DNA of 32,000 bases from Gemmata obscuriglobus (GCF_008065095.1 NZ_CP042911.1:1020001-1052000); one strand, 5' to 3'; positions 1-32,000 are shown, counted from the first letter of the stretch. Program-made: numbers and translations. The notes: generated from the sequence alone by a model not told the origin.

Positions 1-425
1 CGGTCGGCGTAGGCCCCGCCGGTGCGGTTCAGAACCGTCGGCACGAGCCGCAGCACCCCCGCCTTCCCTTCCGGACCGCAGGACGGGTACGCCTCGATCA
101 CCGTCGCGCAGATGGTCACCGCCCGCGTGTCGCCGTCGGGCAGCGCGCTCAGGTGCCGGTCGAGCGCCCCGACCGCGGCGGCGCGGGCCGGCTCGTTGCC
201 CGTCTTCACGCACTCGACGAGCCGCCCGAACCCGGGGGCGCCGTAAGTCACCAGGGCGTCGGCCCACTGGTCGCGCTCCTGGTCCGTGCCGACCGTGCGG
301 AGCTGCTGGGCCGCGTACCGCGCGCGGATCACCGAGGCGTTGAACGCCGCCCACACCCCGACGACCGTCAGGGCTGTCAGCACCAGCCCGGCGGCGCGAA
401 CGGTCCACTTCTTCGGGGGCGTCAT
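1..425 (-). CDS. hypothetical membrane-anchored protein (3' end cut by window edge)
   Basis: Absent from the ORF track because it has no stop inside the window. Reverse-complement translation from the ATG at 423-425 gives MTPPKKWTVRAAGLVLTALTVVGVWAAFNASVIRARYAAQQLRTVGTDQERDQWADALVTYGAPGFGRLVECVKTGNEPARAAAVGALDRHL..., open to position 1. Third positions are G/C-rich and there is one N-terminal hydrophobic helix. The + strand ORFs listed here are Arg/Pro/Gly-rich shadows. Confidence 0.55.
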   Translation of the reverse strand, partial: MTPPKKWTVRAAGLVLTALTVVGVWAAFNASVIRARYAAQQLRTVGTDQERDQWADALVTYGAPGFGRLVECVKTGNEPARAAAVGALDRHLSALPDGDTRAVTICATVIEAYPSCGPEGKAGVLRLVPTVLNRTGGAYAD

Positions 426-642
426 GGCTCTGGCTCCTCCAACTGCGCGCGACTGTGGGGCGCGCCGGCAGACTGCGTGCGCCGCGGAGGGTACCCCGGC
501 CCCCGGCAACCGGGCAAGAGCAACCGGCCCTGGTAACCGGAATTACTGATGCCGCGGCCCCGCGGCGCTCGATCTTGACTCGGGCCGCAGGCCGCGGTTC
601 CGCGCGAACCGCCATTTCCGGGCGTCACGGACGAAGGTGCCC

Positions 643-1386
643 ATGAATCGAACAGCCAAAGCGTTCAGTGTGTTGCTCGGCGGGCTCGCCGGCGGTGTGG
701 CGGCCGCTGAACCGCCGGCGATGTCGGCCGCGGTCCCCGGCGCGGCCCCCGCCGCGCCGGCGCTGCCCAACACCGCCGGGCCGGTGCGGGTCCGGCTCGC
801 CGACGTGGTCCACGCGGACTACCGCGACGCCGTCATGAGCGTCGTGAACAAGCCGACCGTGTCCACGAAGGCCACGGCCCCGGACCTGATCTGCACGGCC
901 ACCATGTACGAGTGGCTGTTCGATCACCCGGACCGGGTGGCGCTGGCGTGGCAGCGGCTGAAGGTGCCGGCGGTGCCGATTACCGACGCCGGCAACGGGC
1001 TGTTCTCGTGGACCGACGAGCACGGCAGTGAGGTGGTGTGGCGCACGGTCGGCACGTTCCGGGACGGGCGCGTGTGGTACGCCACCGGGAAGGTGAAGCC
1101 CGGCCCCGCCACGCCGTCGGTCCCGGTGAAGGCGGTCGCGGTGCTGTCGCACCCGCAAAAGGCGGCAAAGGACGGGGTGGCGTCGTTCAGCACCAGCGTG
1201 CAGCTCTTCCTGGTGAGCGACAGCCGGGCCGCGAACCTCGCGCTGCGGCTCCTGGGGCCGGCCGCGCCGAAGGTGGCCGAGCAGGGCGCCGAACAGTTCC
1301 TGGAGTTCTTCAACGGCGTCGCGAACTACGTGCAGAAGAACCCCACCAAGGCCGACGCGCTGCTGGCACCGCCCGGGAAAAAGTAG
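643..1386 (+). CDS. hypothetical secreted protein
   Basis: ORF 637..1386; the ATG at 643 gives MNRTAKAFSVLLGGLAGGVAAAEPPA..., a signal-peptide-like N-terminus. Amino-acid composition is balanced and GC3 is high, whereas the overlapping minus ORF 625..1461 is Arg/Gly/His/Pro-rich. No family recognised. Confidence 0.6.
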   Translation: MNRTAKAFSVLLGGLAGGVAAAEPPAMSAAVPGAAPAAPALPNTAGPVRVRLADVVHADYRDAVMSVVNKPTVSTKATAPDLICTATMYEWLFDHPDRVALAWQRLKVPAVPITDAGNGLFSWTDEHGSEVVWRTVGTFRDGRVWYATGKVKPGPATPSVPVKAVAVLSHPQKAAKDGVASFSTSVQLFLVSDSRAANLALRLLGPAAPKVAEQGAEQFLEFFNGVANYVQKNPTKADALLAPPGKK

Positions 1387-1424
1387 CGCCGCGTCGTAAT
1401 CGCGTGAAATCTTCTCTTTTTGAG

Positions 1425-1452
1425 TTGAACCGAGTAATACGCCCGTTATCTT
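1425..1452 (+). promoter_or_regulatory. candidate sigma-70-type promoter for the DUF1559 gene
   Basis: TTGAAC (1425-1430), 16-nt spacer, TATCTT (1447-1452), in a locally AT-rich gap 40 nt upstream of the ATG at 1493. Pattern match only. Confidence 0.3.
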
Positions 1453-1492
1453 GATCCTCACGCCGTCTAATTTCGGGCGTGAGGGTTACATC

Positions 1493-2380
1493 ATGTCATT
1501 CAATGCACGCCGGGCCGGTTTCACGCTGATCGAACTGCTGGTGGTGATCGCGATCATCGCGATCCTCATCGGCTTGCTGCTTCCCGCCGTCCAGAAGGTG
1601 CGCGAAGCGGCGGCGCGGTTGAAGTGCAAGAACAACATGAAGCAGATCGGGCTGGCGCTCCACAACTACCACGACCGCAACAACGCCCTGCCCCCGGGGT
1701 ACTCGACGCGGGTGGTGAGCGGGGTGGAACAGGGCGCCGGGTGGGGTTGGGCCACGTTCCTGCTCGATGACCTCGAACAGGGCAACGTGCGGCGCCTGAT
1801 CGACACCAACACCGCGATCGGCGCGACCGCTCACGCGACCCCACGCACGCAAGTGCTGCCCGTGTTCTTGTGCCCGTCGGACGAGCGGATCGGCACGTTC
1901 ACCACGTCCGGGGCGAACCCCACCACCGTGGCGCACGCGAACTACGTCGGGGTGTTCGGCACCAACGAACCCGACGAAACCGTGAACGCCCCGAGCGCGG
2001 GGAACGGCACCTTCTTCCGCAACAGCACGGTGCGGTTCGGCGACATCACCGACGGCCTGAGCAACACGTTCGTGGTGGGCGAGCGGAGCAGCGACATCGC
2101 GCTCTCGACGTGGACCGGCGCGATACCGGGCGCGGAGGTGCCGCTGCGTCGTGATCCGTCGGAGGCGGAAGGGCACTTCTTCCTGGTGCTCGGGCGCGGC
2201 GACCACCAGCCGAACGCCCCGGAGTCGCACATCGACGACTTCTACAGCCGTCACACGCAGGGGCTGAACTGCCTGTTCGGCGACGGCTCCGTTCACAGCA
2301 TCAGCAACAGCGTCAACCCGAGCGTGTGGGCGGGCATCCAGACCCGCAACCTCGGCGAGGTGATTCCGGCCAACTGGTGA
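1493..2380 (+). CDS. DUF1559 family protein with prepilin-type N-terminal cleavage/methylation domain
   Basis: ORF 1451..2380; the internal ATG at 1493 is preceded by [66 protein letters not shown] is the pilin-like N-terminus plus planctomycete DUF1559 signature. The C-terminal HTQGLNCLFGDGSVHSIS fits the H-X9-DG motif. Confidence 0.9.
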   Translation: MSFNARRAGFTLIELLVVIAIIAILIGLLLPAVQKVREAAARLKCKNNMKQIGLALHNYHDRNNALPPGYSTRVVSGVEQGAGWGWATFLLDDLEQGNVRRLIDTNTAIGATAHATPRTQVLPVFLCPSDERIGTFTTSGANPTTVAHANYVGVFGTNEPDETVNAPSAGNGTFFRNSTVRFGDITDGLSNTFVVGERSSDIALSTWTGAIPGAEVPLRRDPSEAEGHFFLVLGRGDHQPNAPESHIDDFYSRHTQGLNCLFGDGSVHSISNSVNPSVWAGIQTRNLGEVIPANW

Positions 2381-2384
2381 GCAC

Positions 2385-3023
2385 TCACCAAGAGAAGTCG
2401 TGGGCGTACGTGTCCCAATCGATGGCACGAATCTGTTCACGCGCAGCCGGGTCGATCGGGAATGCGTAGTCATCCTGAAACCAGATGATCGTCAGTTGTG
2501 ATCCGTCTTGGTTCTTGTCTCGGGTCGGCTCGAACGAGTCGAATTCTCCAACGCACACGATCGCGGGAAGCAATCCGCACGGTGCTCGGTGAGGGGCGAC
2601 CTGTTCGATGGGGCTTTCGCGCGGCTGAACGAGGTACGGCACCTCGCCGCGTCGCAGTTGCTCTTCGGCAACGATCCGCTGAACGTGCTCGCGATTCATT
2701 TGGGTCGTGGGCGCGCCTTCCAGCAACCCCGCGTAAAAGTTCCATTGTCGGAGCGCGTTCAACCGAATCTCTCGACCCGCCCGCAGCTTTATCCGGTCTG
2801 GTTCGGCTTGCGGGTTCCCAACCGAGGCCAGCCACTCTGCGCCAGCCTGACCGCCGAGTTCGATCAGCCGCGCGTTGAGTTCCGCGACTTGGAGTTGTAC
2901 CTTGAGGAACTCGGCTTCGGCGGCGCGGCCCTGTTCGTCGAGCCAGTCGGCGTAGGCGAGGCGTGTGGCCCGCTCGGCCGGGTGGTCGGCGATGGCCTTC
3001 AGGAAACCGGCCTCGTCACTCAT
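2385..3023 (-). CDS. TIGR02996 (Gemmata 'repeat-companion') N-terminal domain protein with an unrecognised non-repeat C-terminal domain
   Basis: 212-aa ORF. The N-terminus MSDEAGFLKAIADHPAERATRLAYADWLDEQGRAAEAEFLKVQLQ fits the TIGR02996 pattern. The C-terminal ~130 aa (…LTIIWFQDDYAFPIDPAAREQIRAIDWDTYAHDFSW) is non-repetitive. The start lies 4 nt after the gpx stop on the same strand. Confidence 0.8.
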   Translation of the reverse strand: MSDEAGFLKAIADHPAERATRLAYADWLDEQGRAAEAEFLKVQLQVAELNARLIELGGQAGAEWLASVGNPQAEPDRIKLRAGREIRLNALRQWNFYAGLLEGAPTTQMNREHVQRIVAEEQLRRGEVPYLVQPRESPIEQVAPHRAPCGLLPAIVCVGEFDSFEPTRDKNQDGSQLTIIWFQDDYAFPIDPAAREQIRAIDWDTYAHDFSW

Positions 3024-3027
3024 CGCG

Positions 3028-3522
3028 TCACCCCAGCAGCTTTTCGATTTCGGCTTCCAGTTGTTGCGGGGTCGTGGTCGGGCCGCGGCGCGACACCACG
3101 TTGCCGTTCCGGTCCACGAGGAACTTGGTGAAGTTCCATTTGATGCCGCGGGTGCCGAGCGTGCCGCGGGCGGCGTCCTTGAGGTGCTGGTACAGCGGGT
3201 GCGCCGCGCCGCCGTTCACGTCCACCTTTGCGAACATCGGGAACGTCACATCGTACTTGAGCGAACAGAAGCTCTTGATCTCTTCTTCGTTGCCCGGCTC
3301 CTGGCCCATGAACTGGTTGCACGGGAAGCCCAGCACCACGAGCCCGCGGTCCTTGTACTTGCGTTGCAGCTCTTCGAGCCCCTTGTACTGACCGGTGAAG
3401 CCGCACTTGCTGGCGACGTTCACCACCAGCAGCACTTTGCCCCGGTACTGCTCGAGGGTAGTCTGCTGGCCGTCGATGGCCTTGACAGAGATGTCGTAAA
3501 CGCTGGCGGCGGTAGTGCTCAT
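3028..3522 (-). CDS. gpx: glutathione peroxidase (Cys-type)
   Basis: ORF 3028..3585; the ATG at 3522 gives MSTTAASVYDISVKAIDGQQTTLEQYRGKVLLVVNVASKCGFTGQYKGLEELQRKYKDRGLVVLGFPCNQF...IKWNFTKFLVDRNG. These are the three classic GPx blocks, and the peroxidatic residue is Cys rather than Sec. Confidence 0.9.
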   Translation of the reverse strand: MSTTAASVYDISVKAIDGQQTTLEQYRGKVLLVVNVASKCGFTGQYKGLEELQRKYKDRGLVVLGFPCNQFMGQEPGNEEEIKSFCSLKYDVTFPMFAKVDVNGGAAHPLYQHLKDAARGTLGTRGIKWNFTKFLVDRNGNVVSRRGPTTTPQQLEAEIEKLLG

Positions 3523-3956
3523 GGCGCTTCTTGAACTGGAGCGCGGGTTTGGCCCGCATAACGGATGGTAATGACTGGACCGCACCGTCCGCGGCTGGGC
3601 AACTGAACGGTCGGCGCGTTAAATCCGGCAACTTGCTCGTAGTTGTAGTCCAAGACATCTCTATCGGGGACGTAACACCGAAACCAGAACAGACAGCCGG
3701 CAAGTTCGACAACCGATCAGACGCGCCTGCGCTCACGGGCCGTCCATTGCCGAAAATTGTGTTGCTGACTATCCCGGCATCACAGTTGCAATTCGCACCA
3801 TACATCTTCGAATGCAGCCCGTTCTGAGTGCGAAACTGGTTCGCGTTGCCCGCTCTCGGTGCAATGCGAGCCTCGTTCTGTGGCACGAGGACTTGCCCAA
3901 TGTCCACTGTCGGTACACAACCGCGGCTCGCTCCGAGTACGAACGGTGTTTATTCG

Positions 3957-5402
3957 ATGCCGCGACTCTTCGACGGGTACTCCGCACACCCGGCCGCGTG
4001 GGACGAACTGTTTAACCGCACCGGAGCGCCGCACGCACACTGCGCCACGCTCGTGGACCGCCTCGGGAAGCTCAAGCACAACGAGTTCCAGCTTAAACGG
4101 AGCGGCGCCGATCTGGCGTTCGTGAACCAGGGGATCACGTTCAGCGTGTACTCCGACCGCCGCGGGGTGGAGAAGATCTTCCCGTTCGACCTGATCCCGC
4201 GCACAATCCCCGCCGCCGAATGGGCCGCGCTGGAAAAGGGGCTGGTGCAGCGCGTGCAGGCACTCAACCTGTTCCTGTACGACGTGTACCACGAGCAGAA
4301 GATCCTGCGCGAGGGCGTGGTGCCGGCGGAACTGGTGCTCGGGTCGAAGGGGTTCCGCAAAGAGGTGGTCGGGTTCCGCCCGCCGGGCGGGGTGTACGTT
4401 CACATTTGTGGCACCGACCTGATCCGCGACGTGGACGGCCAGTTCCTGGTCCTGGAGGACAACGGCCGGACGCCGAGCGGGGTGAGCTACGTGCTCGAGA
4501 ACCGCGCGGTGATGAAGAAGGTGTTCCCGCAACTGTTCGCGGACATTCGCGTGCGCCGCGTCGAAGATTACCCGCACCGGTTGCGTGAGGCGCTGGCGTC
4601 GGTGGCGCCGGCGGGCGCCGGCGCGCCGCCGTGCGTGGTGGTGCTGTCGCCGGGGCAGTACAACTCGGCGTACTTCGAGCACAGCTTCCTGGCCCGGCAC
4701 ATGGGCGTCGAACTGGTGTTCGGCGCCGACCTGTTCGTCCACGACGACATTGTGTACCTGAAGACCACCCGCGGCCCGCAGCGCGTCGACGTGATCTACC
4801 GCCGCCTGGACGACGACTTCCTAGACCCGGAAACGTTCCGGCCCGACAGCCTGCTGGGCGTTCCGGGGCTGTTCCGGGCGTACCGCGCGGGCAACGTGAC
4901 GCTCGCCAACGCCGTGGGCACCGGCGTCGCGGACGATAAGGCCGTGTACCCTTACGTGGAAGACATGATCCGGTTCTACCTGTCGGAGGAGCCGGTCCTG
5001 AAGAACGTGCCGACGTACATCTGCGCCCGCCCGGACGACTGCGCGTACACCCTCGCGCACCTGGGCGAACTGGTGGTGAAGGCGGTCAACGAGTCCGGCG
5101 GGTACGGGATGCTGATGGGGCCGTCGAGCACGGCGGCGCAGCGCGCGGAGTTCGCCGAGAAGATCCGCGAGAACCCGCGGAACTACGTGGCCCAGCCGGT
5201 TGTAACGCTCAGCACCTGCCCCACCTGGACCGAAGAGGGTGTGGCCCCGCGGCACCTCGACCTCCGCCCGTACATAATTACGGGGCGCTCGACGTGGGTG
5301 CTGCCCGGCGGCCTCACCCGCACCGCGCTCACCAAGGGCTCGCTGGTGGTCAACAGCAGCCAGGGCGGCGGCAGCAAGGACTCGTGGGTGCTGGAGAAGT
5401 GA
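3957..5402 (+). CDS. circularly permuted type-2 ATP-grasp protein (COG2308 / CP_ATPgrasp_2 type)
   Basis: ORF 3828..5402. GC3 rises sharply only after the ATG at 3957 ([19 protein letters not shown]...); alternative starts are 3900 and 3828. Family hallmarks: [100 protein letters not shown]. Confidence 0.9.
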
Positions 5403-5476
5403 GGACGGGACCGAACGCGTGTCGGCAACACCGGGCCCCCGCCCGGTGCCCCCGGTAGAGAGGCCGTGGAGCGAGC

Positions 5477-6484
5477 ATGATCTCTCGTGTTGCGGAGCAC
5501 TGCTTCTGGCTGGCCCGGTACCTGGAGCGCTCGGAGAACACCGCGCGCGTGCTGGAGGTCAACCACACCCTGCTGCTCGACTTCCACGTGCCGGTGGAGC
5601 AGCAGTGGCGGCCGGCGCTCATCATCTCCGGCATCCACGACTACGCCGAAGAGCCCACCGCGGAGCGCGTCCAGGCGTTCATGACCTGGGACCGGGAGAA
5701 CCCGTTCAGCATCGCGTCGTCGCTGGCATGGGCGCGGGAGAACGCCCGCATCATCCGCGAGGTGATCTCCGCGGAGATGTGGGAGCGGATGAACCACTAC
5801 CACCTCTGGATGCAGGCGCCCGAGAGCCGGGAACTGTACGACGGCAACCGGAGCGAGTTCTACGCCGAGGTGCGGCGCATCAACCAGCTCTTGCACGGCA
5901 TCGCCGACGCCACCATGAGCCACGGCGAGGCGTGGGAGTTCTTCAAGCTCGGCACGTACCTGGAGCGCGTCAGCCAGACGGCCCGCATCATGGACGTGAA
6001 GTACCACACGCTCCTGCCGAAGGTGGAGGACGTGGGCAGCCCGGTCGACAACGCCCACTGGGTCGCGATCCTGATGAGCTGCTCGGGGTACGAGCCGTTC
6101 CACAAGAAGGCCCGCGCCGCCCCGATGGACCCGGCCACCGCGGTCGCCGAGTTCCTGATCTTCGACGAGCAGTTCCCGCGGTCGATCAAGCGGTGCCTGT
6201 GGGAGTGCGAGTCCGCGACCGCGGCCGCCGCGGGCAACCCGGTCGGGCGCGACCGCACCAAGCCCGAGCGGCTGATCGGCGAGCTGATCGCGTACCTCGA
6301 CGCGCGGGCGATCCCGGACGTGATCCGCGAGGGGCTGCACGAGACGCTGACGCACGTGGTCGATTCGGTCCACCGGATCGGCGAGGCGGTCCACGCGGCG
6401 TTCTTCGCGGCGGACGTGCGCCCGCCCGGCTCCGGCGTGCGGCCCGGGCCGGCCACGGTGACGCAGAGCCAGAGTCAGTCGTAA
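5477..6484 (+). CDS. Alpha-E domain protein (COG2307 / DUF403 type)
   Basis: 335-aa ORF beginning MISRVAEHCFWLARYLERSENTARVLEVNHTLLLD, the typical Alpha-E N-terminus. A second helical signature is WEFFKLGTYLERVSQTARIMDVKYH. It starts 74 nt after the ATP-grasp gene. Confidence 0.9.
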   Translation: MISRVAEHCFWLARYLERSENTARVLEVNHTLLLDFHVPVEQQWRPALIISGIHDYAEEPTAERVQAFMTWDRENPFSIASSLAWARENARIIREVISAEMWERMNHYHLWMQAPESRELYDGNRSEFYAEVRRINQLLHGIADATMSHGEAWEFFKLGTYLERVSQTARIMDVKYHTLLPKVEDVGSPVDNAHWVAILMSCSGYEPFHKKARAAPMDPATAVAEFLIFDEQFPRSIKRCLWECESATAAAAGNPVGRDRTKPERLIGELIAYLDARAIPDVIREGLHETLTHVVDSVHRIGEAVHAAFFAADVRPPGSGVRPGPATVTQSQSQS

Positions 6485-6593
6485 GGGCGGCCGTCTCAAG
6501 TCGTCAAGTCCCAAGTCGTCGAGTCGGGGCGTCCGGTCGGATGGGGCCTGCCGACTTGGTGACTTGGGACCTGACGACTTGAGACGGCCGCCC
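6485..6593 (+). repeat. long imperfect inverted repeat (43-nt arms, 23-nt loop) followed by a C10 tract
   Basis: Arms 6485-6527 and 6551-6593 are complementary at 39/43 positions. Three of the 4 mismatches are G-U wobbles when read as + strand RNA. The repeat starts 1 nt after the Alpha-E stop codon. A C10 run lies at 6591-6600. Confidence 0.8.
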
Positions 6594-6649
6594 CCCCCCC
6601 AGAGGGGAAGACTTCTTCCGCCCGCTCTCCTGCCACAGGAACCACACGA

Positions 6650-9600
6650 ATGGGCATCCGGGTCGCGCTCCAGCACGTCACCAAGTACACCTACGACCGG
6701 CCCGTCACGCTCATGCCGCACGTGGTGCGGCTGCGGCCGGCGCCGCACGCGCGCACGCCGGTGCCGAGCTACTCCCTGAAGGTCGAGCCGGCCGAGCAGT
6801 TCCTGAACTGGCAGCAGGACCCGTACTCGAACTACCTCGCCCGGCTCGTGTTCCCGAAGCCGGCGCGGGAACTGGTCGTCACGGTGGACCTGATCGCCGA
6901 CCTGACGCCGATCAACCCGTTCGACTTCTTCGTGGAGGAGTACGCGAAGGAGTACCCGTTCCGGTACGACGCCGTCATCGCCCGTGAACTGGCCCCGTAT
7001 TTCGAGACGCTCCCCGCCGGCCCGCTTTTGCAGCGACTGATCGAGCGGGAGCGCAAGAGCGGCGAGAAGGCCATCGACTTCCTGGTGGGCCTGAACCGCG
7101 CGGTTCAAGACAAGGTCGAGTACGTTATCCGGATGGAGCCCGGCGTTCAGACGCCGGAAGAGACGCTCGAACTCGGCCGCGGGTCGTGCCGCGATTCGGC
7201 GTGGCTGCTCGTTCAACTCGCCCGCCACCTCGGCCTGGCCGCGCGCTTCGTATCGGGATACCTGATCCAGCTCGTCGCCGACGAGAAGCCGCTGGACGGC
7301 CCCGCCGGCCCGTCGGCCGACTTCACCGACCTGCACGCCTGGACCGAGATCTACCTGCCCGGCGCCGGCTGGGTCGGGCTCGACCCCACCTCCGGGCTGA
7401 TGACCGCCGAGGGGCACATCCCGCTCGCCTGCACCGCCGACCCGCAGTCGGCGGCGCCCGTCACCGGCTCGTACTCGTGGGCCAAAAAGGGCGACGACGA
7501 CAAGGTCGAAGAGGGGTTCGAGTTCCACATGTCGGTGACGCGGCTGGACGAGGCGCCGCGCGTCACCAAGCCGTACACCGAGGGGCAGTGGGCGGCGATC
7601 AACGCGCTGGGCCAGCGCATCGACGCCGACCTGCGCGAGTGGGACGTGCGGCTCACGATGGGCGGCGAGCCGACGTTCGTGAGCGTCGACGAGCGCGACG
7701 CCCCCGAGTGGAACATCACCGCCCTCGGGCCGCAGAAGCGCAAACAGGGCGTGACGCTCCTGAAGCGCCTTCGGGACAAGTTCGCGCCCGGCGGACTGTT
7801 GCACTACGGGCAGGGTAAGTGGTACCCCGGCGAGCAGCTCCCGCGCTGGGCGTTCTCGTGCTACTGGCGGCTCGACGGGGAGCCCATCTGGATCGACCCC
7901 ACGCTCACCGCCGACGGGGACCGCGCGTACGGGTTCGGGGCCGCGGACGCCGCCCGGTTCGTGCAGACACTGGCGGAGGTTCTTGGGGTCGATTCGCGGC
8001 ACGCGCTGCCGGGGTACGAGGACGCGTGGTACTACCTGTGGCGCGAGCGCCGGCTGCCGACGAACGTCGACCCGCTCAACAGCAAGCTCGACGACCCCGA
8101 GGAGCGCGCGCGGCTCGCGCGGGTGTTCGAGCAGAAGCTCGGGAGCCCGGTCGGCACCGTGCTCCCCCTGCGCCGCGCTTTCGGGGCGGGCTCGGGGTGG
8201 GAGAGCGGCCCGTGGTTCCTGCGGAAGGAGCACCTGTACCTGATCCCGGGCGACAGCCCGATGGGGTTCCGGCTGCCGCTCGACTCGGTCCCGTGGGAGG
8301 ACCCGTCGGCGCGGCAGTTCATGGAGCCGCGCGACCCGTTCGCGGCGCGCGGGCCGCTCCCACCGCGCATGATCGGCCCCGCGGTGCCCGCCGGCTTCGC
8401 CCGCACCGCGCCGGACTCGTTCCTCGACGTGTGGGGCCGGCCGCTGGAGCCGCGCGGACGTGACGGGCGCGGCCGCGCCCCGCAGCCGTCCACGAACGGA
8501 ACGGCGCACGCCGACCGGCCCGCGAGCGTCGTCCGCACCGCGTTGTGCGTCGAGCCGCGGGGCGGCGTGCTGCACGTGTTCATGCCGCCGGCGCGGTTCC
8601 TCGAAGACTACCTCGACCTCGTCGCGGCCGTCGAAACCACCGCGGCGAAGCTCGACCGGCCGGTGCTGATCGAGGGCTACAAGCCGCCGCACGACCCGCG
8701 GGTGAACCACTTCAGCATCACCCCCGACCCGGGCGTGATCGAAGCGAACATGCACCCGGCGCGGTCGTGGGACGAGGCGGTTCACATCACCACCACGCTG
8801 TACGAAGAGGCCCGCCAGGCCCGGCTGTGTACCGAGAAGTTCATGCTCGACGGGCGCCACACCGGCACCGGCGGCGGTAACCACGTCGTGCTCGGCGGTT
8901 CGACCCCCGCGGACAGCCCGTTCCTGCGCCGCCCGGACCTGCTCAAGAGCCTGGTGGGGTTCTGGAACAACCACCCGTCGCTGTCGTACCTGTTCAGCGG
9001 GCTGTTCGTCGGGCCGACCAGTCAGCACCCGCGCGTGGACGAGGCGCGCCACGACGCGCTGCGCGAACTGGAGATCGCGTTCGGACAGGTGGGGGAGGGG
9101 AGGAGCCCGCCGGCGTGGCTGGTGGACCGACTGTTCCGGAACCTCTTGACGGACATAACCGGGAACACGCACCGGGCCGAGTTCTGCATCGACAAGATGT
9201 TCAACCCGGACTCGGCCGAGGGGCGGCGGGGGCTCCTGGAGCTGCGCTCGTTCGAGATGCCGCCGCACGCCCGCATGAGCTGCGCCCAGCAGCTTTTGAT
9301 GCGGGCGCTGGTCGGGTGGTTCTGGCGCAAACCCTACGACCACAAGCTGGTGCGGTGGGGCACGTCGCTGCACGACCGGTTCATGCTGCCCCACTTCGTG
9401 TCGGAAGACTTTGCGGACGTCCTCGACGAGCTGCGCGAGCGCGGCGGGTACGCCATCGACCCCGCGTGGTTCACGCCCCACGTCGAGTTCCGGTTCCCCG
9501 TACTCGGCGCCGTCACGCACCGGGGGGTGAACCTCGAACTGCGCACCGCCATCGAGCCGTGGCACGTGCTGGGCGAGGAGGCCGCCGCGGGCGGCACCAG

Positions 9601-10111
9601 CCGCTACGTCGATTCGTCCGTCGAGCGCGTGCAGGTGAAGGTGCGCGGGCTCACCGACCCGCGGCACGTGCTCACGTGCAACGGCCGCCGCGTGCCGCTC
9701 CACCCCACGGGCACGCGGGGCGAGTTCGTCTCCGGCGTGCGGTACCGCGCGTGGCAGCCGCCGAGCTGCCTGCACCCCACGATCCCGGTCCACGCGCCGC
9801 TAGTGTTCGACTTACTGGACACCTGGAACGACCGCAGCATCGGCGGCTGCACCTACCACGTGTCCCACCCGGGCGGGCTGTCGCACGATAACTTCCCGGT
9901 CAACGCCCTGGCGGCCGAGAGCCGCCGCATCGCCCGGTTCTTCGCGTTCGGGCACACCCCCGGCCCGGTGAGCGTCCCGCCGGAGGAGCCGAATCCCGAG
10001 TTCCCGCTCACCCTCGACCTGCGAACGGCCGAACCGGTTCGGTACCGGCCGTTCGCCCCGGCCGAGCAGCAACAGACGCTCGGCCGCGCTTCCGTAACCG
10101 TCCTAGAATAG
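6650..10111 (+). CDS. large transglutaminase-family protein (Bact_transglu_N + transglutaminase core + DUF2126 'putative amidoligase' region)
   Basis: 1153-aa ORF. The N-terminus [33 protein letters not shown] is Bact_transglu_N-like. The Cys/His/Asp core is [29 protein letters not shown] ... [23 protein letters not shown]. The ~800-aa C-terminal extension is of the type found in DUF2126 proteins. The 1536-aa antisense ORF is a shadow. Confidence 0.9.
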   Translation: [1153 protein letters not shown]

Positions 10112-10168
10112 GGCAACGGCGCCGCCGGGCCGCGGTCGCCGCGCCCCGCCTCTTCCCGGCACTTACGG

Positions 10169-12751
10169 ATGTCAGACGGCCTCACCGAACCCCTGACCGA
10201 CCCGCGACTCGCGCCCGGCACCGATTTTCGGTCCGGCGCCGAGCCGTCCGGTTATTACGAGGCCGTAGACGACGCGGGCGAGCCGCGCCCGCACTGGGCC
10301 GCGTTCGACGACGCGCTCCGCGAACTCGGCCGCGACGAACTCGCGGGCCGCTGGCGCGAGGCGAAGCAGCTCATCCGCGAGAACGGGGTCACCTACAACG
10401 TGTACGGCGACCCGCACGGGATCGCCCGCCCGTGGCAGCTCGACCCGATCCCGCTCCTCGTCCCGACGCACGAGTCCGTCTTCCTCGGCCGCGGGCTGAT
10501 CCAGCGCGCGAAGCTGATGGAACTCGTCCTCACGGACCTTTACGGCCCGCAGCGACTGCTCAAGGACGGCCTGATCCCGCCGCAGTTGGTGTTCCCGAAC
10601 CCCGGCTTCCTGCGCCCCGTTCACGGCATCAAAGTGCCCGGCGGGCGGTACCTGCACCTCTACGCCGCGAACCTCGGGCGCGGGTCCGACGGGAACTGGC
10701 GGGTGATCGGCGACCGCACCCAGGCGCCCTCTGGCGCGGGCTACGCGCTCGAGAACCGCATCGTGATGACGCGGACGCTGCCCGAGGCGTTCCGCGACTG
10801 CCGCGTCCACCGGCTCGCGCTCTTCTTCCAGACGTTCCGGGACACGCTCCGCGCGCTGGCGCCGCGCAACAAGGACAACCCCCGCGTCGTGCTGCTCACG
10901 CCCGGGCCGTACAACGAGACCTATTTCGAGCACGCCTACCTCGCACGCTACCTCGGCTACACGCTCGTGGAGGGCGGCGACCTCACGGTCCGCGACAACC
11001 GCGTCTACCTGAAGGTCCTCGGCGGCCTGCAACCCGTCGACGTGATCTTCCGGCGGCTCGACGACGACTTCTGCGACCCGCTCGAGCTGCGCCCCGACTC
11101 GTTCCTCGGGGTCCCGGGGCTGGTCCACGCGGCCCGGAGCGGCAACGTGGTCGTTGCCAACGCGCTCGGGACGGGGGTCCTCGAAACGCCGGCGCTACCG
11201 GCGTTCCTGCCGCGCCTCTGCCGCGCCGTTCTGGGCGAGGAGCTGAAGCTCGAGTCCGTCGCAACGTGGTGGTGCGGGGAACCCGACTCGCTGCGGTACG
11301 TCCTCGACCACTTGAGTCAGCTCGTCATCAAACCGGTGTTCCCGGCGACGCGCATCGAGCCCGTGTTCCCGGCGGAACTGACGGCCGCGCAGCGGATTGC
11401 GCTCGTTGAGCGGTTGCAGGCCCGGCCCTGGGACTTCGTCGCGCAGGACCGCCTCGATTTGTCCTCGGCGCCGGTCCTCGACGGCGACCGCCTGGTGCGC
11501 CGCAAGCTCGTCGTGCGGGCGTACCTCGCGGCCGACACGAACGGCGGGTTCATGTGCATGCCGGGCGGGCTGACACGCGTGAGCGCGTCCCCGGACACCA
11601 CCGTCGTGTCGATGCAGCGCGGCGGCGGGAGCAAGGACACCTGGGTGCTCGCGGACGCCGCGGTCAGCGACTTCAGCCTGCTGCCCGGGAGCGGCCAGCG
11701 CGTCGTTCTGACGCGCTCCGGCGGGAACCTGCCGAGCCGCGCCGCGGACAACCTGTACTGGCTCGGCCGCTACGCCGAACGCGCCGAAGGGCTGACGCGG
11801 CTGCTCCGCGGGATCGTCGTGCGGATCACCGAGCGGTCCGGGCTCGTGGACAGTCCCGAGCTGCCGCACCTGCTGCACGCGCTGGCCATTACTGCGGACC
11901 CGAAGTGCCCGCGCGGGGAGGTCGAATGCGACCCGCTGGACCGCGTGTTCCCGGCGGTGTTCGACAGCTCCGACCCGAACAGCCTCGCGTCCGTGGTGAA
12001 CGCGGTACGGTCGGTCGCGTCGGTGGTGCGTGACCTCATCTCGCTCGACATGTGGCGGGTGGTGAACTCGCTCGGCGAACTCACCCGCCCGCCGGTCGAC
12101 GACGACGGCCCGACGCCCGCGGCGGTGCTCGATCTGCTGAATCGCACCGTGGTGACGCTGGCCGCGTTCGGCGGGCTGGCGACCGAGAGCATGACCCGCG
12201 GGGAAGGCTGGCGGTTCCTCGACCTCGGCCGCAAGCTCGAGCGCTCGCTGCACACCATCGGGCTCATCCGGGCCACGCTGGTCAACGTGTCGCCGCAAGA
12301 GGGGCCGGTGCTCGACGCCGTGCTGGAGGTGGCGGACAGCGGGATGACGTACCGGCGCCGCTACATGAGCAGCCTGCGCGCGGAAGCCGTGCTGGACCTG
12401 CTCGTGGACGACGAGACGAACCCGCGATCACTCGCGTCGCAACTCGCGGCCCTGGCGGAAGATGTGGACCACCTCCCGCGCTCGACCGGGCTGGCCGGAC
12501 GCGCCCCGGAGCAGCGGTTCGCTCTCGCCGCGCTGGGCTCCGTCCGGATGGCCGAGCCCGAACGGCTCGCGGTGGTGGAGGAGGGGACGCGGCCCGCGCT
12601 GAAGGTGCTGCTGGACCACGTCGCGGGCTGGCTGCCGATCCTGTCGGACGCGATCACGCAGCAGTACTTGAGCCACCTGCAAACGTCGCGGCACCTCGCC
12701 CGGCCCGACCTGACGCTGCTCACCGCGGCCGATTCCGGTGACCGATTGTGA
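10169..12751 (+). CDS. fused circularly permuted ATP-grasp + Alpha-E protein
   Basis: 860-aa ORF. The N-terminal ~480 aa parallels gene 3957..5402 (VTYNVYGD, IGDRTQAPSGAGYALENR, YNETYFEHAYLARYLG, DVIFRRLDDDFCDPLELRPDSFLGVPGL, GNVVVANALGTGV, GGGSKDTWVL). The C-terminal ~330 aa parallels Alpha-E (NLYWLGRYAERAEGLTRLLR, WRFLDLGRKLERSLHTIGLIR). Confidence 0.9.
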   Translation: MSDGLTEPLTDPRLAPGTDFRSGAEPSGYYEAVDDAGEPRPHWAAFDDALRELGRDELAGRWREAKQLIRENGVTYNVYGDPHGIARPWQLDPIPLLVPTHESVFLGRGLIQRAKLMELVLTDLYGPQRLLKDGLIPPQLVFPNPGFLRPVHGIKVPGGRYLHLYAANLGRGSDGNWRVIGDRTQAPSGAGYALENRIVMTRTLPEAFRDCRVHRLALFFQTFRDTLRALAPRNKDNPRVVLLTPGPYNETYFEHAYLARYLGYTLVEGGDLTVRDNRVYLKVLGGLQPVDVIFRRLDDDFCDPLELRPDSFLGVPGLVHAARSGNVVVANALGTGVLETPALPAFLPRLCRAVLGEELKLESVATWWCGEPDSLRYVLDHLSQLVIKPVFPATRIEPVFPAELTAAQRIALVERLQARPWDFVAQDRLDLSSAPVLDGDRLVRRKLVVRAYLAADTNGGFMCMPGGLTRVSASPDTTVVSMQRGGGSKDTWVLADAAVSDFSLLPGSGQRVVLTRSGGNLPSRAADNLYWLGRYAERAEGLTRLLRGIVVRITERSGLVDSPELPHLLHALAITADPKCPRGEVECDPLDRVFPAVFDSSDPNSLASVVNAVRSVASVVRDLISLDMWRVVNSLGELTRPPVDDDGPTPAAVLDLLNRTVVTLAAFGGLATESMTRGEGWRFLDLGRKLERSLHTIGLIRATLVNVSPQEGPVLDAVLEVADSGMTYRRRYMSSLRAEAVLDLLVDDETNPRSLASQLAALAEDVDHLPRSTGLAGRAPEQRFALAALGSVRMAEPERLAVVEEGTRPALKVLLDHVAGWLPILSDAITQQYLSHLQTSRHLARPDLTLLTAADSGDRL

Positions 12752-12875
12752 GGTTCGATCCAATCGTTTTCAGTTCCAGCTTCCGAGTTGCTAATCGGCT
12801 CGACACAAGCTCTGGGCCAATTGTGTGTCTTTTGACCTTACGCGGAACCTGGAACTGGAAACCACCGGGCTCGGT

Positions 12876-13775
12876 ATGATCCGCTACACCATCACGCACG
12901 TCACCACCTACGACTATACCGAGCCGGTGTCGCTGTGCCAGAACGTGGCGCACCTGTCGGCACGCGACAGCGAGCGGCAGCAGGTGGAACGACCGCTCCT
13001 GTCGATCAACCCCGAACCGGCGGTAATCGAGGAGCGGGTCGATTACTTCGGCAACCCGGTCCACTACTTCACGATCCAGGAACCGCATCGCGAACTGACC
13101 GTTCGCGCCGAGCACGTCATCAGCGTGTCGGTTGAACCACCACCGGACCCTGCAACAACTCCGGCATGGGAACTGATCCGCGATCAGCTCAACTGGAACC
13201 GCAGCCCGGCGTGGATCGACGCGTATCAGTTCGTTGTCGATTCACGGTACGTCGCGGCCGACGGGCGATACGCGCGGTACGCCGCCGAATCGTTCACCCC
13301 GAACCGTCCGGTGCTCGAGGCCGCGCTGGAACTAATGGCACGGGTCCACAAAGAGTTCGTGTACGATCCGCGCGCGACGACGCTCGCGACACCGGTCGCG
13401 GAGGTGTTCGAGAAGCGGCGCGGGGTGTGTCAGGACTTCGCGCACTTGCTGCTCGCATGTCTGCGGTCGCTCGGGCTCGCGGCCCGATACGTGAGCGGAT
13501 ACCTTTCGACCCTCCCACCGCCCGGTAAATCTCGGCTCATCGGTGCTGACGCCAGCCACGCTTGGGTAAGTGTGTTTTGCGGTGACATCGGATGGGTCGA
13601 CCTCGATCCGACGAACGATCAGATCCCAGCCGAGCGTCACGTCTTGCTCGCATGGGGACGCGACTACGACGACGTAAGTCCGCTAAAGGGTGTTATTCTG
13701 GGAGGAGGGCAACACGTTGTGAAAGTGTCCGTGGATGTCTGTCCGGATCAGCCCGAACTCGGCGTCGTGGGCTGA
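12876..13775 (+). CDS. transglutaminase-family protein (Bact_transglu_N + transglutaminase core)
   Basis: ORF 12825..13775; the ATG at 12876 gives MIRYTITHVTTYDYTEPVSLCQNVAHL, the Bact_transglu_N start. The catalytic motifs are RRGVCQDFAHLLLACLRSLGLAARYVSGY, ASHAWVSVF and WVDLDPTND. Confidence 0.9.
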   Translation: MIRYTITHVTTYDYTEPVSLCQNVAHLSARDSERQQVERPLLSINPEPAVIEERVDYFGNPVHYFTIQEPHRELTVRAEHVISVSVEPPPDPATTPAWELIRDQLNWNRSPAWIDAYQFVVDSRYVAADGRYARYAAESFTPNRPVLEAALELMARVHKEFVYDPRATTLATPVAEVFEKRRGVCQDFAHLLLACLRSLGLAARYVSGYLSTLPPPGKSRLIGADASHAWVSVFCGDIGWVDLDPTNDQIPAERHVLLAWGRDYDDVSPLKGVILGGGQHVVKVSVDVCPDQPELGVVG

Positions 13776-14278
13776 GGTGTCCTTTGGTCACGATCAAAAA
13801 AGCGTGAAATCCTTCAGCGACAATGCTTTGGAACGATAGCTTCAGCTCGGCGAGTTGACGTCTGGGTGTTCGGGGTGCTACGATGTGGGAGAAGAACACG
13901 TGAGGCACGGGCGCTGGGGCCGTGCAGTTGGACGGGGAACGAGTGAAGTAGCGACGAACCTGTGTCGGTGCCAATCCGGCTGGTCGAGCGAACCCTTTTC
14001 CGCGAAAAATCTGTCCAAAAGTGTGCGAGTCGTGGTTCGGGCGCAAGCCCGTTCGAGCGGATGACTTGCACGTCACGAGGGGGACCGGGATTCGGCGTGA
14101 TGCCGGTCCGGTTCCGAGATGGGGCTTGGCGAACGGCTGCCGGGGCCCTATACCTCAATCTTCCCCACGATTGCGGACGCATCGTGCCGCGAAAATGACG
14201 GGCAGACATGCCCGCACGTGTTAGTTATTTGATGTTCGAGACTGGTTCGCGAGTCGGAAAGAAAAGTGATGGGACGGG

Positions 14279-14306
14279 TTGACGGATGGGGGTCGCGAGC
14301 TAAGAT
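14279..14306 (+). promoter_or_regulatory. candidate rRNA promoter (sigma-70 type)
   Basis: TTGACG (14279-14284), 16-nt spacer, TAAGAT (14301-14306). An A-rich stretch GAAAGAAAAG lies just upstream, about 175 nt before the 23S processing stem. Pattern match only. Confidence 0.4.
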
Positions 14307-14482
14307 GATCGGAGTGACGCAAACGCAACGCGGGTAACGAGTTGCGACGCGAAAAGTTGGTCCGGCTCGCTCGATCAGGGCGGCCGAACCATTCGGGTTC
14401 CGGAAGCGGCTCGTGAGGGCGGCGGACGGGGCTCAACAAGCCGGTAAGACGGCCAGTGGCAGGTGGTGTGACCTCCTGCCGA

Positions 14483-14522
14483 GACGGTCTTTGACAACGT
14501 GGTGAAGCAAGTTAAGTTGCAT
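14483..14522 (+). other. 5' strand of the 23S precursor processing stem (partner 17536-17576)
   Basis: Three helices verified by hand: 14483-14488 with 17571-17576 (6 bp); 14494-14508 with 17548-17562 (15 bp perfect); 14514-14522 with 17536-17544 (9 bp including one G-U). Together they bracket the whole 23S gene. Confidence 0.65.
14488..14497 (+). promoter_or_regulatory. boxA-like antitermination element upstream of 23S
   Basis: TCTTTGACAA resembles the E. coli rrn boxA core (GCTCTTTAACAA). An identical decamer recurs upstream of 16S at 17810-17819. Confidence 0.5.
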
Positions 14523-14753
14523 CTTCGTCGGTGCCGCTTGCGGGTCGTCTGGGTGTGGCGTCGCTCCTTCGGGTGCGGGGTCGGGTCCGGCGGGTTGCGG
14601 GTGGCGGCGATCAGTGACAAGACGAGACACGAGCCTTAGAAGTGGTTGAGATAATCGTCACCCGTGGCACATATCGGTGCCACGGGTGACACTAGTGGTG
14701 ATGCTCGACGAACGGTACCCGCTTGCCGGCGGGTGCGGTGGTCTGGGCAGTGC

Positions 14754-17501
<2,748 letters not shown>

Positions 17502-17598
17502 GCACTCCCCACTCCACCGCCCGTGTCTCGAACACATGCGACTTGACGCTTCACCACGTTGTACCGATACACCGTCGGGGTAACCCGACACGAACCAT

Positions 17599-17706
17599 GC
17601 CGGTGACCATACCCAAACGGAAACACCCGTTCCCATTCCGAACACGGCCGTGAAACGTTTGAGGCCGATGGTAGTGCGTCCAGCGCGAGAGTAGGTATCG
17701 CCGGCT
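17599..17706 (+). rRNA. rrf: 5S ribosomal RNA
   Basis: GCCGGTGACCATACCCAAACGGAAACACCCGTTCCCATTCCGAACACGGCCGTGAAACGTTTGAGGCCGATGGTAGTGCGTCCAGCGCGAGAGTAGGTATCGCCGGC. It carries the conserved CCGAAC, GATGGTAGTG and GAGAGTAGG blocks and a terminal helix GCCGGTGA/TCGCCGGC. It lies about 97 nt after 23S. Confidence 0.9.
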
Positions 17707-17808
17707 ACTGTACAATCGATCGACGCCTCTGGACGAGAGGGCCGATCGCCAATACACTCTGATGAGGAGTGGCTTGCTCGACCGGTCAAACGGTTGAGCC
17801 GAGTGCTG

Positions 17809-17848
17809 ATCTTTGACAAGTGGGTGCGTGAGATCTGTTTGAGGTGGG
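17809..17848 (+). other. 5' strand of the 16S precursor processing stem (partner 19576-19615)
   Basis: The hand pairing has a 14-bp perfect core (17817-17830 with 19594-19607), extended on both sides with a few mismatches to roughly 35 bp in total. It brackets the whole 16S gene. Confidence 0.65.
17810..17819 (+). promoter_or_regulatory. boxA-like antitermination element upstream of 16S
   Basis: In context TGATCTTTGACAA, which matches 11 of 13 positions of E. coli boxA TGCTCTTTAACAA. It is embedded in the 5' strand of the 16S processing stem. Confidence 0.5.
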
Positions 17849-18021
17849 TTAACGCCGTTGAGTAGGTGTTAACTCCATCTCGGATCGGATCACAACGAAC
17901 GAGCTCCGCCGCGAGGTGGGGTGCGTGCGGTGTGATGCGGTCCAAGACTGAAGTCGACACCGAACAACGGCCGGATTGAACTCGACCAAGTCGCTGCCGG
18001 GTGACTGGCAGTGCGAAAATT

Positions 18022-19521
<1,500 letters not shown>

Positions 19522-19619
19522 TAAGGATACTGACACACAGGTCGTGTGGCTCGAGCACCACCGACCACATATCACCCCGCCTCACACAGACCGCACGCAC
19601 CCACTTGCCAACGATATAC

Positions 19620-19661
19620 CCGCGACCCCGATGCAGAAATGCACCGGGGTCGCGGCTTTTT
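19620..19661 (+). terminator. intrinsic terminator after the 16S 3' processing strand
   Basis: CCGCGACCCCG (19620-19630) pairs with CGGGGTCGCGG (19645-19655). An inner TGCA-GAAA-TGCA extends the stem to a GNRA-type tetraloop. It is followed by CTTTTTGCGTTTCGTT. Confidence 0.7.
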
Positions 19662-19883
19662 GCGTTTCGTTCTTGACGCCAATTCTGCGTTCGTCCGCAC
19701 CTTTCTTTACACCCGGATGTCTCTTCAGCGGGCTTTTCGAGCCTAACGTGGTGGTTGTTTCGTTTGTAGCGGTCAGCTCTCCTCACTCCTTCGCATCGCA
19801 GACCCATCATGGTCACGCGGAAACCGAAGCGTTCGACATAATGACTTTCGTCGGCGCGGTTTCCGAACGCGAGGTGCTCATTG

Positions 19884-21662
19884 ATGCGGCCTAAACCACA
19901 CGAAGTTTCACCGCTGCGTTGCCGACTCGGTCTCGATCGCCTCGAAGAACGCGAGGTGCCCGCGTCGTTTACTCTCACGCCAGTAGTGCCCACGCTCACG
20001 GCGGCGATGACCGCTCGGTTGTCTGTGGTACTTCAGGACGGGCAGGGACGCGGAAATCACGCCAACGTGTTTACCCGCGCCGGCGACAGCATCACCTTCG
20101 CGAATGACTTTCTCGTCCCACTCGGCACCCCATCTGCCGCGACCGACTTATCTGGCGACGGGTCGCTTTCTGATACGCTCGCTTATTTTCGTTCCGGGAG
20201 CGTCGGGGTGAATAACTCGTTCACGAACCCGAGCCGGGCGGCGCGGGGCGGCTGGACCGCGGCGGACGTGCTTCAGAACCTTCCCGCCGAACTCACGGCG
20301 AGTCGGCCCGCGTTCGTGCTGATTATGGTTGGGACCAACGATATCGGTCTGGGCGTGCCGGCAGACACGTACCGTCAGAACCTGATCAAGATTGTCGAGA
20401 CGGCAGTCAGCGCGGGCGTTGTGCCGGTATTGAGCACCATTCCGGATATTCCACTGTATCCGACCGCCCAGGCCAACATCCCGACGTTCAATCAAATCGT
20501 TCAGGACGTTGGTGAAACGCTTCAGGTGCCCGTGTGGAACTACTGGCGCGCGCTTCAGCGGCTTCCCGGTTCTGGCATCAGCAGCGACGGGGTTCACCCG
20601 AGCGTCTCGCCGAACGGCGGGGGCGATCTGACCACGTCTGGTCTCGGTTTCGGTTACAACACGCGCAACGTTACCGCACTGCAAACCCTCGACAAGCTTC
20701 GCCGCGTGCTGCTGCTCGGTCAAGAGCCGGACTCGACGAGCCTGGGGGACGCGTGGCTGCCGCTCACGAGCGCGGTCACGCTTGGGACCGGTGACACCAA
20801 CGGGTTCCAGGTCCAATTGTTCGACACGCGCACCCGACGGACACTCGCGTTCGATGTGTTCGAGGGGTTTCGCGGGACCGTTCGGGTTTCGCTGGGCGAC
20901 GTGAACCGTGACGGCGTGCCGGATCTGGTCGCCGCTGCCGGTCCCGGAGGCACGCCGCACATCAAGGTGATTGATGGCAGGAACGGGACACTTCTCGCGA
21001 GCTTCTTTGCGTTCGATCCGACGTACCTGGGCGGGCTGAGCGTTGCCATCGGCGATGTGAACGGCGACGGCGCTGGCGACATTGTGGTGGGCACGGCCGC
21101 TGGCACCGATCACATCAAGACGTTTACCGCCGCAGGGCGTCTGATTAACAGCTTCGAGGCGTTTGAATTGGGGTTCGCGGGCGGGGTTCAGGTTGCGGCC
21201 TCTGACTTGAACCGTGATGGGTACGCGGACGTGGTTGTCGCGGCCGGGGCCGGGGGACACGGGCACGTGGTGGCGTATTCGGTCGCTACGAACCGCAAGC
21301 TCGCAAGTTTCTATGCGTTCGGGGCAGAGTACGGCGGATCGGTATCGATCGCGGCGGGCGATTTCGACGGCAGCGGCGAGGGGCAGGTCGCGGTCGGTAC
21401 GAGCGGCGGGACCGCGGCGTGTGTGATCGTGTACCGCCCGCTTACCACAGAGTGGATCTGCGGCTTCTTCGCTTACGGTGCGGGTTTCCAGGGCGGAGTG
21501 GGGTTGAGCGCGGTGACCCATTCCGGTGGAACGGAACTGTGGTCGGTGTCGAGCACTGCCGGGACCGCAGACGTGCGGCGGTTCGACATGCTCGGCACGA
21601 CGAAAGACCGGTTCATGCTGTACGAACCGGGCTACAGCCGTGGCGCGACGTTCGGCGGTTGA
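19884..21662 (+). CDS. SGNH/GDSL hydrolase domain fused to FG-GAP/VCBS-type repeats
   Basis: ORF 19881..21662 (ATG at 19884). SGNH blocks: TRAGDSITF (GDS), FVLIMVGTNDIG, SSDGVHPS (DxxH). These are followed by repeats GDVNRDGVPDLVAAAG, GDVNGDGAGDIVVGTA, SDLNRDGYADVVVAAG and GDFDGSGEGQVAVG. The antisense ORF 20148..21521 is a shadow. Confidence 0.8.
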   Translation: MRPKPHEVSPLRCRLGLDRLEEREVPASFTLTPVVPTLTAAMTARLSVVLQDGQGRGNHANVFTRAGDSITFANDFLVPLGTPSAATDLSGDGSLSDTLAYFRSGSVGVNNSFTNPSRAARGGWTAADVLQNLPAELTASRPAFVLIMVGTNDIGLGVPADTYRQNLIKIVETAVSAGVVPVLSTIPDIPLYPTAQANIPTFNQIVQDVGETLQVPVWNYWRALQRLPGSGISSDGVHPSVSPNGGGDLTTSGLGFGYNTRNVTALQTLDKLRRVLLLGQEPDSTSLGDAWLPLTSAVTLGTGDTNGFQVQLFDTRTRRTLAFDVFEGFRGTVRVSLGDVNRDGVPDLVAAAGPGGTPHIKVIDGRNGTLLASFFAFDPTYLGGLSVAIGDVNGDGAGDIVVGTAAGTDHIKTFTAAGRLINSFEAFELGFAGGVQVAASDLNRDGYADVVVAAGAGGHGHVVAYSVATNRKLASFYAFGAEYGGSVSIAAGDFDGSGEGQVAVGTSGGTAACVIVYRPLTTEWICGFFAYGAGFQGGVGLSAVTHSGGTELWSVSSTAGTADVRRFDMLGTTKDRFMLYEPGYSRGATFGG

Positions 21663-21907
21663 TAGCGGGTAGGGTGCTCATGTTCCATGTGAAGTTACGA
21701 CTGCCCGAAGCGTTCAAAGCGGATCAGACAATATCGATTGTGGCTTTTGGCTACCGGCGCAAACGATTCGGGCAGGACGGCATCTAGTAAGTCGCAAGTC
21801 GTTACCATTTAACCTCATGTGACACCGAATGACACTCCCTTGCGCTGGACCGGCCGCTCAGCCTGTTCCGTGATAAGCGACCTGTTGTCGGCTACTTCCT
21901 GTTCGGG

Positions 21908-22180
21908 TTGCTCGCACTGGTCGGTGGGTTGCACATCCGAACGTATTACCGCCTCGAACTCAACCGAGAACTATACGCCCCGGTCACCTCGCTGGTGCTG
22001 CTGGCGGTTGTTGCCGCGACACCGTCGCCGGACAGCATCCACACGCTCGCGGCGCTCACACTACTGTGGTTCGTCTTCGGCTGGTACGCGTACCGGCTGT
22101 ACCGGGTCGCCAGTCTCTGGCTGCTTGTCCATGCGGCGGTGCCGGTCCTGGTGCTGGTGCTGACCGAGGCGCGGAGCTAA
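21908..22180 (+). CDS. small hydrophobic (2-3 TM) protein, start uncertain
   Basis: 90-aa ORF (TTG start) with high GC3 and hydrophobic runs (VTSLVLLAVVAA, LTLLWFVFGWYAY, LWLLVHAAVPVLVLVL). The reading frame is open and coding-like back to 21833, but has no ATG/GTG/TTG there. Confidence 0.4.
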   Translation: MLALVGGLHIRTYYRLELNRELYAPVTSLVLLAVVAATPSPDSIHTLAALTLLWFVFGWYAYRLYRVASLWLLVHAAVPVLVLVLTEARS

Positions 22181-22506
22181 CGGACTGTGGCAGAAACTGG
22201 TCGTGACGTACTTCTTGTTGGCCGCCAACCTTGATTGCCTGCTAGTGACCGGTCGATTGGTACTTCCAGGCCCGGAAGATTTCGGGCACGAGCGCCGCAA
22301 GCAGCGTGGGAGATACGCTCCGCGTGTGATCTGGAAGCGAAATGATCGACCGCCGCCATTACCATGAGGCGATCTGGTCGCATCCAGAACCGGAGTCAGA
22401 GTTTAAGGCGCGAAAAGCAAACGCGGCGCTACGCTCACGGTGGTTCCCGTCACGTCGTCGAGCAGAATTACCTCTTCGTCACATCTGATCCCCGCGTGAG
22501 CTGCGG

Positions 22507-22535
22507 TTGACAGCACCAGTGGCTTTACTTAAAGA
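22507..22535 (+). promoter_or_regulatory. candidate sigma-70-type promoter for the PEP-CTERM gene
   Basis: Perfect TTGACA (22507-22512), 17-nt spacer, TAAAGA(T) (22530-22536), about 125 nt upstream of the ATG at 22663. Pattern match only. Confidence 0.3.
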
Positions 22536-22662
22536 TGCCGCCCGAACGAGCCGACGAGGGGTTCGCTTCCGGCAGGAGCTGGTCGCGTCCTCCCGGCCTA
22601 AGCGGTCCGAGAGGGTACGACCGCGTCGGACCGTCGAATCGCCTTTCACGGAGGGTTACCGC

Positions 22663-23295
22663 ATGATTCGTCGAACTTGGATCGCCCGCCTGTTCACCGC
22701 CGCCGTCGCGATTGTGGCCAGCGCCGGGACCGTTGACGCCGGGCTGCTGCCGGTGTCCGTTACCGTCCAACCCGAGGCCGGCAACTTCCGCTGGACCTAC
22801 TCGGTCGTCCTGCCCAGCGACATGAAGCTCCAGGCGGGCAGCTACTTCACCATCTACGACTTCGCCGGGTACGTGGCCGGGTCCGGGTCGGTGTCGGCGA
22901 CCGCCCCCGACGACACCTTCTCGCAGTACTGGACGGTCAGCACCACTGCGCTGGGGCCGACCCCGGACCGCCTGAACCCGCAGGACGATCCGAACATCTC
23001 GAACCTGACGTTCACCTACAACGGGCCGACCCTGCCGATCGGCGACCCGCAGCGCATGACGCTCGGGAACTTCGTCGCGACCTCGGCGTACAGCACCACC
23101 GCGGACAGCTTCTTCACGGCCACCAACCCGCGGCTGTCCAACGGCGAGATCGACAGCAACATCACCTCGACGCTGGTCCCGAAGGGCGGGGACGTGCCCC
23201 CTCCGACGGGCACCCCGGAGCCGACCACGCTGGTGCTGGCCGGTCTGGGGCTCCCGCTGATCGGGCTGCGCCGGGTGCTCCGCCGCCGGGCGTAA
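22663..23295 (+). CDS. PEP-CTERM sorting-domain secreted protein
   Basis: ORF 22507..23295; the ATG at 22663 is preceded by GGAGGG. The N-terminus MIRRTWIARLFTAAVAIVASAGTVDA is signal-peptide-like. The C-terminus PEPTTLVLAGLGLPLIGLRRVLRRRA has the PEP motif, a TM helix and an Arg cluster. Confidence 0.8.
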   Translation: MIRRTWIARLFTAAVAIVASAGTVDAGLLPVSVTVQPEAGNFRWTYSVVLPSDMKLQAGSYFTIYDFAGYVAGSGSVSATAPDDTFSQYWTVSTTALGPTPDRLNPQDDPNISNLTFTYNGPTLPIGDPQRMTLGNFVATSAYSTTADSFFTATNPRLSNGEIDSNITSTLVPKGGDVPPPTGTPEPTTLVLAGLGLPLIGLRRVLRRRA

Positions 23296-23298
23296 GTT

Positions 23299-23396
23299 CG
23301 AGTGGGAAGCCGTAAGGCTCGGGAGCCGTCCCGTCGAAGACCGCCACAGTGGGGTCTTCGACGGGGCGGCTCCCGGGCCTTACGGCTTCCCACTCG
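23299..23396. terminator. 44-bp-arm hairpin filling the gap between two convergent stop codons (candidate bidirectional terminator)
   Basis: Arms 23299-23342 and 23353-23396 with a 10-nt loop. There are 42 Watson-Crick pairs, and the 2 remaining positions are U-G wobbles on the + strand RNA. It begins 4 nt after the stop at 23295 and ends 4 nt before the stop codon at 23400-23402 of the minus gene. No clear U-tract. Confidence 0.7.
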
Positions 23397-23399
23397 TTC

Positions 23400-24509
23400 T
23401 CACACCAGAATTTCCGCCTCCGGGAACCGGTCCTGTAACGCGGCCCGCTGTCCGCTGGTGAGGCCGTTCTCGCGCAAGTCGAGGTGGTACAACTTCACCC
23501 GCGGGTCGGCGTTCACCAGGGTGTGAACGGCGTCGGCCCGGAGCCCGTTCCGCGCCAGCCCGAGCCACCGTAGCGGGGGCGTGGTCCGGCGCCGCCCCAA
23601 TTCGGCCACGATCTCGCGCACCCCGTTGTCGCCGACCTGCTGGCCTTCCAGGTCGAGCAGCCGGAGCCGCTCCCACGGGAACGTGAACCCCAGATCGAGG
23701 TACGAGAGCGGCCCCGGGCCGGTCTGCGGCCGCCACCCGAGCCGCAACTCCTCGACCCACCGCACGCACCGGCTCGCGAGCGCCTTTTGCACCTCGTCGG
23801 ACTTGAACGGGATGTAACTCAGGTCCAGCTTGGTGAACCGCCGGTGGTCGGCGCGCGGCAGCGACTCGGACAGCACCCGCGACAGGTTCGGGATGTCGGC
23901 CAGGTCGAGCGCCCGCAGGGCCGGCAGCGCGGGGCCGGCCAGGAACGCCCGGAGCCATTGCACCGGCACCGGGGTACTGCGGAAGTTGAGGTCCGTCAGC
24001 GCGCCGAGCTGCGGGCACCCGGCGAGCGGCTCGAAGTAGTCCACGCCGTGACCCAATTTGCTGAAATCGAGCCGGGTCACTCGCGTCAGTTGAGGGGCAT
24101 CGAACAACGAGTTGAGCGGGGCGTGCGCGACGGTGAGCGCGAACCGCACGACCTGAACCGAGCGGACCGGCTCGGCCGCGAACAGCGCCGCGGCGTCGCG
24201 CCCGAACGTGGCTGCGTCCAGGGCCACGTGTTCAACGAAGCCGCGCACGAACTGCCACCCGATGGCCCGCTTCAACAGGTGCCGGGTCCACGTCCCGCGG
24301 TGCCGTTCGAGCAGGTGCTGAGCGGCGGTCTCACATTCGCGAGCCTGCGGCGAGTACGGCTCGGCGTGCGCCCCCTCGACCTGAAGCCGCACGAACTGAC
24401 CGCGATCGGGGTCGCCGTTTTCCTGGAGCCAGTCGGCGTACATGAGACGCGGCGTGTCCTCTTCGGGGTGCTCGAGCACGGCGGCAAGGAGGGAATCGCG
24501 GTCATTCAT
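23400..24509 (-). CDS. TIGR02996 N-terminal domain + RNI-like leucine-rich-repeat protein
   Basis: ORF 23400..24548; the internal ATG at 24509 gives MNDRDSLLAAVLEHPEEDTPRLMYADWLQENGDPDRGQFVRLQVE (TIGR02996 pattern). The C-terminal half has LRRs (LRLLDLEGQQVGDNGVREIV, LRWLGLARNGLRADAVHTLV, LYHLDLRENGLTSGQRAAL). Confidence 0.8.
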   Translation of the reverse strand: MNDRDSLLAAVLEHPEEDTPRLMYADWLQENGDPDRGQFVRLQVEGAHAEPYSPQARECETAAQHLLERHRGTWTRHLLKRAIGWQFVRGFVEHVALDAATFGRDAAALFAAEPVRSVQVVRFALTVAHAPLNSLFDAPQLTRVTRLDFSKLGHGVDYFEPLAGCPQLGALTDLNFRSTPVPVQWLRAFLAGPALPALRALDLADIPNLSRVLSESLPRADHRRFTKLDLSYIPFKSDEVQKALASRCVRWVEELRLGWRPQTGPGPLSYLDLGFTFPWERLRLLDLEGQQVGDNGVREIVAELGRRRTTPPLRWLGLARNGLRADAVHTLVNADPRVKLYHLDLRENGLTSGQRAALQDRFPEAEILV

Positions 24510-25275
24510 CGGTCGTTCCCCTCGGACACGCACCCCACCCCCAGCCAAGCCGTCACATTTGCGCCGGAGAACGCATACGGATTATGTGGCGGTTCGCCGG
24601 ACGCGGACTGAAATTTCGTGCGAATGACGGGGGCGAAATATCAGTTTCAGCCGAAAGTCGTTTCTCCACGGCCCGCTGACATAAGCGTGTGAGCCGTTGC
24701 GTTAAAATTCACACGGCGAGCTATCTGCGGCGTTAACAGACTCGCAATAGGGGGCAAATCACCAGAGTCGGGTACTCGTTGACGCCAGCGTCTGCCCCTG
24801 ATGATCTGGTTGAGTTAAATGGGAACTATGGCCATTTCAATAGTTGCGATCGTGCCTCAATGTGTCTTGTAATCGGACTGCGCTGGCGTCTCCGACAACG
24901 GAAATGATAAACGCAAGCATAAAGCCCCTCCAGAAAATATCGTGGGCCTCATTCTCGATGTGCTGTTGGTGAGCAGGATGGTTGCGTACAAAATGCTCAG
25001 ATCTGCCGCCGTTACTTGCGGAAATTCAGCGATTTGAGAAGACGGTGTATGCCAGTGCCTAAAAAAAGGGCACCGCGAAACCTTTGCCAATAAGCCCTTT
25101 TCTGAACCGTCCGTGAATTCTGAAAGGTCATGGCGCGATTGCTGCATTTAGCAGTAGTCCAAACTCGTCCATGTCGGTTCGCCCCGATCGCCCTGTCCTC
25201 TCCCAACTAAAAGTTGCCCGCACCGCCTTGGACGGTGGTGTACCCCTTTTGGCTCTACCTTTGGAAAGGCCACTA

Positions 25276-26175
25276 ATGTCGGCTCGTCGTTCGCGTAACG
25301 GTTTCACGCTGATCGAGTTGCTGGTGGTGATCGCGATCATCGCGATCCTCATCGGGCTCCTGCTCCCGGCCGTCCAGAAGGTGCGCGAGGCCGCCGCCCG
25401 GATGAGCAGTCAGAACAACCTCAAGCAGATGGGCCTCGCGATGCACAACCTCGCAGGCGTCCAGAACGATCAGTTCTGCTCCGGCTGGGGCGGCACCCGC
25501 GCGACGACCACGACCGCGGACCCGGTGCGGCCGTGGACGTGGCACATCCTGCCGTACATCGAGCAAGAGAACATCTCGAAGGCTGCGAGTCCGCCGCTGA
25601 CGACCGTCATTAAGACATTCAACGCCCCGAACGACGCCTCGTTCGTCAGCGGCCAACCCCTGACCAGTTACGCCGGTAACGCCCTTGTCCTCGGTATCGC
25701 GAGTCCGACGGCTAGCACGTTTCCGGCTCTTGGGACAACCGGGGTTACTGCCAAACTGGTGAACTTGAACTCCATCACCGACGGTACGTCGAATACCCTT
25801 CTGTTCGCCGAGCGTTATGCGACGACTACTCTCCCGACTACCGCCTCAACAGTGATCTACGCTGGCGTCGCTGATGCGTCTGCGCAGGTCGCCATCGAGT
25901 ACATCGCCGCTCAGCACCCGTGGTACGGTACCCGTCCGTCGCACGTGCTATTCGCGCCGAAGTATTTCGCGACTCCGGCCGCACCGTATCCGTTCCAGTC
26001 AAAGCCGGCGAACAACGCCGCCAGTGACTTGGTTCCGCACGGCATGTCCTCCGGCACGATGAGCGTCGCGATGTGCGATGGCAGCGTGCGTGGCGTGTCG
26101 GCCAGCGTCATTAACTCGACCTGGATTCTGGTGTGTGATCCGAGCGACAACTTCCCGATTCCGTCGAACTGGTAG
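25276..26175 (+). CDS. DUF1559 family protein with prepilin-type N-terminal cleavage/methylation domain (second paralog)
   Basis: ORF 25171..26175; the ATG at 25276 gives [61 protein letters not shown]. The C-terminal [21 protein letters not shown] is a longer-spaced variant of the H-X9-DG motif. Confidence 0.85.
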
Positions 26176-26182
26176 TGCTCCC

Positions 26183-26210
26183 GTGCCGCGGCCCATCAGG
26201 GCCGCGGCGC
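26183..26210 (+). terminator. GC-rich hairpin right after the DUF1559 stop (candidate terminator without U-tract)
   Basis: GCCGCGGCCC (26185-26194), loop ATCA, GGGCCGCGGC (26199-26208), extendable by 2 pairs. It lies 8 nt after the TAG at 26173-26175. Confidence 0.4.
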
Positions 26211-26372
26211 TACTTCACGTCCAGAACGTAAATGTCGCTCCCGCCGTCGCGGGCGGATACGAACGGCGGTCGGTGTTCCTTGGGCGAACCCGCGTAAGAG
26301 CAGCAACACACTGGGCCGGCGGGCGCCGGGTGCCGTGCAACGGGGGCGGGGTAAATGCGTTGAACACGCGCC

Positions 26373-26424
26373 TGGTGCCCGTGGGCGCACCGGTAATACA
26401 GGACCGGTGCGCCAACGGGCACCA
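26373..26424. repeat. 22-bp-arm inverted repeat between convergent DUF1559 and purM genes
   Basis: 26373-26394 pairs with 26403-26424, with one G-A mismatch and an 8-nt loop AATACAGG. Confidence 0.6.
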
Positions 26425-26572
26425 AGCGCGTTCCCAGAGGCGATTGCGTGGCCGGGCGTTACCGTTCGACTTCCGACCGTTCGCCACGCGCGGCGGGCCG
26501 GTACGCAAGGGGCACACTTGTGCCCCGCGGCTGAACGGGACGCCACCAAACCGCACCCGCAATCCAGTAGGA

Positions 26573-27646
26573 TTAGTGCATTTCCACGCCCACCGCGCCG
26601 TCTTGCACCGCGCCAATGTGCCACGCCGGAACGCCGTCGGCGGCGAGCTGCTGAACGATTCCGTCGGCCGCGGCCGGGGCACAGATCACAACGAACCCCA
26701 CGCCCATGTTGAACACCCGGAACATTTCGGCGTCGGCCACGTTCCCGCACTTCTGGAGCCACCCGAACACCGGCGGCACGCTCCAGGCGCTCCGCGCGAT
26801 GTGAACCCGTTTGTCCGGCGGGAGGATGCGGCCGACGTTGTCGGGCAGCCCGCCGCCGGTGATGTTGGCCAGCCCGTGAACCGCGTCGCCGAACGCCCCG
26901 AGCACGCGGCGAACCGGCTTCACGTACAGGCGCGTCGGGGTGAGCAGTTCTTCACCCACCGTTTTCCCGAGTTCGGGCACGCGGTCGGCCACGGTCAGGC
27001 CCGCGGCTTCGAACGCCACCTTGCGGACGAGGCTGTAGCCGTTGGAGTGAACGCCGCTCGACGCCAGCCCGATCACCGCGTCGCCGCTCTGGATCTTGCG
27101 GCCGTCGATGAGTTGGTCGCGCTCCACCACGCCCGCCGCGAACCCTGCGAGGTCGAAATCGCCCGGCGCGTAGAAGTCGGGGAGGATGGCGGTCTCGCCG
27201 CCGACCAGCGCGCAGCCCGATTCGAGACAGCCGTCGGCGATGCCTTTCACGAGTTCCGCGGTTAGCGCGGGGTCGTCCTTGGGCATCGCCAGATAGTCGA
27301 GGAAGCTGAGCGGCTCGCCGCCGGTGCAGATCAGGTCGTTCACGGACATGGCGACCAGGTCGATGCCGACCGTGTCGAACTTGCCCACCAGTTGCGCGAT
27401 CTTGAGTTTACTCCCGACGCCGTCGGTACAGGTGACCAGCACGGGGTTCGTGTACCGGCCCGCGGCCGAGAGGTCGAACAGGCTGGCGAACCCGCCCACG
27501 CCCTTGCCGCCCTTGCGCGGTGGGAACGGCGGCGGGATCACCCCCGGGCGCTGCGTGCGTGCGACGTGAACCTGGATGCCGGAGATGGTCTGCTCGTACT
27601 TTTCGAGGTCCAACCCGGCTTTCTTGTAGTCGTACTGCTCAGGCAT
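26573..27646 (-). CDS. purM: phosphoribosylformylglycinamidine cyclo-ligase (AIR synthetase)
   Basis: 357-aa ORF: MPEQYDYKKAGLDLEKYEQ..., GGFASLFDL, PVLVTCTDGVGSKLKIAQ, DTVGIDLVAMSVNDLICTGGEPLSFLDYLA, GCALVGGETAILPDFY, GLASSGVHSNGYSLVRK. These are canonical PurM blocks. AAGGGG lies 8 nt upstream of the ATG. Confidence 0.95.
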   Translation of the reverse strand: MPEQYDYKKAGLDLEKYEQTISGIQVHVARTQRPGVIPPPFPPRKGGKGVGGFASLFDLSAAGRYTNPVLVTCTDGVGSKLKIAQLVGKFDTVGIDLVAMSVNDLICTGGEPLSFLDYLAMPKDDPALTAELVKGIADGCLESGCALVGGETAILPDFYAPGDFDLAGFAAGVVERDQLIDGRKIQSGDAVIGLASSGVHSNGYSLVRKVAFEAAGLTVADRVPELGKTVGEELLTPTRLYVKPVRRVLGAFGDAVHGLANITGGGLPDNVGRILPPDKRVHIARSAWSVPPVFGWLQKCGNVADAEMFRVFNMGVGFVVICAPAAADGIVQQLAADGVPAWHIGAVQDGAVGVEMH

Positions 27647-27799
27647 CGCAAACCCCTTCGGCCGTTGATCCGCGCCCCGGCTCGCGCGGGTACCGGGTCA
27701 CCCGCCCGCGACGAGGCCGCTACCCCTTCGGGGCTGAAGAGTTCTTCTTATACGTTTTGCTGGGGCTAAGCAGGCGGTCGTGGTTGCGCTGCACTTTTG

Positions 27800-27859
27800 A
27801 CGAGCCGCGACCGCCAGGGAGCGGAATACGTATCCCGCTCCCTGGCGGTCGCGGCTCGT
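27800..27859. repeat. 60-bp near-perfect palindrome in the purM / MBOAT divergent intergenic region
   Basis: Centre of symmetry between 27829 and 27830 (ATAC|GTAT). All 30 position pairs are complementary except 27825/27834 (A/C). The perfect 25-bp arms are 27800-27824 and 27835-27859. Confidence 0.8.
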
Positions 27860-28033
27860 TCCCGAACGTTACAAACATCCCCGACTCCGTGTTCAGGAGC
27901 CGCCGGGCGCCCGATTCGTGCCGGTTCGGAACCCGGGGTTGACCCGTTTCTCATCAACCGGCTAGACTCCCCGCCCTTAGCGGTGGTTGCGCCCATAACC
28001 GCCGCGCAGAGACGCAACCAAGGACGGTTGGGA

Positions 28034-29569
28034 ATGTCACTTTCGCTACTCGCGTCGGCCGCGCCGCCCGCGGACCCGACGTTCCATTCGGGGTTCGCAT
28101 ACTTTCGCTGGCTCCACGAGCTGCTCCCGGCGCCGTTCTTCCACACGCAGGCGTTTTTAACCTTTTTCGCCCTCATCCTGGTCGCGTACTGGAGCATCCC
28201 GCGGCGGTTCCAGATGACCCGCGTGTGGCTGCTGGTGGTCGCGAGCTTCCACTTTTACGCCGCGTGGAGCGCCGAACTCGCGTTCCTCGTCACGGGCACC
28301 ACGCTCGCCGACTACCTGTTCGGCCGGCTGATGGGGCACGCAACGCGGTCCTGGTTCCGCAAGCTGCTGCTGTACTGCAGCGTCGGGATGAACCTCGGCA
28401 TCCTGTGCTACTTCAAGTACCGCGGGTTCTTCCTCAACGAGCTGTACGACGGCATGCGGCAGCTCGGTATGAACCCCGGGTTCGCGAAGGTCAGTTTGGA
28501 GAACGTCTTCATCCCGTTCGGGATCTCGTTCTACACGTTCGAGGCGATCAGCTACGCGGTGGACGTGTACAAGCGGAAGATCGAGCCGGAAAAGAGCCTG
28601 CCGCGGTTCCTGCTGTTCATCCTGTTCTTCCCGCACCTGGTGGCCGGGCCGATCGTGCGCGCCGGCGACTTCCTCACCCAGACCCGGCGCCCGAAGCGGT
28701 GGAACTGGGTGCGGGCGCAGGTCGGCGTTCAACTGTTCCTGGTCGGCGCGTTCAAGAAGATGGCGATCGCCGACCGGATGGCCATGTTCTGCGACCCGGT
28801 GTTCCAGAGCCCGGACAGCTACAGCTCGGTCGCGGTGTGGTTCGCGGTGCTGGCCTACGCGGTCCGCATCTACTGCGACTTCTCGGGCTACTCGGACATG
28901 GCCGTCGGCGCGGCGCACCTGCTGGGGTATAAGCTGACCAACAACTTCAACATGCCGTACCTCGCCGCGAACGTGACCGACTTCTGGCGCCGGTGGCACA
29001 TTTCGCTCTCGTCGTGGCTCCGCGACTACGTCTTCATCCCGCTCGGCGGCAGCCGCGGGTCGCGGTGGCTGACCTACCGGAACCTGGTCCTCACGTTCCT
29101 GATCGGCGGGCTGTGGCACGGGGCCGCGTGGGGGTACATCCTGTGGGGGCTGGCTCACGGGCTCTTGCAGGTGGTCCACAAGTGGTTCAAGGAGTACAGC
29201 GAGGACAAGCCGCGGCTCGTCGCTTTCCTGGAAACCTCGTTCGGCACCGGGCTGCGGGTGCTGCTCACCTTCGTCTGTGTGAGCCTGTGCTGGGTGCTGT
29301 TCCAGCCCGAGTTGGGCAAGGCGCTGGCCGTTTTCGAGAAGCTGTTCTACGTCCAGCGCGGGCTCGCGCTGCCGCTCAGCAACCGCAGCCTGTGGGCCAC
29401 GGTGATTTTCCTGTTCCTGTGCCAGTTGCTCGTCCGGTCCGGGGTGTGGGCGAAGCTGTACCCGCGGCTGCCGGCGCCGGTGCTGGGGGTGGGGTACGCC
29501 GCGTGCCTGTGCGTGGCCCTGATCCTCGCCCCGGACAGCGGCACCACGTTCATCTACTTCCAGTTCTGA
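28034..29569 (+). CDS. MBOAT-family membrane O-acyltransferase (AlgI/DltB/PatA-like)
   Basis: ORF 27797..29569; the first ATG downstream of the palindrome is at 28034 (MSLSLLASAAPP...). Hallmarks: GISFYTFEAISYAVDVYKRK, FFPHLVAGPIVRAGDF, YCDFSGYSDMAVGAAHLLGY, NMPYLAANVTDFWRRWHISLSSWLRDYVFIPLGGSR, LIGGLWHGAAW. The antisense 704-aa ORF is a shadow. Confidence 0.9.
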   Translation: MSLSLLASAAPPADPTFHSGFAYFRWLHELLPAPFFHTQAFLTFFALILVAYWSIPRRFQMTRVWLLVVASFHFYAAWSAELAFLVTGTTLADYLFGRLMGHATRSWFRKLLLYCSVGMNLGILCYFKYRGFFLNELYDGMRQLGMNPGFAKVSLENVFIPFGISFYTFEAISYAVDVYKRKIEPEKSLPRFLLFILFFPHLVAGPIVRAGDFLTQTRRPKRWNWVRAQVGVQLFLVGAFKKMAIADRMAMFCDPVFQSPDSYSSVAVWFAVLAYAVRIYCDFSGYSDMAVGAAHLLGYKLTNNFNMPYLAANVTDFWRRWHISLSSWLRDYVFIPLGGSRGSRWLTYRNLVLTFLIGGLWHGAAWGYILWGLAHGLLQVVHKWFKEYSEDKPRLVAFLETSFGTGLRVLLTFVCVSLCWVLFQPELGKALAVFEKLFYVQRGLALPLSNRSLWATVIFLFLCQLLVRSGVWAKLYPRLPAPVLGVGYAACLCVALILAPDSGTTFIYFQF

Positions 29570-29585
29570 TCCGACGCGGGGCGCT

Positions 29586-30716
29586 GTGAACGTTCGCCAC
29601 CTGATATCCCCCCGACTGTTCCGCCCGGGGCGGCGCCCGGGGCCGGGTCGCACCCGGCCCCGGGCGCCGCGCCGCGCCGCGGTGGCCCTCGGCGCGGGGG
29701 TGGTGGCGTTTGCGGCGGTGCAAGCGGCTCTCGGGGCGCTATCGGCGGTGACGTGGTGGGCCGCCGACCCGGTGTACGAGGACAAGCGGGAGCGGCTCGC
29801 GCGGGTCGAGCGATCGGCCCCACCGGGCGCGGCGCGGGTGCTGCTGCTGGGCACCTCGCGCAGCGGGAACGGCTTTGATGCCGGGCGCGTGAGCGGGGCG
29901 AGCGAACGCGCCGGCGCGCCGGCGGTGGCGTTCAACTTCGGCGTCCCGGGGGCCGGGCCGGTCACGCAACTCGTGTACCTCCGCCGGCTGCTCGCCGACG
30001 GGCACCGGCCGGACGTACTTGTCATTGAGGTGCTGCCCGCGCTGCTCTCGGATGCGCCCGCGGGACCGATCGAGACGCGCGTGCTGACCGGCGACCGGCT
30101 GGCGCGCGACGAAGTGGAACTGCTGGCCGGGTACGGGTTCCCCGCCGACCGGCTGCGCCGGCAGTGGCGGGAGGCCGCCGTACTGCCGGTCCACGCGCAC
30201 CGGTTCAAGTTGGTCAGCCGGGTGGCGCCGGACGCGCTGCCGTGGTCGCTCCAGACCCAGGGCGGGCGCACCCCGGACCCGCACGGGTGGCGGCCGACGC
30301 TCGTCGATCAGGTGGGCGACGAGGAGCGCGCCCGGCGAACGACGGACGCCGCGATCGAGTACCGTGAGGCGTTCGCGCACGAACTCCCGGCCGGTCCGGC
30401 GGCGGCGGCCCTGCGCGACCTGCTCGCGCTGTGCCGCCGCGAGCGGCTACCGGTCGCGCTGGTGCTGTTCCCCGAGGGGACAACGTTCCGCGCGCTGTAC
30501 GCGCCGGGCGCCGAGTTACGGTTGCAGCAGTTCCTGGCCGGGCTGAGCGCCGAGTTCGGCTGCCCGGTGACGGACGCGCGGGGGTGGGCCGCCGACGACC
30601 AGTTCGTCGACGGCCACCACCTTTTGCGCCCCGGTGCGGACGCCTTCACGGACCGGCTCATCCACGACGCGCTGATCCCGCTACTGAAGTCCCAAGCGGT
30701 CGGGGGGCACGAATGA
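29586..30716 (+). CDS. membrane-anchored SGNH/DltD-like (DUF1574-type, tentative) partner of the MBOAT, copy 1
   Basis: 376-aa ORF (GTG start, 16 nt after the MBOAT stop). One N-terminal TM helix (AAVALGAGVVAFAAVQAALGALSAV). Motifs: DPVYEDKRERL, LLLGTSRS (Gly-x-Ser block), FGVPGAGPVTQLVYLRRLLADG, FPEG and C-terminal FVDGHHL (DxxH). Family name assigned by recall, not searched. Confidence 0.65.
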   Translation: MNVRHLISPRLFRPGRRPGPGRTRPRAPRRAAVALGAGVVAFAAVQAALGALSAVTWWAADPVYEDKRERLARVERSAPPGAARVLLLGTSRSGNGFDAGRVSGASERAGAPAVAFNFGVPGAGPVTQLVYLRRLLADGHRPDVLVIEVLPALLSDAPAGPIETRVLTGDRLARDEVELLAGYGFPADRLRRQWREAAVLPVHAHRFKLVSRVAPDALPWSLQTQGGRTPDPHGWRPTLVDQVGDEERARRTTDAAIEYREAFAHELPAGPAAAALRDLLALCRRERLPVALVLFPEGTTFRALYAPGAELRLQQFLAGLSAEFGCPVTDARGWAADDQFVDGHHLLRPGADAFTDRLIHDALIPLLKSQAVGGHE

Positions 30717-31843
30717 CGGCCGCGCCGCCCAACACCCGATTCGCGTTCCGCACCCGCGGGGCTACCGCGCCGGGGCACCGGGAGCGGTCCAGTGCGGCGG
30801 CGCTGGCGATCGGCTTCGTGGCGACCGTCGTCGTTCAGTTCGGGATCGGTCAGGCGGTTCGGAGCGCGCCGGAGGCGTTTTCCGACCCGCTGTACCACGA
30901 CAAGCGCGAGCGGTTGCGGGCGCACCCGGCGGGCGCGCCGGCCGGGGCCGGACGGCCGTTCGCGCTGCTGTTCCTGGGCAGCTCACGCACCTACGACGCG
31001 GTCAACGCCGGCGCGGCGGCGGCCGCGCTCACACACGACCTCGGGCGCCCGGTGGCGGCGTTCGACTTCGCGACGTCCGGCGCCGGCCCGGTCACGCTCG
31101 CGCTGCACCTGCGCCGGTTGCTCGCCGACGGGGTGGCCCCGGACGCGGTGGTGATCGAGGTGCATCCGGCGTTTCTCGCGTCCCAGGTGTGGCCGCCGTT
31201 CGAGACGTGCTGGCTGCGGCCGATCCGGTTGCGCCCCGGCGAAACGTCACTGGCGCGCGACCTCGGCTTCCCGACCGACGCGCCGGGGGCGCACGGCCCC
31301 CGGGGGCGGTTGCTCGCCGGGTACGAGTACCGCACGCACCTGCTGGAGCGGTACTGCCCCGAGCTGTCCCCGCTCCCGTACCGGCTCACGAGCGGCCCCG
31401 AGACCGACCGGCACGGGTTCGTCCGCGTGCCGGACTTGCTGCCGCGCCAGCGCGAGCGGCTCCGCGCCTGGACCCGCGAGCAGTACGCCCCGTGCTGGAC
31501 CGGCTACAGCCCGGGCGGCTGCGCCCTGGCGGCGCTGCGCGACGCACTCGGCACGTGCCGCGCGGTCGGCGTTCGCACCGCCCTGCTCGTCACCCCGGAG
31601 TCCGCCGAGTTCCGGAACTGGTACGCGGAACCCGGACGGGCACGCATCGCGCCCCTGTTGAACGAACTCGCCCGCGAATTCGAGGCCCCCTTTGTGGACG
31701 CACGCGAGTGGCTCCCCGACGACCTGATTGCGGACGGTCACCATTTGACCGGAACCGGCGCGGACGTGTTTACCGAGCGGCTGGTGCGTGACGCGCTCGC
31801 GCCGTGGCTGCGCGCTCAAGAGGGGGCCAACCATGAGCGCTGA
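30713..31843 (+). CDS. membrane-anchored SGNH/DltD-like (DUF1574-type, tentative) partner, copy 2 (tandem paralog)
   Basis: ORF 30431..31843; the ATG at 30713 overlaps the upstream stop (ATGA) and also gives exactly 376 aa. It has the same motif order as copy 1: DPLYHDKRERL, LFLGSSRT, FATSGAGPVTLALHLRRLLADG, TPES, IADGHHL. Confidence 0.65.
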   Translation: MTAAPPNTRFAFRTRGATAPGHRERSSAAALAIGFVATVVVQFGIGQAVRSAPEAFSDPLYHDKRERLRAHPAGAPAGAGRPFALLFLGSSRTYDAVNAGAAAAALTHDLGRPVAAFDFATSGAGPVTLALHLRRLLADGVAPDAVVIEVHPAFLASQVWPPFETCWLRPIRLRPGETSLARDLGFPTDAPGAHGPRGRLLAGYEYRTHLLERYCPELSPLPYRLTSGPETDRHGFVRVPDLLPRQRERLRAWTREQYAPCWTGYSPGGCALAALRDALGTCRAVGVRTALLVTPESAEFRNWYAEPGRARIAPLLNELAREFEAPFVDAREWLPDDLIADGHHLTGTGADVFTERLVRDALAPWLRAQEGANHER

Positions 31844-32000
31844 ACCGTGCGAAACGGACCCGACCGCGGTTCCGGGCCGCCGTCCGCAGATCGGCGCGGC
31901 GGTCCGGTGGACCGGCCTTCGCCCGCGGGCGGTCCGGCTCCGGCTGGTGGGGCTGGTCCGCGCGCCCCGGTCCCGAACGGTTCGGGCGCCTCAGGCGCGG
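31833..32000 (+). CDS. possible next gene of the MBOAT operon (5' fragment only)
   Basis: The ATG at 31833 overlaps the preceding gene by 11 nt. The frame stays open to the window end (MSAEPCETDPTAVPGRRPQIGAAVRWTGLRPRAV...) with high GC3. It is not in the ORF track because it has no stop. Too short to classify. Confidence 0.3.
   Translation, partial: MSAEPCETDPTAVPGRRPQIGAAVRWTGLRPRAVRLRLVGLVRAPRSRTVRAPQAR

Follow-up and report, generated by a model that had tools for sequence, protein, structure and literature searches.

We identified a cluster of five adjacent genes (positions 3957-13775 of the window, the 32,000-nucleotide stretch of DNA from the planctomycete Gemmata obscuriglobus analyzed here) that almost certainly belongs to the cpATP-grasp / Alpha-E / transglutaminase amidoligase class. 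This class was predicted years ago and is widespread and biochemically unsolved, and the locus is a real and not unusual example of it. The explanation we favor, to which we give an even chance, is that the genes form one nitrogen-regulated, sigma-54-dependent operon for a cytoplasmic system that would make and break amide bonds, acting on a substrate whose source lies outside the cluster. What is new here is a conserved sigma-54 element, counts of layouts across loci, an Alpha-E model without a structural relative among the matches listed, and a set of glutamine synthetase (GS)-like motifs in DUF2126. The features of the locus are as follows.

3775-3789, + strand: predicted sigma-54 type -24/-12 promoter element (CGGCATCACAGTTGC; motif match and conservation)
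3957-5402, + strand: g1, 481 aa, predicted stand-alone circularly permuted ATP-grasp ligase
5477-6484, + strand: g2, 335 aa, Alpha-E protein, all alpha-helical
6485-6593, + strand: long intercistronic hairpin with 43-nt arms, beginning directly after the g2 stop codon
6650-10111, + strand: g3, 1153 aa
6650-7498, + strand: g3 N-terminal half, Bact_transglu_N and a transglutaminase-like thiol peptidase/amidase core (C180, H229, D245)
7499-10111, + strand: g3 C-terminal part, DUF2126, containing a large insert and ending in a beta-rich region; predicted carboxylate-amine ligase of the glutamine-synthetase/GCS2-like type
10169-12751, + strand: g4, 860 aa, fused cpATP-grasp (aa 95-472) and Alpha-E (aa 521-834)
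12766-12862, + strand: a further and weaker inverted repeat between g4 and g5, arms of 23 nt (z = -2.6)
12876-13775, + strand: g5, 299 aa, small transglutaminase-like protein, Bact_transglu_N and core (C185, H228, D244)
13758-13786, + strand: hairpin resembling a weak terminator, followed by a T-rich tail, at the g5 stop

The + strand ORFs bear out the five co-directional genes of the original prediction, with the same coordinates and with successive gaps of 74, 165, 57 and 124 nt. Alternative upstream starts for g1 lie at 3900 and 3828, and the g5 open frame begins at a GTG at 12825. Consistent with the earlier failure to find a small precursor ORF, none of the gaps contains a + strand ORF >15 aa, leaving no small tag-protein gene within them. 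Nor was an Anbu-like gene present among the 10 other window ORFs scanned, again as previously proposed. The flanking ORFs of related loci yielded no conserved sixth gene, and the recurrent ones among 80 loci included no Anbu, proteasome or AAA+ gene (Anbu itself not being a query). No signal peptide is apparent, as judged by eye, at any of the five N-termini, and 0/5 proteins match any anti-phage defense-system model in PADLOC-DB.

A Pfam profile search recovered all of the families originally assigned to the five proteins. CP_ATPgrasp_2 matches g1 (4.5e-170, covering model positions 1-374 of 374) and g4 (2.3e-154, full-length model), and both proteins match PDB 3n6x (2.5e-174 over residues 15-480 of g1; 1e-97 for g4), the only solved cpATP-grasp structure, whose name of putative glutathionylspermidine synthase is a deposition label only. 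Alpha-E is found in g2 (1.8e-84) and g4 (3.9e-70), and the ER motifs of g2 (E17-R18 and E163-R164) show no variation across 40 sequences, the g4 copy included. Foldseek searches of the PDB with the AF2 model of g2 (pLDDT 84.8, pTM 0.84) returned nothing below E 0.16 and TM scores of at most 0.28 among the 50 matches listed, and within those matches this confident Alpha-E model is without a relative in solved structures.

Bact_transglu_N and Transglut_core are present in both g3 (2.3e-25 and 6.7e-18) and g5 (9.1e-26 and 1.6e-21). The Cys/His/Asp motifs noted earlier are found as quoted – GSCRDSA, LHAWTE and GLDPTSG at aa 178, 228 and 243 of g3, and GVCQDFA, SHAWVS and DLDPTND at aa 183, 227 and 242 of g5 – and the g3 triad of C180, H229 and D245 is invariant in 45 homologues. 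In structural comparisons, the N-terminal half of g3 matched 3isr (8e-11) and TgpA (6g49/6g4h, ~1e-5) in Foldseek, and g5 also matches 3isr (2.3e-10) and TgpA (6.9e-10). The cluster also contains internal likenesses: g1 is 40% identical to the N-terminal half of g4 over 484 aa (E 2.6e-115), g2 is 25% identical to the C-terminal half of g4 (E 7e-15), and g5 is 29.5% identical to the N-terminus of g3 over ~270 aa. As read from the sequence, the cluster holds three ligase-type domains (two cpATP-grasp and one GS-like DUF2126), two Alpha-E partners (that in g4 fused to its ligase), and two intact Cys-His-Asp thiol domains, of which that in g3 is joined to the GS-like ligase. The fusions in g4 (grasp with Alpha-E) and g3 (thiol domain with GS-like ligase) show that those partners are physically coupled. 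The build-and-trim or tag-and-remove machine of the original prediction is a hypothetical reading of this gene content.

DUF2126 occupies aa 284-1125 of g3 (Pfam E=0). Mycobacterium tuberculosis Rv2566, whose transglutaminase plus DUF2126 architecture matches that of g3, was assigned to the GS/GCS2-like carboxylate-amine ligase superfamily by Iyer et al. (2008). In Foldseek, a model of this region (pLDDT 67) gave weak matches to >10 GS-family structures (E 0.02-0.8; best match 9n4x, E 0.02, probability 0.94), including the gamma-glutamyl-amine synthetases GmaS and 1-naphthylamine GS and also the GS homologue 4hpp. Comparison with the PDB, GlnA and YbdK by hmmsearch and hhalign gave nothing significant; the top hhalign alignment, itself non-significant, paired LELRSFEMP with the VEVRVMD motif of YbdK. 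Five motifs are invariant in DUF2126 (GGEPTF E340, VIE E698, TGGGNH H745, NTHRAEF R842 and LELRxFE E864/R866), and by-eye mapping places them colinear with EPEF, HHEV, NGSGMH, NRSA and EVR of Escherichia coli GlnA. We regard the GS-like assignment as weak by fold and non-significant by profile.

The class, as predicted by Iyer, Abhiman, Burroughs & Aravind (2009), comprises systems with or without Anbu. At this locus we find its cpATP-grasp proteins (CP_ATPgrasp_1/2) in g1 and g4, its Alpha-E proteins with an ER motif next to or fused with the grasp in g2 and g4, and its Bact_transglu_N plus Transglut_core proteins with a Cys-His-Asp triad in g3 and g5, all within a co-directional neighborhood that is shared by distant taxa. 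The optional linked Anbu peptidase is not seen at the Gemmata locus or as a recurrent neighbor. Such a gene pattern is not due to chance.

Members of the class include M. tuberculosis Rv2566-67-69c and Rv2411c-09c, Burkholderia cenocepacia BCAM1233-36 and the Pseudomonas putida Anbu operon. The Anbu operons of P. putida (PP_2685-2688) and Yersinia bercovieri encode the same families in the same order (grasp, Alpha-E, transglutaminase-like), and their proteins likewise appear cytoplasmic. In contrast to these operons, the Gemmata cluster lacks Anbu, has the grasp/Alpha-E unit twice (one split, one fused), and carries an 870-aa GS-like DUF2126 extension on one transglutaminase-like domain. The system was rightly described as predicted but uncharacterized: the Anbu structure papers state their hypotheses as untested (PMC6376114, PMC5666114), and a 2026 preprint offers only the negative result that GABA-trehalose is made by neither Rv2411c nor Rv2567, this being the sole activity tested. 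The broader claim that nothing had been established stands for products, substrates and mutant phenotypes, none of which is reported in the literature for any class member, but not for activities, since Pi release from ATP has been shown for the Y. bercovieri cpATP-grasp (PMC6376114) and a protease activity has been reported for Rv2569c (PMC11081392).

Homologous clusters rank among the genes most strongly induced by NtrC and sigma-54 upon nitrogen limitation (PMC5491218, PMC8050072), a published link that the original prediction did not include. In B. cenocepacia H111, I35_5080-5083 (BCAM1233-1236) is sigma-54 dependent, has table values of -6.0 to -9.4 in an ntrC mutant (PMC5491218), and is co-regulated with urease, nitrate reductase and GS; unlike the Gemmata cluster, it has four genes (by annotation only), with a single grasp/Alpha-E unit and nothing that corresponds to the fused g4. 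The P. putida Anbu operon is raised under nitrogen limitation, with log2 fold changes of 4.4 for PP_2685 and 4.0 for PP_2688 on nitrate versus ammonium (PMC8050072). Cluster domains also co-vary with urea-metabolism genes in marine metagenomes.

Consistent with these reports, we identified a putative -24/-12 element ahead of g1, within the 371-nt divergent intergenic region and ~170 nt upstream of the ATG. Alignment of 12 Gemmataceae upstream regions (mean identity 41%) revealed GGC-N5-A-N-TTGC as the sole invariant block. An element is present at the cluster head in 46 of 74 related loci, against a background of ~13% (the loci are not independent samples), and in 22 of the 74, against 1.2%, when at most one mismatch is allowed. 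The Gemmata element has two mismatches, and the window contains 27 matches at that stringency where 32 are expected; because such matches occur at the chance rate, the element draws its weight from cross-species conservation only. The element fits the published induction of homologous clusters and matches the sigma-54 and NtrC dependence seen in B. cenocepacia, and we lean towards nitrogen or sigma-54 control of the Gemmata cluster. We found no enhancer-binding-protein site upstream of the cluster, so NtrC itself is a candidate regulator.

By extension from the Burkholderia and Pseudomonas homologues, the operon would be induced when fixed nitrogen is scarce. Each ligase would convert a carboxylate to an acyl-phosphate and couple it to an amine, and the transglutaminase-like domains would hydrolyze or transfer the amides so formed, whether of gamma-glutamyl, isopeptide or peptide type. 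The cluster has no tag ORF and no conserved neighbor, and the substrate probably comes from elsewhere, as a metabolite, a short peptide or a housekeeping protein. By analogy with the synthetase/amidase logic of glutathionylspermidine synthetase/amidase (GspSA) and of the PuuA/PuuD pair, we favor a role in nitrogen salvage or redistribution on small gamma-glutamyl or peptide-type compounds, which we rank above tagging with an encoded tag.

GspSA, whose substrates are glutathione and spermidine, resembles the cluster in logic only: an ATP-dependent, acyl-phosphate-forming ligase shares one protein or operon with a papain-like thiol amidase, which undoes the ligation. The predicted Gemmata amidase instead has a transglutaminase fold with Bact_transglu_N, not CHAP, and is accompanied by an Alpha-E partner; Pfam reported neither CHAP nor GSP_synth in any of the five proteins, and nothing in the cluster points to glutathione or polyamines as substrates. 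The cluster also recalls GS-superfamily gamma-glutamyl ligases that are paired with hydrolases, namely PafA/Dop, PuuA/PuuD (putrescine catabolism) and GmaS, through the invariant GS-like motifs and weak GS fold matches of DUF2126, the pairing of a ligase with an amide-cleaving enzyme, and a link to nitrogen metabolism. Unlike in PafA/Dop and PuuA/PuuD, the Gemmata hydrolase would be a transglutaminase-like thiol domain in the same protein as the ligase, whose relation to GS is statistically insecure, and the Gemmata cluster has neither the Pup-like ORF nor the proteasome of pupylation. That the substrate is a small molecule and not a protein is a tentative position, as elsewhere the class is associated with Anbu, and also with Peptidase_Mx, partners that favor peptides or proteins over small amines as substrates.

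These associations are shared ground with the protein tagging and turnover proposed by Iyer et al. (2009). Here target carboxylates or lysines would receive amino acids or short non-ribosomal peptide tags from the cpATP-grasp/Alpha-E ligases, and the transglutaminase-like domains would take these tags off, trim them or form cross-links, marking proteins for degradation and recycling nitrogen in starvation – much like pupylation, but with no tag encoded. The same triad is linked in other lineages to the proteasome homologue Anbu, and Peptidase_Mx, a zinc metallopeptidase, is sporadically linked to the cluster (on a Caballeronia plasmid, and beside g5 in loci L009, L040 and L059). Protein or peptide substrates are typical for transglutaminase-fold enzymes, DUF2126 lies in one ligase superfamily with the Pup ligase PafA, and nitrogen-starvation induction is consistent with more protein turnover. 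We nevertheless consider tagging unlikely: a tag gene is absent from the cluster gaps, Anbu, proteasome and AAA+ genes are absent from the window ORFs scanned and from recurrent neighbors, Anbu has displayed neither peptidase activity nor a complex with its operon partners, and a modified protein has never been reported.

Three predicted ATP-dependent amide ligases and no ribosomal precursor would also suit the biosynthesis of a small non-ribosomal peptide or amide natural product (siderophore-like, signaling or antibiotic), with the thiol domains serving as transacylases or maturation peptidases. ATP-grasp and transglutaminase-like enzymes build natural products in other pathways, such as, reportedly, that of closthioamide. 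This explanation is improbable, given that neighbors vary from locus to locus and include no linked exporter, tailoring enzyme or resistance gene. The 60-77% identity of cluster proteins across phyla and the 6,604 50%-identity clusters of DUF2126 alone resemble core metabolism more than the making of a specialized metabolite, and co-regulation with urease, nitrate reductase and GS indicates a place in the nitrogen economy.

Returning to the favored nitrogen-regulated operon, we observed that its five-gene layout is not peculiar to the G. obscuriglobus genome. Among 46 informative loci, defined as those with enough flanking sequence, 17 from three phyla have the colinear five-gene layout and 20 the three-gene core alone, in keeping with the earlier statement that these families recur together. 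The layouts span at least six phylum-level groups, and the five-gene order is kept in Planctomycetota, Verrucomicrobiota and Acidobacteriota and, with one inserted gene, in Burkholderiaceae (a Caballeronia plasmid, where a -24/-12 element also lies ahead of g1). In Gemmata algarum g5 does not follow g4, which implies that g5 adjacency is dispensable. In five-gene loci the -24/-12 element lies upstream of g1 in 22 of 25 and before g3 in none of 25; where g3 comes first, it is present in only about half (24 of 49).

A single operon is probable, because a sigma-54 element heads the cluster with none before g3, the order is colinear across phyla, and no + strand terminator-like site precedes the g5 stop, the one at 13758-13786 being the sole such site within 3000-14800. 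The hairpin between g2 and g3 counts against this, as it could attenuate or process the transcript. Its arms are 91% complementary, and the 176-nt region that contains it folds at -113 kcal/mol (z = -9.8). G. algarum keeps it, the base of the stem showing compensatory changes, and it is missing where the g2-g3 gap is just ~25 nt.

That hairpin, the many loci with the three-gene set alone, and the variable placement of the g1-g2 pair (downstream in Thauera, or divergently upstream) would fit two independent systems that happen to lie side by side in Gemmata. We consider accidental adjacency very unlikely in view of the colinear order, the placement of the sigma-54 element, and the fact that the pair, when present, invariably adjoins the three-gene set. 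The first two of these observations strengthen the original suggestion that the two modules act together.

We take M. tuberculosis Rv2567 (fused grasp-Alpha-E), Rv2569c (small transglutaminase) and the triad Rv2411c-Rv2409c to be counterparts of g4, g5 and g1-g2, going by their annotations and not by sequence comparison. Judging from gene numbers, the two modules lie at separate loci in M. tuberculosis, in contrast to the one predicted operon in Gemmata. Gemmata is a free-living aquatic bacterium, a lifestyle that, together with the tight and wide co-clustering of g5 with ATP-dependent cytoplasmic ligases and a g5 N-terminus that by eye is unlike a signal peptide, makes it barely credible that g5 is a secreted broad-range extracellular protease, as reported for Rv2569c, among functionally unrelated neighbors. 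Serine-protease inhibitors blocked the activity of this secreted 'serine protease', whereas E-64 and NEM did not, a profile at odds with the cysteine-protease conserved-domain prediction of the same paper (PMC11081392).

Five co-directional genes separated by short gaps had been described in the original prediction. ORF listing and translation returned five plus-strand ORFs that agree with this description in every detail, with measured gaps of 74, 165, 57 and 124 nt. Profile searches against Pfam, proposed as a check, recovered all of the assigned families:

3957-5402, plus strand: g1, stand-alone cpATP-grasp protein, 481 aa; CP_ATPgrasp_2 (4.5e-170), model matched full-length
5477-6484, plus strand: g2, Alpha-E protein, 335 aa; Alpha-E (1.8e-84)
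6650-10111, plus strand: g3, transglutaminase-like half joined to DUF2126, 1153 aa; Bact_transglu_N, Transglut_core and DUF2126 (the last with E = 0 over aa 284-1125)
10169-12751, plus strand: g4, fused cpATP-grasp–Alpha-E protein, 860 aa; CP_ATPgrasp_2 and Alpha-E
12876-13775, plus strand: g5, small transglutaminase-like protein, 299 aa; Bact_transglu_N and Transglut_core

The Cys/His/Asp motifs attributed to g3 and g5 were located where expected, and the g3 triad (C180, H229 and D245) shows no variation in 45 homologues. Judged by sequence comparison, the paralogous parts of the cluster are clearly related: g1 is 40% identical to the N-terminal part of g4, g2 is 25% identical to its C-terminal part, and g5 is 29.5% identical to the N-terminal part of g3. 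Start codon uncertainty is limited to g1 (3828, 3900 or 3957; a public gene call takes 3900) and g5 (GTG at 12825 or ATG at 12876). By eye, none of the five N-termini resembles a signal peptide and the proteins appear cytoplasmic. None of the five has a named NCBIfam family. The claim that no substrate gene is visible also stands, as the gaps contain no plus-strand ORF longer than 15 aa. GCA_000171775.1 (record ABGO01000409), which we take to be the Gemmata obscuriglobus UQM 2246 assembly, encodes an identical g3 protein.

Scanning a single genome for each species gave more than 582 relatives of g3, and the loci of the best 80 were analyzed by tblastn with domain-split queries. Among the 46 loci with sufficient flanking sequence, the comparison of five-gene and three-gene layouts called for by the original prediction gave 17 and 20 loci, respectively. 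The colinear five-gene layout occurs in Planctomycetota (12), Verrucomicrobiota (3) and Acidobacteriota (2), and g3-g4-g5 alone occurs in all 8 Alphaproteobacteria as well as in Myxococcota, Acidobacteriota and others. Rarer arrangements are g3-g4-g5-g1-g2 (2/46, both Thauera), g1-g2 divergently upstream of the core (2/46), g1-g4 without g5 (2/46, including Gemmata algarum) and g3 by itself (3/46). Nibricoccus has an additional small transglutaminase-like gene between g2 and g3, for six genes in all with a complete first triad, and two planctomycete MAGs have one 3' of g5 (L066 10001-10831; L020 9377-9994; L038 8026-8871). Four loci – from Burkholderiaceae, Gemmataceae, Verrucomicrobiota and Pirellulales – carry a zinc-ribbon and Peptidase_Mx gene annotated as ‘putative zinc-binding metallopeptidase’:

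L086 7814-8875, minus strand: zinc-ribbon and Peptidase_Mx
L009 16915-17967, minus strand: zinc-ribbon and Peptidase_Mx
L040 16772-17815, plus strand: zinc-ribbon and Peptidase_Mx
L059 17147-18219, plus strand: zinc-ribbon and Peptidase_Mx

On a Caballeronia plasmid this gene sits on the opposite strand between g1-g2 and g3-g4-g5; in the other three loci, from three lineages, it adjoins g5. The window lacks it, and it looks like an additional module that occurs sporadically. When 2,508 flanking ORFs were clustered all against all, no conserved sixth gene emerged, only generic families at varying distances; of two clusters inspected, one comprised ABC ATPases and the other included a Ser/Thr kinase-like protein. 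These layout variants show that the system is modular, built from a grasp/Alpha-E unit that is either split or fused, a small transglutaminase-like protein, a transglutaminase-DUF2126 fusion and occasional peptidases. Together, g3-g4-g5 make up its stable core, with g1-g2 as an accessory that always lies beside the core when present. The Gemmata layout is the canonical triad order (grasp, Alpha-E, transglutaminase-like) twice over, with the N-terminal half of g3 occupying the transglutaminase position in the first copy.

The closest relative in the genome collection is G. algarum (94% identity in g3), where synteny with G. obscuriglobus breaks exactly at the g4/g5 boundary. A 470-aa ORF (L003 16160-17640) follows g4 there, with no g5 homologue at that place; by eye, it resembles an oxidoreductase with a twin-arginine signal. 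A MAG contig from a record labelled ‘uncultured Alcaligenaceae’ (L014) carries g1-g2-g3-g4 in Gemmataceae order, with a Gemmataceae-type promoter element and a g3 72% identical to that in the window; the label is probably a binning error.

We identified a candidate promoter in the 371-nt intergenic region that g1 shares with a divergent upstream gene:

3028-3585, minus strand: glutathione peroxidase (GSHPx), not recurrent among the flanking-ORF clusters of related loci
3775-3789, divergent intergenic region: sigma-54 type -24/-12 element, CGGCATCACAGTTGC

By itself the element carries no weight, because matches in the window at its stringency occur at the chance rate (27 against 32 expected). 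Across 12 aligned Gemmataceae upstream regions (41% mean column identity), GGC-N5-A-N-TTGC is the sole invariant block and lies at a constant distance from g1. We then considered the 74 loci in which 300 nt or more precede the first cluster gene, searching for GG-N10-GC within 400 nt against a background of random 431-nt pieces from the same loci. With up to two mismatches the element heads the cluster in 46 of the 74 loci (background 13%), and with up to one mismatch in 22 (background 1.2%), these being related loci and not independent samples. The element precedes g1 in 22 of 25 five-gene loci and g3 in 0 of 25; where g3 comes first, it lies ahead of g3 in 24 of 49. From 3000 to 14800, the plus strand has a single terminator-like site, which lies at the g5 stop. 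No NtrC-like or other shared upstream activator site was found in 13 Gemmataceae promoters. The head-only element and the single terminator-like site argue for the five genes forming one putative sigma-54 operon in which the two modules would be functionally integrated.

The predicted Gemmata promoter agrees with nitrogen regulation measured in homologous clusters. In Burkholderia cenocepacia, I35_5080-83 (DUF404/407, DUF403, transglutaminase-like and large transglutaminase-like) depend on sigma-54, have table values between -6.0 and -9.4 when ntrC is mutated, and are regulated alongside urease, nitrate reductase and glnA (PMC5491218). In Pseudomonas putida, nitrate relative to ammonium gives log2 fold changes of 4.4 for PP_2685, encoding the proteasome beta-like peptidase Anbu, and 4.0 for PP_2688, encoding a cpATP-grasp (PMC8050072), and the Anbu operon is upregulated under nitrogen limitation (PMC6376114, PMC5666114). 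In marine metagenomes, domains of the class co-vary with urea-metabolism genes (PMC3597751). A predicted sigma-54 promoter heading clusters from different phyla, together with modules that combine differently, argues for one nitrogen-controlled pathway.

Both g1 and g4 match 3n6x, the only solved cpATP-grasp structure – a structural-genomics entry deposited as ‘putative glutathionylspermidine synthase’. The predicted g2 Alpha-E model is all-helical and confident (pLDDT 84.8, pTM 0.84). A Foldseek search of the PDB with this model returned no relative (best E 0.16; TM at most 0.28 among the 50 matches listed). Two ER motifs are invariant in Alpha-E, the g4 copy included. Because the two domains are fused in g4, the fusion shows grasp and Alpha-E as a predicted unit that would act together.

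The g3 model is moderate (pLDDT 67). Its N-terminal part groups with transglutaminase-like 3isr and TgpA (Foldseek). The DUF2126 part of this pLDDT-67 model gave many weak Foldseek matches (E 0.02-0.8) to glutamine synthetases (GS) and GS-like enzymes, among them gamma-glutamylmethylamide and 1-naphthylamine GS-type ligases. Five family-invariant g3 motifs are colinear with E. coli GlnA, as paired by eye:

GGEPTF (E340), against GlnA GPEPEF
VIE (E698), against GlnA HHEV
TGGGNH (H745), against GlnA NGSGMH
NTHRAEF (R842), against GlnA NRSASIR
LELRxFE (E864, R866), against GlnA IEVRFPD

Neither shallow nor diverse alignments gave a significant DUF2126-GS match in profile searches of the PDB, and hhalign against E. 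coli YbdK and GlnA was also not significant, the best YbdK pairing falling on the E-x-R motif. Permissive Pfam scans of g3 sub-segments returned DUF2126 only. Iyer et al. 2008, on Rv2566, and Pfam's description of DUF2126 both agree with a ligase reading. DUF2126 is thus likely the third ligase of the operon. The family comprises 6,604 clusters at 50% identity (E at most 0.001). Since many DUF2126 proteins of ~750-850 aa (e.g., P0254, P0262, P0276 and P0295) are too short for the transglutaminase-like half, and their best-matching stretch listed spans query residues ~340-845, a GS-like core would appear to exist stand-alone too. A literature search by the family name DUF2126 returned no paper.

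The putative operon combines three ligase-type domains, two Cys-His-Asp thiol domains, two Alpha-E partners, two informative fusions and one conserved sigma-54 promoter, with no encoded substrate. Going by their families, the ATP-grasp and GS-fold ligases would join a carboxylate to an amine by way of an acyl-phosphate, and the transglutaminase-fold thiol domains would form an acyl-enzyme from amide, isopeptide or peptide bonds before hydrolysis or transfer. The operon may therefore make and break amide bonds under nitrogen limitation, on a substrate drawn from general metabolism.

We lean slightly towards a small-molecule or short-peptide substrate over protein tagging, because co-regulation is with genes for nitrogen scavenging, the closest matches in structure are small-molecule ligases, and neither the window nor the recurrent neighbours yielded a tag, unfoldase or Anbu gene. 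A tentative possibility, by analogy with glutathionylspermidine synthetase/amidase or PuuA/PuuD, is that the system salvages or redistributes nitrogen. Protein tagging, the proposal credited to Iyer et al., is kept alive by the sporadic Peptidase_Mx link and by the Anbu link in other lineages, but the missing tag, unfoldase and Anbu genes count against it and we consider it rather unlikely. Other chemistry takes the remaining probability. An improbable further reading is nitrogen-starvation-induced protein modification that needs no encoded tag: the three ligases would write amino acids or short peptides (e.g., gamma-glutamyl or poly-Glu chains) onto specific proteins, the two transglutaminase-like domains would remove the marks or pass them on, and Alpha-E would serve as a new-fold substrate adaptor, so that the proteome is remodelled or earmarked for recycling. 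If true, thousands of bacterial species, Mycobacterium tuberculosis included, would possess a counterpart of ubiquitin- or Pup-like signalling. A role in anti-phage defence was dropped, since none of g1–g5 matched a PADLOC model.

The class was predicted by comparative genomics in 2008-2009, and its description as predicted but uncharacterized held up: we found no biochemical characterization in the literature searched. The Anbu papers call functional hypotheses untested (PMC6376114, PMC5666114), and the sole activity they report is Pi release from ATP by a Yersinia bercovieri grasp protein (PMC6376114). A 2026 preprint finds no GABA-trehalose synthesis by Rv2411c or Rv2567, which is not a characterization of either. 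Rv2569c has been reported as a secreted serine protease from inhibitor data, which conflict with the cysteine protease predicted from conserved domains in the same paper (PMC11081392). Searches for Gemmata and transglutaminase found nothing relevant.

The Gemmata locus is an ordinary example of the class and alone would neither surprise specialists nor make the question more tractable. What is new is the layout tally, the predicted sigma-54 promoter conserved at the cluster head across phyla, an Alpha-E whose model suggests no solved structural relative, and supporting but non-conclusive evidence for a GS-like DUF2126 core. The class is large, tied to nitrogen economy and unsolved since 2009; it is widespread, its hosts being bacteria of soil and water and pathogens such as M. 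tuberculosis and Burkholderia, and in several species is among the loci most strongly induced by nitrogen limitation. Solving it would close a gap in bacterial nitrogen economy and give functions to Alpha-E and DUF2126. With the promoter as a concrete handle, the survey directs attention to nitrogen-limited cells, cysteine-trap mutants and activity-guided metabolomics.

Two structured regions lie within the cluster and its leader:

6485-6593: hairpin with 43-nt arms, starting right after the g2 stop
~3845-3865 (alignment A3 columns 404-421): palindrome TGCC-N9-GGCA, semi-conserved in the Gemmataceae g1 leader

The hairpin region (dG -113 kcal/mol, z = -9.8) has GTC/GAC-rich sub-repeats and is followed 3' by a C-run, not a T-run. 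G. algarum retains the hairpin and shows compensatory changes at the base of the stem; relatives with a g2-g3 gap of ~25 nt lack it. The hairpin may act in mRNA processing, stability or attenuation, or represent a REP-like insertion. The g1 leader spans ~170 nt from the sigma-54 element to the g1 start in Gemmataceae. We make no case for a riboswitch or leader RNA, because Rfam has no match there and the consensus fold of 11 leaders is just a 5-pair hairpin (-2.4 kcal/mol, some compensatory changes).

An rRNA set begins ~1 kb past the cluster and is next after g5 in G. obscuriglobus:

14754-17503, plus strand: 23S rRNA
17599-17706, plus strand: 5S rRNA
18022-19520, plus strand: 16S rRNA

The window contains no tRNA genes. 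The rRNA order, 23S-5S-16S, differs from the usual 16S-23S-5S, and the 16S gene begins 316 nt downstream of the 5S gene. The full 23S Rfam model (positions 1-2925) is matched within just 2750 nt, which suggests a gene ~175 nt below the bacterial consensus length, with missing helices.
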